A stretch of DNA of 63,495 bases, the filler included. It is 5 parts of 5 records of this genome, joined end to end, with 100 filler letters (N's around TTAATTAATTAA, not from the genome) between each part and the next. Parts side by side here need not be neighbours in the genome. Positions count along the whole stretch, not along the records: positions 21,296 to 39,654 come from SRR22947725_2414; 4 more parts are not named here. One strand, written 5' to 3'. A model generated the notes under the pieces. It was not told the origin of the DNA. It ran no database searches and worked only from the letters and a program-made list of their open reading frames with translations. Each line of letters begins with the position of its first letter. Position 1 is the first letter of the stretch. Both the position numbers and the translations under genes were made by a program. Of this stretch, positions 1-63,495 are shown one piece after another.

Positions 1-54
1 GGAAAGTGTGTATACGCCAAAAGCGTATCGAGGGTTCGAATCCCTTCCTCTCTG
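1..54 (+). tRNA. tRNA-Ser (probably GGA), 5'-truncated by the window edge
   Basis: Starts GGA-AA in the anticodon loop, has a long variable arm (ATACGC-CAAAA-GCGTAT) and a T-arm AGGG-TTCGAAT-CCCT; no encoded CCA. Confidence 0.85.
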
Positions 55-125
55 CAATAACGTTAAGTATTTTTCATATATTTAGCATCATTATTTAACC
101 TTTATTAAAATAAAATACATTTTAA

Positions 126-923
126 ATGAAACGTTTTTTTTCCCTAACTGTCTTAGTTCTCTTTCTTGTAGCAACCCAATCTATGGTATTTGCGCAAGAA
201 TCAGACTCACTAACTGTCCAAGAAACTGAAGTAGCTGTTGAAGCTTCAGCTGAAGCGGCACAAGAACAACCACAGCCCGCTGACGCACCAAAAGCAAGCT
301 TCACCCAAGAACTTAAAAAGAGGTTTATTGAAGGTGGCCCAGGATTTATGGGTATCGTTCTATTGTGTTTAATTTTAGGACTTGCAATTGCTATTGAGCG
401 TATTATCTTTTTAAACCTAGCAACGACCAACACCGCTAAACTCACAGAATCTATTGAAGAAGCACTTTCTTCTGGAGGAGTTGAGGCTGCAAAAGAAGTT
501 TGTAGAAATACCAAAGGCCCTGTAGCATCTATTTTCTACCAAGGACTCGATCGTTCTGGTGAAGGTGTTGAAAGCGCTGAAAAAGCAGTTGTTGCTTATG
601 GAGGTGTACAAATGGGTCAATTGGAGAAAAACGTATCTTGGATATCATTGTTTATTGCTCTGGCTCCAATGCTTGGATTTATGGGTACTGTAATAGGTAT
701 GATTCAAGCCTTTGACAAAATTGAAGCCGCTGGAGATATGCAACCATCACTTGTTGCTGGAGGTATTAAAGTAGCGCTTTTAACAACCGTTTTTGGTCTT
801 ATTGTTGCAATTATTCTTCAAATCTTTTACAATTACATCATTGCTAAAATTGATAGTATTGTAAATGACATGGAAGATGCATCAATCACATTGATTGACC
901 TTCTTGTGGCAAACCAAAAATAA
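126..923 (+). CDS. exbB: MotA/TolQ/ExbB proton channel family protein
   Basis: Signal peptide; APMLGFMGTVIGMIQAF and GGIKVALLTTVFGL TM motifs; followed by two exbD-like genes. Confidence 0.9.
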   Translation: MKRFFSLTVLVLFLVATQSMVFAQESDSLTVQETEVAVEASAEAAQEQPQPADAPKASFTQELKKRFIEGGPGFMGIVLLCLILGLAIAIERIIFLNLATTNTAKLTESIEEALSSGGVEAAKEVCRNTKGPVASIFYQGLDRSGEGVESAEKAVVAYGGVQMGQLEKNVSWISLFIALAPMLGFMGTVIGMIQAFDKIEAAGDMQPSLVAGGIKVALLTTVFGLIVAIILQIFYNYIIAKIDSIVNDMEDASITLIDLLVANQK

Positions 924-941
924 TTCATAAACACACATATT

Positions 942-1388
942 ATGGATATTCAAAAAATAACAAAAATCGTGGCACTTGTCTTAGGGGTGTTGGGCTTGAT
1001 TTTTCAAGTTACCATACTCTCTAAAGGGGATGATGCCATTGAATTAAATAGCTACGCAGGTGATTTTTCATCGGTATCTCCCATGATTACATTGGCTATA
1101 ATCATATTGATTATAGTTGTGGCGATAACACTTGTTTCCTCGTTAGCTACACTAGCGTCTAATCCAGAAAAACTTAAAAAGGCACTACTTTCAGTTGCTG
1201 CTTTTGTTTTGGTGGTATTACTTTCTTTCTTTCTATCGGACGGAGCAGAAACACCTCTTAAAGACGGAGAAGTATTATCAGCTTTTGGTTCACGTTTGGT
1301 TGGAACAGGCTTACGCACCTTTTACTTTTTGGCATTAATTGCTATTGGGAGTATGTTATTTTCGGGTGTTAAGCGATTTATAAAATAA
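942..1388 (+). CDS. Hypothetical membrane protein (about 4 TM) in the exbB-exbD cluster
   Basis: 148-aa ORF with four hydrophobic segments, tightly spaced in the operon. Confidence 0.8.
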   Translation: MDIQKITKIVALVLGVLGLIFQVTILSKGDDAIELNSYAGDFSSVSPMITLAIIILIIVVAITLVSSLATLASNPEKLKKALLSVAAFVLVVLLSFFLSDGAETPLKDGEVLSAFGSRLVGTGLRTFYFLALIAIGSMLFSGVKRFIK

Positions 1389-1394
1389 AATATT

Positions 1395-2018
1395 ATGGCA
1401 AAAAGATCTGCACCAGAAGTAAATGCAGGGTCAATGGCCGATATTGCTTTCTTGTTACTTATTTTCTTTTTGGTGACAACAACGATTGAGACCGACTCAG
1501 GCCTTAATCGTAAGTTGCCTCCTATAGAAGATGTGGTTGACCCCCCAATTATCAAGGAACGCAATATATTCACCGTAGTCGTTAATAAGAATAACGACCT
1601 GCTTGTGGAAGAGAAGCCCATGGAAATTTCCGGGTTGCGAGAGGCAGCAGTTGCCTTCTTGGACAATGGCGGAGGAAAGGGAGAAGACGCTTGTGATTTC
1701 TGTCAAGGCGCACGAGACACGAGTTCTTCTGATAATCCTGACAAAGCGATTATTTCGCTTAAAAACGATAGAGAAACGGATTACAAAGTTTATATCGCTG
1801 TTCAGAATGAATTGGTAGCTGCGTATAATGTTTTACGTAATCGTGAGTTTGCACGCCTTAACCCGAATGTGGGATTGACTTATGTGGAAGCTGACCGTAA
1901 ATATTCAGATCCACGTACTTCTAGCACAGAAAAGGCAGCATTAAAGCCCAAGATTGATGTTATAAAGTTGCTTTTTCCTCAGAAATTATCTGAAGCAGAA
2001 CCCTCAAAAACGAATTAG
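1395..2018 (+). CDS. exbD: ExbD/TolR family biopolymer transport protein
   Basis: SMADIAFLLLIFFLVTT TM segment with the conserved Asp. Confidence 0.9.
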   Translation: MAKRSAPEVNAGSMADIAFLLLIFFLVTTTIETDSGLNRKLPPIEDVVDPPIIKERNIFTVVVNKNNDLLVEEKPMEISGLREAAVAFLDNGGGKGEDACDFCQGARDTSSSDNPDKAIISLKNDRETDYKVYIAVQNELVAAYNVLRNREFARLNPNVGLTYVEADRKYSDPRTSSTEKAALKPKIDVIKLLFPQKLSEAEPSKTN

Positions 2019-2019
2019 T

Positions 2020-2502
2020 ATGTCTAAGTTTAAAAAGAAAAAAGGCGGGGAATTACCCGCGATATCTACAGCTTCGCTACCCGATATTGTATTTATGTTG
2101 TTGTTCTTTTTTATGGTTGCTACGGTAATGCGTGACAGTTCGCTAATGGTTGCAAATACACTTCCTGCCGCAGACCAAGTGCAAAAGCTCGATAAAAAAG
2201 ACCGCGTGATGTATATCTATGCAGGAAAACCTAGTGATCGCTATCAAGAAAAGCACGGTACACAACCAAAAATTCAGTTAAATGATAAATTTGCTACCGT
2301 ACAAGATGTAGGGGCATTTGTGCTTGCAGAGCGCGCTTCCAAGCGTCAGGAGTTACAGAATGTACTTACTACAGCTTTAAAGGTTGATGGAGAAACGAAC
2401 ATGGGGCTAATTAGCGATATTAAGCAGGAACTACGAAAAGTAAATGCCTTAAAAATTAATTATACCACGCGAAGTGGTGATTATACGCAAAACTTAAATT
2501 AA
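2020..2502 (+). CDS. exbD: Second ExbD/TolR family protein
   Basis: SLPDIVFMLLFFFMV TM segment; C-terminal LKVD...MGLISDIKQELRK. Confidence 0.9.
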   Translation: MSKFKKKKGGELPAISTASLPDIVFMLLFFFMVATVMRDSSLMVANTLPAADQVQKLDKKDRVMYIYAGKPSDRYQEKHGTQPKIQLNDKFATVQDVGAFVLAERASKRQELQNVLTTALKVDGETNMGLISDIKQELRKVNALKINYTTRSGDYTQNLN

Positions 2503-2526
2503 CTCCTTTTAAAGGAAATAATAATT

Positions 2527-2570
2527 AAGCATCCATCTCTCTGTAAATTAGAGAAATGGATGCTTTTTTT
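2527..2570 (+). terminator. Intrinsic terminator after the exb cluster
   Basis: AAGCATCCAT...ATGGATGCTT inverted repeat followed by a T-run. Confidence 0.75.
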
Positions 2571-2586
2571 CGTTTATATTTATACC

Positions 2587-3243
2587 ATGAGGTTTCTTGT
2601 ATTATTTGTCTGTTTTAATATTGCGAATGCGCTATTTGCTCAAGAGCCAACGCCAAGTTTTCGGGAAGATCAATTATATCTAAGTGTTGGGTATCCTTTT
2701 TTTTCAGAGGCTCCTGAATCGCTAATTCAAAATAAACTTTCGTATGCGCTTTCGCTTGGCTATGTACGTGATATGCCCATAAACAAAGCACGTACACTGG
2801 CTATAGGTTTGGGCTTGGGATGGGATCAGGCCACATTATTTACGAATACCCGATTTACCAATACGGGAAATTCTCTTACCACTACGGTTATTGAAGAAGC
2901 GTATCAAAAAAATTACATCTCGGTTCAATCGTTAGCCCTTCCTTTTGAGCTTCGCTGGCGTAATGCTACGGAAACTAACCATGCCTTTTGGCGCATCTAT
3001 ACGGGCGTAAGTTTACACGTTCCTTTGAAACTTAGTTCATATTATAAGCCCAACAACGGCGCTTCGAGTCGAGTTAGTATTCCTAGTAACAGCACTGTTT
3101 TCCGCCTAAATGTTCACTTTGGCTTTAACACTTGGAATATCAGTTTGACACATGATTTACAGCCTTGGACCCAAACACGGGGCTTAGGCGACAATATAAA
3201 TATGAGATTCTCAAGAATAGGCTTTATTTTCTATGTTTTTTAA
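2587..3243 (+). CDS. Outer-membrane beta-barrel (Bacteroidota porin-family) protein
   Basis: Signal peptide from the ATG at 2587 (the upstream ATG lies in the terminator); FREDQ-Y motif; alternating beta pattern; terminal Phe. Confidence 0.7.
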   Translation: MRFLVLFVCFNIANALFAQEPTPSFREDQLYLSVGYPFFSEAPESLIQNKLSYALSLGYVRDMPINKARTLAIGLGLGWDQATLFTNTRFTNTGNSLTTTVIEEAYQKNYISVQSLALPFELRWRNATETNHAFWRIYTGVSLHVPLKLSSYYKPNNGASSRVSIPSNSTVFRLNVHFGFNTWNISLTHDLQPWTQTRGLGDNINMRFSRIGFIFYVF

Positions 3244-3292
3244 TCATATTCGCAACCACATTTCCTAAAAAATATAGTAATTAAAAAAATAA

Positions 3293-3300
3293 TATCTTTG
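3293..3300 (+). promoter_or_regulatory. Bacteroidota -7 promoter box for the TonB-dependent receptor
   Basis: TATCTTTG matches TAnnTTTG, 25 nt upstream of the ATG. Confidence 0.6.
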
Positions 3301-3325
3301 CGACTTAAACAAAACTATATTAACT

Positions 3326-6238
3326 ATGAAATTATTTCTTCAAGTTTTAGTGCTATTTCTTTCAACGACTGTAATAGCACAATCCCAATTATCGGGAACA
3401 GTTTCCGATAGTAGCGGACAGCCAATACCTGGCGCCAACGTAGTAATTAACAATACAACGGGTACCGTTACCGATTTTGACGGGAACTTTAGTTTATCAA
3501 CCGATAAAAATCCTCCGTTTACAGTAACTGTATCTAGCGTAGGACTAGCCTCTAAATCTATTGAGGTTACTTCAGCAATGCAATCTTTAAATGTGGTACT
3601 TGATGAAAGCACAACACAACTCGATGAGATTGTAGTTTCTGCATCGCGATTTGCTCAACGTATTTTTGAGTCTCCAATTACTGTTGAGAAGTTTGGTCTT
3701 CAACAGATCAAAGAAACTCCTGCTGCTGACTTTTTCAATGGTTTGGAAAACCTAAAGGGAATTCAATTATCTCAGGGTGGTTTTTTATTAAATCAAGTGA
3801 TTACACGTGGTTTCGGTACTGTTTATAACGAGGGTTTTGTAACGCTTGTTGATGGTATGAATAATATGTCTCCTTTATTCGGATTTGCCATGGGTAACCT
3901 TATTGGTCTTGATGAATTGGATGTTCAAAGTGTTGAAGTAATACCTGGTCCTGCTTCTGCCCTTTATGGTGCTGACGCATACAAAGGGATTATGTTCTTG
4001 AATAGTAAAAACCCATTTGAGCATGAAGGAGTTAGCGCATACTACAGAACAGGGATTACTGAACAAGATGCTGCAGGCACTAATGATTTTACTCAAATCG
4101 GAATCCGAATGGCAACCAAGATAGGTGATAAATTTGCCATTAAAGCTTCATTGTCTCATAAAGAAGGAACTGAATGGGGTGCTGCGGAATATTCGCATCA
4201 ACCAATCGTAGGTGGTGAAGTTGATCCTACGTATTCAACGAGCGCTCCTGATTATAATGGGTTAAATATTTATGGTGAACGTGCTTTTCCAAGTTCAAAT
4301 ACATGGGGTTTGCTAGGACTTTTAAATCCTGCAACAGCAGCCTTAGCCGCTGCAGCGCCTAACTATTTTGATGAGGTTCTTTCAACAGGATATAAAGATA
4401 AAGATCTTGTTAGTGATAACGCTCAAAATACTAAAGGTAACTTCGCAATGCATTACCGTCCTGATGAAAACACAGAGATTGTTTTATCTTCCCTTATTGG
4501 GACTGGAGAGTCTCCTTTACAAGGCTTTGGAAGGTATGCTATGAAAGGGATTAAAATCCAACAACATAAATTTCAAGTAGACCACGGTAGGCTTAATTTC
4601 AAAACGTATTACACACGTGAGCAAGATGGGGATAGTTATTCTATTTCTGCAGCAGCAGCATTACTTGCGAATGCACCAAATTCGAATATTGCTGATTTGA
4701 GCGCATTAGGATTGCCTGATTTCTCGGGATACGGAGGCTGGTTTGCAAATTATAATTTAACTTATTTGGGAGCTCTTGCCGGGGCTAATGGACTTTCACC
4801 TGATATTGCTGGTATTACTAGTCTACTTGGAATTGTAGGTGCAGATATTATGACAGGTGGACAATCAATTAATAACCTTGCTGCTTTTGCTCCATTTGGG
4901 GGTAATACACAGTTTGCACACAATGCTGCTCGCTCTAATGCTGATCAAGGAATCAACCCCTTCACAGCTGCTCCAGTAGGAATGTTAGTTCCTGGAAGCG
5001 ACGCCTACAATGCTACTTTAGCTCAAGCGACTTCAAGCAACTTACCAGTTGTAAATGGTGGATCTGGAATATTTGACGATACAGAAACATACAACTTTGA
5101 ATTAAATTATGATTTAACTGACGTAACTGATTTTGCTGATTTCTTAGTTGGTGCTTCATACAGAATGACTGAATTGAACTCAGGTGGTACTATATATTCT
5201 GACCAAGATGGTCCAATTGAATATTATGAATATGGAGCTTATGTTCAAGGAGTTAAGAAGCTTCTTAACGATAAGTTGAGTCTAACTGCTTCGATGCGAA
5301 TTGATAAATCTGAGTTTTTTGATGCGAACTATACACCAAGACTTGCAGGTTTATACAATATTGACGAGAACCAAAATATAAGATTCTCATTCCAAACTGG
5401 CTTTAGAAACCCGACAAACCAAGACCAATATATTGGTTTATTCGCTGGAGATGTAACCTTGTTTGGTACTTCGCCTGATAATATCGGTCGTTACAACGGT
5501 ACAGTTGTATTAGATAACGGAACTCCTGCTACGTTTACTGGAGATTATGTTTTCAATAATGCCTTAAATGAAGCCGGAACATCAGCTAATCTTAAATATG
5601 TAACACCTGAGAGAGTTACTTCGTATGATTTAGGATATCGATTTAAGTCTCAAGGACTAACAGTAGATGTTTCTGCATATTATAGCGACTATGAAAATAA
5701 AATCGGGTCAACAGACGCATATGTACCTTATCTAAACGCTACTAGTGGTATAACTTTAGCCAATTATAGAGCTTTAGGTTCGTATGCTATTTATCAAGCA
5801 GATTCAAACTCTGATGAAGATTTAAAAACATACGGTATAAGTGCAGAGGTCACTCAAGCACTTTCATCTAAACTATTAGTTAATGTAATTTATGATTACA
5901 ATAAACTTGATTTTTCACCAGACCCAAGCTCAAGTTTTGAGGCTGCATTTAACACGCCAGAACATACTATTAAAGCGGGTCTTTTAGGTAAATTTGGTAT
6001 TATGTCATTTAATGTTTCAGCACGAAACACTTCAGAATATTACTATGAAGCTTCATTTATTGACGGTATGATAGATGCAAGAACTGTTCTTGACGCTCAG
6101 GTGTCCTTCGATATCGCTCCATTAAACGCAGTACTTAAGTTTGGTGGTAATAATATTGGTGGTGATGAATATCAAAGTGTATTAGGTGGTGGGAACATTG
6201 GTTCTGTATACTACTCTTCTATTAGCTTCGATTTATAA
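3326..6238 (+). CDS. TonB-dependent receptor with N-terminal carboxypeptidase-regulatory-like domain
   Basis: GTVTDFDGNFSL domain, LDEIVVSASR TonB-box region, VEVIPGPASALYG plug motif, terminal beta strand. Confidence 0.92.
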   Translation: MKLFLQVLVLFLSTTVIAQSQLSGTVSDSSGQPIPGANVVINNTTGTVTDFDGNFSLSTDKNPPFTVTVSSVGLASKSIEVTSAMQSLNVVLDESTTQLDEIVVSASRFAQRIFESPITVEKFGLQQIKETPAADFFNGLENLKGIQLSQGGFLLNQVITRGFGTVYNEGFVTLVDGMNNMSPLFGFAMGNLIGLDELDVQSVEVIPGPASALYGADAYKGIMFLNSKNPFEHEGVSAYYRTGITEQDAAGTNDFTQIGIRMATKIGDKFAIKASLSHKEGTEWGAAEYSHQPIVGGEVDPTYSTSAPDYNGLNIYGERAFPSSNTWGLLGLLNPATAALAAAAPNYFDEVLSTGYKDKDLVSDNAQNTKGNFAMHYRPDENTEIVLSSLIGTGESPLQGFGRYAMKGIKIQQHKFQVDHGRLNFKTYYTREQDGDSYSISAAAALLANAPNSNIADLSALGLPDFSGYGGWFANYNLTYLGALAGANGLSPDIAGITSLLGIVGADIMTGGQSINNLAAFAPFGGNTQFAHNAARSNADQGINPFTAAPVGMLVPGSDAYNATLAQATSSNLPVVNGGSGIFDDTETYNFELNYDLTDVTDFADFLVGASYRMTELNSGGTIYSDQDGPIEYYEYGAYVQGVKKLLNDKLSLTASMRIDKSEFFDANYTPRLAGLYNIDENQNIRFSFQTGFRNPTNQDQYIGLFAGDVTLFGTSPDNIGRYNGTVVLDNGTPATFTGDYVFNNALNEAGTSANLKYVTPERVTSYDLGYRFKSQGLTVDVSAYYSDYENKIGSTDAYVPYLNATSGITLANYRALGSYAIYQADSNSDEDLKTYGISAEVTQALSSKLLVNVIYDYNKLDFSPDPSSSFEAAFNTPEHTIKAGLLGKFGIMSFNVSARNTSEYYYEASFIDGMIDARTVLDAQVSFDIAPLNAVLKFGGNNIGGDEYQSVLGGGNIGSVYYSSISFDL

Positions 6239-6259
6239 AATCAAGAACTTTATTTTAAC

Positions 6260-6291
6260 AAAACGGCATCCATTTACGGATGCCGTTTTTT
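6260..6291 (+). terminator. Intrinsic terminator
   Basis: AAAACGGCATCC-loop-GGATGCCGTTTTTT. Confidence 0.85.
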
Positions 6292-6327
6292 GTTGATAAA
6301 TACCTTAGTTCTTCTCTATATTTCATT

Positions 6328-6335
6328 TATATTTG
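6328..6335 (+). promoter_or_regulatory. Bacteroidota -7 promoter box for atpD
   Basis: TATATTTG matches TAnnTTTG. Confidence 0.6.
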
Positions 6336-6370
6336 CACTCAAATTTAAGTGTCCTATTGGACACGCTTAG

Positions 6371-7906
<1,536 letters not shown>

Positions 7907-7911
7907 TTCTT

Positions 7912-8190
7912 ATGGTTTTAGAAATTGTTAGTCCTGAAGCAACATTATTCCAAGGCGAAGTAACTTCGGTTGTTGTCCCTGGATTACAAGGTTCTTTTCA
8001 AGTACTTAATAACCACACACCTATCGTTTCTACATTAGCCTCAGGTAAGGCTAAAATTGAAGGAAAGCTTGATATTGCTCCTGCCTTTCAAGCGTATTTC
8101 ACTCAAAAAGGGAATGAAACTTTCCTTGCACTTAACAATGGTGGAACGCTAGAAATACGTAACAATAAGGTCATTTTATTTGTAGACTGA
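7912..8190 (+). CDS. atpC: F1 ATP synthase epsilon subunit (N-terminal domain only)
   Basis: LEIVSPE...PG..GSFQVLNNHTP; directly follows atpD. Confidence 0.9.
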   Translation: MVLEIVSPEATLFQGEVTSVVVPGLQGSFQVLNNHTPIVSTLASGKAKIEGKLDIAPAFQAYFTQKGNETFLALNNGGTLEIRNNKVILFVD

Positions 8191-8238
8191 CACAATATTT
8201 TTTATACATTTACCGCGCCAAATCTTTTAATCACACCT

Positions 8239-10029
8239 ATGAGAAAGCATGTATTTCCTATAATATTAGTTGCGTTAATTTCATTCAATACTGTTGCACA
8301 AACAGCACTAGATGAAGTTGTTGTCTCTTCCCCTAGATTAGACATTCCATTTTCTGAAAATTCTAAGTCGGTAACCATTATTACCGCTGAACAAATTGCG
8401 ACCACACCTGTAACTAGCTTTGCAGATCTCTTACGCTTTCAGGCAGGGCTCGATATACGTCGCCAAGGGGTTGAGGGCGCACAAGCCGATGTGTATTTGC
8501 GTGGAGGTACATTCGACCAAGTGTTGTTGCTTATTGACGGAATCCGTGTCGATGACCCACAAACAGGACACCATACCCTAAATAGTGCACTTCCACTTGA
8601 AGTAATTGAACGCGTTGAAATTGTCAAAGGACCTTCCGCACGTATCTATGGGCAAAATGCCTTTACGGGTGCGATTAATATTGTCACTAAAAGAGCCACT
8701 GAAAATAAAACGACAATATATGAGCGAAGAGGAAGCTATGGTACCAATCAGTTGGGTGTTACGCATCAACTAGCAAATGATAACAGCCAGCACATTGCAC
8801 ATGCCTCGTATAACAGCAGTGACGGCTATCGATATAACACCGACTTTAGGAACCTTCATTTTTTTACACATAGTAGCTTTGGAACTACCCAGAAATATAA
8901 ACTGATTACTATGTTCAATGAACGAAAGTTCGGAGCGAATGGATTCTACGGAGTTACGAGTGCTAAAGACCAATATGAAGAAACACAAAGCAGCTTGGTT
9001 GCGCTAACCACTTCAGTCACGTCTAAAAACACAACATTTACACCCCGTGTGTTTTGGAAACGCGGACAAGATGAATACGTCTATATTCGAAATAACCCTG
9101 GAGTATATCGAAATGTTCACATTAATAATAAAGTTGGTGTTTCTTTAGACACAAAAATTGCCCATAATAATGGGAACCGTACTGGATTTGGTGTAGAACT
9201 ATCAACAGTTGCCATTCAGAGTAATAATTTGGGGCAGCACAGTAGAACCATAGCCCATCTTTTTTTGGAACACCGAATTACATTAAATAGTTTAAGTCTT
9301 ACACCAGGTTTTGCGTTAAGCCATTTTTCTGATGTAGATACTTTCTTTTATCCCGGATTAGATATTGGTTATGCACTTAATAATGCATCAAAGCTGACCT
9401 TTAACACAGGATATACCTATCGTGTGCCTACCTATAACGATTTGTATTACAACGGCCCTCAAGCCATCGGAAATGCTGATTTAAAGCCAGAGAAAGCATT
9501 GAGTCATGAATTAGCATATCGCCATGCCTCATCCAACTGGTCTATTGAAGCAGCCCTATTTCAACGCAACAGTGAAAATTTGATTGACTATGTTGAAGTA
9601 ACACCAGCGGATCCTAAGTGGTTAGCATCTAACGTTCAAGAGGTTTCAACTTTTGGAGGAGAACTTATTTCTTCCTTTGCTTTTGCAATTGGAAAGCAAA
9701 AACAACGGCTTACTTTATCATACGCCTATGTAGAAGATGATTATACCAAAACGGTTGTTTCTAGGTATGCGTTGAATGCATTGAAGCATAATGTCAATAT
9801 TCAGTTATTGAAAAGCTTTTCACCACGCTGGTCATCAACCACTTCTTACCGACATGCTTCACGAGCACTTGGAGGGAATTATCAGGTAGTTAATGCACAG
9901 TTGGCATATACCACAGGCGATTGGAGCATTCAATTGCAGGGGCGTAATTTATTCAACGCAGAATATGTAGAAAATCTTATTCCAATGCCAAAAGGACATG
10001 CTGTAATTTCGCTACAATATTCGTTTTAA
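8239..10029 (+). CDS. Small TonB-dependent receptor (BtuB/CirA-like size; substrate unknown)
   Basis: LDEVVVSS, LLIDG, IERVEIVKGPSARIYG plug motifs; NLFN motif; terminal YSF. Confidence 0.9.
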   Translation: MRKHVFPIILVALISFNTVAQTALDEVVVSSPRLDIPFSENSKSVTIITAEQIATTPVTSFADLLRFQAGLDIRRQGVEGAQADVYLRGGTFDQVLLLIDGIRVDDPQTGHHTLNSALPLEVIERVEIVKGPSARIYGQNAFTGAINIVTKRATENKTTIYERRGSYGTNQLGVTHQLANDNSQHIAHASYNSSDGYRYNTDFRNLHFFTHSSFGTTQKYKLITMFNERKFGANGFYGVTSAKDQYEETQSSLVALTTSVTSKNTTFTPRVFWKRGQDEYVYIRNNPGVYRNVHINNKVGVSLDTKIAHNNGNRTGFGVELSTVAIQSNNLGQHSRTIAHLFLEHRITLNSLSLTPGFALSHFSDVDTFFYPGLDIGYALNNASKLTFNTGYTYRVPTYNDLYYNGPQAIGNADLKPEKALSHELAYRHASSNWSIEAALFQRNSENLIDYVEVTPADPKWLASNVQEVSTFGGELISSFAFAIGKQKQRLTLSYAYVEDDYTKTVVSRYALNALKHNVNIQLLKSFSPRWSSTTSYRHASRALGGNYQVVNAQLAYTTGDWSIQLQGRNLFNAEYVENLIPMPKGHAVISLQYSF

Positions 10030-10496
10030 TTAACTGCTAGCCTGTCAAGCTGTTCATATATTAAGTGTGTTTCCCAACCTCGATAAGCGAGGTACTGAAA
10101 TAGTTTTTGTTTGCGGATTTGTGGGGTGTGACGACTAAGCTGCTGCCATTTTTTTTCACTTATTTCATTTATTTTTCTGAGATACGACGCTTCATCTATT
10201 TCCTTTAATGCAAGTTTTATGTCGTAAGTGGAGACTTTTCTGAGTTTTAGTTCACGTGTAATACGGAGTTTACCCCAATGTTTGATTGAAAATTTACCGC
10301 GCGCAAACTGTTGAGAAAACCGACTCTCATTTACATACCCTTCGTTAACTAAGGTTCCCATCACTTGTTCGATCACTTCTGGGATCATCCTCATGGCATA
10401 TAGCTTGTCTTTTATTTCTTTATGACAACGTTCTTGATACGCACAATAGTGACGCATTTTTTCAAGTGCTTCGGAAACGGTATATGTTTTATTCAC
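10026..10496 (-). CDS. recX: Regulatory protein RecX
   Basis: YCAYQERC, WGK.RI..ELK and YL.YRGW motifs; GTG start. Confidence 0.9.
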   Translation of the reverse strand: MNKTYTVSEALEKMRHYCAYQERCHKEIKDKLYAMRMIPEVIEQVMGTLVNEGYVNESRFSQQFARGKFSIKHWGKLRITRELKLRKVSTYDIKLALKEIDEASYLRKINEISEKKWQQLSRHTPQIRKQKLFQYLAYRGWETHLIYEQLDRLAVN

Positions 10497-10508
10497 AAGG
10501 GCTAAAAT

Positions 10509-10536
10509 AAAAAAAGCGGCCCTAAGGCCGCTTTTT
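10509..10536. terminator. Intrinsic terminator after rng (bidirectional shape)
   Basis: AAAAAGCGGCC-CTAA-GGCCGCTTTTT. Confidence 0.8.
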
Positions 10537-10540
10537 GTTT

Positions 10541-12091
10541 TTAAATATGTATCACTTTACCTTTTCCATCAAAGAAACGGTAATGTAGATATGTATACGC
10601 ATCGCGTGGCATCACTTTGATCCACTTGTTGTACTCGAAGTACCACTTCATACGCTCTGACTTCATCCCTTTAGCAACATAAGCTGCTATAAAAGGGTGT
10701 AAGTGCAACACAACTTTTTTCTTTTTGTGTTTCGGATTTGCTAAAATCTTTTCTAAGTCAGATTTGATTTTGTCAATTAATACAATTGGCGCTTCAACCT
10801 CTCCATTAATGTTGGGGTTTGGCTCACTTGTTTTAATATCCATTTCAGGTCGGACGCGTTGTCGTGTCATTTGAATCAGTCCGATTCTACTTGGAGGTAG
10901 AATTTTATGTTTGGCACGATCACTTTCCATTTCTTTTCTGAAGTGTTCGAAAAGCTTTTTCCTATTTTCTTGACGTATCATGTCAATGAAATCAATAACT
11001 ATAATCCCGCCCATATCGCGTAAACGCAGTTGGCGAGCTATTTCTGTGGCAGCAATCATGTTTACCTCTAATGCGGTATCTTCTTGATTCTTGGCTTTGT
11101 TAGAGCGGTTGCCACTATTGACATCTATAACGTGAAGGGCTTCGGTATGCTCGACAATTAAATAAGCGCCTCTGTTCATAGAAACGGTGCGTCCAAAGGA
11201 CGCTTTAATTTGTCGTTCAATTCCGAAGTGTTCAAAAATTGGAATGTCGCTTTTGTAGAGTTTTGCTATTGCCGCCCTTTCAGGTGCAATTTGCTCTAAA
11301 TACTCTTTTACTTCTGTTAAAAGTTCAGGGTCGTCTACATGTATGCCGGTAAATTCATCGTCAAAGATATCCCGTAAAATAGAAGAGGCTCTATTGAGCT
11401 CACTCAGTACTCTAGAGGGGTAATCTGCTTTTTGGATTTTTTTACACATTTGAACCCAACGATTATAAAGATCTTCTAAATCTTTGTCGAGTTCGGCTAC
11501 TTTCTTGCCTTCTGCCACGGTTCTGATAATAACACCAAAACCTTTTGGCTTAATACTCATCACAAGCTTCTTTAAGCGGTTCTTTTCTTCTCGTGTAGAA
11601 ATTTTTTGTGACATGGATACACGGTCCGAAAAAGGAACTAATACCAAATACCTCCCCGCCAAGGACAATTCCGAACTAATACGGGGACCTTTGGTGGAAA
11701 TAGGTTCTTTGATAATTTGAACAAGTAGAGATTGATTGGCCTGAATAGCGTCAGTAATGACACCATCTTTACTAATTTCAGGCTCTAGCGGGTAGTTCTT
11801 AAGCGAAAAGTCCTTGACTTTTCCAGAACTGGCACGTTTGATAAATTTTAATAGCGTGGCTACTTTAGGGCCTAAGTCATGATAATGCAAAAACGCATCT
11901 TTTTCATATCCTACGTTAACAAACGCAGCATTTAAACCCGAAAGGGTTTTCTTAACTTTTGCTAAAAAAATATCACCTACGTGAAATTTATTATCTTCAA
12001 TTTCTTTGTGAAACTCAACGAGCTTTCCGTCTTTGAGTAAGGCAAAATCAACTGCAGAGGATCGTGAACGAATAATTAGTTCTTTACTCAC
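10541..12091 (-). CDS. rng: Ribonuclease G/E family protein
   Basis: S1 domain; IDVNSG and LRLRDMGGIIVIDFIDM catalytic motifs; GTG start. Confidence 0.93.
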   Translation of the reverse strand: MSKELIIRSRSSAVDFALLKDGKLVEFHKEIEDNKFHVGDIFLAKVKKTLSGLNAAFVNVGYEKDAFLHYHDLGPKVATLLKFIKRASSGKVKDFSLKNYPLEPEISKDGVITDAIQANQSLLVQIIKEPISTKGPRISSELSLAGRYLVLVPFSDRVSMSQKISTREEKNRLKKLVMSIKPKGFGVIIRTVAEGKKVAELDKDLEDLYNRWVQMCKKIQKADYPSRVLSELNRASSILRDIFDDEFTGIHVDDPELLTEVKEYLEQIAPERAAIAKLYKSDIPIFEHFGIERQIKASFGRTVSMNRGAYLIVEHTEALHVIDVNSGNRSNKAKNQEDTALEVNMIAATEIARQLRLRDMGGIIVIDFIDMIRQENRKKLFEHFRKEMESDRAKHKILPPSRIGLIQMTRQRVRPEMDIKTSEPNPNINGEVEAPIVLIDKIKSDLEKILANPKHKKKKVVLHLHPFIAAYVAKGMKSERMKWYFEYNKWIKVMPRDAYTYLHYRFFDGKGKVIHI

Positions 12092-12223
12092 AATTATGAT
12101 TTTTTTGTTCCATAGCTATGGAACAGATTGAACAATTTATACTGTGGAAATTTTTTTAGAGGGAACAATTCTAAAATAAATCTCATGTCAAGGAACTTGA
12201 GTGTTCAGGGGGTTAAAGAAGTG

Positions 12224-12313
12224 TTACTTTTTCTTATGTCGATTAGCACGACTTCTCTTTTTACGCTTGTGCGTGGCTACCTTGTGTCTTTTACGTTTTT
12301 TACCACTTGGCAT
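12224..12313 (-). CDS. Small ribosomal protein bS22 (mS38/COX24-like), missing from the ORF track
   Basis: Manual translation gives MPSGKKRKRHKVATHKRKKRSRANRHKKK* (29 aa), between HU and rng. Confidence 0.88.
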   Translation of the reverse strand: MPSGKKRKRHKVATHKRKKRSRANRHKKK

Positions 12314-12348
12314 ATGTTATGTTCTAAATAATTAATATAATGTGGACG

Positions 12349-12639
12349 TTATTTGACGGCCACGTTTGTTTTAACTTGCTCCAAAAAATCCTTTGCAGGT
12401 TTAAATGAAGGTATATTGTGTGCTGGGATATCAATGGTAACGTTTTTCGAAATGTTACGCCCTTTTTTAGCTTTTCGTGTTTTAATCACAAAGCTTCCAA
12501 AACCGCGTAAATACACGTTTTCACCAGATTCTTGTGCACCTTTAACTTCTTTCATAAAATGATTTACAATTGCTTGCACATCATTCTTTTCAACTCCCAA
12601 TTTATCGGAAATGTTTGATACAATTTCGGCTTTTGTCAT
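12349..12639 (-). CDS. HU/IHF family DNA-binding protein
   Basis: MTKAEIV...VYLRGFGSF...GRNI...IPA..IPSFKP. Confidence 0.95.
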   Translation of the reverse strand: MTKAEIVSNISDKLGVEKNDVQAIVNHFMKEVKGAQESGENVYLRGFGSFVIKTRKAKKGRNISKNVTIDIPAHNIPSFKPAKDFLEQVKTNVAVK

Positions 12640-12675
12640 CCTTAAATTCTTGTGTGGTTGTAAATTTTAGGTGTG

Positions 12676-12683
12676 CAAATATA
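12676..12683 (-). promoter_or_regulatory. Bacteroidota -7 promoter box for HU-bS22-rng
   Basis: TATATTTG on the minus strand, 37 nt upstream of the HU start. Confidence 0.6.
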
Positions 12684-12753
12684 AAAATTTAATTGATACC
12701 TTATGTCTCACTTTAGCATACATAACTCATTCATTGCATGTATTTTTGCCTAG

Positions 12754-13788
12754 ATGAACACTTTTACTTCAAATTTGCTTGTTTGGTACCAATCAAACAG
12801 GCGTCAGTTACCGTGGCGTAAGACCAAGGATCCTTATGCGATTTGGCTGTCAGAAGTTATCATGCAACAGACGCGGGTAGCACAAGGAACGCCCTATTTT
12901 GAGCGTTTTCTTTCGTGTTACCCTACGGTCAATGACTTGGCCCATGCAAAAGAGGATGATGTTCTAAAACTTTGGCAAGGTTTAGGATATTATTCCAGGG
13001 CAAGGAACTTACATAAAGCCGCAAAAGAAGTTTCTTTTCACTTAGACGGTATATTTCCATCTTCCTACAATGCCTTGTTAAAACTACCAGGGGTTGGTGC
13101 TTACACAGCAAGCGCAATTGCTTCAATATGTTTTGACGAGTCTACTGCTGTAGTTGACGGCAACGTTTACCGAGTTTTGGCTCGTTACTTTGATATAGAC
13201 ACCCCGATAAATCAATCGAAAGGGGCACGTCTTTTTCAAGAGCTAGCACAAACCCTAATCGATCCGCATAATCCAGGGGAGTACAATCAGGCCATTATGG
13301 AGTTTGGCGCCCTACAATGTACCCCTAAGCAGCCTCTGTGTACAACATGCCCTGTTGCAGGCACTTGCCAATCGTTACAAAACAACTCCATAGCAGAGCG
13401 CCCTCAAAAAATAAAGGCAAAGCCTGCCAAAAAGCGTTTCTTCCATTACCTGATTCCATTTGATAAGAATAATAATACGTTGCTACTCAAAAGAGAAGGG
13501 AAGGGTATTTGGGAAGGCCTTAATGAATTTCCTCTAATTGAAGCGGATTCTCTCTTGGAGGAGGAACAATTAAAAGCACATTCCAACGCACCAAGTTGGT
13601 CAAGGACGGCCAAATGGACGCTTTTTGAAGAAGAAGCTGTAATTCATAAGCTATCACACCAAACACTCTACACCCATTTTTGGATTTTAGAAGATATCCC
13701 AGAGTCATTACCTTTGCCATGGAACGCTGTTAAAGACTACGGGGTACCCCGTTTGATTGAACGCTTTTTGCAGAAGTTCAGCCGATAA
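12754..13788 (+). CDS. mutY: A/G-specific adenine glycosylase
   Basis: WLSEVIMQQT, WQGLGYYSRARN, HhH LPGVG, VVDGNV, Fe-S motif C-x6-C-x2-C-x5-C. Confidence 0.97.
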   Translation: MNTFTSNLLVWYQSNRRQLPWRKTKDPYAIWLSEVIMQQTRVAQGTPYFERFLSCYPTVNDLAHAKEDDVLKLWQGLGYYSRARNLHKAAKEVSFHLDGIFPSSYNALLKLPGVGAYTASAIASICFDESTAVVDGNVYRVLARYFDIDTPINQSKGARLFQELAQTLIDPHNPGEYNQAIMEFGALQCTPKQPLCTTCPVAGTCQSLQNNSIAERPQKIKAKPAKKRFFHYLIPFDKNNNTLLLKREGKGIWEGLNEFPLIEADSLLEEEQLKAHSNAPSWSRTAKWTLFEEEAVIHKLSHQTLYTHFWILEDIPESLPLPWNAVKDYGVPRLIERFLQKFSR

Positions 13789-13812
13789 TGTACATTTGAT
13801 GTAAAATCTATC

Positions 13813-14250
13813 ATGAGCGGAACACTAAATAAAGTAATGTTAATAGGGCACCTCGGCGACGACATTAAAGTGACCTATTTTGAAGGTGGTAACTGCCTTG
13901 GCCGATTTCCTATAGCAACTAATGAAACCTATACGAGCAAACAAACAGGTGAAAAGGTAACCAATACTGAATGGCATAATGTAGTGGTTAGAAATAAAGC
14001 AGCTGAGATTTGTGAAAAGTACACAAAAAAAGGAGATCGAATCTATGTAGAAGGACGCATCAAGACCCGTAAATGGCAAGGAGAGGACGGAAAAGATCGT
14101 TATTCTACAGAAATTCACGTAGATGATTTTACATTCCTTACCCAAAGACCTACTGACAGCCAAGCTGCGGCATCTCCTTCGCAAGAACCCCCACAACAAC
14201 AGCCCCCTCAGGCTAGCCAGTCTTCAAGTAATGATGACTTGCCATTTTAA
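13813..14250 (+). CDS. ssb: Single-stranded DNA-binding protein
   Basis: LNKVMLIG, TEWH OB fold, DDLPF tail. Confidence 0.97.
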   Translation: MSGTLNKVMLIGHLGDDIKVTYFEGGNCLGRFPIATNETYTSKQTGEKVTNTEWHNVVVRNKAAEICEKYTKKGDRIYVEGRIKTRKWQGEDGKDRYSTEIHVDDFTFLTQRPTDSQAAASPSQEPPQQQPPQASQSSSNDDLPF

Positions 14251-14257
14251 AGCGTAA

Positions 14258-15556
14258 TTGTTGGACATACCCTATTTGGTTTTTAGTTTTGAAACAGTAG
14301 AAACGGCAAAAGTATTTTTGTTGCTTATACTGCTTATTTGTTCAGCGCTTATTTCTGGATCTGAAGTAGCTTTTTTCTCACTCTCTCCTTCTTATATTAG
14401 GGAAGCCTCAACAGCATCCAATAAGTCTGAACGTATTATTGCACATTTGCGAAAAAACCCAAGAAGGTTATTGGCTATTATTTTATTGCTCAACAATTTG
14501 ATTAATATCGCCACGGTGCTTGTTTTTGCATCACTCACCTCCTTGCTTTTTGAAGCTATTTCACAGCCCTGGCTTCAGTTTCTATTAGAAATTGGGATTA
14601 TTACTGCTGTTGTGCTTTTGTTTGGGGAAATTTTACCTAAAGTATATGCAAATAAGAACCCAGAGGGGTTCGCCAGACGAATGGCATTGCCCATTTACGC
14701 ACTTGATCAATATGTATTTTTTGCGCTTACTTACCCTATGAGTTATATTACAATGATTCTTCAAAAGCGTTTAGCGAATACGACTACAAATATTTCTGTA
14801 GATCATCTTTCTCAAGCCCTTGAAATGACTGATGCTGGAGAAACTACTAAGGATGAGCAAAAAATTCTGAAGGGTATTGTTACTTTTGGTACTACAGAAA
14901 CCAAACAAGTGATGTGTCCTAGAATTGATGTTTTTGCTCTGGAAGAGCAAACGACATTTGGTCAAGTGGTACAGCAAGTAGTTGATAAAGGATTTTCAAG
15001 AGTACCCATTTATCGCGAAACAATTGACTCGGTTATTGGCGTTTTGTATGTGAAGGATTTGCTTCCGTATTTGGAAGAAGAAAACATGGATTGGACCAGC
15101 CTACTTCGCGAGCCGTACTACGTCCCTGAAAATAAAAAATTAGATGATTTATTAGAGGAGTTCCAATCTAAGCGCATTCACTTGGCAATTGTTGTTGATG
15201 AGTACGGAGGTACTTCTGGGGTCATTTCTCTTGAAGATGTTATTGAACAAATTGTTGGAGATATTAGTGACGAATTTGACGAAACCAATATCAGTTATTC
15301 AAAACTTAATGATAGCACGTTTGTGTTTGACGGCAAAACTTCGTTGAAGGATTTTTATAGTGTACTCAAATTAACGAATGTTGCTGCCTTTGAGGCTAAA
15401 AAAGGGGAGTCGGAAACTATTGCCGGTTTTGTTCTTGAACAATTGGGCTCATTTCCTAAAACAAATACAGCATTTCGATTTGAGAATGTCGTTTTTACGA
15501 TTGAAGCAGTAGACAGAAAGCGAATAAAACAACTTAAAGTTCAAATTCAATTATGA
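14258..15556 (+). CDS. gldE: Gliding motility-associated GldE (DUF21-CBS-CorC/HlyC)
   Basis: SGSEVAFFSL, FGEILPK, CBS pair with VVDEYGG; mutY-ssb-gldE-gldD order; TTG start. Confidence 0.88.
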   Translation: MLDIPYLVFSFETVETAKVFLLLILLICSALISGSEVAFFSLSPSYIREASTASNKSERIIAHLRKNPRRLLAIILLLNNLINIATVLVFASLTSLLFEAISQPWLQFLLEIGIITAVVLLFGEILPKVYANKNPEGFARRMALPIYALDQYVFFALTYPMSYITMILQKRLANTTTNISVDHLSQALEMTDAGETTKDEQKILKGIVTFGTTETKQVMCPRIDVFALEEQTTFGQVVQQVVDKGFSRVPIYRETIDSVIGVLYVKDLLPYLEEENMDWTSLLREPYYVPENKKLDDLLEEFQSKRIHLAIVVDEYGGTSGVISLEDVIEQIVGDISDEFDETNISYSKLNDSTFVFDGKTSLKDFYSVLKLTNVAAFEAKKGESETIAGFVLEQLGSFPKTNTAFRFENVVFTIEAVDRKRIKQLKVQIQL

Positions 15557-16116
15557 AACAAGGTTTGCTTTTTATGCTTTTTATCCTAGGCTGCCAATCT
15601 ACAGTACCCAAGCCTAAGGCTCAATTGGATTTGGCGTATCCCAAGGCTATTTATAAGACCTACAAAAGCCCTTGCACCTACCAGTTTAAACACAATGATA
15701 TTTCTAATCCCAACGCACTGTCTGCATGCAGTACCACACTTGAATATCCGTTACTTCAAGCGAAGTTATATCTCACTTACTTTGATTTAACCCAAACATC
15801 GTTAGACACTTTGCTGTTGGATTTTGATAAGCGCCTTCAGCTTTTTGGTAAAACCGCATCCAAGGCTCAAGAAAGCGCTTTTGAAAGCAAGCAAAACAAT
15901 GTTTTAGGATCTTGTGTTATGCTTGTTGGAAATTCTCCGTCAAATCTACACTTCTTTGGCACGGACGCTAAGAACCACTTTTTAACGGGATCATTGCTTT
16001 TTGAATCCACGCCAAATTATGATTCGTTGGCTCCAGCCATTGCATACATTAAAAATGATGTACAACTACTCCTTGAATCTTTAAAGTGGGAGCAAGAAAA
16101 AACTATTTCTTTTTAG
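15553..16116 (+). CDS. gldD: Gliding motility lipoprotein GldD
   Basis: Lipobox LGC, PKPKA.L.L.YP, HFLTGSL.F, PNYDS; overlaps the gldE stop. Confidence 0.88.
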   Translation: MKQGLLFMLFILGCQSTVPKPKAQLDLAYPKAIYKTYKSPCTYQFKHNDISNPNALSACSTTLEYPLLQAKLYLTYFDLTQTSLDTLLLDFDKRLQLFGKTASKAQESAFESKQNNVLGSCVMLVGNSPSNLHFFGTDAKNHFLTGSLLFESTPNYDSLAPAIAYIKNDVQLLLESLKWEQEKTISF

Positions 16117-16639
16117 AAGCGCAACACGCTTTTGTACAAGATTTGTCGCAAGTCTTTTTTTCCATGTGCTTTTTATCAGAAGCACAACACGCTTTTGTAC
16201 AAGATTTGTCACAGTTCTTCTTTTTGGCACAACAAGGCTTTTTACAGTTGGCATCACACTTTTTCACGATCTTATCAAGCATGTTTGGTGAACTAGCTTG
16301 CGCTTCACCTACTTTATAGTCTTCACCAAGAGCTTTTATGGTATTACTAATTGCTTCAAACGATATTATTGAAGCATCAAAGGATACATGTGCAGTTTTA
16401 GTATCAAAATCCACTTTTGAAAGCGCCACACCTTCAGATGCAGCAATCTTTTTTTCAATGCGAGCAGCGCAACCTATTTCACATGTCATTCCTTCAATAG
16501 GAAATGAAATATGCGTAAGGTTAGCAGACATTTCTACACGATCATGATCTTCATGAGATACGGTCTTCTTTTCAGTTTTGGGGGTGGTTGTACAGCCAAC
16601 AATTAAGGCTAACAACATAAGGATTATAGGGCTTTTCAT
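16103..16639 (-). CDS. Lipoprotein with heavy-metal-associated (HMA) domain and Cys/Lys-rich C-terminal repeats
   Basis: Start MKSPII with lipobox LIVGC; IEGMTCEIGC HMA motif; three C-x3-C-x3-CC units. Confidence 0.85.
   Translation of the reverse strand: MKSPIILMLLALIVGCTTTPKTEKKTVSHEDHDRVEMSANLTHISFPIEGMTCEIGCAARIEKKIAASEGVALSKVDFDTKTAHVSFDASIISFEAISNTIKALGEDYKVGEAQASSPNMLDKIVKKCDANCKKPCCAKKKNCDKSCTKACCASDKKHMEKKTCDKSCTKACCASKKK
16115..16213. repeat. Coding direct repeat (2 x ~36 nt, period 63 nt)
   Basis: AGAAGCRCAACACGCTTTTGTACAAGATTTGTCRCA at 16115 and 16178. Confidence 0.9.
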
Positions 16640-16708
16640 TATATTATATTTACTCAAATGTAGTGAAAATTTTATTGCTTTATTTCTTTTCACCATGTTT
16701 GCATAACA

Positions 16709-17596
16709 ATGAAAATCATTCCTCAAAATAAATGGATTTACTTGGGAATTCTTTCCTTGATTTGGGGGAGTTCTTATATTTTGATAAAGCGTGGACTTGT
16801 AGGACTTAGCCCCATCGAGTTGGGAAGCGTTCGTATAATATTTAGCACTATTTTTTTAATATTAATGGGATTTAACTCTCTCAAAGGTCTTTCTAAAAAG
16901 CAATGGAAATGGCTTATTATCACAGGATTCCTAGGCACCTTTTTTCCTTCCTTCTTTTTTGCATTTGCACAACAGTATATCGATTCATCCGTAGCTGCCA
17001 TAATGAATTCATTAACGCCCATATTTACCTTGCTTGTAGGGGTCTTTTTTTTTACTACTGTAGTTTTTGCACGCCAATACATTGGCGTTGCTTTAGGTTT
17101 CCTAGGGTCTTTGGGTTTGATTTTAGGAGGTACTGACATTAATGGAGAACAACCAATAGGATATGTGTTGCTTATTATTTGTGCGTCTATGTGTTATGCC
17201 GTAAACATTTACTTTTTAAAACATAAGCTTGCTAAAGTTTCTCCAATGGCGATGACACTTGGGAATTTTATTGCCATTTTACCTCCTGCAGTAATTTTAC
17301 TTCTTTTCTCAAATTTCTTTGAAATACAAAATTTAAAAACCCAAGAGGTGTTAACTAGCTTGGGCTTTATTGCATTACTTGCTTTTTTTGGTACAGCAAT
17401 CGCTAAGGTTATGTTTAACCAATTTGTAAAAATGGCATCTGCAGTTTTTGTTTCATCAGTCACTTACACCCTCCCCATCATAGCCCTTTTTTGGGGAACT
17501 TTAGATGGGGAGCGTATAAATGGGATTCAAATTATTGCTACTGCAGTTATTCTAATAGGAGTGTCTATGGCAAATAAGAAAAAGAACCCCCATTAG
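16709..17596 (+). CDS. EamA/DMT family transporter
   Basis: IWGSS start, about 10 TM in two repeats, NSLTPIFT. Confidence 0.9.
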   Translation: MKIIPQNKWIYLGILSLIWGSSYILIKRGLVGLSPIELGSVRIIFSTIFLILMGFNSLKGLSKKQWKWLIITGFLGTFFPSFFFAFAQQYIDSSVAAIMNSLTPIFTLLVGVFFFTTVVFARQYIGVALGFLGSLGLILGGTDINGEQPIGYVLLIICASMCYAVNIYFLKHKLAKVSPMAMTLGNFIAILPPAVILLLFSNFFEIQNLKTQEVLTSLGFIALLAFFGTAIAKVMFNQFVKMASAVFVSSVTYTLPIIALFWGTLDGERINGIQIIATAVILIGVSMANKKKNPH

Positions 17597-17601
17597 TTTA
17601 A

Positions 17602-19671
17602 TTAATTAAAGTCAGCATCTCCCACTTGTGGGTTTACTTCTACGTCGCTTATTTCCAAAATAATAGCCTGCCCCCCTAGATCAAAACTTTTTTTACTTGG
17701 TAGTATAAGTCCTGATTGTTGTGTGTATTCCGAATAATCTGTGCTATTTGTTTGCATCTGTCCGTTAAAATTCACCAACGAGCTTTCGCGCACCTTATAT
17801 CCAGTTTCTACACTGTAATAAAATGTGTAGCTAACCCCTGTACCTGCGAGCTTAATCACATAGGCATCTTGTCCATCAATGTTTTCAACACCCTCAAGGG
17901 TTGCCTCATCATTTTCTAACAATGCAATTTCAGTAAGCGCACCAAAAGTCTTTTTAAGGTCATCGTGAATGACTTTAGGAAGCTCCATTGCGTTTGGCCC
18001 TTGTTTAATCTGTGCACTTGTGGTAGAAACCATGCTTGTCATCATTGTATTTCCGCCTACAGAAACGACTTGTTTTTGTCCCATTGTAGCAGTTAACTCC
18101 TCTACTTTTATAGACATTTGCATAAATTCTCCCTCATAAGTGAGCTTCAATGATTCAAGATTTTCAACTGCACTTGCTCCAATTTTCTCTAAATAGGAAC
18201 TCAAAACACTTTTGACAGTGACTCCTTCACCAACAGCAGCTTTGGAAGGCCTATCAATGGGAATCCCATATTTATTATAATAAGAAACCGCTAGTTGTTC
18301 GCCATTGAAAGTTACTTTTTCAAGGTTGTCTAAAACTTCTGTTCCCTTTCCTGTCACAATCACTCTCGCCTGATTTACATCAAAGTATTTTTGCGCAACG
18401 CGCTTAACATCTTCTGCGGTTACTTCATTAATTTTATCAAGATAATTTTCATAGAAATCACTGCTTAAGCCTTCAGTTGCAATATTTAGAGCAAACTGTG
18501 CTATCGTTGATGGTTTTTCAACCGACCGTACAAACCCTCCCACATATTTAGCTTTAGCCTTTTTAAGTTCTTTCTCAGTAACCAAATCTGTACGAATGCG
18601 CTTGATTTCACTCAAAAGCTCTACCACAGCACTATCGGTTACTTCGTTACGCACACTTGCAGTTGCTCTAAAGCGAGTAGCTGTACGTTTGTTGTCGCCA
18701 ATACTTGAGTAAGATCCATAAGTATACCCTTTGTCCTCACGTAAGTTTAAAAACAACCGAGCTTCACCACCACCGCCTAAGATGGAATTTGCCATCAACA
18801 CGGGGAAATAATCGGCGTCTTTTTTTGTAAGATATGTGGTGCTTTGCACTACCACCTCAGACTGAACGGCATTGGGCATATCTACAAAATCAATTTGAGT
18901 ACGTTTTGGATTTACAACGGCTGGTAGTGGACTAGATGCAACGGGGTTAGCTTTCCATTTGCCAAAATATTTTTTCACTAATGGTTTTACGGTTTCTATG
19001 TCAATATCGCCTACAATGATTAAATACGCATTGTTTGGTCTAAACCTAAAATCATAGAACCGTTGAGCATCTTCAAGTTTAACATTGTATACCGTTCCTG
19101 ATGTTGTGTATTCTCCATAGGGGTGCTTATCTCCGTATGCCAGCAAGTCTTCAACTCGTCTAGCTGCAGAAGTCACATTTTTTTCATCTGATTTAATGTC
19201 ATCAATTAAAATGTCACGTTCTTTAACAAGCTCCTCTTCTGTGAAGTTTGGATTGATTGCAGCATCTGCCATCATTTCAAAAACTCTTGGGAAATACCGT
19301 GTTAGGGATTGAGAAAAAGCTCCCGATGTCCCAATATTAAGATTGGCACCCATAAAGTCAACTTCATCATAAAAGTCATCTTTTGTTATTTTTTTAGAAC
19401 CTTTACCCATTAGGCTTCCGGTAAGCTGACTAAGTCCAGATTTTATTCCCTCAAGAATAGGAGGATTGTCTAGGGTTAGATTTACGCTTACTTGTGGGAG
19501 TTTATGGTTTTCAACAACCATAACGGTAAGCCCGTTTTTGAGGGTGTACTGTTGTGGCTGTTTAATCTGAATTGCAGGAGCAGGCCCCGGAACAGGCTGT
19601 TGACTTCGGTCAATTTGTGCAACGACCGAACAAGTAATCAATAATGTAAGTAAATAGAGTAATTTTTTCAT
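17602..19671 (-). CDS. M16 family peptidase, non-catalytic subunit with extra C-terminal domain
   Basis: LKNGLTV, RLFLNLREDKGYTYG; no HXXEH; signal peptide from MKKLLY. Confidence 0.85.
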   Translation of the reverse strand: MKKLLYLLTLLITCSVVAQIDRSQQPVPGPAPAIQIKQPQQYTLKNGLTVMVVENHKLPQVSVNLTLDNPPILEGIKSGLSQLTGSLMGKGSKKITKDDFYDEVDFMGANLNIGTSGAFSQSLTRYFPRVFEMMADAAINPNFTEEELVKERDILIDDIKSDEKNVTSAARRVEDLLAYGDKHPYGEYTTSGTVYNVKLEDAQRFYDFRFRPNNAYLIIVGDIDIETVKPLVKKYFGKWKANPVASSPLPAVVNPKRTQIDFVDMPNAVQSEVVVQSTTYLTKKDADYFPVLMANSILGGGGEARLFLNLREDKGYTYGSYSSIGDNKRTATRFRATASVRNEVTDSAVVELLSEIKRIRTDLVTEKELKKAKAKYVGGFVRSVEKPSTIAQFALNIATEGLSSDFYENYLDKINEVTAEDVKRVAQKYFDVNQARVIVTGKGTEVLDNLEKVTFNGEQLAVSYYNKYGIPIDRPSKAAVGEGVTVKSVLSSYLEKIGASAVENLESLKLTYEGEFMQMSIKVEELTATMGQKQVVSVGGNTMMTSMVSTTSAQIKQGPNAMELPKVIHDDLKKTFGALTEIALLENDEATLEGVENIDGQDAYVIKLAGTGVSYTFYYSVETGYKVRESSLVNFNGQMQTNSTDYSEYTQQSGLILPSKKSFDLGGQAIILEISDVEVNPQVGDADFN

Positions 19672-19681
19672 GAGCCGTGCT

Positions 19682-20995
19682 TTAGTTTTTTTCTGATTCA
19701 GGTAAATATTCAAGTACTAAACGTTGGTTAGTATTGAGGTATTTGTTGGCTACCTCTTGGATTTCTTCCCGTGTAATAGAACGATAGATATCGATTTCAT
19801 CATTTATTAAATTGGTGTCTCCATATAGCATGTGATAACGCGCAAGTGAGTTTGCTATACCTTCTACTGAAGCATTGGCGCTGACAAATTCATTCTCAAA
19901 TTTGTTAAGTAGTTTTTGATAGTCACGCTCTGAGATAAGTTCATTTTGAATTTTAGCAACTTCAGCGTCCATTTCTGTTGTAAGATCATCGAGTTTAAAT
20001 TCACCCTGAGGCAATCCAAAAACAACATACATACTATAATCCTCTTGAGAAATATTAAATGCACCAGTTTGTAAGGCCATTTTCTTTTCGTCAACCAGCT
20101 TTTTGTAAAGTTTAGAACTTGGCCCATCACTCAAATAGGTTGAAATCATATCGAGTACTCTAGAGTCTCTTTCTTTAAATGATGGAGTGCGATACGCAGA
20201 AATTACGGCAGGTATTTGAATGTTAGCGTCATATGCTTTTGCAGAAAGTTCTTCAGTAATTGGGTCTTCTAGATGTTTTTCACGCACGATGTCATTGCCT
20301 CTTGGTATACTACCAAAGTAGTCTTCTATCATTTTTTTGGCGTTGGAACTATCAATATCTCCAGCTACTACCAATACCGCGTTGTTGGGTACATAAAACG
20401 TTTTATTAAATGCTAAAAATTCGTCTAGTGTAGCAGCATCTAAGTGATCCATTTCACCGATAGTTGTCCATCGATAAGGGTGTTTGTTAAAGAGGTGCTT
20501 TTTTACATTTTCCAAAAATTTCCCGTAAGGTTGATTATCAACACGGAGGCGTTTTTCTTCTTTAACAACTTCATTTTGTGTGTCAACCCCATCTTGCTCA
20601 ATTATAGGGTGCAGCATACGTTCAGATTCCATCCATAACCCAAGTTCTAAATTATTTGAAGGGAAAACTTCATAGTAATAGGTTCTATCGTCAGTGGTAT
20701 TTGCATTATTTGTTCCTCCATTTTCTGTGACAATAGAGAACCAGCCTCCTTTTTCAATGTTTTTAGAGCCTTCAAAAAGCAAATGCTCAAAGAAATGCGC
20801 AAATCCAGTGCGGTTTGGTTGTTCGTCTTTAGCCCCAACATGATACATTACAGAAGTAGTAACTACGGGTGCTGAATTATCTTGGTGTAGAATAACATGA
20901 AGCCCGTTGTCAAGGTCGTATTCTTCAAAGGAAACAGATTGAGCGCTGATGTAACATGTCACAAGCAGAAACCCTATATATTGGAATAGTTTCAT
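19682..20995 (-). CDS. M16 family zinc peptidase, catalytic subunit
   Basis: Inverted zinc motif HFFEH, NANT, EVVKEE. Confidence 0.92.
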   Translation of the reverse strand: MKLFQYIGFLLVTCYISAQSVSFEEYDLDNGLHVILHQDNSAPVVTTSVMYHVGAKDEQPNRTGFAHFFEHLLFEGSKNIEKGGWFSIVTENGGTNNANTTDDRTYYYEVFPSNNLELGLWMESERMLHPIIEQDGVDTQNEVVKEEKRLRVDNQPYGKFLENVKKHLFNKHPYRWTTIGEMDHLDAATLDEFLAFNKTFYVPNNAVLVVAGDIDSSNAKKMIEDYFGSIPRGNDIVREKHLEDPITEELSAKAYDANIQIPAVISAYRTPSFKERDSRVLDMISTYLSDGPSSKLYKKLVDEKKMALQTGAFNISQEDYSMYVVFGLPQGEFKLDDLTTEMDAEVAKIQNELISERDYQKLLNKFENEFVSANASVEGIANSLARYHMLYGDTNLINDEIDIYRSITREEIQEVANKYLNTNQRLVLEYLPESEKN

Positions 20996-21142
20996 TAGAT
21001 TTTTAATTTTAGATGATAAATTTAAGTATAAATATTTATAACGTTTTTAAACACGAAATGTTACAGCATAATAATTTTGCCTGATACGATACAACATTGT
21101 ATATTTGCCCCCGCTTCACAAAAGAAGCATTAAACTAATATT

Positions 21143-21195
21143 ATGTTTGCAATCGTAGAGATAGCAGGGCAGCAATTTAAAGTTGCAAAAGACCA
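21143..21195 (+). CDS. rplU: 50S ribosomal protein L21, 5' fragment
   Basis: Manual translation MFAIVEIAGQQFKVAKD runs into the gap; TATATTTG box upstream. Confidence 0.9.
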
Positions 21196-21295
21196 NNNNN
21201 NNNNNNNNNNNNNNNNNNNNNNNNNNNNNNNNNNNNNNNTTAATTAATTAANNNNNNNNNNNNNNNNNNNNNNNNNNNNNNNNNNNNNNNNNNNN
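21196..21295. other. Artificial contig spacer
   Basis: 100 nt: N-runs around TTAATTAATTAA; gene content and composition change across it. Confidence 0.98.
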
Positions 21296-21335
21296 GGGAA
21301 ACCCCGTGGAGGTTCAAGTCCTCTCTTCGGCACCA
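21296..21335 (+). tRNA. 3' fragment of a long-variable-arm tRNA (probably tRNA-Leu)
   Basis: Variable arm GGGAAACCC, T-arm GAGG-TTCAAGT-CCTC, ends ACCA; identity inferred from position before tRNA-fMet-rimP. Confidence 0.75.
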
Positions 21336-21391
21336 TCTGATTTTTAAGGTAATGTGGAAACACGAAAAGGGCAGTGTTTCCGTAATATAGG

Positions 21392-21428
21392 TTGACCACT
21401 GTAGTGTGTAAACCTATAATAGCGGCCC
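21392..21428 (+). promoter_or_regulatory. Sigma70 promoter with GC-rich discriminator
   Basis: TTGACC-17 nt-TATAAT-AGCGGCCC just upstream of the tRNA. Confidence 0.85.
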
Positions 21429-21435
21429 TTGTAGT

Positions 21436-21512
21436 TGCGGGGTGGAGCAGTCTGGTAGCTCGACGGGCTCATAACCCGTAGGTCGCGGGTTCAAATCCTG
21501 CCCCCGCTACCA
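21436..21512 (+). tRNA. metY: Initiator tRNA-fMet (CAT)
   Basis: 77 nt; anticodon arm ACGGG-CTCATAA-CCCGT with three G-C pairs; 1:72 mismatch; CCA end; upstream of rimP-nusA-infB. Confidence 0.95.
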
Positions 21513-21520
21513 CTTTAAGG

Positions 21521-21546
21521 AAAGCCCCATTTTGGGGCTTTTTGTT
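21521..21546 (+). terminator. Terminator after tRNA-fMet
   Basis: AAAGCCCC-loop-GGGGCTTTTT. Confidence 0.8.
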
Positions 21547-21612
21547 TCAAGTCTTCTGGGTTTGTGTCAGAGAGTTGGAATGGACATGTAGCCGTCTTTG
21601 GTGCGGCAAACG

Positions 21613-21639
21613 AAGTGGGCAAGTAGGCCCATTTTTTTT
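21613..21639 (+). promoter_or_regulatory. rimP leader terminator-like hairpin
   Basis: AAGTGGGC-AAGTAG-GCCCATTTTTTTT immediately before the rimP RBS; same position as the gammaproteobacterial rimP leader. Confidence 0.65.
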
Positions 21640-21656
21640 AGGGGAAATGGACCATC

Positions 21657-22103
21657 ATGGGTGAGACGGGCTTAAGCAAGTTGATCGAGCCGGTGGTTCA
21701 GGAGTTGGGGTGTGAGCTCTGGGGCATTGAAAAATTGCAACAGGGTCGGCAGGTGGTTTTGAAAATTTATATCGAATCTGCCGACGGGATTAACGTTGAT
21801 GACTGTGCACGTGTCAGCCGCCAGGTGAGCGCGATTTTGGATGTTGAAGATCCAATCCCTGGCGAGTACATGTTGGAGGTGTCATCGCCTGGGGTGGAGC
21901 GGCGTTTATTTAAGCCCGAGCACTTCAATGTGTGTAAAGGGGAAAAGGTTCAAATAACCCTGCGCCAGGCGTTTGATGGCCGGCGTAAGTTTAAAGGGTT
22001 GTTGTGTGGGCTTGAAGACGAAGAGGTTGTGATCCGGGTTGATGATGCGCAAGAGATCGTGCTGCCGATGGACAGCATCGAGCGAGCGCGAGTATTGATG
22101 TAA
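21657..22103 (+). CDS. rimP: Ribosome maturation factor RimP
   Basis: DDC..VSRQVS..LDVEDPI, LEVSSPG. Confidence 0.96.
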   Translation: MGETGLSKLIEPVVQELGCELWGIEKLQQGRQVVLKIYIESADGINVDDCARVSRQVSAILDVEDPIPGEYMLEVSSPGVERRLFKPEHFNVCKGEKVQITLRQAFDGRRKFKGLLCGLEDEEVVIRVDDAQEIVLPMDSIERARVLM

Positions 22104-22143
22104 GTATAATAGCGAGAGTCTCGCATGAAGATGAGATCGATTC

Positions 22144-23628
22144 ATGAGTAAAGAAATCCTGTTAGTGGTTGAGTCCGTTTCGAACGAGAAGGGCGTTTCA
22201 GAAGAAATAATCTTTGATGCGCTGGAAGTTGCATTAGCCACCGCAACCAAGAAGCGCTATTCCGAAGAAGCGGATGTCCGGGTTGCGATTGACCGAGAAA
22301 CGGGTCTCTATGATTCGTTCAGGCGTTGGACTGTGATGGCGGATGATGAGCTGGTTGAGTTTGAAGACGCGCAGTTAACCATTGAGCAAGCAGTTGATTT
22401 GCAGCCTGGGCTCACTGCGGGCGATATCTATGAGATCGCGATCGATTCCGTTGAATTCGGTCGTATTGCCGCCCAAGCAGCCAAGCAAGTAATCGTTCAA
22501 AAGGTTCGTGAGGCCGAACGGGCCCAAGTGGTTGAAGCCTATCGCCATCGGATTGGGGAGCTACTCAACGGACAAGTCAAGAAAGTGACGCGAGAAGCGG
22601 TCATTATAGATCTTGGTAATAATGCAGAGGCGATATTGCCTCGCGAAGAGTGGGTGCCGAGAGAAACTTTCCGAATAGGAGACCGACTCCGAGCGCTGTT
22701 AAAGGAGGTTCGTCCAGAAGCGCGTGGGCCGCAATTAGCAATGACCAGAACCTCCGCCGAAGTGTTAACAGAGCTGTTCAAAATAGAAGTACCAGAAGTC
22801 GCCGATGGCATCATTGAGATTCTTGGCGCGGCGCGAGATCCTGGTTCTCGGGCAAAAATTGCGGTTAAAACCAACGACGGTCGAATTGATCCTGTGGGCG
22901 CCTGTGTGGGGATGCGCGGCTCTAGAGTTCAAGCCGTATCGGGTGAACTCGGCAATGAACGAATTGATATCGTGCTTTGGGATGACAACATTGCGCAGCT
23001 GGCCATCAATGCGATGGCGCCGGCTGAGGTGGTTTCGATCGTGGTCGATGAAGAGACCCACAGTATGGATATTGCGGTATCTGAAGATAACCTAGCCCAA
23101 GCGATTGGACGGGGTGGTCAAAATGTTAAATTAGCCAGTGAATTGACCGGATGGTCGCTCAATATAATGACCGAAGCTGAGGCTGCTGAGAAACAAGAGC
23201 AAGAAGCTGGCTCGGTTGTTACCAATTTCATGGAGCAGCTGGATGTTGATGAAGATGTCGCGATCGTTCTACTCGAAGAGGGTTTTACCTCTTTAGAAGA
23301 AATAGCCTATGTCCCCATTGATGAAATGGTGGCGATTGAAGGATTTGATATCGACATTGTCGAGGAGTTACGGACGCGGGCTAGGAATACCATCACCAAT
23401 CGTGAGTTGGCTGATGAAGCAAACCGGATTACCCAAGAGCCTGCAGAAGACCTTTTAACAATGGATGGGATGACAACGAAGTTAGCCTATGATCTGGCGG
23501 CGATGGGTATTATCACGATGGAAGACCTCGCAGAACAAGCGGTCGATGACATTATAGAAATAGAGTCTATGACCGAAGCGATGGCTGGTGAAATTATTAT
23601 GACGGCTCGTGCGCCGTGGTTCGAGTAA
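22144..23628 (+). CDS. nusA: Transcription elongation factor NusA
   Basis: [12 protein letters not shown]1/KH domains, [12 protein letters not shown], acidic repeats. Confidence 0.98.
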
Positions 23629-23662
23629 CGAACGCTTAGCACTAGCAACAAGGGGAATAAAG

Positions 23663-26341
23663 ATGGCTGAGACAACGGTAAAACAGCTGGCAGAAGCAGT
23701 AGGAACGCCCGTTGACCGTTTGCTACAGCAAATGAAAGACGCGGGCTTGCCTCAAGCCGCTGAAACAGATGTTGTGGCAGAGGCGCAGAAAGAGTCGTTG
23801 CTTGCATACCTCAAGCGAAGTCATGGTGAAGAGACAGATGGTCCTAAAAAAATCACGCTTAAACGCCGTACCTTAAGCACGATCAAGGCGGGCGGTAGCG
23901 CAGGGCGTGGTCGGACCGTAAACGTTGAAGTTCGTAAGAAGCGAACCTACGTGCGTCGGGAGGATGCTGATGTCACCGCGGAGGTGATCCCTGAGGCGGT
24001 CCCCGAGGTCGCAGCAGAGGTTGCGCCGGCGATTGTTGAAGAAGTCGTGGCTGAAACCGTTGAAACCGTTGAAACCGTTGAGGCAATCGAGACGGTTGAA
24101 GTTCAAAGTGAACCTGAAGTTAATACAGCGCCGAAGGCTATGGATCCTGAAGCGATTCGTCGAGCGGCTTTTATCGCCTCTGAAAAAGAAGCTGAAGCGC
24201 GCAAAAATGTTTTAAAAGAACGTGAAGAAAAAGCAGCGGCAGAGGCCGCAGAAAAAGCCAAACAAGCCGAAGTCCTTAAAGCAAAATCGACTAAGCCGGA
24301 TGCGACAAAAGAATCTGATGATAAGGCGGGTTCTCGTAAAGACAAGCGCGATCGGAAAGAGATTGATATTGATGAGATTCAGCAGAAGAAAGCCAAGCAT
24401 GGTAATCGTAAAAAGCGTGTAGAAGAGCTTCTCGTCGAAGAAGTCGATGACATCCTGATCGCCCCTGGCGCCGAACTTGAAGATGACTTGACGCCGACTA
24501 CGCTTGGCTTAACAGGTGTTGGGCGATCTAAGCGTGCCGCGGCACCGAAGGCTGGGCCACGACACAAATTTAACGCACCGACCCAAGATCAAGTCAGAGA
24601 AGTCGAAGTGGGTGAGTCCATTAGAATCTCGCAGCTGTCGCAGCGGATGTCGATTAAAGCAAAAGACGTGATCAAGTATTTGATGGGGCTGGGGGTCATG
24701 GCGGATATAAATGCCACGATTGATCAAGAAACGGCTATTTTGGTGGTTGAAGAGTTCGGCCACAAAGTAAAATTGTTGGATGCAAATGAGGTTGAAACGT
24801 CTTTGTTAGAAGCCCTGGTTTATGATTCTGAAGCCGAAGCACGATCGCCCGTTGTCACCGTAATGGGGCATGTTGATCATGGAAAAACGTCACTCTTAGA
24901 TTATATTCGAAGTGCTGAAGTTGCGGGCGGCGAAGCCGGCGGCATTACGCAACATATCGGTGCTTATCGCGTTAAGACCAAGCTCGGTGAGATTTGCTTT
25001 ATTGATACACCTGGACACGCTGCGTTTTCCGCAATGCGTGCTCGGGGCGCAAGTGCAACCGATATCATAATCTTGGTTGTTGCAGCCGATGACGGCGTGA
25101 TGCCGCAAACCGAAGAAGCCATTAACCATGCCAAGAGTGCAGGTGTGCCTTTGGTGGTTGCGATCAATAAAATGGATAAAGAAGGGGCCGACATCGATCG
25201 TGTAAAAAACGAGTTGGCTGCTAAAAATGTGATCCCTGAAGACTGGGGAGGCGACACACAGTTCTTGCCAGTTTCAGCGTTAACGGGCGATGGGGTCGAT
25301 GCGCTGCTCGAGGCCGTGCTTCTGCAAGCGGAATTGCTTGAATTGACGGCCGTGCAAGAAGGTCCAGCGCAGGGTGTTGTGATTGAATCTCGGCTTGATA
25401 AAGGAAAAGGCTCTGTTGCCACGTTATTGATTCAAAACGGTACTTTGTCCCGCGGCGATATTGTGGTTGCGGGTGAGAACTTTGGACGCGTTCGCGCCAT
25501 CACCGATGAGAATGGACAAACGCTGGCATCTGCTGGTCCTGCAACCCCGGTCTCTATTCAGGGTTTGAATGGTACACCTGGGGCGGGTGATCCGTTTACT
25601 GTGACGAAAGACGAAAAAGCTGCACGAGAAGTGGCAGAGTTTCGGCGTGAAAAGCTGAAGACTGAACGGCTTGCAACGCCCGTGGTTTCTCTGGACAACT
25701 TGTTGGAGAATTTCGGGGCTCAAGCGGTGCAATCACTCAATATTGTTGTGAAAGCCGATGTTCGTGGGTCGCTTGAAGCCATTGTTTCGGCACTCCATGA
25801 CCTTGGAAACGATGAAGTTAAGGTCAATGTCATCTCCTCCGGCGTGGGCGGTATCTCTGAGAATGACGTGAACTATGCATTAACCGCGCAAGCGGTTATT
25901 TTCGGCTTTAATGTTCGGGCAGAGTCTTCAGCAAAACGCTTGGTTGATGCAGAAAGCTTGGATCTACGATATTACAAAGTCATTTACGATCTTGTGGATG
26001 ATGTTAGAGATGCTCTGAGCGGCATGCTGGCGCCAGAGATTCGAGAAGATATTGTGGGGATTGCTGAGGTCAGAGATGTCTTTGACAGCAAGAAGTTTGG
26101 TTCAATTGCTGGTTGTATGGTGATTGAAGGCACGGTTCATCGGCGGAAGAAGATTCGCGTGTTGCGTGATCATGTTGTGATCTATGAAGGTGAGCTAGAA
26201 AGCCTCAGGCACTTTAAGGATGAAGTCGAGTCCATTCGCAGTGGTACCGAGTGCGGTATTGGCGTGAAAAACTATAACGATGTTCGCGTTAAAGATCAGA
26301 TCGAAGTGTTTGATACCCGTGAGGTCGCGCGGCAGTTGTAA
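23663..26341 (+). CDS. infB: Translation initiation factor IF-2
   Basis: Start MAETTVKQLA after an RBS; GHVDHGKT, DTPGH and NKMD GTPase motifs. Confidence 0.97.
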   Translation: MAETTVKQLAEAVGTPVDRLLQQMKDAGLPQAAETDVVAEAQKESLLAYLKRSHGEETDGPKKITLKRRTLSTIKAGGSAGRGRTVNVEVRKKRTYVRREDADVTAEVIPEAVPEVAAEVAPAIVEEVVAETVETVETVEAIETVEVQSEPEVNTAPKAMDPEAIRRAAFIASEKEAEARKNVLKEREEKAAAEAAEKAKQAEVLKAKSTKPDATKESDDKAGSRKDKRDRKEIDIDEIQQKKAKHGNRKKRVEELLVEEVDDILIAPGAELEDDLTPTTLGLTGVGRSKRAAAPKAGPRHKFNAPTQDQVREVEVGESIRISQLSQRMSIKAKDVIKYLMGLGVMADINATIDQETAILVVEEFGHKVKLLDANEVETSLLEALVYDSEAEARSPVVTVMGHVDHGKTSLLDYIRSAEVAGGEAGGITQHIGAYRVKTKLGEICFIDTPGHAAFSAMRARGASATDIIILVVAADDGVMPQTEEAINHAKSAGVPLVVAINKMDKEGADIDRVKNELAAKNVIPEDWGGDTQFLPVSALTGDGVDALLEAVLLQAELLELTAVQEGPAQGVVIESRLDKGKGSVATLLIQNGTLSRGDIVVAGENFGRVRAITDENGQTLASAGPATPVSIQGLNGTPGAGDPFTVTKDEKAAREVAEFRREKLKTERLATPVVSLDNLLENFGAQAVQSLNIVVKADVRGSLEAIVSALHDLGNDEVKVNVISSGVGGISENDVNYALTAQAVIFGFNVRAESSAKRLVDAESLDLRYYKVIYDLVDDVRDALSGMLAPEIREDIVGIAEVRDVFDSKKFGSIAGCMVIEGTVHRRKKIRVLRDHVVIYEGELESLRHFKDEVESIRSGTECGIGVKNYNDVRVKDQIEVFDTREVARQL

Positions 26342-26360
26342 TACTGCCGATAAAACTGAA

Positions 26361-26741
26361 ATGGACGCACATTTTAAGCGAACCGATCGAGTTGCTGAGC
26401 AAATCCAAAAGATTTTGGCGGTTTTGATTCATAAAGAGCTGAAAGATCCTCGGCTTGGCATGGTGACGATCAACGATGTTCGAGTCTCCAAAGACCTTGC
26501 CTATGCAGAGGTTTTTTTTACGGTCTTTCCCGACGATCATGCTGAAGAAGCCGGACAATTGCTTGGCAATGCCAGTAGTTTTTTGAGGAAGCTCTTAGCA
26601 AGGCAGTTGAGCACTCGCATTACACCAAAACTGCGCTTTAGTTATGATGCGAGTTTGGTTCAGGGTGAAAAAATAACCCGAGCATTAATGGCTGACCGCA
26701 AGGCTCGACCGCGCCAAGAGGAAGAAGATTTTGGGCCGTAG
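26361..26741 (+). CDS. rbfA: Ribosome-binding factor A
   Basis: RTDRVAEQI, KDPR, VSKDL..A, P.LRF.YD; start reassigned to ATG 26361. Confidence 0.93.
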   Translation: MDAHFKRTDRVAEQIQKILAVLIHKELKDPRLGMVTINDVRVSKDLAYAEVFFTVFPDDHAEEAGQLLGNASSFLRKLLARQLSTRITPKLRFSYDASLVQGEKITRALMADRKARPRQEEEDFGP

Positions 26742-27657
26742 TCGACGCAAGGGCCGAGTCATAGACGGCATATTGTTGCTGGACAAACCAGCTGGAATAA
26801 CGTCAAATGGCGCTCTCCAAAGGGTAAAGTACCTCTATGGCGCAGCAAAAGCGGGCCACACCGGTAGTCTAGACCCCATCGCAACGGGCGTCCTCCCAAT
26901 TTGTTTTGGGGAAGCAACCAAGTTCTCTCAGTTTCTTTTGGACGCCGACAAGGGTTACATCGCGACGATCCAGTTAGGGGTTCGCACCACAACTGGCGAT
27001 AGCGAGGGTGACATTGTTCATGAACGGAGCGTACCCGAACTAACGGATGAAGCGATCGAATCTTATCTAAACTCGTTTAGAGGTGAGATAGACCAGATCC
27101 CTTCCATGTATTCGGCGATAAAATTGAATGGGCAGCCGCTTTACAAGCTAGCCCGGCAAGGAATAGAAGTAGAGCGTAAGTCAAGACGCGTGACCATCAT
27201 GGCGCTGACGCTGATTGAACGGACACAAGATCAGTGGGTTTTGGATATTTCCTGTACCAAAGGAACCTACGTTCGCTCACTTGCTGAAGATATTGGTGAG
27301 TTGATTGGGTGTGGCGCGCATGTTGTTGGGCTAAGACGCAGGCAGGCCGGACCCTTTGCCATTGAAGAAACCTGCACGCTGGAAGGTCTTGAAGATCTAA
27401 AGGCAGAAAACGGTGAGCGCGGGTTGGATGAGACCTTGCTACCCGTGTCAGCGGCGGTTGCGGATTATCCGGTGGTTGAAATGACCGCATTAACCGCTAG
27501 CTATTTTGTGCAGGGACAACCGGTTCAAATTGCAGGCGTTAAAGATGAAGGATTAGTCTCAGTCTATTCTGAGGCGACGGATGACAAGATTTTTGTCGGT
27601 GTCGGGGAGATCCTCGATGATGGCAAGATTGCGCCGCGGCGATTAATCGCGACGTAA
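26731..27657 (+). CDS. truB: tRNA pseudouridine-55 synthase
   Basis: KAGHTGSLDP.ATG, C.KGTYVRSL; TTG start. Confidence 0.96.
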   Translation: MGRSRRKGRVIDGILLLDKPAGITSNGALQRVKYLYGAAKAGHTGSLDPIATGVLPICFGEATKFSQFLLDADKGYIATIQLGVRTTTGDSEGDIVHERSVPELTDEAIESYLNSFRGEIDQIPSMYSAIKLNGQPLYKLARQGIEVERKSRRVTIMALTLIERTQDQWVLDISCTKGTYVRSLAEDIGELIGCGAHVVGLRRRQAGPFAIEETCTLEGLEDLKAENGERGLDETLLPVSAAVADYPVVEMTALTASYFVQGQPVQIAGVKDEGLVSVYSEATDDKIFVGVGEILDDGKIAPRRLIAT

Positions 27658-27662
27658 CAACG

Positions 27663-27733
27663 ATAGGGTATCTGCAAATATGCGTGGATACACCTGTTCA
27701 ACGAAAGGAGTTGCGATAACGCAACTGCATATT
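27663..27733 (+). promoter_or_regulatory. Putative S15 autoregulatory leader pseudoknot
   Basis: Stem 27663-27675/27684-27697; loop AATATGC pairs with GCATATT at 27727-27733; inner hairpin AGTTGCG/CGCAACT. Confidence 0.7.
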
Positions 27734-27750
27734 AAGAAAAAGGAGGCCAC

Positions 27751-28020
27751 GTGGCTTTATCAAATGAAGAAAAATCAGGAATCGTAAAAGATTACGGTAC
27801 ATCAGAGTCGGATACCGGTTCACCCGAAGTGCAAGTTGCGCTATTGACGGCGAATATCGAGAAGCTACAAGGTCATTTTCAGGCTCACAAGCATGATCAT
27901 CACTCTCGAATTGGTCTGCTCAGAATGGTGAGTCAAAGAAGGAAGCTCTTAAATTATCTGAAGAGTAAAGATACCGGTCGGTATGCACAGTTGATTAAGA
28001 GATTAGGTCTGCGCCGATAA
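27751..28020 (+). CDS. rpsO: 30S ribosomal protein S15
   Basis: [30 protein letters not shown] start with AGGAGG RBS. Confidence 0.98.
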
Positions 28021-28047
28021 ATCAAGCCGTTATGAATGGAGAATAAT

Positions 28048-30309
28048 GTGAATCCAGTTAGAAAAAAGTTTACCTATGGTGACCAAGAAGTCATCATCGA
28101 AACCGGTCGAATTGCGCGACAGGCGTCCGCATCGGTCTTAGTATCGGTCGGAGAAACCTCGGTCTTGGTTGCTGTGGTCGGTCGTAAAGAAGCCAATCCA
28201 CATCAGAGTTTCTTTCCCTTAACCGTCAACTACGAAGAAAAAACCTATGCGGCCGGTAAGATCCCCGGCGGGTTTTTCAAGCGTGAAGGGCGCCCTTCTG
28301 AAAAAGAAACCCTAACGTCACGGTTAATTGATCGTCCAATTCGCCCTTTGTTTCCAAAAGGCTTTATGAACGAAGTCCAGGTGACCTGTCAGGTTGTTTC
28401 GGTTGAAAAAGATATGGATGCGGATATTCCGGCGATGATCGGTGTCTCGGCAGCGCTTAGCCTGTCTGGGATTCCCTTTGCAGGACCAATCGGTGCGGCT
28501 CGGGTGGGTTTTACGGAAACCGGATATCTTTTAAATCCAGGGTATGAAGCACTGAAAGACTCACATTTGGATATGGTTGTTGCCGGTACGGAATCGGCTG
28601 TCCTGATGGTTGAGTCGGAAGCGAAAGAGCTAACTGAAGACCAGATGTTAGGTGCGGTACTCTTTGCTCATCAGGAAATGCAAGTTGTCGTCAAGGCGGT
28701 CCAAGAGCTCTGCGCTGAGGTTGGCGTTGATGCTTGGAATTGGACGCTCGCCGAAAACGATGCGACTTTGGTTGCTGAAATGACCGAGTTTTCCGCTGAA
28801 AAAATCGCTGAAGCTTACCGGGTTACTGAAAAGATGAGCCGGCAAGATCAATTGCAAGTCCTGCGAGATGCGGCGATGGCGCAATTTGTTCAAGAAGGTG
28901 GGCCTTCAGCAGACGTGGTGGGTGGTATTTTTGGCAGCATCGAGAAGAAGACCGTTCGGCGCGCGATCATTGCCGGCGAGCCTCGAATTGATGGACGCGA
29001 TACTAAGACGGTTCGAGGCATTGCAGTTGAAGTTGGGGTGCTTGCGAAGACGCACGGTTCGGCGTTATTCACGCGGGGCGAAACCCAAGCACTTGTTACG
29101 ACAACCCTCGGTTCAACCAGAGATTCAGCGATCATCGATGCGCTGCAAGGCTCCTACCGTGATCATTTCATGTTGCATTACAATTTCCCACACTACAGCG
29201 TCGGCGAAACTGGATTCTCGGGTGGCCCGAAGCGTCGTGAGATCGGTCATGGCAGGTTAGCTCGACGGGGCATTGCCGCGGTGTTGCCCAGTTTTGAGGA
29301 CTGGCCTTATACCACTCGGGTTGTGTCTGAAATCACTGAGTCGAACGGTTCTTCCTCTATGGCCTCAGTCTGTGGCGCAAGTCTTGCGTTAATGGATGCG
29401 GGCGTGCCCTTAAAAGCACCCGTTGCCGGTGTGGCGATGGGGCTGGTTAAAGAAGATGATGGCTTTGCGGTCCTGACGGATATCCTTGGGGATGAAGATC
29501 ACTTGGGTGACATGGACTTTAAAGTTGCCGGCACGCAAACGGGCGTCACGGCGCTTCAGATGGACATCAAGATCCAAGGCATTACTGAACAGATCATGGA
29601 AACGGCGCTTGAACAGGCGCGGGATGCTCGACTCCATATATTGGATGAGATGAACAAGGTCATTGGCCGGTCGCGAGAAACGGTTTCAGATAATGCGCCG
29701 GCGATGGTCACGATGAAAGTCGAATCTGACAAGATTCGGGATGTCATTGGCAAGGGTGGTGCAACCATCCGATCGATTACCGAAGAAACGGGTGCATCGA
29801 TTGATATTGATGACGACGGCACGATCACAATTTTTGGTGAGGGCGTTGAGTCTAGAGATGCAGCGGTTCGATTGATCGAAGGTATTGTCGCCGAGGCTGA
29901 AGTCGGTCAAATTTATAACGGTAAAGTTGTAAAAATTGCAGACTTCGGCGCCTTTGTGAACATTTTGCCTGGAAAGGATGGCTTGGTTCACATTTCTCAG
30001 ATCGCCAGCGAGCGCGTTGAGAAAGTGACGGATTACCTTTCTGAAGGTCAGATCGTAAAGGTTATTGTCCTGGATGTTGAGCGTGGACGAATTAAGCTCT
30101 CGATGAAGGAAGTGCCGTCAGATGAGGCAGAAGCACCCGCATCCGAGGCAGAATCGGCGAGTGAGCCAGAAGCAGCGCCTGTAGCGGTTGATGCGGTTGA
30201 AGTTGAAGCGGCGACTGTCGAGTCAGCGCCGGTGGAATCTGTTGAAGATGCCAACGTTGATCAGGCTGATGATGCTGCAGACACGCAAAGTAAGCCAACT
30301 CAAGACTAA
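28048..30309 (+). CDS. pnp: Polyribonucleotide nucleotidyltransferase (PNPase)
   Basis: Two RNase PH domains, [28 protein letters not shown] and S1; GTG start after GGAG (ATG 28036 also possible). Confidence 0.97.
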
Positions 30310-30324
30310 TGGTTTGAGAGGCTG

Positions 30325-30360
30325 AAAAACCCGAGTCGTGAAAGCGCCTCGGGTTTTTTT
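30325..30360. terminator. Bidirectional terminator between pnp and acs
   Basis: AAAAACCCGAG...CTCGGGTTTTTTT. Confidence 0.8.
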
Positions 30361-32302
30361 ATGCGTTTGTTTGTGGTGAGTTCGCGATGAGGTCGTCGAC
30401 AACGCTTGGGTCAGCCAAGGTACTGGTGTCCCCCAATTGCGTCAGTTCATTCTCAGCAATTTTGCGCAATATTCTACGCATGATTTTCCCAGACCTGGTT
30501 TTCGGGAGCATGGGTGCCCATTGCAGAATGTCGGGTTTAGCAATGGCGCCAATCTCTTGCCGAACAAGGTTTTCAAGTTCCCGCTTGAGGGTATCCGTCC
30601 CGTCGACGCCTTGCATTAAGGTGACGTAGGCATAGATCCCTTGGCCCTTTATGTTATGCGGATAACCGACGACGGCAGCCTCCGCGACCGCTTCATGCAG
30701 CACCAATGCGCTCTCAACTTCGGCTGTACCCATCCGGTGTCCCGAAACATTGAGCACATCGTCGACTCGTCCGGTAATCCAGTAGTACCCTGACTCATCT
30801 CGGCGAGCACCATCACCCGTAAAATAGTAGCCCGGATAGGTCGTATAGTAGGTATCAATGCAGCGCTGATGGTCCCCAAAAACTGTTCTGATTTGGCTTG
30901 GCCAGGAGCTGCGAATGGCTAGGTTGCCGGAGGTTGCACCACTCAGCACGTTTCCCTCTGGATCGAGTAAGACGGGCTCTACACCAAAAAACGGCAGGGT
31001 TGCGGATCCGGGTTTTAGATCCGTCACACCCGGCAAGGGTGTAATCATGATGCCGCCAGTTTCTGTTTGCCACCAAGTATCGACTATGGGACACCGGCCG
31101 TCACCGACAATATGGTAATACCACTCCCAAGCTTCTGGATTAATGGGCTCGCCAACCGAGCCCAGAATACGCAGACTCGAGCGGTTGGTTGCCTGCACAA
31201 ACTCGTTTCCCATGCCCATGAGGGCACGAAGTGCAGTCGGGGCTGTGTAAAAAATATTGACCTGATGCTTGTCAACGATTTGCCAGCATCGAGACGCATC
31301 AGGATAGTTCGGGATGCCTTCGAACATTAAGGTTGTCGCGCCATTCGCGAGAGGCCCGTACACGATATAGGTATGGCCTGTAACCCAACCAACATCCGCG
31401 GTGCACCAGTAAATATCGCCATCATGGTAGTCGAAGACGTAGCGATGCGTCATGGCCGCTTGCAATAAATAACCGCCTGTAGTGTGCAGTACGCCTTTCG
31501 GTTTTCCGGTTGAGCCCGAGGTGTAGAGGATGAACAAAGGATCTTCACTGTCCATTGGTTCGGCGGGGCAGCTTGGGGGTTGCAGGATAGTTTCATCGTT
31601 ATACCAGAGATCCCGTTCTGGTTGCATCGACACGAAGCCGCCAGTGTGCCGCACAACAATCACAGAATGCACGTTCGGGCACTGCTCAAGCGCCAGATCG
31701 GCGTTGACTTTAAGGGGGACTGTTTTACCGCCTCGCACGCCTTCATCAGCGGTGATCACTGTTTGGCAGTCAGAGTCTAAAATACGATCTTGCAGGGCTT
31801 GTGGTGAGAAGCCGCCAAATACGACGCTGTGAACAGCACCGATTCGAGCGCAGGCTAGCATGGCGTAGGCGGCCTCTGGAATCATTGGCATATAAAGGCA
31901 GACGCGATCGCCTTTTTTAACGCCTCGCTGAATTAAAAGGTTGGCCAGTTGGCAGACCCGTTGATGCAAGTCCTGATAGGTGATGATGGCCTGCTGGCTC
32001 GGATCATCACCCTCCCACAAGATTGCAGTTTGTTGGGCGCGCTCTGGAAGATGTCGGTCAACACAGTTATAGCATGCATTCAGTTTTCCGCCGATGAACC
32101 AACCGGCCGTGCCCGTCATTAGATTTGACTCGGTGAGCTGCTCCCAGGGTTTAGACCAAGTCAGGAATTCATTGGCCATCTCTGGCCAAAAGGTCTCGGG
32201 CGCGTTAATCGATTTTTGGTACAAATCCTGATACTGATCGATGGAGAGGTGGGCCCGTTGTTTGGCGTCGTCTGAAACCGGGTATTGTTTGTCGTTGGTC
32301 AT
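30359..32302 (-). CDS. acs: Acetyl-CoA synthetase
   Basis: [33 protein letters not shown]. Confidence 0.97.
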
Positions 32303-32406
32303 CTAAAACTCTCTAAGCTCCGATAAGGCTTAAGGGTGCCATATTGCGGACATCTGGAAAACCATAAGATTGCCGTGCCTGCCGATACTTCAATTCGAGC
32401 TTGAAC

Positions 32407-33663
32407 TTAGCTGTCCTTAAGCGGCGCGTCGGCTTTAGGCTGGGATTTTTTGGACTTCTGCGTTCGGCTACTCCGGGTCATGATCTGCTGCCGGTCCTCG
32501 TCAGCAGTTTGAAACTCTGTCCACCAGTCGCATAGTGCGCTGATATTTTCACCGCTATCACGTCGTAGTAGAAGGAAGTCGTAAGCCGCGCGGAAACGCT
32601 TATTGGCGATTAATCGCAAAGGTTTCTTTCCGCGTCGCGCTTCGAGTCGATCCTGGAGCAACCAGATCTCCCGGGCAGGGATACTAAAGCGTTTTGGGAT
32701 CGAAATAACGGCTTGTTGTTGGTGGAAGACCTGATCAGCCGCAACTGCCGCTGCATCGTTTCTTGAATAATCATCTTTTTCGATGAGCGCCTTTTTGAGA
32801 TTCTCAAAAGGTGCCCATAAGAGCGCAGCGAAGATGAATGCCGGGGTAACCGGCGAGCCAATGGCTATTCGATCGTCTGTTGATTTAAGTGCGAGCTGAA
32901 TAAGTGCCTCGGCCTGGCCTTCTTCTGCCATGGTCGGAAACAAAATAACGCTGATTTGATATTGGCATAAGGCAAGATAGGTCGATTGTGCAAATCCAGC
33001 CATGAAGAGCTTTAGGGTTTCTTCAAATAGCCTCGCCGGCGGTATTTCCCCCAAAAGATGCGCCAGATCAATGATCTTCTGTTCAAGGATTGGGGCTAAA
33101 TCGAATTTAAGTTTGGATTTGAAGCGAACGGCTCGGAGCATTCTAACTGGATCTTCTTTGAAACGTGTCGCGGGATCCCCAATCAACCTAAGTTGTTTGC
33201 TTGCGAGATCATTGAGACCTTGATCGGTGGGGTCTAAGACCCGCTCGTCGGTCGCGCAGTAGTAGAGCGCGTTAACGGTAAAGTCTCGGCGGAAGGCATC
33301 AGACTCGAAGGACCCAAAGACATTGTCGTCGAGTACATGTCCCGCATCGTTTGATTTTTGCTGATTGTGTTGGGCCCTAAAAGTCGAGACTTCAATGATC
33401 TCGCGCCCAAATCGCACATGAACAATCTGAAATCGTCGGCCGATAATCCGAGAATTCCTGAAAACTTTATGGACCTGCTGCGGGGTTGCATTCGTTGCAA
33501 CATCAAAATCTTTGGGTTTTAGGCCCAGCAAGAGGTCCCGTACGCAGCCGCCGACGAGGTAAGCCGTGAAGCCTTGCTCTGTTAGCCGAAGCACAACTTT
33601 GAGTGCCTCGAGGCTAATTTCCGAGCGGGGTAAGTGTTCAGCGCTATTTGATTTTTTGCCCAC
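32407..33663 (-). CDS. pcnB: Poly(A) polymerase I (start uncertain, GTG chosen)
   Basis: VGGCVRDLL, DFDVAT, IIGRRF, RRDFTVNAL, EDPVRMLRA, FRAAYDFL. Confidence 0.93.
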   Translation of the reverse strand: MGKKSNSAEHLPRSEISLEALKVVLRLTEQGFTAYLVGGCVRDLLLGLKPKDFDVATNATPQQVHKVFRNSRIIGRRFQIVHVRFGREIIEVSTFRAQHNQQKSNDAGHVLDDNVFGSFESDAFRRDFTVNALYYCATDERVLDPTDQGLNDLASKQLRLIGDPATRFKEDPVRMLRAVRFKSKLKFDLAPILEQKIIDLAHLLGEIPPARLFEETLKLFMAGFAQSTYLALCQYQISVILFPTMAEEGQAEALIQLALKSTDDRIAIGSPVTPAFIFAALLWAPFENLKKALIEKDDYSRNDAAAVAADQVFHQQQAVISIPKRFSIPAREIWLLQDRLEARRGKKPLRLIANKRFRAAYDFLLLRRDSGENISALCDWWTEFQTADEDRQQIMTRSSRTQKSKKSQPKADAPLKDS

Positions 33664-33730
33664 AGAATGTGTCTTAATCGCGTGGAGAGAGTGTAACAGA
33701 TCGCATGCTAGACAGCTCATTCGGATAGTT

Positions 33731-33764
33731 TAAAAAGAAAAGGGAAAGCCTAAGCTTTCCCTTT
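33731..33764 (-). terminator. Intrinsic terminator upstream of pcnB
   Basis: Minus strand AAAGGGAAAGC-TTAG-GCTTTCCCTTT then TCTTTTT. Confidence 0.85.
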
Positions 33765-33833
33765 AGCGAGCATGGTCTCTTTATTATTATTATTCTTGCT
33801 TGGTGCTTATTATTATTGTTGGCATCCAAGTGT
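33731..33833 (-). ncRNA. Putative mini CrcZ-like Hfq-binding sRNA
   Basis: Two (AAN)n tracts, a 5' hairpin, its own terminator, an upstream -24/-12 motif; lies between gluQ and pcnB. Confidence 0.6.
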
Positions 33834-33842
33834 CTTAACTAT

Positions 33843-33858
33843 CGCAGGATGCGAACCA
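33843..33858 (-). promoter_or_regulatory. Putative sigma54 (-24/-12) promoter
   Basis: TGG-TTCGCATCC-TGC: exact GG-N10-GC spacing, imperfect flanks. Confidence 0.55.
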
Positions 33859-34111
33859 TTTGGGAAGTCCCAATTTTGGCTGTGCGCAGGTCCAAAATTT
33901 GAAGAAGGTTAAGCCTCTATGCGGCGTCGGGTTTGATCAACGGCGGGCGGCGGCTGCGGGTTCGGTTTAGCAAGCAATAGGCTCGCCCTTCCAAGTTGCC
34001 GCGCCGCGGTCTAAAGGTCGGTTTCGCGCCGCGCGCGGACAACAGTTTGAATGGTTTACCCGTGGACGCGCAGCGCATCAACTCGGCCTGGCCGGCAAAG
34101 AGCCGTGATGA

Positions 34112-34975
34112 TTACTGCGTTTTTCCGATGAGTTTCGGGATGCGGTCAGTCCGCCAGTTTTTGATTGCAGCATCCAAAATTGTCTTTGGATTTTCCGAGG
34201 CGATGATCGGTTGGTTAAGAAAGGCCAAGGCCTGATTAAGGTTGCCGGCTGGGGTTTCGGCATTGATCCTAGGCGCATGAGCCTGTTTACTGAGCTTTTG
34301 GCCATCTCTGTCGAGGACCATCGGTAAGTGCAGGGTCTCTGGCGGTTGTGCCCCGAAGGCGCGGAATAAGCAATTTTGCATTGGGGTGGCGTTCAAGAGG
34401 TCAGCGCCTCTAACGATTCGAGTGACCTTTTGAGCAATATCATCGACGACAACAGCGAGTTGGTAAGCATGTAGGCCATCTTTTCTGTGGACAATAAAAT
34501 CACCAAAGTCTTGACCATAGGTCCAGGTAACAGCGCCTTGGGCAATATCTGTTTGCTGGATTGTTGTCTCGCGGACACGAAACCGTAAAGCAGCGGGTTG
34601 CTTGAAAGGCGGTCTTCGCGTCCGACAGGTTCCTGGGTAGAGTCCAAGATAAGCGCGCCTTGGACAGGTACAAGAATACAAGTGTCCTTTGGTCTGTAGC
34701 ATCGACAAGGCTTCATCAAAGCGGTGTAGTCTTTGGCTCTGATAGGACACTGGCTGATCTGAGACCAAGCTGTGATCGGCTAATTGTTTCAAAATCTGAC
34801 GATCTGCGCCGGGTAAGGATCTTGGCGGGTCTAGGTCTTCGACCCGGATAAGCCATTGTCCGTCAGCTGATTTTGCATCAAGATAACTGCCGAGCGCCGC
34901 AACTAAGGAGCCGAAGTGTAATGGGCCAGTGGGCGAGGGTGCGAACCGGCCAACGTAGCGTGGGTGGTCAGCCAC
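34112..34975 (-). CDS. gluQ: Glutamyl-Q tRNA(Asp) synthetase
   Basis: RFAPSPTGPLHFGSL, YQLAVVVDD, KLSKQ; no anticodon-binding domain; follows dksA. Confidence 0.95.
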   Translation of the reverse strand: MADHPRYVGRFAPSPTGPLHFGSLVAALGSYLDAKSADGQWLIRVEDLDPPRSLPGADRQILKQLADHSLVSDQPVSYQSQRLHRFDEALSMLQTKGHLYSCTCPRRAYLGLYPGTCRTRRPPFKQPAALRFRVRETTIQQTDIAQGAVTWTYGQDFGDFIVHRKDGLHAYQLAVVVDDIAQKVTRIVRGADLLNATPMQNCLFRAFGAQPPETLHLPMVLDRDGQKLSKQAHAPRINAETPAGNLNQALAFLNQPIIASENPKTILDAAIKNWRTDRIPKLIGKTQ

Positions 34976-35003
34976 CGCGCCAGGTCATCCTAGAACTTGA
35001 TGA

Positions 35004-36083
35004 CTAGCCGTGAAGCTGTCGTTCTTTAAGTTCATCGAGTGTCTTGCAGTCAATACACTGGTTAGCGGTTGGGCGCGCTTCGAGACGTCGGATACCAATT
35101 TCGACGCCGCACGTATCGCAGTACCCATAATCATCTTGATCGATCAGATCAATAGTCTTTTCGATTTTCCGAATGAGCTTTCGCTCACGATCACGTGTTC
35201 TCAGCTCCAAACTAAATTCTTCTTCTTGACTGGCGCGATCGGATGGGTCTGGATAATTCGCCGCTTCATCTTTCATATGACTCACAGTCCGATCCACTTC
35301 TTCCATCAACTGGTTCCGCCAGTTGAGCAGGATGCTCTTGAAATGCGACCGTTGCGGTTCATTCATGTACGCTTCGTTGCGCTTTACGACATAAGGTGTG
35401 AACGACGCAGTACTATCGGAGCCGACATTGCCGGTCGTTCTTTTTGCAGATTGTGGTTTGGCCTTTGCACTAGTCGAAGCCTTGGGCTTCGCGGTTTTCT
35501 TTGCTTTGACGGCGGAGGCCGATTTGCTCACTGTAGCCTTAGCGGCGGGTTGTTTCTGAGCGCTGGCTTTCTTTGCAGGCTGCTTCGTTACGGGTGGCTT
35601 TGTGGCTGCAGCTTTTGAAGCAGGCTTTTTAGGCGTTATCTTTTTAGCCACGGCTTTTGCTTGAACCGCTTTTTTAGGCGTCGCTTTCTTCGAAGCGGCC
35701 TTCTTCGGAGCAGCCTTCTTCGCAGCGGCTTTACTCGGCACAGGTTTTTTTGTTTCCGGTGCTTTCACGCTGACGGCCTTTTTTGGAGCTGATTTTGATT
35801 TTGCGGTAATCTTTGCCGCAGCGGTTTTTTTAGGTACAGGTTTCTTCGACGCAACCTTCGACTTTTGAACGGTTAGATTTGCTTTCTCTTTGACCAACTT
35901 TTTACTCTCTTTAGGGCTTGGCTTTGCCGCTTTCTTGGCTGTCGCGGGCCCAGCCGGCACGGGCTTTTTCGCCGTTTTACTGGCGACCACAACGCTTTTC
36001 TTCGCCGCTTTCTTCTTGGCAGGCGCTGCGTTCTTACTTGTTAACTTCTTAACCGCTGGAGAAGGTTTGCGCTTGGCAACCAT
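35004..36083 (-). CDS. dksA: DksA with long Lys/Ala/Pro-rich N-terminal extension
   Basis: DPSDRA coiled-coil tip, CDTC...CIDC zinc finger; GAGGAG RBS before ATG 36083. Confidence 0.93.
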
Positions 36084-36242
36084 TTTGGCTCCTCGTGTTT
36101 TAAAAGATCAACCACCGAAAATTAGCGCCGAACATTAACAGAATGCCTGGCGATCGCCAAGACTAAATTTCACTCTGAAGCCTGATTTTGAGAAAGCGCA
36201 GGATGTTAAGATGTCTCGTCTTGTAATTCACTGCGATAAACG

Positions 36243-37409
36243 ATGATTCGGCGACCATTTTCTAAAAGAAGTCAGGCAATACCAGCATTTAAAGCGATGG
36301 CTATTTTGGCGAAAGCCAATCAAATGGCACTGGGCGGGCGAGATATTATTCATCTTGAGGTTGGACAACCGGATTTTCCGGTTGCCGAGGCGATTCGCGC
36401 GGCCGGTATTGAGGCGATTCGAGCGGGTCAAACCGGGTATTCTGATGCCAATGGATTGCCGGCGCTGCGGGCTCAAATTAGCGAACATTATCGATGTGTT
36501 TATGGTCTTGATATACAAGAGCGCCGCATAATTTTGACGGCAGGCGCTTCAGGCGCCTTAGCCTTGGTCGTTGCTTTACTCACAGACCCGGGTGATGGCT
36601 GGTTGCTGACGGACCCAGGTTATCCCTCGAATAGACGATTTGTAGAAGCCTTTTCGGGGATCGCACAACCTTGTGCAGTAGGCCCTAAGGAACGGTTTCA
36701 GTTCAGTGCCAAAACGGTTGCCAATGCTTGGCAGACCAACACAGTTAGCCTTCTGCTCGCGTCACCGGGTAATCCAACGGGCACAAGTCTTTCGAGCTCA
36801 GCGCTCAAAGCTGTGGCAAAAGTCGTTGAAGAAAAAAATGGATTTTTGGTCTCAGATGAAATTTATCAAGGGTTAGAATATGGTCCGACAAAGCGCATTT
36901 CCGCATTGTCGGTTACAAATGACGCCTTTGTGGTGAATAGTTTCTCGAAATATTTCGGGATGACAGGTTGGCGGTTAGGTTGGGTGGTTGCACCGGACGG
37001 CGCGGAAGCACCGTTGATTAGGCTTGCTCAGAACTTGACCATTTGTCCGTCGGTGCCAGCGCAATACGCCGCACTTTCGGCCTTCGACCCGTCAGTCCTC
37101 GAGCAGTTAGACGCGCAGCGCGACATTTTAGCAGAGCGTCGTAAGTTGATGCTGTCGTGTATTACAGAAACGGGCTTGCAGGTGCCGGTGTCGCCCGATG
37201 GCGCTTTTTACCTCTATGCAAAGCTGCCTGAGCACTTCGGTTCTGCCGATGATTATTGTCGGGACTTGCTTGAACAAGAGGGCGTGGCGATCACGCCAGG
37301 TACTGATTTTGGCGATCATGATGCGCAGCATTACGTGCGAATAAGTTATGCGCAACCCCGGGCGGTATTGCAACAGGCACTTGAACGGATGGTGAGGTTT
37401 AGACCTTGA
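36243..37409 (+). CDS. Class I/II PLP-dependent aminotransferase
   Basis: SPGNPTG, SDEIY, NSFSKYFGMTGWRLGW. Confidence 0.93.
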   Translation: MIRRPFSKRSQAIPAFKAMAILAKANQMALGGRDIIHLEVGQPDFPVAEAIRAAGIEAIRAGQTGYSDANGLPALRAQISEHYRCVYGLDIQERRIILTAGASGALALVVALLTDPGDGWLLTDPGYPSNRRFVEAFSGIAQPCAVGPKERFQFSAKTVANAWQTNTVSLLLASPGNPTGTSLSSSALKAVAKVVEEKNGFLVSDEIYQGLEYGPTKRISALSVTNDAFVVNSFSKYFGMTGWRLGWVVAPDGAEAPLIRLAQNLTICPSVPAQYAALSAFDPSVLEQLDAQRDILAERRKLMLSCITETGLQVPVSPDGAFYLYAKLPEHFGSADDYCRDLLEQEGVAITPGTDFGDHDAQHYVRISYAQPRAVLQQALERMVRFRP

Positions 37410-38125
37410 AATTATTGGCAGGGCGCTGGCAAGTTGGAACCTTGCTAAGACGTTATCAGCGGTTTTTGGCCGATGTTCGGTTGCAAGGGGGTGAGATTAT
37501 CACCGCACACTGCCCGAACACCGGGGCTATGACGAATTGCTGGGCGCCAGGAGATCAGGTCTATTTATCGGAATCTAATGATCCCAAGCGGCGAACGCGT
37601 TTTACGCTGGAAATCGTGTGCCACCAGGGTCACCGAATCGGTATTCATTCTAGGCGTGCTAATGATTTGGTCGCTGATGCGCTCAATCAGGGTCGACTGG
37701 AAGGTTTTGAAGGCCATAGTGACGTTGTGCGAGAGCATCGATTTTTAGACAGCAGAGTCGATTTTAAGTTGATGTATCCGCAAGGCAACGCGATGCTGAT
37801 TGAGGTAAAGAGCGTAACCTATCTCAAATCGAAGGGCTTGGGTTTGTTTCCGGACGCGCCCTCTGCACGAGGGCTCAAACATCTTTCCGCGCTAATTTCA
37901 GCAAAAGCGCAAGGGTTGCAAGCGGCATTAGTCTTTTGTGTCCAACACTCGGGCATTCATCGGGTTGCGCCTGCGTTGGACATTGATCCGGCCTATGGCG
38001 CACGACTCGCCGAAGCGCAAGCGCAGGGCGTTTTGATTAAAGCCTTTAAAGTGGGTTTTCGATTGCCCTATGCTGCGATTAGTAAGCCATTGCCGGTCTG
38101 CCTCGATCAAGGTGGGCTTTTGTGA
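37406..38125 (+). CDS. sfsA: SfsA family nuclease/DNA-binding protein
   Basis: RY.RFLADV, HCPNTG, SRVDF, EVKS, FPDA. Confidence 0.93.
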   Translation: MKLLAGRWQVGTLLRRYQRFLADVRLQGGEIITAHCPNTGAMTNCWAPGDQVYLSESNDPKRRTRFTLEIVCHQGHRIGIHSRRANDLVADALNQGRLEGFEGHSDVVREHRFLDSRVDFKLMYPQGNAMLIEVKSVTYLKSKGLGLFPDAPSARGLKHLSALISAKAQGLQAALVFCVQHSGIHRVAPALDIDPAYGARLAEAQAQGVLIKAFKVGFRLPYAAISKPLPVCLDQGGLL

Positions 38126-39096
38126 AGCTTTGGCTTTGGTTCGGGTTTTTGGTATTCGTCTGGGCGCTCGTCTTCGTTTTAAGTCTTGGATCGGGCTATA
38201 CCGAGCTGAATTTCGCGGATATTTGGCGACAGGACTCGCTAACGCAAACTGTGGTCGGCGAAGTCCGCTTGCCAAGAGCGCTTTTGGCAACGCTGCTCGG
38301 CGCCGGACTAGCGCTTGCAGGCGGTGGGATTCAGGGTGTGTTTCGAAACCCCTTGGCCGATCCAGCTTTGATTGGTATCTCTGGCGGCGCAGCACTCTTT
38401 GCCGCGATTTATATTGTTTTCGTCTCGCAAATCGATTTCAGCCTGCTTGGTTTGTCCGGTAGCGCCTTTTTGGGTGGGTTGATCGCAACGTTAGTTGTAT
38501 TGGTGATCGGCGGCCGGCAACCTGATTTGTCCACTATTTTATTGGCCGGGATTGCGATCAATGCCATTTGTCTTGCGGGGGTTGGGTTAATGTCGTATCT
38601 GGCCCCAGATCAAACGCTCCGATCGGTGTCTTTCTGGGCACTTGGCAGCTTTAATCATGTTGGCTGGGCAGAGGTGACTGTTGGACTGTTGGTTATCCCG
38701 GCAATGATCCGGCTGATTAGCTTATCCTTAGTACTAGATGTGTTGATTCTAGGAGATCAAGAGGCGGCGCATTTGGGCGTCTCGGTGATTCCGCGGCGAA
38801 TCGAAGTGATTTTGTGGTCGGCGCTCATCACTGGGATTTCGGTCAGCCTAGTCGGGATCATTGCCTTTGTTGGGCTGATTGTGCCGCATTTGGTTCGGAT
38901 GACCTTCAGCGCAAAGCATGTGGTCGTGCTGCCTTTTTCTGCGATCATTGGCGGCGGTTTGTTGGTCGCTGCTGATTTGTTGAGTCGATCTTTGTTGGCG
39001 CCGGTTGAGTTGCCGGTTGGGATTGTAACCACGCTGTTGGGCGCACCCGTATTTGTCATTTTAGTCGCTCGTTGGTCTAAGGGGCTCTGGTTGTGA
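38122..39096 (+). CDS. FecCD/HmuU-type ABC permease
   Basis: RLPR, FRNPLADP..IG, EAAHLG, FVGLIVPH, ELPVG. Confidence 0.92.
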   Translation: MKLWLWFGFLVFVWALVFVLSLGSGYTELNFADIWRQDSLTQTVVGEVRLPRALLATLLGAGLALAGGGIQGVFRNPLADPALIGISGGAALFAAIYIVFVSQIDFSLLGLSGSAFLGGLIATLVVLVIGGRQPDLSTILLAGIAINAICLAGVGLMSYLAPDQTLRSVSFWALGSFNHVGWAEVTVGLLVIPAMIRLISLSLVLDVLILGDQEAAHLGVSVIPRRIEVILWSALITGISVSLVGIIAFVGLIVPHLVRMTFSAKHVVVLPFSAIIGGGLLVAADLLSRSLLAPVELPVGIVTTLLGAPVFVILVARWSKGLWL

Positions 39097-39654
39097 TCTT
39101 GGTACTGGATCAAGTTGGATTGGAACTTAATGGCCGCAGTATTTTAAAGGGCGTCACTTTAGAGCTCGCTTTAGGGCAGCATTTGGCCATCATGGGACCC
39201 AATGGCGCCGGCAAAAGTAGCTTGCTGGGTCTGATTACGGGAGATCTAGAGGTCACCTCGGGGTGTTTAACCGTTTTTGGAAAGTCGCCTTCTGCCTTCC
39301 AGCCGCTTGAGCGTGCACAGAGAATCTCGGCTTTAAGTCAAAGCTCGGAGCTACGATTCCCGTTCACGGTTGAAGAAGTCATTGGCCTCGGACGCTATCC
39401 TTTTCGGGCTAAAGCAGCAAGCACTGCACGGATTGTACGCGAGGTGATGGATGCCTTACAGTTGAATGGGTTTGCTCAGCGGTCAATGCTCAGCCTATCC
39501 GGTGGCGAGCGGCAGCGGGTCCATTTAGCGCGTGCGGTAGCCCAAATCTGGTCAAGTCCGGTCCCGGCACTGTTGCTCTTAGACGAACCGTTTGCAGCGC
39601 TCGATATTGCGCATCAAGTTGGGGTGCGTCGATTGTTAGCGCAGGTTTTAGCCG
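39093..39654 (+). CDS. Iron/haem ABC ATPase (HmuV-like), 3'-truncated
   Basis: GPNGAGKSS, LSGGERQRVHLARAVAQ, LLLDEP. Confidence 0.88.
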
Positions 39655-39754
39655 NNNNNNNNNNNNNNNNNNNNNNNNNNNNNNNNNNNNNNNNNNNNTT
39701 AATTAATTAANNNNNNNNNNNNNNNNNNNNNNNNNNNNNNNNNNNNNNNNNNNN
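39655..39754. other. Artificial contig spacer
   Basis: N-runs with TTAATTAATTAA. Confidence 0.98.
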
Positions 39755-40252
<498 letters not shown>

Positions 40253-40267
40253 ACAAAGGAGAGCGTT

Positions 40268-41182
40268 ATGCGCGTGTCTGATAAGGCCAGAGTCAGACAA
40301 AGACGTATCGTGCATGGCGGTCTTATTCTTATAAGTTTTTCCCTGATGTTTCTTGGCAAGGCTGATTTGGCTGCTTTGCGCAATTTGCGTATGGGAAGCA
40401 ATGATTTTCTTGCACCGATTGTTGATGTTGTTTCGGCGCCCATCCGTGGTATTGAAACGATGATCGAAGGCGTGCGGACCGTGGCGTCGCTGCGTGCCGA
40501 AAATGTGCGGCTTCAAGGTGAAAATGACTTGCTGAAACGCTGGCGTCGCCGCGCCGAAATTCTGGAAAGTGAAAATCGCCAATTGCGAAGTGTGACAGGC
40601 GCGGCAACGGTTGAAAACCGGATGCCAATTACGGCACGCGCGGTGACTGCGCCCGGTGGTGGCTTTGCACATACGGTGTTGATTTCAATCGGCAGTGAAA
40701 AAGGCATCGTGCAGGGCAATCCAGTTGTCACCGCCGATGGATTGGTTGGTATTGTCATTGACGTTGGCAGAGCCTACGCCCGCGTTCTGTTGATAAGTGA
40801 TATCAATGCACGGATTCCGGTCATTCTGGCCTCATCATCATGGCCGGGTCTGACCGTTGGCCAAAACGGCCAGTTTCTTGATCTACAATTTCTACCTGAT
40901 GAGGCCAAGCCAACTATCGGCGAACTGGTACTGACATCAGGCCATGGTGGTGTTTTGCCAAACGGTTTGCCGGTCGGGCGGGTGGATGAGATCAAAGATG
41001 GCAAAATTCGCGTCCGACCAGCGGTTGATTTTCGGCATTTGAATTATTTGTCGGTTTTGGTCGGTGGGCTTGATGGTATCGATAACAGCAACCTTGATCT
41101 TGCCGATTTTTACACACCATTGCCAATTGATGATTCAACGCGGCTTCTTGAAGGCCTGAATTCGTCAGGAAAACGCAGATGA
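40268..41182 (+). CDS. mreC: Rod shape protein MreC
   Basis: N-terminal TM, coiled coil, GLVG.V, TSGHGGVLP.GLPVG. Confidence 0.93.
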   Translation: MRVSDKARVRQRRIVHGGLILISFSLMFLGKADLAALRNLRMGSNDFLAPIVDVVSAPIRGIETMIEGVRTVASLRAENVRLQGENDLLKRWRRRAEILESENRQLRSVTGAATVENRMPITARAVTAPGGGFAHTVLISIGSEKGIVQGNPVVTADGLVGIVIDVGRAYARVLLISDINARIPVILASSSWPGLTVGQNGQFLDLQFLPDEAKPTIGELVLTSGHGGVLPNGLPVGRVDEIKDGKIRVRPAVDFRHLNYLSVLVGGLDGIDNSNLDLADFYTPLPIDDSTRLLEGLNSSGKRR

Positions 41183-41715
41183 AGGATCAACGGTCTTATT
41201 TCGAAAAGGCCGATTTTCAATCGGATTTGCCGCCTCAGCTTTTGACGGCGGTGCTTGGTTTGACCCTTGTTTTGCTGGAATTGGCGGTTGCACAATGGCC
41301 GATTTTCTACGGATCAGCGCCAAACCTGCCGTTAATTTTTATCTATTACATGATCATTTATCACGGCAAATATATGCCGATTTTCACGATATTTTTGATG
41401 GGAATCATTGGTGATTTTCTGTTGTCTGATCTTTTGGGTGGGCGGGCAACGTCTTTTATGTTGCTTGCCTATGTGATGCAGCTTCGGCTTTTGCGGCTAC
41501 AGCAAAGTGATTTTAGCCAGCTATGGGTTGATTTTGCGATGAGCTGTGCGGCGGTATCGCTGTTCCAGCTATTGCTGTTTTCAGCGGTGAATTTTGCCAT
41601 TCCGTCGCTTAGCCCGATCCTGTTTCAAGTTGGGGCAACGCTTATCCTGTTTCCGATTGGCTTTGTGCTGATTTTTTCCGTCCACCACTTGCTGCAAAAG
41701 GTAAAGATGGTCTGA
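41179..41715 (+). CDS. mreD: Rod shape protein MreD
   Basis: Hydrophobic 178 aa between mreC and mrdA; G...D.L....G pattern. Confidence 0.85.
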   Translation: MKDQRSYFEKADFQSDLPPQLLTAVLGLTLVLLELAVAQWPIFYGSAPNLPLIFIYYMIIYHGKYMPIFTIFLMGIIGDFLLSDLLGGRATSFMLLAYVMQLRLLRLQQSDFSQLWVDFAMSCAAVSLFQLLLFSAVNFAIPSLSPILFQVGATLILFPIGFVLIFSVHHLLQKVKMV

Positions 41716-43664
41716 TGTCCCGCGCCAAGACAAAAGATTTACGGCGTATCATGAGCCGCCGCGGGCTGCTTCTTGTTGGAGGCTCGGCCTTGCTCACCAG
41801 TTTTTTAGGGGCGCGGCTGTTCCAATTGCAGGTGGCGCAGAATAATCGATATCAGCGCCTATCTGACCGCAATCAATTCGATGTGCGGATTGTGGCGCCA
41901 ACAAGGGGCCGCCTTTTTGACCGGAAAATGCGACTTCTTGCCGGTAATGCCGAATCTTTCGAGCTTTATCTCACGCCGCTTTATGTTGATGATCTGCAAC
42001 AGACGCTTGCTGCGCTTGGGCAAGTTATCGAGCTGAGTGAAAGAGACATAAAGGCGGTATTGCATGCCGCAGGCAAAGGCCCGTCCTTTCGTGATATTAT
42101 CGTTCGTAATGATCTGTCGCAGCGCGAATTGGCACGGCTGGCGGTGCGAAGCCCGCTATTTGGCGGGGTCAGCTTTAGAAAATCGCTGCGGCGCATCTAT
42201 CCGCAGGGGTCGCTTGCGTGTCATATAACCGGCTATGTCTCGCCAGTGACGGCGCGTGAAATTGAACGTAATCAATCATTGGAAAAAACCCCCTATCTTG
42301 GCACTGGAAAGGTCGGCGTCGAACTTGCGCATGAAGATTATCTTCGTGGGCTGCCCGGACGAGAACGTATCGAGGTGAATGCAAAAGGTCAGCCTACCCG
42401 CGTGCTTCGTGATGTTGATGCTATGTCGGGAAAGGATTTACAGCTTTCGATTGATGTTGAGGTTCAGCTTCAGGCGGCTGAAATTTTGCGGCGTGGTCAG
42501 CTTGCGCCAGTCGAGCTAGGGTCACTGCAGGTGCAGCGCGCCTTGGCCAAAAACAGTGAGTTGCAGGCGCATATCGCGCTTGGTGATGACCTGGTTTTGC
42601 GGGATGCAAAAGATCGGCTTGTGCCACCAGAATCGGGGGCGGTTGTGATTATGGATATCCATAACGGCGAGGTCATATCACTTGTATCAGCACCAATGTT
42701 TGATCCGAACCTGTTTACCGGAACCTTGCTTACCCGTGATTGGCGACGCCTGAATTCACATCCGCGCACCCCTTTGCTGAACCGTGCGACGTCGGGTCAA
42801 TATGCCCCCGGATCAACCTTTAAGATGGTGGTGGGTCTGGCTGCACTTGAGGCAGGGGTTATCTCGAAAAACACCCAATTTAACTGTTCTGGCGATATGG
42901 AACTTGGTAATGCAACCTTTCATTGCTGGCAAAAGGGCGGGCATGGGATGATGAATATCATCTCGGCGCTTGCACAATCCTGTGATGTGTTCATTTATGA
43001 AGTCGCCTTGAAAACTGGAATTCGAAAAATCAAGGATATGGCGCATCGGCTTGGTCTTGGTGATGTAACGGGGATCGGCCTTCCCGGGGAAAAACAGGGC
43101 ATTATTCCAAGTCATGAATGGAAATTGGCCAATCAGGGCAGGGTGTGGACACCGGGGGAAACTGTTGTCTCATCAATTGGTCAGGGGTATGTGCTGGCAA
43201 CACCGCTGCAATTGGCGGTTATGACCGCACGCCTTGCCAATGGCAAACAGGCAGTCGCACCGCGACTGGTCAAATCAAATGGGGATGCAGTGCCTGATTT
43301 TGCGCCATTGGATATTGACCCTTATGCGTTGGCAATTATTCGCGAAGGCATGTTTGAAGTGATGAATGGCAGGTTTGGCACTGCACGCAATTATAATCTG
43401 GATAGATCACTTGGCGGCATGGCCGGGAAAACCGGAACCGTTCAGGTTAAGCGCATCACCAAAGCCCAGCGCGAAGTAGGGATTGTCAATAACATCGACC
43501 GGCCATGGGCCGAGCGTGACCACGCGCTTTTTGTTGCTTATGCGCCGGTAAAGCAGCCGCGCTATGCGATTTCGGTGGTGGTTGAACATGGTGGAAGCGG
43601 CTCATCAACCGCCGCACCAGTTGCCCGTGATATCCTTACCCAATTAATGCAGAAACAGGGCTAG
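41715..43664 (+). CDS. mrdA: Penicillin-binding protein 2
   Basis: PGSTFK, SCD and KTGT motifs; DHALFVAYAP. Confidence 0.95.
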   Translation: MSRAKTKDLRRIMSRRGLLLVGGSALLTSFLGARLFQLQVAQNNRYQRLSDRNQFDVRIVAPTRGRLFDRKMRLLAGNAESFELYLTPLYVDDLQQTLAALGQVIELSERDIKAVLHAAGKGPSFRDIIVRNDLSQRELARLAVRSPLFGGVSFRKSLRRIYPQGSLACHITGYVSPVTAREIERNQSLEKTPYLGTGKVGVELAHEDYLRGLPGRERIEVNAKGQPTRVLRDVDAMSGKDLQLSIDVEVQLQAAEILRRGQLAPVELGSLQVQRALAKNSELQAHIALGDDLVLRDAKDRLVPPESGAVVIMDIHNGEVISLVSAPMFDPNLFTGTLLTRDWRRLNSHPRTPLLNRATSGQYAPGSTFKMVVGLAALEAGVISKNTQFNCSGDMELGNATFHCWQKGGHGMMNIISALAQSCDVFIYEVALKTGIRKIKDMAHRLGLGDVTGIGLPGEKQGIIPSHEWKLANQGRVWTPGETVVSSIGQGYVLATPLQLAVMTARLANGKQAVAPRLVKSNGDAVPDFAPLDIDPYALAIIREGMFEVMNGRFGTARNYNLDRSLGGMAGKTGTVQVKRITKAQREVGIVNNIDRPWAERDHALFVAYAPVKQPRYAISVVVEHGGSGSSTAAPVARDILTQLMQKQG

Positions 43665-43666
43665 AT

Positions 43667-44755
43667 ATGACGGTTCTAAAAATCCTGCTTCGCATTCCTT
43701 GGCATTTGTTGTTCTTGGCTGGTATTTTGGTGCTTGTTGGCTCGCTGGCGCTTTATTCCGCATCGCAAGGGTCGTGGCAACCATGGGCTGGTAGACATGC
43801 AGTTCGCGCAATTGTGGGGATGGCGCTTGTTGTTTGTATTGCCTTTATTGATTTCAGTTTTATCAAACGTATGTCCTATGTGTTTCTGGCAGCGGCAATA
43901 TTGGTTTTGCTGGCGGTTATGGTTGTCGGTACGGGACAGGGTGTTTCGCGCTGGATCAGCATTGGCGGGATGAATTTCCAACCATCCGAGCCAGCCAAGC
44001 TGGCGGTTATTCTGGCATTGGCGCGCTATTTCAGCAGCCAGCCACATGACCGGATGCGCAGCTTGGTGTGGTATTTTCCAGCCTTTGCCATTATCGCCGT
44101 ACCATTTGCGATGATTGTGAAACAGCCCGATCTTGGAACGGCGTTGATGCTGTTGTTTGGTGGTCTGGTTGTGGTGTTTTCGGCCGGTCTACCATGGCGA
44201 TATGTATTTGGCTCGTTGGCGGCGGTGTTGGCGGCGGTTCCGCTATTATGGTTACATCTCAAAGCCTATCAAAAGGCGCGCGTGATGACTTTTTTAAACC
44301 CCGAATCTGATGTTTTGGGCGCGGGCTATCAGATCGCACAATCGAAAATTGCCCTTGGGTCGGGTGGGTTTTTTGGCAAAGGGTTTCTGATGGGAAGTCA
44401 AAGCCAGCTAAATTATCTTCCCGAAAAGCAAACCGACTTTGTTTTCACCATGATTGGTGAAGAATTTGGCTTTGCTGGTAATATCTTTATCTTGCTGATT
44501 TATCTATTGATAACCATCGCAATTTTGCGGATTAGTTTTCGCGTGAATAGCCGGTTTGCCCAGCTTACCTGTATCGGCATCGGCATGATGGTGTTCTTCT
44601 ATATGTTCGTGAATGTGGCGATGGTGACTGGTTTGCTTCCCGTTGTTGGTGCGCCATTGCCGCTGATTTCTTATGGCGGCACGTCAATGCTAACCGTTTT
44701 CATTGGCTTTGGTATTGTTGCCAGTGCCATTGTTCACGACCGGCGGCAAAGCTAG
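43667..44755 (+). CDS. rodA: Rod shape-determining SEDS protein RodA
   Basis: FQPSE.AK, QPDLGT, LPEKQTDF, PLISYGG. Confidence 0.95.
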   Translation: MTVLKILLRIPWHLLFLAGILVLVGSLALYSASQGSWQPWAGRHAVRAIVGMALVVCIAFIDFSFIKRMSYVFLAAAILVLLAVMVVGTGQGVSRWISIGGMNFQPSEPAKLAVILALARYFSSQPHDRMRSLVWYFPAFAIIAVPFAMIVKQPDLGTALMLLFGGLVVVFSAGLPWRYVFGSLAAVLAAVPLLWLHLKAYQKARVMTFLNPESDVLGAGYQIAQSKIALGSGGFFGKGFLMGSQSQLNYLPEKQTDFVFTMIGEEFGFAGNIFILLIYLLITIAILRISFRVNSRFAQLTCIGIGMMVFFYMFVNVAMVTGLLPVVGAPLPLISYGGTSMLTVFIGFGIVASAIVHDRRQS

Positions 44756-44884
44756 GCAAATCGCGGGCGATCGTCATTAACCGCGCATTTATTTTGAATT
44801 AGGTGTATTGAGTATAATCTTGGCCAGTCGATATTACAATAGTCGTTGTTGGCATGCCATCTGTTCAGATTACGAGGAATTGAA

Positions 44885-45892
44885 ATGTTTTCGTCTTTTT
44901 TTAGATCACGGCAATGGGCGCTTTGGGCTTGGCTTGGTATGGTGGTTATTGTTGGCGGTACCTATTATCAGGTGCAAGTCGATGTGATGATCAATGAATG
45001 GTTTGGCCAGTTCTATGATATGGTTCAAAAAGCGTTAACAACGCCAAATGCAGTAACGCAAGCCGAGTTTTTCGGGGCTTTGCTCAGCTTTTTCAAGATC
45101 GCTGGCATTTATGTTGTTATTGCAACGCTGCTAAGCTTTTTCTCAAAACATTGGGTGTTTCGCTGGCGGACGGCGATGAACGATTATTACACCCGCAACT
45201 GGAAGAAGCTTCATCATATCGAAGGCGCGTCACAGCGGGTACAAGAAGATACAAAACGTTTTGCGGCGATTATGGAAGGGCTTGGCGTTGCGTTTCTTGA
45301 CTCAGTTATGACGCTTTTTGCCTTTTTGCCGATCCTATGGAGCCTGTCCAAAAATGTGACCGAACTGCCGTTTTTTGGCGCTGTCGAACATTCACTGGTT
45401 TATGTGGCAATTGTTTTTGCACTTTTCGGTACGGTTGTTCTTGCCGTTGTTGGTTACAAACTGCCGGGTCTGGAATTTAACAATCAGGTGGTCGAGGCGG
45501 CCTATCGCAAACAATTGGTTTATGGTGAAGATAATGTAGACCGGATCAACCCGCCAACGGTGAATGAGTTTTTTGGGAATGTGCGGAAAAACTATTACCG
45601 CCTGTTTTTCCATTATCTTTATTTTGATGTTGCTAAGATATCCTATTTGCAGGCTGGTGTGCTTGTTCCTTATGTTGCCTTGGCGCCAACAATTGTGGCT
45701 GGCGCGATCACCCTTGGCGTGATGCAACAGATTGTGCGGGCATTCGGACGGGTTGAGTCATCCTTGCAATTTCTGGTTCGCAGCTGGTCAACAATTGTCG
45801 AGTTGATTTCGATTTACAAGCGCCTTCGGTCGTTCGAGGCAGTTCTTGAAGGCAAAGATGTGCCGCATTGGGAAGGTCAAAAAATCGACTAG
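44885..45892 (+). CDS. SbmA/BacA-like peptide transporter
   Basis: INEW..QFYD, RWRTAM, IEGASQRVQEDT, EAAYRK.LV; start reassigned to ATG 44885. Confidence 0.85.
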   Translation: MFSSFFRSRQWALWAWLGMVVIVGGTYYQVQVDVMINEWFGQFYDMVQKALTTPNAVTQAEFFGALLSFFKIAGIYVVIATLLSFFSKHWVFRWRTAMNDYYTRNWKKLHHIEGASQRVQEDTKRFAAIMEGLGVAFLDSVMTLFAFLPILWSLSKNVTELPFFGAVEHSLVYVAIVFALFGTVVLAVVGYKLPGLEFNNQVVEAAYRKQLVYGEDNVDRINPPTVNEFFGNVRKNYYRLFFHYLYFDVAKISYLQAGVLVPYVALAPTIVAGAITLGVMQQIVRAFGRVESSLQFLVRSWSTIVELISIYKRLRSFEAVLEGKDVPHWEGQKID

Positions 45893-45955
45893 CCATAACC
45901 TCTGACGATAAAGCGGTGTGTTTTGCCGATGGCGGAACGCACCGTTTTATATGGG

Positions 45956-46495
45956 TTAGGCGGTAATCAGCTTACTTGTCGCATGGCCATCAAGTGTCGA
46001 GATGATCAGCACCTGTCCACCGCGTGCTGCCACAATATCCGCGCCAACAACCTGATCGGCGGTATAATCGCCGCCTTTTACGATGATATCAGGCTGCAAG
46101 GTTGCAATAAGGTCAAAGGGTGTGTCCTCGTCAAATACCGCTACAGCATCGACAAAGGGCAGTGCAGCCAGAACAGCGCTCCGCAGCTTGGCTAATTGAT
46201 GTGGGCGTCCAGCGCCCTTTAAACGCCTTACAGAGGCATCTCCATTTAAGCCGATAACCAGCTTGTCAGCATTTTGTGCCGCCTCACTCAAAAGATGGAT
46301 ATGCCCCGGATGCAGCAAATCAAAACAACCATTGGCAAAAGCGATTGTTTGACCAGCATCGCGCCATTTGGTGCATTGCATGGCAATGCTTGGCCAATCG
46401 GTTTGCGGCGGCGTGCCTGCCAAATGCGCCAAAATTTCACCTGGTGCAACAATGGCGGTTCCCGATTTGCCAACGGCAACACCGGCAGCGTGATT
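45956..46495 (-). CDS. hldE: Bifunctional heptose kinase/adenylyltransferase, 5'-truncated
   Basis: Frame is open to the gap with PfkB tail NHAAGVAVGKSGTA, followed by NGCFDLLHPGH and KGGDY. Confidence 0.9.
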   Translation of the reverse strand, partial: NHAAGVAVGKSGTAIVAPGEILAHLAGTPPQTDWPSIAMQCTKWRDAGQTIAFANGCFDLLHPGHIHLLSEAAQNADKLVIGLNGDASVRRLKGAGRPHQLAKLRSAVLAALPFVDAVAVFDEDTPFDLIATLQPDIIVKGGDYTADQVVGADIVAARGGQVLIISTLDGHATSKLITA

Positions 46496-46595
46496 NNNNN
46501 NNNNNNNNNNNNNNNNNNNNNNNNNNNNNNNNNNNNNNNTTAATTAATTAANNNNNNNNNNNNNNNNNNNNNNNNNNNNNNNNNNNNNNNNNNNN
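46496..46595. other. Artificial contig spacer
   Basis: N-runs with TTAATTAATTAA. Confidence 0.98.
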
Positions 46596-46661
46596 GAGCA
46601 GGCAAGCGTAGGTGGGTGAGCAGGCGTACGGCGCGGATATGGATCGCGACAACACACGTAC

Positions 46662-47767
46662 TTGATAAGGCAGACGACACCAATCGCTGGAAAGATGATG
46701 CTCGTCTTGTACGCAAACACGTCGGCAATATGCCCAGTGTAGCTGGCCAAGCTCGAAAACACCTCTTTCAAACACAGCTTTATAGCACTCCCGTCCTTCA
46801 CGAGACGCCAGAAAAGCACGCCCCAGAGCAGGCCCAGCAGACCGGTGGCCAAGTTGAGCAGCCTGAACGTCGAAGCTCCTAGCCTGTTCCGCTGCGACGC
46901 GTCCAGCAGCGTCGAGAAGGCCGAATACACCATGAAACCCGCACCAGACAGGAATAAAATGAACTCATGGCCCAGTATGCCAGCGGGCACCGTGATCCAC
47001 GACAAGTTCGACAGCTGCGACCCAAGGAAACCCGAGGGGTTCGCAAATTGCAACCAGACCGCAAAGATTGCCAGCGCCGAGAACAGCTGGCCGACGCCAT
47101 ACACGTTCTGGGTGACACTGCGCCCCGGGGTCCAAGCCACAAACTCCACGTGCTGCCCGTGGGCACAAACGAACTGCGTGATAATGGTGGCGCAGAACAA
47201 CCCCGCGTACACATTTGCATACACCGTGGCCAGCTGACATTTGGTGAAGGCAACCACCGCCATGGACACAAACGACCAGGCACCCAGCCCAAACGCCAGC
47301 CTTTGGTATGTCGTTGAGTCCAACCTGCTATTCTCCGCCGCGCCGTGAAGAGCGTGCGCAAATACAGATGCGTACACATGCATTCCACCCAACATCGCCA
47401 TCAGCGAAGTCACCAGAGAGTTGCCAGCCGACGCTGAGTAGACCGTTTGGATGACCGCCTCGGGCCGCAGCAGCATGTACAGACCCAGAGCCGCGTGCGT
47501 CACCGCCAAGACTTGGAAGCATGTCGGCGCCGGATCGATTGGATTTGCCTCCGGGTCGTCATACGATGATAACGAGCCCGAGATGAGTGTCATGTTGACC
47601 GATGGGCGGCTCGATGTGGCCCCGCAGGACTTGACCGCGTCATTGCGACGCAACAACCACGGCCGCCTCGCCGTCAGAGGGCTTCCTGAAGTGCCTCGAG
47701 ACGCCCGGAAAGACGCCCGGAAAGACGCCGTCGGGATGCGGGAAGTCGAAGAGCGTCCAATGACCAT
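46662..47767 (-). CDS. Eukaryotic multi-pass membrane protein with probable plastid transit peptide (first exon, 3' end lost in gap)
   Basis: S/R/A-rich N-terminus, about 8 hydrophobic segments, GTACGT donor at 46661. Confidence 0.65.
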
Positions 47768-47959
47768 CTGTACGGTGTCGGAGCAATGTCAGCGACATCC
47801 ACGACAGCGAGATGACACGCGCGATGCCACGAGACTATATGAACGTACTCCGCTAGACCGTATCCGCACTTGGGTTGCCAGGGATGAAACAGAAACAGCA
47901 AAAAACGGGCGCGAAGTTCGCGGTCTCGGTTTCAAAAGGAAGGAATCACGCACCCTACG

Positions 47960-49216
47960 ATGACACACGCGCGCAGACGACTCGCTGCGTATTTGTGCAG
48001 GCAACTCACGTCGACGACGTGCGGCGCGACGCGAAATCTCGCCACCAAGGCGGGGGGGCTTCCCTCTGTGGCTTCCAAAGCATCATCATCCGTCCTGGCT
48101 GCCAGGTCACCCAGCGGGACGCAGTCACTCGCCTCCCTGGCCCGGTTGGCGCGCAGCTTTGGGTCGACGCACGTTCCGCGTGAAATCCATAGCGATGATG
48201 ACTTCGACGACGATGACGCGTATAGGCTTGCGCTCGGCAATGGCATCCTGTACCCGCCACAGGAGCTCAAGGTGGGAGAGCCGGCGCCTGATTTCTCGCT
48301 ACCAGGGGTTCTTCAGAACAAAGACACAACGCTTGATCTGTACGGAGATTTGCTTGACGGCGAATCCTACGTGCTGCTCTTCTGGTACCCGAAGGACTTT
48401 ACGTACGTGTGCCCCACGGAGATTATTGCGTTCAACGACCGGTTGCACGAGTTTGAGGCCCTTGGATGCAAGGTGGTCGCGGCTTCCACGGATACTCCCG
48501 AGGTGCACCGTGCCTGGTGTAAGACGGCGCGGACGGCCGGGGGACTCGGCGCGATGGACATTCCGATTCTGTCCGACGTGACCAAGTCAGTCGCTGCGAG
48601 ATACGGGGTGCTGAACGAGGAGCAGGGGATCGCGTACCGCGGGTTATTTGTCATGACACCGGACGGTATTGTACAGCATGCCACGGTCAACGATTTTCCC
48701 ATCGGAAGGAGCGTCGACGAGGCTCTGCGGGTGGTGCAGGCGATGCGGCACTTTGCCGAGCACGGAGAGGTGTGCCCGGCGGGATGGAAGCCGGGCGACA
48801 AGGCGATGATTGCTGATGCCGAGAAAAGCCAGGAGTACTTCCAGGAGACGTATTCAGGGTCGGACGCGGCGGGCGAGAAGACGATTCCTGAGCTGACCGA
48901 TCCCAAGGAATACCAAGCGCTCGTCTCGTCGGGTGACAAGGTGCTGGTCAAGTTCTGGGCGCCTTGGTGCGGGAAATGTTCGCAAGTGGCCCCGTTCGTG
49001 GAGGAAATGAAGGACAAGTACAACGAGAGCGTGCAATTTGCCGCTGTGGACACAACGCACGAGTTGATGGAGGAATTCGTGGAGAAGGAGCTCGGGGTCA
49101 AGGGATTGCCGGCGTTTAGGTTTTTCTCCGGGGGCGCCGAGGTGAAAGAGCTGAGACTGATGGGGTACAAGAAACAGGCACTCGACACGCATTTGGACAA
49201 GTTGAGCTCCAGTTGA
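47960..49216 (+). CDS. 2-Cys peroxiredoxin (Prx1/AhpC) fused to a thioredoxin domain, organelle-targeted
   Basis: PKDFTYVCPTE, GGLG, GEVCPAGW, EYF, then KFWAPWCGKC and GLP; R/S/A-rich presequence. Confidence 0.9.
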   Translation: MTHARRRLAAYLCRQLTSTTCGATRNLATKAGGLPSVASKASSSVLAARSPSGTQSLASLARLARSFGSTHVPREIHSDDDFDDDDAYRLALGNGILYPPQELKVGEPAPDFSLPGVLQNKDTTLDLYGDLLDGESYVLLFWYPKDFTYVCPTEIIAFNDRLHEFEALGCKVVAASTDTPEVHRAWCKTARTAGGLGAMDIPILSDVTKSVAARYGVLNEEQGIAYRGLFVMTPDGIVQHATVNDFPIGRSVDEALRVVQAMRHFAEHGEVCPAGWKPGDKAMIADAEKSQEYFQETYSGSDAAGEKTIPELTDPKEYQALVSSGDKVLVKFWAPWCGKCSQVAPFVEEMKDKYNESVQFAAVDTTHELMEEFVEKELGVKGLPAFRFFSGGAEVKELRLMGYKKQALDTHLDKLSSS

Positions 49217-49258
49217 GTCACGTAACGCTACCCGTTACCGCATGTAGTTCACACGCAT

Positions 49259-50638
49259 TCACCTGATGGCCTTGGCGGCCTTCTCCGCGGCATCGTCAAG
49301 GTCATTCGCCGCGATTATCTCGATGCCCGAGTCGGCGAGCAGCTTCTTCGCTTCGTTGACCTTTGTTCCTTCCAGTCTGACGACGATGGGCACCTTGACG
49401 TTCACACGCTTGGCGGCTGCAATGATCCCCGAGGCCACCACGTCGCACCGCATGATGCCTCCAAAAATGTTCACTAGGATGGCTTTGACCTTCTCGTCCT
49501 TGGACAGGATGGAAAAGGCGGCAACAATCTGGTCTTCAGACGCGTTGCCACCCACGTCACAAAAGTTGGCGGGCGAGGCCCCCTTGGCCTGGATGATGTC
49601 CATGGTCGCCATGGCCAGGCCCGCGCCTGGTGTTGCAGAAAGAGGTCGGACGAATGAGTAGGAGAGAGTGGGCGAGAGGAAGAGCTGGAAGAGCTGGAAG
49701 AGCTGGAAACCATGGGAGGTTCGTGACAGACGCGGTGCGCCGCAGCAGGGCCACGTACCGTTCACGAGACAGCCGATCGAGCCGTCCAGCGCAATAAAGT
49801 TTAAATCAGCGGCAGCCGCTGCAGCCTCCCTCGGATCCTGCTGCGACTCGTCCGCCATGGCGAACAGATCCCGCTGGCGGAACTCGGCCGAATCGTCGAA
49901 ACCGAGCTTGGCGTCGGCTGCCAGCAATCCGTCGTCCGTCTCAGCCAGCGGGTTGACCTCCAGCATGGTTGCATCCGTCGCCACAAACAGTTTGTACAAA
50001 CGCTTGATCTGCTCAGCTGCAGCTTTCTTGTCAGTTGTCACCTCCAACCCCTCCACGGCCTTCATCGCGTCCTCGTCTCGGATACCTGCGCGAATGTCCA
50101 CGGGAATTCGGATGATCTTCTCAGGAGACGTTGCCGCAAGGTCCTCAATTGATGTGCCCCCCTCTGCGCATGCAATCATCATCGGGCCTGCCGTCTTCCG
50201 GTCCAAGACGATCGAAAAGTACGTCTCCCGTTTCAGATTCATCTTCTCTGCGATCAACAACGTGTTCACCGGCCGCCCAGTGGGCCCCGTCTGCTTCGTT
50301 ACCAGGGTGCCCCCGAGCATCTTCCCCGCCACCTCCACGGCCTTGTCCTTCGGCACCAGATGCACGCCGCCCTGGAACCCGCTCTTGAAAGTCCCGAGAC
50401 CCCTTCCTCCGGCGAGAATCTGCGACTTCACGACCACCTCGTCCCCGGCCAGCTGGCTCGTTGCCGCGGCTACTTGGTCCAGGCTTGTGACCGGGATCCC
50501 GCGCGGAACGTTGATGCCATACGAGGCCATCAGCTCCGCCCCTTGGTACTCGTGAATATTAAGGAAGCGCTTTTGTTCGCTCTGCCATGCCGGTGAGCGC
50601 CCCAGCAAGCCCACAAGACTGCGAAGTTGGCGACTCAT
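49259..50638 (-). CDS. Succinyl-CoA ligase beta subunit, mitochondrial (2 exons: 50638-49759, 49626-49259)
   Basis: LNIHEYQG, QILAGGRG.G; splicing restores VNGAGLAMATMD; NIFGGIMRCD. Confidence 0.92.
   Translation of the reverse strand: MSRQLRSLVGLLGRSPAWQSEQKRFLNIHEYQGAELMASYGINVPRGIPVTSLDQVAAATSQLAGDEVVVKSQILAGGRGLGTFKSGFQGGVHLVPKDKAVEVAGKMLGGTLVTKQTGPTGRPVNTLLIAEKMNLKRETYFSIVLDRKTAGPMMIACAEGGTSIEDLAATSPEKIIRIPVDIRAGIRDEDAMKAVEGLEVTTDKKAAAEQIKRLYKLFVATDATMLEVNPLAETDDGLLAADAKLGFDDSAEFRQRDLFAMADESQQDPREAAAAAADLNFIALDGSIGCLVNGTWPCCGAPRLSRTSHGFQLFQLFQLFLSPTLSYSFVRPLSATPGAGLAMATMDIIQAKGASPANFCDVGGNASEDQIVAAFSILSKDEKVKAILVNIFGGIMRCDVVASGIIAAAKRVNVKVPIVVRLEGTKVNEAKKLLADSGIEIIAANDLDDAAEKAAKAIR
49627..49758 (-). 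other. Spliceosomal intron (132 nt, in frame, no stop)
   Basis: GTACGT...CAG; removal restores the conserved NGAGLAM. Confidence 0.92.
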
Positions 50639-50902
50639 GATTGATGATGATGAGAGACTGAAGTGAAACACAAGCTCTGGGTTGCACGTCTCCGGGCGGG
50701 TGTCGGTGGGTGCTTCCTCCTGGTATAGGTATCGGCAATGAGTTTGGAAGACGGCGGAAAGAGGAGAGGAACTTTCGGTCGTCGCTTCGGTTCGTCGGAA
50801 AAAAAAATCAATTTTTCTCTGCTTTACCCCGCTTCTGCGGGAGCATGCGGCGACTCAAACGAGCTTGAGCAACCTTTGGGCCCATAGAGAAGCGTACGGC
50901 AC

Positions 50903-51316
50903 ATGCGAGGCGCCGTGACGGACGCCTCCGCCGAGGCGCTGGTTCAGTGGTTCGGCCCCAGGGACGACTCGAGCCGGCCGCCCAGAGTTCCTTGTCGCCA
51001 ACCGGATGGCTCGTACAAACTCTGCTATCCAAATACATCGGATAAAGTCCGGATACAGCGCGCGTGCGAGACGAAGGTACTCGTCAACTGTCGTGCGGGC
51101 GCCCGACAGGCGTGCTCGATCAGGGCACTTCGCGAGGCAAGACGGGAGATCCTCTTCGCGCGCGTGGTGTCATTCTTCAGAGGGAAATCTTCCGAGCTAG
51201 ATGGTATGTGCCAAGGTTCGGAGGATGCTCAGGAGCGCGTGATGACCGCCTGTCTAGCACAGGCTGAGGAGCGGTGCCAGCAGCACTGTGAAGGGTTTTG
51301 TGCCAAATTCCATTGA
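50903..51316 (+). CDS. Cys-rich hypothetical protein
   Basis: 137-aa ORF with regularly spaced Cys (ACETK...CRAGARQACSI...CLAQAEERC); fills the gap between flanking genes. Confidence 0.6.
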   Translation: MRGAVTDASAEALVQWFGPRDDSSRPPRVPCRQPDGSYKLCYPNTSDKVRIQRACETKVLVNCRAGARQACSIRALREARREILFARVVSFFRGKSSELDGMCQGSEDAQERVMTACLAQAEERCQQHCEGFCAKFH

Positions 51317-51379
51317 TTGCGCTGATAATACTGATTTAATGTTCAATCTGAAGACTTTTGCTGCTTACATGTCACGATT

Positions 51380-51763
51380 CTAGTTCCACTTGCCCTTGCA
51401 GACTCCGTACTCGGACGTGCACTTGCCGTTGTTGCACTGAGCGAGCCCGCTCCTAGCCTTGCTATACAAAGTGCACGTAGTGCTTCCCCCTGAGATAGCC
51501 AGATATGCGAAGGCCTTGCACTTCTCGTCCTGGGTGCACATCTCTCGGCACCAGAGCTCGACGCAATCATTGCCCTTCATCGCTGGGGTAGTCGATTCGT
51601 CGTACTCCTTGAGCACAGTGCCTTGGAGCGTCTTAATCTTCAAGTTATTCGGATTCATCGCAGCTTGCTTAAGGGTGCAGAGGCGGGCAGCAGACGCAGC
51701 GGGGATGCTCGCCGCGAGCAGGGCCGCGAGCACGACCACGACGAAAGCAACGAAACGTGTCAT
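51380..51763 (-). CDS. Small secreted PAN/apple-like domain protein
   Basis: Signal peptide MTRFVAFVVVVLAALLAA; C-x3-C-x5-C-x2-F-x-Y...C-x-LY pattern; TGTAA just after the stop. Confidence 0.75.
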   Translation of the reverse strand: MTRFVAFVVVVLAALLAASIPAASAARLCTLKQAAMNPNNLKIKTLQGTVLKEYDESTTPAMKGNDCVELWCREMCTQDEKCKAFAYLAISGGSTTCTLYSKARSGLAQCNNGKCTSEYGVCKGKWN

Positions 51764-52011
51764 GTTGAGGGTACTAGTTAGTCTTGGGACAGAAACGATG
51801 TCGTATGTGTATGGGATGATAAAGCTCGAGTCTTTGTTCGATAAGAAAGATGATGAATGCGAAATGAAATCAATCCACGTCAGCCGCGCGTTAAAAGGTG
51901 CCGGCACCGAAACGCGTCCTCTGGACAGAGGACGCGCTTGCGTCCAGGGTTGGTCCACATCCAGTCTTCCCGCACAGCAGAGCGCGCGATGTGTGTGTAA
52001 GAAACTACAAC

Positions 52012-53271
52012 TCAGAGAAACCCGTGCTTCTGCAGCCCGTGCGAGCCCCATCGGCTCTTCAGCAGCCCCCAGACCCACGAGGAAGACACCGTCTCCTCGC
52101 TAAGCACCGCCGGCTGCTCAAAGTCGATCCCTCCGTTCGCAAGCCGCTCCAGGTTTCGAGCATGAGCCTCGATATCCTGCTTTCGGGGATCCGCAAGGAA
52201 CCGGACTAAATCCAGGCCATTGCGCACGTTGTAGACGCAGCGGTCCTTGTGCAACACGCGATTCGGCCACAGCGTCCCTTCATCAACCGCAGCAACCTCT
52301 CCCCAGATACCCACAAAGTAATTTCTCCATGGACCCGACGTGTACTCCGGATACTCCTCAAATGTTAGCCGGGGAACGCGCGCAAGAGGCTCGACGCTGT
52401 ATGCCTGGAACCGGTTCCTGTCCGCCTCCTCCTCCTCCAGCCTCAGCACGTAAAAGGGCCGCCACGTATGTTTCATCTCCAGCTTGCGAATAACGTTCGG
52501 CCCCACAGGCACCACCGATTCGTACAACGACGCCGTCTTTGAGTCCTCGTCGATGTGCACGGAGATCCAGAGCGGGGCAATTGCGTTTTCCGGACGACTG
52601 GCGTCTGCGTCCTTATTATTATATATCACCTCGTTCTGAGATGAGAGCCATTCAAGTTCAGACGTATAGTCCGGGCTGTCTTGTGAGAAGGACGATTCCA
52701 GGGATGACTGGAGCCATGTCGGCTTTGATGATGCCCCCTCAAGAACAAGCTCATCGTCCGAATCGTCACTGCTGCTCGTTTCGCTGCGTATCACACCGCC
52801 CCAATCGTTTCCGGAACAGCTATGGTCATCATTCCCCTTCACCGCGTTCTCGCTCTCGTCGCCCTCCGCAGTCCCATGACTGCCGTAGCTACCGTACCGC
52901 CGCCGCCGTCTCCGCACATCGGCGATGTGCTGTCTGAAAACGCTGTCCTCCTCCGCCAGGCGTATGTGAGTCAGCCATGTGTATCCAAACCGCTTGTAGT
53001 ATTCTTCGTCTTCGTGAAGCATGGAAAGGGAAAGCGAGGACCGAGACAGCGGACCAGGTGGAGACGCCGTGGAGGACGAGCCCGGAGACGGACAGGGAGA
53101 CGGGCCGTCCGAAGACGAGGACATACACCGCATGTCCTCGCCCCGCAGCGACCTGTGCCGTCGTAGCCGAGGCGCTGTCCACACCGGGCCTGACAAGCGG
53201 AATCGTAAAGTCGTCCCAATCCGGAGATTAAACGCGCGACTTGCGCGAATGGATCGTGCGAGGGCCTCCAT
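52012..53271 (-). CDS. Hypothetical protein with probable mitochondrial presequence
   Basis: Arg-rich N-terminus from MEALARSIR; low-complexity middle; globular-looking C-terminal half. Confidence 0.6.
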   Translation of the reverse strand: MEALARSIRASRAFNLRIGTTLRFRLSGPVWTAPRLRRHRSLRGEDMRCMSSSSDGPSPCPSPGSSSTASPPGPLSRSSLSLSMLHEDEEYYKRFGYTWLTHIRLAEEDSVFRQHIADVRRRRRRYGSYGSHGTAEGDESENAVKGNDDHSCSGNDWGGVIRSETSSSDDSDDELVLEGASSKPTWLQSSLESSFSQDSPDYTSELEWLSSQNEVIYNNKDADASRPENAIAPLWISVHIDEDSKTASLYESVVPVGPNVIRKLEMKHTWRPFYVLRLEEEEADRNRFQAYSVEPLARVPRLTFEEYPEYTSGPWRNYFVGIWGEVAAVDEGTLWPNRVLHKDRCVYNVRNGLDLVRFLADPRKQDIEAHARNLERLANGGIDFEQPAVLSEETVSSSWVWGLLKSRWGSHGLQKHGFL

Positions 53272-53425
53272 ATCCCTCTCCGCCCTATCACTGGTGCTCA
53301 AATCTTCAGGCGAGCACCTCCCCACGACCAACAAGAAGATGCAACGGGTCTGGAATTCCAGACTCGACTTTCAAATGGAGCACGTTTTAAAACGCCAACC
53401 CTACGTTCCTTCTCGCGACGGTAGG

Positions 53426-54568
53426 ATGAAGTCCGTGTCTGGGAACACCCGGTTTTGGCGACCGGTACCTCGCAGACCTGGCAGCCTCGCCCTTCCCTCT
53501 CGTCGAGTCCGACCCTTAAGCCGTCTCGTCCAGGCATCGCAAGGTCCCCTCGTCCAGGCATCATCATCCCTCGACCCTGAGCAGACGCTTGGAATCCTCA
53601 AGTGGCAAGCGACGGGCGTGCCAATCATGGATCGCCTCGCCTCTCTCGGTCCGGGACCAGAGTCTGTCACCATGGCGGCCCAGCACGTTGTCCTGTCCCT
53701 CATTTTGGCATATTCTATCCAATTTGTGGCTAAATCCTGGATGCGAAAGATTCACCGAAACCAGGTAACAGATTTGCGCCTCTCTGGGACCAAGAAGACG
53801 TCGGGAACGGCGTGGACGTTGGTGCATAGCGCAGTGCCCGTAGCCTCCAGCACCATTCCGCTGCTCGCCATATTCTACTCCACCACGATCATGTTCTCCC
53901 TGCTTGCGGTCCACGAGATGCACTTGAGGAACGTGTTGCTGTATACGTTTGTAGATGAGGGGTTGGTTGTCAAGTGGGTCATGATGCTTTCGCAATTCTT
54001 TCAAGACGTCGTTGACACGCTGCTCATCTACGCCACCACCCTCTTCGTGCGGAACGTGAAGGATACCCTGGTGAAGCAACACCTTATCAAGTCAATCACG
54101 GATGGAGAGTTTGCCGAGGTGGTGTCAAAGACAGGCGTCCGAGGCAACAACAAGCCATTGGTGCGGATCATCGACGTTGTCAACGTGATGCTCACGTACT
54201 TGCTGTACTTCGTCGCCTTTGTCGCGAGCCTGGACGCGTTCGGGTTCGACGTCACGCCTCTTGTTGCTAGTGTGTCGGGACTCTCTGTGCTGGTGGGGAT
54301 CGGTATGCGCGAGGTTCTGGAGAATGTCGCCGGTGCTCTCACGTTGTATTTGGCGCCGCCCTTTGCCGTGGGCGATCGAGTACGCTTCATCACCGTTGAC
54401 GGTGTGGACACCGTCCAGCCTGTCGCTGAGGGTGTTGTTGAAGAAGTGGGGGTGCTGCGCACCGTGATCCACACGAATACGAGCAGATTCTACCTGGCAA
54501 ACGCGATGCTGCTCAAGCTCGTGGTGGAGCAGATAAAGGACCCTGATTCTCTGATCAGAGAATCGTGA
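53426..54568 (+). CDS. MscS family mechanosensitive channel, probably plastid-targeted (start uncertain)
   Basis: TM helices then GIGMREVLENVAG...PFAVGDRV...GVVEEVGVLRT; transit-like N-terminus. Confidence 0.8.
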   Translation: MKSVSGNTRFWRPVPRRPGSLALPSRRVRPLSRLVQASQGPLVQASSSLDPEQTLGILKWQATGVPIMDRLASLGPGPESVTMAAQHVVLSLILAYSIQFVAKSWMRKIHRNQVTDLRLSGTKKTSGTAWTLVHSAVPVASSTIPLLAIFYSTTIMFSLLAVHEMHLRNVLLYTFVDEGLVVKWVMMLSQFFQDVVDTLLIYATTLFVRNVKDTLVKQHLIKSITDGEFAEVVSKTGVRGNNKPLVRIIDVVNVMLTYLLYFVAFVASLDAFGFDVTPLVASVSGLSVLVGIGMREVLENVAGALTLYLAPPFAVGDRVRFITVDGVDTVQPVAEGVVEEVGVLRTVIHTNTSRFYLANAMLLKLVVEQIKDPDSLIRES

Positions 54569-54755
54569 TTCTATCGATTAGGTGGGGACCCTCGCCCAAT
54601 TAGCCTCGCCGCCTCGGTCGTGTCAATCGAGTGACCCTCGGGGGGTGACGTGGCAAGTCCAAAAGAAAGGAAAGATTCTAGCCATCTCGTCACCGGAAGC
54701 GCGACGCCACGAAGTAGGAAAGTTCAGACAGTCGAGAGAGGAAGGGGGCTGAAGT

Positions 54756-55442
54756 ATGGGCCCGCCAGCTAAGCACGACGTCGGGGAGAAGTCCCAAATC
54801 AAGGAGTCGCTTTTCGCGCTCGAGTCGAAGAAGCGGTCCGTAGAGGATCTGATGGAGGAGATCATCGTCAGACTCGGGACGTGTGGGTGCATGAACGACG
54901 AGCCCCTCGTAGACGAGGAGGGCTATCCCCGGGGCGACATCGACATCGTTTCAGTCGTCCACGACCGAAAGCAGCTCAAGGAACTGCAGAACGACCACAA
55001 GGCGATTATGAAGGAGATAGAAGAGGGCCTGCATCGGCTGCACGCACTCGACCGGCGGCACGGCGACTTCGAGAACAACGTCAGCGCTCAGAGGTCGGTG
55101 CACGTTGACGCGGAGGCGTCGATGTGCACTGTGGACGCGGTGACCGCGGCACCCGATCCACATCGATCCTTTGCGCTGGTCGACGAGGTGAGCGAGAACT
55201 CGCCGGGTAGCGATGCTGGGTTGCGGCCAGGGGACGAGGTCGTTGCATGCAACCATGTGACGTTCGAGACGCCAAACGCGTTGCAAGTGTTTTCGAGGCT
55301 CGTGACTGACGCCGCGAAGGAATCTGAGGAGTTATGTGTTCGAGTGAAGCGCGGAGAGTTCATCATGGCAGTCGTCCTGAAGCCAAGCGAGGGGTGGGGC
55401 GGGCGAGGGGTGCTTGGGGTGCATCTTGTGCCACGACACTGA
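54756..55442 (+). CDS. PSMD9: 26S proteasome assembly chaperone PSMD9/Nas2
   Basis: PLVDEEGYPRGDID...LQNDHK N-domain; PDZ-like SPG.DAGL..GD; WGGRGVLG tail. Confidence 0.9.
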   Translation: MGPPAKHDVGEKSQIKESLFALESKKRSVEDLMEEIIVRLGTCGCMNDEPLVDEEGYPRGDIDIVSVVHDRKQLKELQNDHKAIMKEIEEGLHRLHALDRRHGDFENNVSAQRSVHVDAEASMCTVDAVTAAPDPHRSFALVDEVSENSPGSDAGLRPGDEVVACNHVTFETPNALQVFSRLVTDAAKESEELCVRVKRGEFIMAVVLKPSEGWGGRGVLGVHLVPRH

Positions 55443-55474
55443 GTTTTACCTGAGAAGTGATGGAACCCGAACGC

Positions 55475-57862
55475 CTAGTCTGCGGGAACCATGCTGTAGC
55501 TCGAGATGGTCAACCTTCCGTTGGAAGGGTCTGTGGACCAGACGAGCTGGTACAGTATCCCACTTGGGCTCTCGACCAGATCGGATCCGATTGGAATCTT
55601 GAGTGCTATCTGCTCCTCTGCGACCAGCAACAGCTCGTACCGACCCTCTCGGACGGCGGCCTCTAGCTCTACCTGTCGGATCAGCGACATGAAAGAGTTG
55701 AAAACCGTCGCCGAACGCAGCTGGACGTCCTCAACGCCAAGCACGGATCTGTTCATGTCGAGCGTCGTCAGCAGCCGAGGGAGCCGGTCCTCCATCTCGT
55801 GTGGAACATCAAACGTGCAGTATCCGTCCGAAGACGTCTTGTTGGCTGTCTTGGAGCCGAGGGTCCTCGTGACGAGGTTATGGACCGCCCCGGTCACCAA
55901 CATGGCCGGCGACACGCGTATGTTAAGCTGGTAGCCACAGCCGAAGCGACGACGCAATTCCAGTTCCGTGCCGGTAAACACGGTCACGCCACGCGAGAGG
56001 ACGATGATTTCGTCGCCACGCTCAGCCTCCTCGACGTCGTGCGTGGCAACCAGGACACCGCAGCCCGCCTGTTTGATCTCCTGTATCAAGCCCCAAGCGA
56101 GGCGCTTGAGCTTGGGACTCATCTCTACGGTGGGTTCGTCGAGAAGCACGAGACCGTCGCGATGACCGCGAGTGGATGCTGACATGCCGACCATGGCTGT
56201 CTGCAGTGAGAGCCAACGGCGCTCCCCCCGGTTCAGATCCGAAATGATTCTGTGATCCTGAAGGATGGGCATCGTGGCGGACTTCAGTTTCACGTCTCCA
56301 TCGTCTTCGTCGGCGAGGTAACATTCGCCTTCCTCGACATCCAGCCCGCGTATGGCCCGTATGAGGCCAAGCCACTCAGCAACCGTCATGTAATCGAAGA
56401 ATGTGGGCTCCTGCGGGCAGTAACCAATCAGCAATCCCGGTGCACGCCTCACGTATGGGCACTGCTCGTCTAGGATGGATTTTAGGAGGGTCGACTTTCC
56501 CGCCGAACACGTCCCCAGGATCACCTTCTCTTGTCCTGGTTCAAGCAACAGCGAGGCGTCGTCCAGGGCCAACGTCGCTCCATACCGCTTCCGCAGGTGG
56601 TCCAACTTGATTATCCCCGCGTCCAGCAACATACTACTTGTGTCATTCCATCGCCCGAACCTCGTCCATGTACGGGCACTAGCGACCCATGCCAACAGCA
56701 TGAATCCCCACGAAAGCAACCACATCAGTGCCTGCGTCGCCCAACCACCTTGTCCGCGGAGCCCGAACACTAGCAGCCCCCAAGGCGTCACATATTCCGT
56801 ATACATATCCGCAAACCCACTCACAATACTCATCCAGCTCCAGAAGAAGAGCAGAAACCCGACCCCCAGCACGGAACCCTTGTGCCGCAACAACGCGCCG
56901 ACAATCAACCCCAGGGCCATCATCGCCTGCCCACACGAGATCATCAGCGACACCTCATACCACGTCAGACTGCTTTGACTGATGTAAAGCAGGGCATATG
57001 CGCCGACAAACGCGAGCGAATTCCAGAATTGGATGGAGCTCCACGTCGCGACCAACACCAAAAAATGGGCGGTCCTCGACAGGGAATGTACCGCGAGAAG
57101 ATCGAACACTCCTCGCTTATCCACCGTATCGTGTACCTGCATCATCAATATCAGCATGCAGCTAGACATGTAGAAGAGCGGGAGGAGGAGATCAAGCTGG
57201 GGGACTCTGGTGACACCCCCGCCAACCCCCCCGTCACCTTCCTGAAGGGCGCCTCCTGCATAGTTGGTCTCGTCAAAAGTCTCAGAGACCCCTGAAATAC
57301 TCGAATCGACGAGCTTCACGCCAATTTCCATCCCCTTACCGTCCAAAAACCTTGCCACAGCCCGCTGCACAGCTACGACTACCGGCAACTGCACGTACTC
57401 GTCCGCTGAGAAATACTTGCCCTTAAACCACCGAGCCGTCCCATTTGTTTGGACACTGTATGCGTACGTGTTCGCGTCCTCCTTGAAAAATTCGACCGCG
57501 GCCAACACGGTTGAGGGGTTGGCGTACAGGTGGGCGTCCATATCGACACCGGAAGCAAACCCCTTGACTTCTCCGGATTCCACCCCCTAACGATCGAGCA
57601 GCATACGGTAGCAATTGGTGAGCTCAAGAGTGTGGCGAAAGAGGAGAGCGAATGGAAGTTTTCGTGACCGAAACCCGCGGACACCCACGTACCATCCTGT
57701 CGACCACGTCCCGGAACTCGCTCGTGTTCGGTGCAAAAATGACCGTGTAGCAGTTGTTAGGATCCATGAAGACGTCATTCTTGCAGCTTGGGATGGAACC
57801 CGTACTCCGATCGCCGGCCGGACCCCCGAACGTCAAACTCACGGTGCCAGCCAACCCCTGAA
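55475..57862 (-). CDS. ABCA-subfamily half transporter, 5'-truncated (exons gap-57693, 57586-55475)
   Basis: TM domain; GTCSAGKST, GYCPQ, LLDEPT, THDVEEAE, LRRRFG.GY; C-terminal tail resembles plant ABCA half-transporters. Confidence 0.85.
57587..57692 (-). other. Spliceosomal intron (106 nt, phase 0)
   Basis: GTACGT donor, GCTCAC branch-like motif, TAG acceptor; joins ...VDRM to GVESGEV in frame. Confidence 0.85.
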
Positions 57863-57962
57863 NNNNNNNNNNNNNNNNNNNNNNNNNNNNNNNNNNNNNN
57901 NNNNNNTTAATTAATTAANNNNNNNNNNNNNNNNNNNNNNNNNNNNNNNNNNNNNNNNNNNN
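57863..57962. other. Artificial contig spacer
   Basis: N-runs with TTAATTAATTAA. Confidence 0.98.
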
Positions 57963-58375
<413 letters not shown>

Positions 58376-58384
58376 TTATTTCTC

Positions 58385-61300
58385 CTAATTTTCAGAATCA
58401 AGTTCTAGGTTAATTCCAAGTGATCGAATCTCTTTTGTGAGTACGTTGAATGACTCAGGGATATTCGCATCCATTTGGTAGTTTCCATCAACGATATTTT
58501 TATACATTTTAGTTCGCCCTGGAACATCATCGGACTTAACTGTGAGCATCTCTTGAAGGGTATATGAGGCACCATATGCTTCGAGGGCCCATACCTCCAT
58601 CTCACCAAATCTTTGACCGCCAAATTGAGCTTTTCCACCGAGAGGCTGCTGAGTAACAAGACTGTATGAACCTGTTGAGCGAGCATGCATTTTGTCGTCA
58701 ACCAAATGATTTAATTTGATCATATACATGTATCCAACTGTTACAGGTCGTTCAAACTGTCTGCCAGTTCTTCCATCAAACAGTGTCAATTGCCCAGAAT
58801 CAGGGAGATCAGCAAGCTTGAGCAACTCTTTAATCTCAGATTCTTTGGCACCATCAAACACTGGAGTTGCTATCGGCAAACCGTCAGTAAGATTGCTTGC
58901 TAGAGATTGAATTTCAGCATTGCTTAAAGAATCAAGATCTTCTTTAATAGTTGCATTCTTGTTATATAAGATATCTAGGTACTTTTTCAGCTCATCCGCT
59001 TTAGCTTTAGCTTGAATCATTTTATTGATTTTTTCGCCTATTCCTTTTGCAGCTGCTCCCATGTGGGTCTCAAGAATTTGACCAACGTTCATTCGGGATG
59101 GAACACCAAGAGGGTTTAAGACAATATCAACAGGATTTCCTTCGTCGTCATAGGGCATATCCTCAATAGGCATAATTTCTGAGATGACGCCTTTGTTACC
59201 ATGTCTACCAGCCATCTTGTCTCCTGGCTGAATTCTTCTTTTAACAGCTAGATATACTTTTACGATTTTTATTACTCCAGGAGCAAGATCGTGACCTCTA
59301 GTAATCTTTTGTTTTTTCTCATCAAAACTTTCCTGAATATCTTTGATGTATTGTTTTAAAGCTTTCTCAGCATCTTCAATTTTATCATTTGCAGAGTCAT
59401 CAGCTGTTCTTACAGATAATAAGTCATCAAGGCTCAGCTCTGATAAGTCTTCAGCTGAAACTGAAGAACCTTTCTTGAGGCCTGGACCCTTAGAAATTTT
59501 TGCACCTTTAATAATATCAACTAGACGGATTCTTGTAGCATCATTAATAATTTTAATCTGATCGTCAGCATCTTTCTTTGCAACAGATAAATGGTCAGCT
59601 TCAATCGAAAGCGTTCTTTCATCTTTTTCCATCCCATCTCTTGTGAAGACTTCAACGCCGATTACAGTTCCGTTGATGCTTGATGGAACTCTCAATGAGG
59701 TATCTTTTACATCAGAGGCTTTTTCTCCGAAAATTGCACGTAATAGTTTCTCTTCTGGTGACAATTGAGTTTCACCTTTTGGAGTAATTTTACCAACCAA
59801 AATATCTCCAGCTTTGACTTCTGCTCCAACATAAACCATCCCGCAATCATCAAGTTTTCCAAGCGATCCTTCGCCGACATTTGGGATGTCAGCTGTTATC
59901 TCCTCTGAGCCAAGTTTTGTATCCCTAGAAATACAAGTTAATTCTTGGATATGAATAGAAGTAAATCTATCTTCTCTTGAAACTTTTTCAGACATCAAAA
60001 TAGAGTCTTCAAAGTTATACCCATTCCAAGGCATAAAGGCTATTCGAATGTTTTGTCCCAATGCTAACTCACCATTATCAACTGATGGTCCGTCAGCAAG
60101 AATATCGCCAAATTTTACTTTATCCCCAACTGAAACAAGCGGTCTCTGGTTGATACAAGTGTTTTGATTCGATCTTGTGTATTTTGTGAGATTATAAATA
60201 TCAACGGCATTATTTGAATTTTTAGCATCGGTAACACGAACAACAATTCTTGCAGCATCAACGTTTTCAACAACTCCATTGTTCTTAGCTACAACGCAAA
60301 CACCGGAATCACTGGCAACAATAGTTTCAAATCCAGTTCCAACAAGAGGTTTTTCAGGTTTTAAAACTGGAACAGCTTGCCGCATCATATTTGAACCCAT
60401 TAATGCTCTATTAGCATCATCATGCTCAAGAAATGGTATTAATGAAGCTGCAACAGAGACGACTTGCTGGGGAGCCACATCCATCAAATCAATCCTTTCA
60501 GGACTCATCAAAGCAGAATCACCCTTGTGCCTAACAGGTACAAGATCATCGGTAAACTTCCCTGACTTGTCTAGGACTGCGTTGGCCTGAGCAATAATAT
60601 GCTCTCCTTCATCAATTGCGGATAGATAAATAATATCATTGGTGACTTTACCGTTTAGAACTTTTCTGTAGGGGGTTTCAATAAACCCATAGGAATTTGT
60701 TCTTGCATAACAGGCAAAAGAATTAATCAGCCCAATGTTTGGCCCTTCAGGCGTTTCAATTGGACAAAGTCTTCCATAATGAGTTGGATGCACATCCCTT
60801 ACCTCAAAGCCTGCTCGCTCTCTAGTTAATCCACCTGGTCCAAGAGCGGAAACTCTTCGCTTGTGAGTAATCTCAGATAATGGATTATTTTGATCCATAA
60901 ACTGTGACAACTGGCTTGAGCCAAAAAATTCTTTAATAGCAGCAGTCACAGGTTTTGCATTGATGAGGTCTTGTGGACCAAGTTCATCGGCTTCAGCCAT
61001 GCTCAACCTTTCTCTAACAGCCCTTTCTACCCTTATCAATCCAACTCTAAATTGGTTAGCAGTCATCTCGCCTACTGATCTGACGCGTCTATTGCCTAAA
61101 TGATCAATATCATCAACATTGTCATGCCCATCTCTAATTGCCACTATTCCCTTCATAACACTTAAGATGTCATCAAGATCAAGGATGCCAGGTGTTTCTT
61201 TTGCTGCATCTATTTTTAATCTTCGGTTAAATTTCATTCTGCCAACTTCAGAGAGATCATAGCGTTCATGATTAAAAAATAGATTTTGGAATAATTGTTC

Positions 61301-62455
61301 AGCCGAATCTTTAGTTGGTGGTTCGCCAGGTCTCATCATTCTGTATATTTCAACCAAAGCCTCTAGACGATTTGATGTAGGATCAGCTCGCAAGGTTGTG
61401 GATATATATGGGCCTTTATCAAGGTCATTAATATATAAAGTTTGGATTTCAGCGATGTTTGCTTCTCTGAGCACTTCGATAATTGAGTTATCAATTTCTG
61501 TATTTGCAGAAACCAAGACTTCTCCTGTCTCTTGATTAAATATGTCTTTTGCTAGAACTTTACCAATTAAGAAGTCATCCTCAACTTTAAGGGAGGATAT
61601 TTTAGCTTGCTCGAGCTCACGAACATGTCTTGCAGTAATTCTTTTGTTAGCTTCAACAACAACCTTTGATTTGATCTTTAAATCAACGGGTAATGTCTGA
61701 CCTCTTAATCTGGATGGAATTAACTCTAAACTGATTCCAGCTTTATCCATTTTCACATTATCAATTTCGTAAAAATGCTGAAGAATTTCTTCCGTACCCA
61801 TGTCCATAGCTTTTAAGATGATGGTAGCTGGTATTTTTCTTCTTCTATCAATCCTACAAAAAAGATTATCTTTTGGATCAAATTCAAAATCTAGCCATGA
61901 GCCTCTATAAGGAATAATACGAGCAGAATAGAGCACCTTGCCTGATGAATGAGTTTTGCCTTTATCATGATCAAAGAAAACGCCAGGTGATCTATGAAGT
62001 TGATTAACTACAACTCTCTCAGTACCATTGATGACAAATGAACCGTTTTCAGTCATTAAAGGAACTTCGCCCATGAAGACTTCACCTTCTTTAACATCCT
62101 TTACTTCTTGGAAATTAGTATCTCGATCATAAATTACAAGGCGCACCACTATTCGAAGCGGGGCAGAATAACTTAGCCCTTGAATTAAACATTCTTGGAC
62201 TGTATAGCCAGGTTTTCCTAATTCATAAGAAACATATTCAAGGGCGGCATTACCAGACACGCTGGTAATAGGAAAAAGAGTCTGAAAAACTTCTTCGAGA
62301 CCCTGATTTTCTCTTGCACCTACTTCAACGTGTTGTTGAAGAAATTGTGAATAAGATTCAAGTTGAGTCTCAATGAGCTTAGGAAGCTCCATTACTTTTG
62401 GAAGTCTTCCGAAGTTTTTTCTAATTCTTCTTTTTTCTGTATAGCTGTATGACAT
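58385..62455 (-). CDS. rpoB: RNA polymerase beta subunit
   Basis: [34 protein letters not shown]. Confidence 0.99.
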
Positions 62456-62487
62456 ATGTCGCCCTTTAAAAATGTTTTATTGAAAGA

Positions 62488-62868
62488 TTATTTAAGCTCT
62501 GCTGATGCTCCTGCCTCAGTTAGCTGCTTAAGCATTTCTTCAGCGTCAGCTTTATTAACACCCTCTTTCAAAGTGTTAGGTGCGCCATCAACTAAATCCT
62601 TAGCCTCTTTCAATCCAAGTCCTGTAATTGCGCGAACAGCTTTAATTACTTGAACTTTTTGATCGCCAGCTGCAGTTAAAACTACATCAAAGCTATCTTT
62701 TTCTTCCACAGCCTCACCAGCGTCGCCGCCAGCAGCAGCAGGAGCGGCAGCCACAGCAGCAGCTGCAGTAACACCGAATTTCTCCTCAATTGCTGAGATT
62801 AGTTCAACCAAGTCCATTACAGACATTTCTTCTATCGCGCTTAGAATATCATCTTTAGATATTGCCAT
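62488..62868 (-). CDS. rplL: 50S ribosomal protein L7/L12
   Basis: [10 protein letters not shown] hinge, GLGLKEAK. Confidence 0.98.
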
Positions 62869-62883
62869 TTTTTTCTCCTAGAT

Positions 62884-63414
62884 TTAGGCGTTAGCCTGTT
62901 TGTTGTCTCGAACTGCAGAAAGAACCCTGGCTAACTTGCTTGGCACTTCATTAAGAAGTGTTGCAAATTTACCAATAGGCGCTTGAAGCACTGCAGCAAT
63001 AAGAGTTAGTGCTTCTTCTCTTGATGGTAGAGATGCAAGAACATCAATTTGTGATCCATCTAGAAGTTGCCCTTCCACAACTAAAGCTTTGATCTCAAGA
63101 GCTTCAAAGTTTTTTGCGTAAGTTTTTAACATCTTCGCTGCTGCACCTGGTTCAGCATATGAGAATGCAAAAAGTGAAGGGCCGGTTAACACTTCATCAG
63201 TGCAACCAAAGTCAGTGCCTTCAAATGCCAATTTTGCAAGAGAGTTTTTTATAACCTGAATATGGACTCCAGATTCTGTTCCTTTTTTTCTTATTTCAGT
63301 TAACTCAGAAACCTTGAGGCCTCTGGCATCTGAAATAACAAGCGAAGAAGCGGAAGCCGAAACTTCTTTAACCTCTTTAACTATTCTCTCTTTATCTTCT
63401 CTAGCTAACGCCAC
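62884..63414 (-). CDS. rplJ: 50S ribosomal protein L10
   Basis: KNSLA, GP, LASLPSREE; GTG start with AGGAG RBS. Confidence 0.96.
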   Translation of the reverse strand: MALAREDKERIVKEVKEVSASASSLVISDARGLKVSELTEIRKKGTESGVHIQVIKNSLAKLAFEGTDFGCTDEVLTGPSLFAFSYAEPGAAAKMLKTYAKNFEALEIKALVVEGQLLDGSQIDVLASLPSREEALTLIAAVLQAPIGKFATLLNEVPSKLARVLSAVRDNKQANA

Positions 63415-63495
63415 AGCAATTCTCCTATTAATGCCTTTCGGCTAATCGGTGACAAACCGCCTTCGCAATTTGAACACCACCTACGTAGGAAATTA
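63415..63495 (-). promoter_or_regulatory. 3' part of the L10 (rplJ) autoregulatory leader
   Basis: TAATTTCCTACGTAGGTGGTG resembles the gammaproteobacterial L10 leader core; hairpin GCC-GAAA-GGC; truncated by the window edge. Confidence 0.55.

Follow-up and report, generated by a model that had tools for sequence, protein, structure and literature searches.

A predicted short CrcZ-type RNA upstream of pcnB in uncultured marine Pseudomonadales, at a locus without cbrAB

Results

Genes and RNA Features of the gluQ-pcnB Interval

The window considered here, namely, the whole stretch of 63,495 nucleotides that was analyzed, contains a predicted RNA gene of approximately 100 nt on the minus strand (33832-33732), located between gluQ and pcnB (Table 1). 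As originally predicted, the flanking synteny comprises sfsA and an aminotransferase gene on the plus strand and dksA, gluQ, and pcnB on the minus strand, with cbrAB missing from the locus. Indeed, tblastn searches with six CbrB queries and five CbrA queries from relatives revealed nothing significant anywhere in the 63-kb window (best E = 0.31). The possibility that a cbrA or cbrB pseudogene persists in the 212-nt spacer that precedes the RNA was also considered, although no remnant was detected there by tblastn with the CbrA and CbrB proteins of relatives. A 54-aa ORF in this spacer (33917-34081) matched no NCBIfam family. Assignment of the source to a gammaproteobacterium other than Pseudomonas was likewise borne out, as close relatives are Pseudomonadales bacteria, with one genus-mate being assigned to Ca. 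Azotimanducaceae/HTCC2089, a family within the order Pseudomonadales (NCBI taxonomy).

Table 1. Features of the sRNA locus, ordered by position in the window.
Feature	Position	Strand	Remarks
pcnB (poly(A) polymerase I)	32407..33720	-	TIGR01942, 469.8 bits
Intrinsic terminator	33732..33764	-	11-bp stem, UUAG loop, U-rich tail
Box CCAUGCUCGCU	33765..33775	-	Between ARN site 2 and terminator; conserved within genus
ARN site 2 (AAG AAU AAU AAU AAU AAA)	33780..33797	-	Six ARN triplets, 18 nt; predicted unpaired in folds
5' hairpin	33799..33830	-	MFE fold; 5 + 3 bp, one bulged A
ARN site 1 (AACAAUAAUAAUAAG)	33820-33806	-	Displayed in 5' hairpin loop
TGCGATAGT, extended -10 (TGn + GATAGT)	33838..33846	-	Proposed working promoter; invariant in 11/11 cbrAB-less sequences
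TGG-N9-TGC, sigma-54 -24/-12 vestige	33844..33858	-	Aligns with TGGCA[CT]-N5-ATGC of cbrB-bearing genus-mates
TTCCCA, -35-like hexamer	33861..33866	-	17 nt from -10 hexamer; TTCC in 11/11 cbrAB-less sequences
Dyad AATTTTGG-N12-CCAAAATT	33872..33899	-	Present in sequence
GC-rich spacer	33900..34111	-	Slot of cbrA-cbrB or cbrB in relatives
gluQ (tRNA glutamyl-Q34 synthetase)	34112..34975	-	NCBIfam NF004314, 332.7 bits (cut-off 256); upstream neighbor of sRNA

Read 5' to 3' along the minus strand, the region presents the spacer, the dyad, TTCCCA, the spacer carrying TGG and TGC, GATAGT, the hairpin, the ARN tract, the box, and the terminator. All coordinates given in the original prediction proved correct. 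The hairpin CUUGG-A-UGC (33830-33822)/GCA-CCAAG (33806-33799) encloses a 15-nt loop, CAACAAUAAUAAUAA (33821-33807), and is followed by the second single-stranded tract that had been described, AAGAAUAAUAAUAAUAAA (33797-33780). The two A-rich sites noted earlier correspond to five and six ARN triplets, found in the hairpin loop and in the single-stranded linker, respectively. Several A-rich motifs in unpaired contexts, a property of CrcZ, are thus present as two sites, fewer than in Pseudomonas CrcZ. The strong intrinsic terminator was recovered by both a terminator scan and folding as an 11-bp stem capped by a 4-nt loop (33764-33739), after which comes a U-run. With this stem, which is supported by covariation (see below), and the U-tail, the RNA ends like CrcZ in a Rho-independent terminator.

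When the stability of the predicted structure was considered, a 116-nt segment folded at -28.0 kcal/mol, as compared to -16.2 +/- 2.9 kcal/mol for 200 shuffled sequences (z = -4.0), none of which was as stable (0/200), while a 105-nt segment gave z = -4.87 relative to shuffled controls. Runs of five ARN triplets number 29 in the window, as compared to an expected 8.6 +/- 3.5, with four of these lying within the sRNA locus. It is unlikely that a small protein is encoded by a 51-aa ORF that spans 33674-33829, since this reading frame is disrupted in relatives by 1-, 3-, and 6-nt indels that fall in the RNA.

Alignment of the intergenic regions of relatives revealed the covariation that had been looked for. 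Here, 15 sequences from the genus were aligned to a covariance model (R1) that had been built from seven close sequences. Although fitting this alignment (A4) to the R1 structure favors pairing, the margin over controls was nonetheless large, with 97.8% of cells being paired, as compared to 80.9 +/- 1.6% in shuffles and 39-68% (at most 67.7%) in controls in which partners were slid. The covariation score was reached by 0 of 500 shuffles. Across the 15 sequences, 11 of the 19 pairs had changed on both sides, including all eight pairs of the 5' hairpin (8/8), the helices of which were paired in 100% and 92.9% of the cells, and three pairs of the terminator stem, where 98.2% of the cells were paired. 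The core of ARN site 2, AAUAAUAAUAAA, shows little or no variation across 10 sequences. In two genus-mates, G309 and G003, the A-rich loop of the 5' hairpin was lost.

Among segments that are neither A-rich nor part of the terminator, the box is the best conserved, being seen throughout the genus and having a counterpart, CUGGCUCGCUGAAUGGG, in family-level matches, in which it is maintained as CUGGCUCGCUGAAU. In folds, the box is single-stranded or found in an internal loop. As such, the RNA could be a base-pairing, Hfq-dependent sRNA of the class II type, with the ARN tracts and U-tail serving to anchor Hfq and the box serving as the seed for mRNA pairing. Class II sRNAs of enterobacteria, such as ChiX and MgrR, combine a distal-face ARN motif with a proximal-face U-tail and pair through defined seeds. 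The window RNA resembles ChiX and MgrR in its ARN motif and terminator U-tail but presents no sequence or synteny relation to either. Moreover, the box adjoins the terminator and could be a structural element or a processing site rather than a seed, and no equivalent appears in the matched segment of the Rfam CrcZ consensus. A base-pairing role is accordingly considered unlikely.

Relation to CrcZ and Distribution among Relatives

At gathering thresholds, a search of the whole window against Rfam returned only tRNA and no CrcZ match. The proposed kinship to CrcZ was, however, apparent in a permissive scan of 701 nt with the Rfam CrcZ model (RF01675), yielding 39.0 bits (E = 9.4e-9), a score that lies far under the gathering threshold of 95 and that should be read with the caveat that an A-rich tract followed by a terminator is a low-complexity signal. 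This match (33845-33724) corresponded to positions 264-380 of the 398 positions of the model, i.e., the 3' third, and comprised the final A-rich hairpin and linker together with the terminator.

The same model was used to search the whole genomes of relatives. In three of these (G001, E = 3.2e-7; G002, 8.6e-7; and G004, 5.1e-6), the element upstream of pcnB was the sole clear match. The same element was detected in G005 at E = 0.026, whereas in G003, no match was found at the element upstream of pcnB, with only a 13-bit match elsewhere. None of the matches in G001-G005 exceeded the gathering threshold, and 14 control genomes gave no match at E <= 0.001. Across a sample of 151 genomes from the order, seven of which were above threshold, the lengths of RF01675 matches graded from approximately 80 to 400 nt. 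This continuum places the window RNA at the short extreme of a single lineage, rather than as an isolated look-alike.

The distribution of the element was also addressed in a scan based on pcnB, which revealed 79 loci. The nine closest, where pcnB is 63-99% identical to the window gene, all contain the sRNA element and come from marine MAGs assigned to Pseudomonadales or Gammaproteobacteria, one of them to Ca. Azotimanducaceae/HTCC2089. In 27 more distant pcnB loci, including those of Cellvibrionaceae, Porticoccaceae, Alteromonadaceae, and the Thioglobus type, no similar ARN tract plus terminator was detected upstream of the gene.

Searching genomes around G001 with model R1 provided a more graded picture. 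In the order sample, 8 of 151 genomes matched, with six matches lying directly upstream of pcnB. At these six loci, the sRNA is preceded by a canonical sigma-54 promoter (TGGCAC/T-N5-TGC) and by a gene encoding a response regulator/sigma-54 activator. Five of the six are arranged as gluQ-cbrA (~990 aa)-cbrB (~470 aa)-sRNA-pcnB, the order that the original prediction had given for Pseudomonas and that is seen here in order-mates, with the sixth being arranged as gluQ-cbrB-sRNA-pcnB. The family sample (25 of 151 genomes matched) contributed 23 new loci, all with pcnB downstream and with cbrB (18 loci), gluQ (3), or a contig end (2) upstream. Each of the 23 presents a 3' box and a terminator, CUGGCUCGCUGAAUGGGAAAAG..., the counterpart of CCAUGCUCGCUAAAGGGAAAGC in the window. 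Within the genus, the RNA was found in 14 of 19 genomes, 10 of which are arranged as gluQ-sRNA-pcnB and four as cbrB-sRNA-pcnB (G244, G302, G303, and G311). Where the region further upstream was examined (G244, G303, and G311), gluQ lay directly before cbrB, with no cbrA between them.

The two-site form of approximately 100 nt is, therefore, the norm in the genus, with or without cbrB. As this form is also found in cbrB-bearing genus-mates, miniaturization preceded the loss of cbrB and did not result from it. In the 11 cbrAB-less sequences that make up the window's group, pcnB is 62-99% identical to the window gene, as compared to 51-52% in the cbrB-bearing genus-mates; the 11 sequences are probably one clade. 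In terms of position, the pcnB side of the locus fits CrcZ, while cbrB, absent here, is present at the corresponding place in four genus-mates and 18 family-mates whose RNA is orthologous. Taken together, the partial RF01675 match, the graded synteny, and the co-varying hairpin uphold the idea that a miniature RNA of the CrcZ type occupies the crcZ position. Judged by its position and by the graded series of relatives, the window RNA is a short CrcZ orthologue.

Partner Genes in Relatives

Searches for partner genes and homologues were conducted in the genomes of relatives as proxies, all of these being MAGs of unknown completeness. Here, rpoN was found in five of five genus relatives, in four above the cut-off and in one interrupted by a contig end, while hfq was detected in all 10 genus-mates searched, in line with what the original prediction implies. 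Also as expected from that prediction, neither cbrA nor cbrB was found in the cbrAB-less genus-mates searched. When CbrA from an order-mate served as query, only histidine-kinase cores (residues ~610-989) were detected in G001-G005 and in the cbrB-bearing genus-mates. Each cbrAB-less genome gave one to three strong matches to sigma-54 activators, which in G002 correspond to NtrC beside NtrB and to a flagellar-type pair.

The presence of Crc was considered using a query from a genome with full-length CrcZ, confirmed against PDB 4jg3 (E = 6.5e-164). In seven cbrAB-less genus-mates (G001-G005, G181, and G267), crc was not found, with the query returning either nothing or a 28-30%-identical protein. 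In G001 and G003, this EEP protein is XthA according to NCBIfam, and the same kind of match was obtained in G004 and G181. The Crc query returned nothing in the cbrB-bearing genus-mate G244. That crc was not found in the genus-mates searched had not been foreseen in the original prediction. The six order-mates with cbrB beside the sRNA contain proteins that share 38-42% identity with Crc. An EEP-family protein 27-46% identical to Crc was detected in 81 of the 151 genomes of the family sample; as it could be Crc or a second exonuclease III, it is given no weight as evidence. The weak EEP matches in two cbrB-bearing family members (L152 and L153) were assigned to no informative NCBIfam family.

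The Promoter Region

The -24/-12-type motif ascribed to the region upstream of the RNA is present, with GG at 33857-33856 and GC at 33845-33844 being separated by 10 nt. The conservation of this motif was considered in a census of 15 genus sequences (11 cbrAB-less, including the window, and four cbrB-bearing), anchored on a shared TGCG. In the cbrB-bearing genus-mates, TGGCA[CT]-GAAnn-ATGC was found in 4/4, whereas TTCC and GATAGT were found in 0/4, with the place of GATAGT being occupied by GACACA, GACTTG, GGCACT, or GAATTA. In the cbrAB-less sequences, GC at -12 is retained in 11/11 and GG at -24 in 5/11, with the latter being replaced by GC in three sequences and by AG, TT, and TC in one each. 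All 11 present GATAGT after the TGC, with TTCC[CA]N exactly 17 nt upstream, i.e., a TTCC-N19-TGCGATAGT layout that is absent in the cbrB-bearing sequences. The eleven 5' positions of the spacer between the two hexamers vary freely.

This arrangement is that of a sigma-70 extended -10 promoter, with each hexamer matching the consensus at four of six positions in 11/11 sequences. Because the generic promoter scan requires at least 9 of 12 matches, the putative TTCCCA/GATAGT promoter is not listed by it. The claim of a sigma-54 motif thus holds in so far as the motif is a true homologue of a sigma-54 promoter; as a working promoter, however, it finds no support in the census, with GG being retained in only 5 of the 11 cbrAB-less sequences and the sigma-70-type hexamers being present in all 11. 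As read from these comparisons, the sigma-54 promoter has most likely been converted to a sigma-70 extended -10 promoter. Given that the cbrAB-less genomes probably represent one clade, the lack of variation in the sigma-70 hexamers may in part be inherited, reflecting shared ancestry and not selection.

Alternatively, the RNA could still be transcribed from the sigma-54 promoter, driven by an enhancer-binding protein other than CbrB, such as NtrC, with the dyad serving as its site. Such a reading draws on the retention of GG-N10-GC in the window, on its homology to the canonical sigma-54 promoters of cbrB-bearing genus-mates, and on the presence of rpoN and an NtrC-type activator in relatives. 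As the sigma-54 and sigma-70 readings both predict a start near 33832, mapping of the 5' end cannot by itself separate them. At the same time, the 6 of the 11 cbrAB-less sequences in which GG was replaced retain the RNA, the -24 block of the window reads TGGTTC and not TGGCAC, and in contrast to the CbrB-activated sigma-54 promoter of CrcZ, searches of the window and of genus-mates turned up no CbrB, CbrA, or CbrB-like activator. The dyad, earlier put forward as a candidate regulator site, fared less well, with its exact form being limited to three near-identical sequences (the window, L001/L118, and L003/L178) and other relatives presenting only loose TTGA..TCAA repeats at this place. Nor was the dyad kept as a hairpin or binding site beyond these three when six sequences were compared. 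It lies some 40-70 nt upstream of the predicted start, while typical activator sites lie farther upstream. Continued use of sigma-54 is, as such, considered improbable, more so than a base-pairing role for the RNA.

Expression and the Junction with pcnB

At least part of the stretch is contained in 13 RNA runs, with 19 entries of all kinds coming from 14 studies. This evidence consists of assembled contigs, which give no strand, ends, or level, and DNA may be present in RNA libraries. Four of the runs, each from a different study (X1, X5, X7, and X8), were aligned to the window. The X7 contig (3.0 kb) reaches from beyond 32400 across pcnB, the terminator, and the sRNA to 33821, where it ends, while a similar contig in X8 ends at 33815. 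The X1 contig (33197-34897) crosses the whole gluQ-pcnB interval and that of X5 (33757-33970) crosses the promoter. The parts left uncovered in X7 and X8 (~33822 to 34213) are no sign of silence. The contigs that end at 33815 and 33821 fall short of the predicted start by 11-17 nt, which hints weakly that a 5' end lies there, and their continuity into pcnB offers a similarly weak hint of read-through.

The pcnB ORF starts 11 nt after the terminator tail, and the N-terminal extension of PcnB is conserved as protein, with matches from residue 1-4 being obtained in L178, L179, and L120. Given this proximity and the conserved extension, pcnB transcripts probably cross the terminator. On the basis of this gene arrangement, the sRNA gene probably also serves as a pcnB leader and attenuator.

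In a stronger version of this idea, the element would be mainly a cis-acting pcnB leader/attenuator, giving rise mostly to a short terminated RNA, with read-through yielding pcnB mRNA and with Hfq bound at the ARN tracts setting the level of read-through or translation; a decoy function would be compatible as a second role. Besides the conserved N-terminal extension, this proposal appeals to the junction itself, which leaves no room downstream of the terminator for a separate pcnB promoter, and to the contigs from two studies that run from pcnB through the terminator. Contigs, however, cannot show single transcripts, and since the first pcnB ATG is ACG in L004, the true start codon is uncertain. 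Furthermore, the gap between terminator and pcnB is longer in cbrB-bearing relatives, roughly 50-250 nt, yet the RNA is conserved, and a second copy of the RNA in G123 lies away from pcnB, beside an AcrB-type gene. A mainly cis-acting role is hence possible, although on balance doubtful; it is somewhat more plausible than a base-pairing function.

Finally, the element could be a decaying and functionless relic of crcZ that remained once cbrB had been lost. The activator is gone from the cbrAB-less lineage, the -24 element is eroding, and the A-rich loop is missing from G309 and G003. Set against these observations are the compensatory changes by which stem pairs have been kept, the detection of the stretch in RNA libraries of many studies, and the invariance of ARN site 2, the box, the terminator, and the new hexamers in sequences where pcnB is only 62-68% identical to that of the window. 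A relic is, as such, highly improbable.

Discussion

The observations presented here are reasonably well accounted for by assuming that the locus encodes a CrcZ orthologue, that is, a non-coding RNA of approximately 100 nt that extends from ~33832 to ~33732, presents the short two-site form typical of the genus, and acts as an Hfq decoy. We consider this reading as a whole to be probable. By analogy with what is established for CrcZ and Hfq, the window RNA would titrate Hfq, contacting its distal face through the ARN tracts and its proximal face through the U-tail. The distal face of one Hfq hexamer accommodates six ARN triplets (18 nt). The window RNA would offer Hfq two ARN tracts, one in the hairpin loop and the other an 18-nt single-stranded run of six triplets, with the ARN tracts open to the distal face and the terminator U-tail to the proximal face. 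In so doing, the RNA would keep Hfq from A-rich target mRNAs. Crc is assigned no part in this scheme because none was found in the genus-mates searched. Two papers deal with this CrcZ/Hfq background (PMC5815094 and PMC5113210).

A plausible history can be proposed. In the genus, cbrA would already have gone from the locus, and cbrB would then have been deleted in the lineage of the window. The TGC of the old -12 element would have been reused as the TG of the extended -10 element (TGCGATAGT), a TTCC -35 element would have been gained, and the GG at -24 would be a decaying leftover. As a result of such promoter conversion, expression would no longer answer to CbrB, while pcnB transcripts would arise by read-through of the sRNA gene. 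We infer Hfq binding, decoy action, use of sigma-70, and read-through from the features described above.

A further-reaching possibility, and an unlikely one, is that one promoter gives rise to two products, with the CrcZ-type decoy being at the same time the obligatory leader/attenuator of pcnB, such that occupancy of the ARN tracts by Hfq would set the level of PcnB, and with the entire unit having been rewired from CbrB/sigma-54 to constitutive or sigma-70 control. Were this so, the cbrAB-less and cbrB-bearing genus-mates would constitute a natural before-and-after pair for a change in promoter class, and CrcZ-type decoys would be able to work without Crc.

How the window RNA compares with known systems can be summarized as follows. 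Pseudomonas CrcZ is roughly 400 nt long and has about six ARN sites. Like CrcZ of P. aeruginosa, P. putida, and Azotobacter vinelandii (RF01675), the window RNA immediately precedes pcnB and shares its orientation, occupies the place found after cbrB in relatives, displays ARN motifs within a hairpin loop as well as a single-stranded linker, and ends in a strong terminator, with Hfq being present in relatives. Unlike CrcZ, it is only ~100 nt long with two ARN sites, has a promoter resembling the sigma-70 extended -10 class instead of a sigma-54/CbrB promoter, contains a box that the Rfam consensus lacks, and is followed by pcnB 11 nt past the terminator; moreover, no cbrA, cbrB, or crc was found. 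Likeness is also seen with the short sigma-54-type RNAs of cbrB-bearing members of the genus, family, and order, which are of the same length class, present the 3' box and terminator, and are found before pcnB. Indeed, genus-mates G244, G302, G303, and G311 share the same two-site architecture. Whereas the cbrB-bearing members retain TGGCA[CT]-N5-ATGC and have cbrB immediately upstream, the window lineage has neither an intact -24 element nor cbrB and instead presents TTCC and GATAGT.

These findings suggest that the CrcZ lineage reaches uncultured marine Pseudomonadales in much shorter forms, and that within the genus, the RNA persists after loss of its activator, apparently without Crc. As such, the core device, namely, an ARN-rich Hfq ligand that precedes pcnB, would seem to be separable from the control layer specific to Pseudomonas. 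Sister species that either have or lack cbrB offer a compact case of rewiring, with an apparent conversion from sigma-54 to sigma-70 occurring on the same TGC.

According to a 2022 review, descriptions of CbrAB and of the cbrA-cbrB-crcZ arrangement are confined to Pseudomonas and Azotobacter (PMC8871633), and another paper presents CbrAB as exclusive to pseudomonads (PMC6296734), a picture that the findings above extend. Searches of the published literature revealed no description of CrcZ outside Pseudomonas and Azotobacter. To this, the window contributes a within-genus comparison, an apparent change in promoter class, the failure to find Crc, and the abutment of the RNA on pcnB. Annotation pipelines that rely on Rfam thresholds miss these RNAs, a matter of modest practical consequence. 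Elsewhere, an Acinetobacter baumannii RNA, sRNA99, was called "reminiscent" of CrcZ by its authors (PMC12802169).

Architecture of the CrcZ-like RNAs across the family

Examination of the family-level matches (loci L121-L141) to a covariance model built from the RNAs of close relatives revealed the box CUGGCUCGCUGAAUGGG to abut the terminator in every CrcZ-like RNA. No counterpart of this box was found in that segment of the Rfam CrcZ consensus (RF01675) that aligned to the window. One of these loci, L125 of genome G280, encodes at approximately 1430-1560 a CrcZ-like RNA in which a module of approximately 20 nt, CAAAGCAAUAAUAAGAAAAA, is repeated in tandem three to four times, a pattern that suggests growth through duplication of an ARN (Hfq distal-face triplet) unit.

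Promoters and regulators in relatives

Two further cbrAB-less family members, L139 (G239) and L140 (G172), present gluQ directly upstream of the RNA and share the upstream motif GTTTTGGCTTTTCG(A/C)TA. This motif fits neither the GG-N10-GC spacing of sigma-54 promoters nor the TTCC/GATAGT layout of the window and may reflect a second, independent rewiring.

In the cbrB-bearing genus-mates, a AACTGATTGATTT-type tract lies upstream of the sigma-54 promoter (L182, L185, and L122); the cbrAB-less sequences lack such a tract. The IHF site reads WATCAANNNNTTR, which the tract looks like, rendering it a candidate IHF site. In three genus-mates (G244, G303, and G311; loci L189, L190, and L191), gluQ is followed directly by cbrB, with no cbrA in between, and no SLC5-fused CbrA was found elsewhere in these three genomes. 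The CbrB-type regulator of these genus-mates is an apparent orphan.

Genomic surroundings and additional copies

The gene following pcnB in E. coli and Pseudomonas is folK, whereas in the window this place is taken by acs. RNA contigs from two RNA-derived assemblies of different studies, X7 and X8, reach acs, extending approximately 1.6 kb past position 32400. On the other side of the sRNA, the GC-rich spacer that separates it from gluQ is weakly conserved even between close relatives and contains a 54-aa ORF that matched no NCBIfam family.

Additional features of the window
Feature	Position	Strand	Match
acs (acetate-CoA ligase)	30359-32302	-	NF001208, 1060 bits (NCBIfam)
54-aa ORF	33917-34081	-	
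tRNA gene	21436-21509	+	Sole Rfam match in the window at gathering threshold

In some order-mates, short CrcZ-like RNAs also occur in additional copies located away from pcnB. The extra copy at L104 (contig G123:C160) presents a TGGCAC-N5-ATGC promoter and adjoins an AcrB-family gene. A single genome, G006, contains three CrcZ-like matches of approximately 206 nt.
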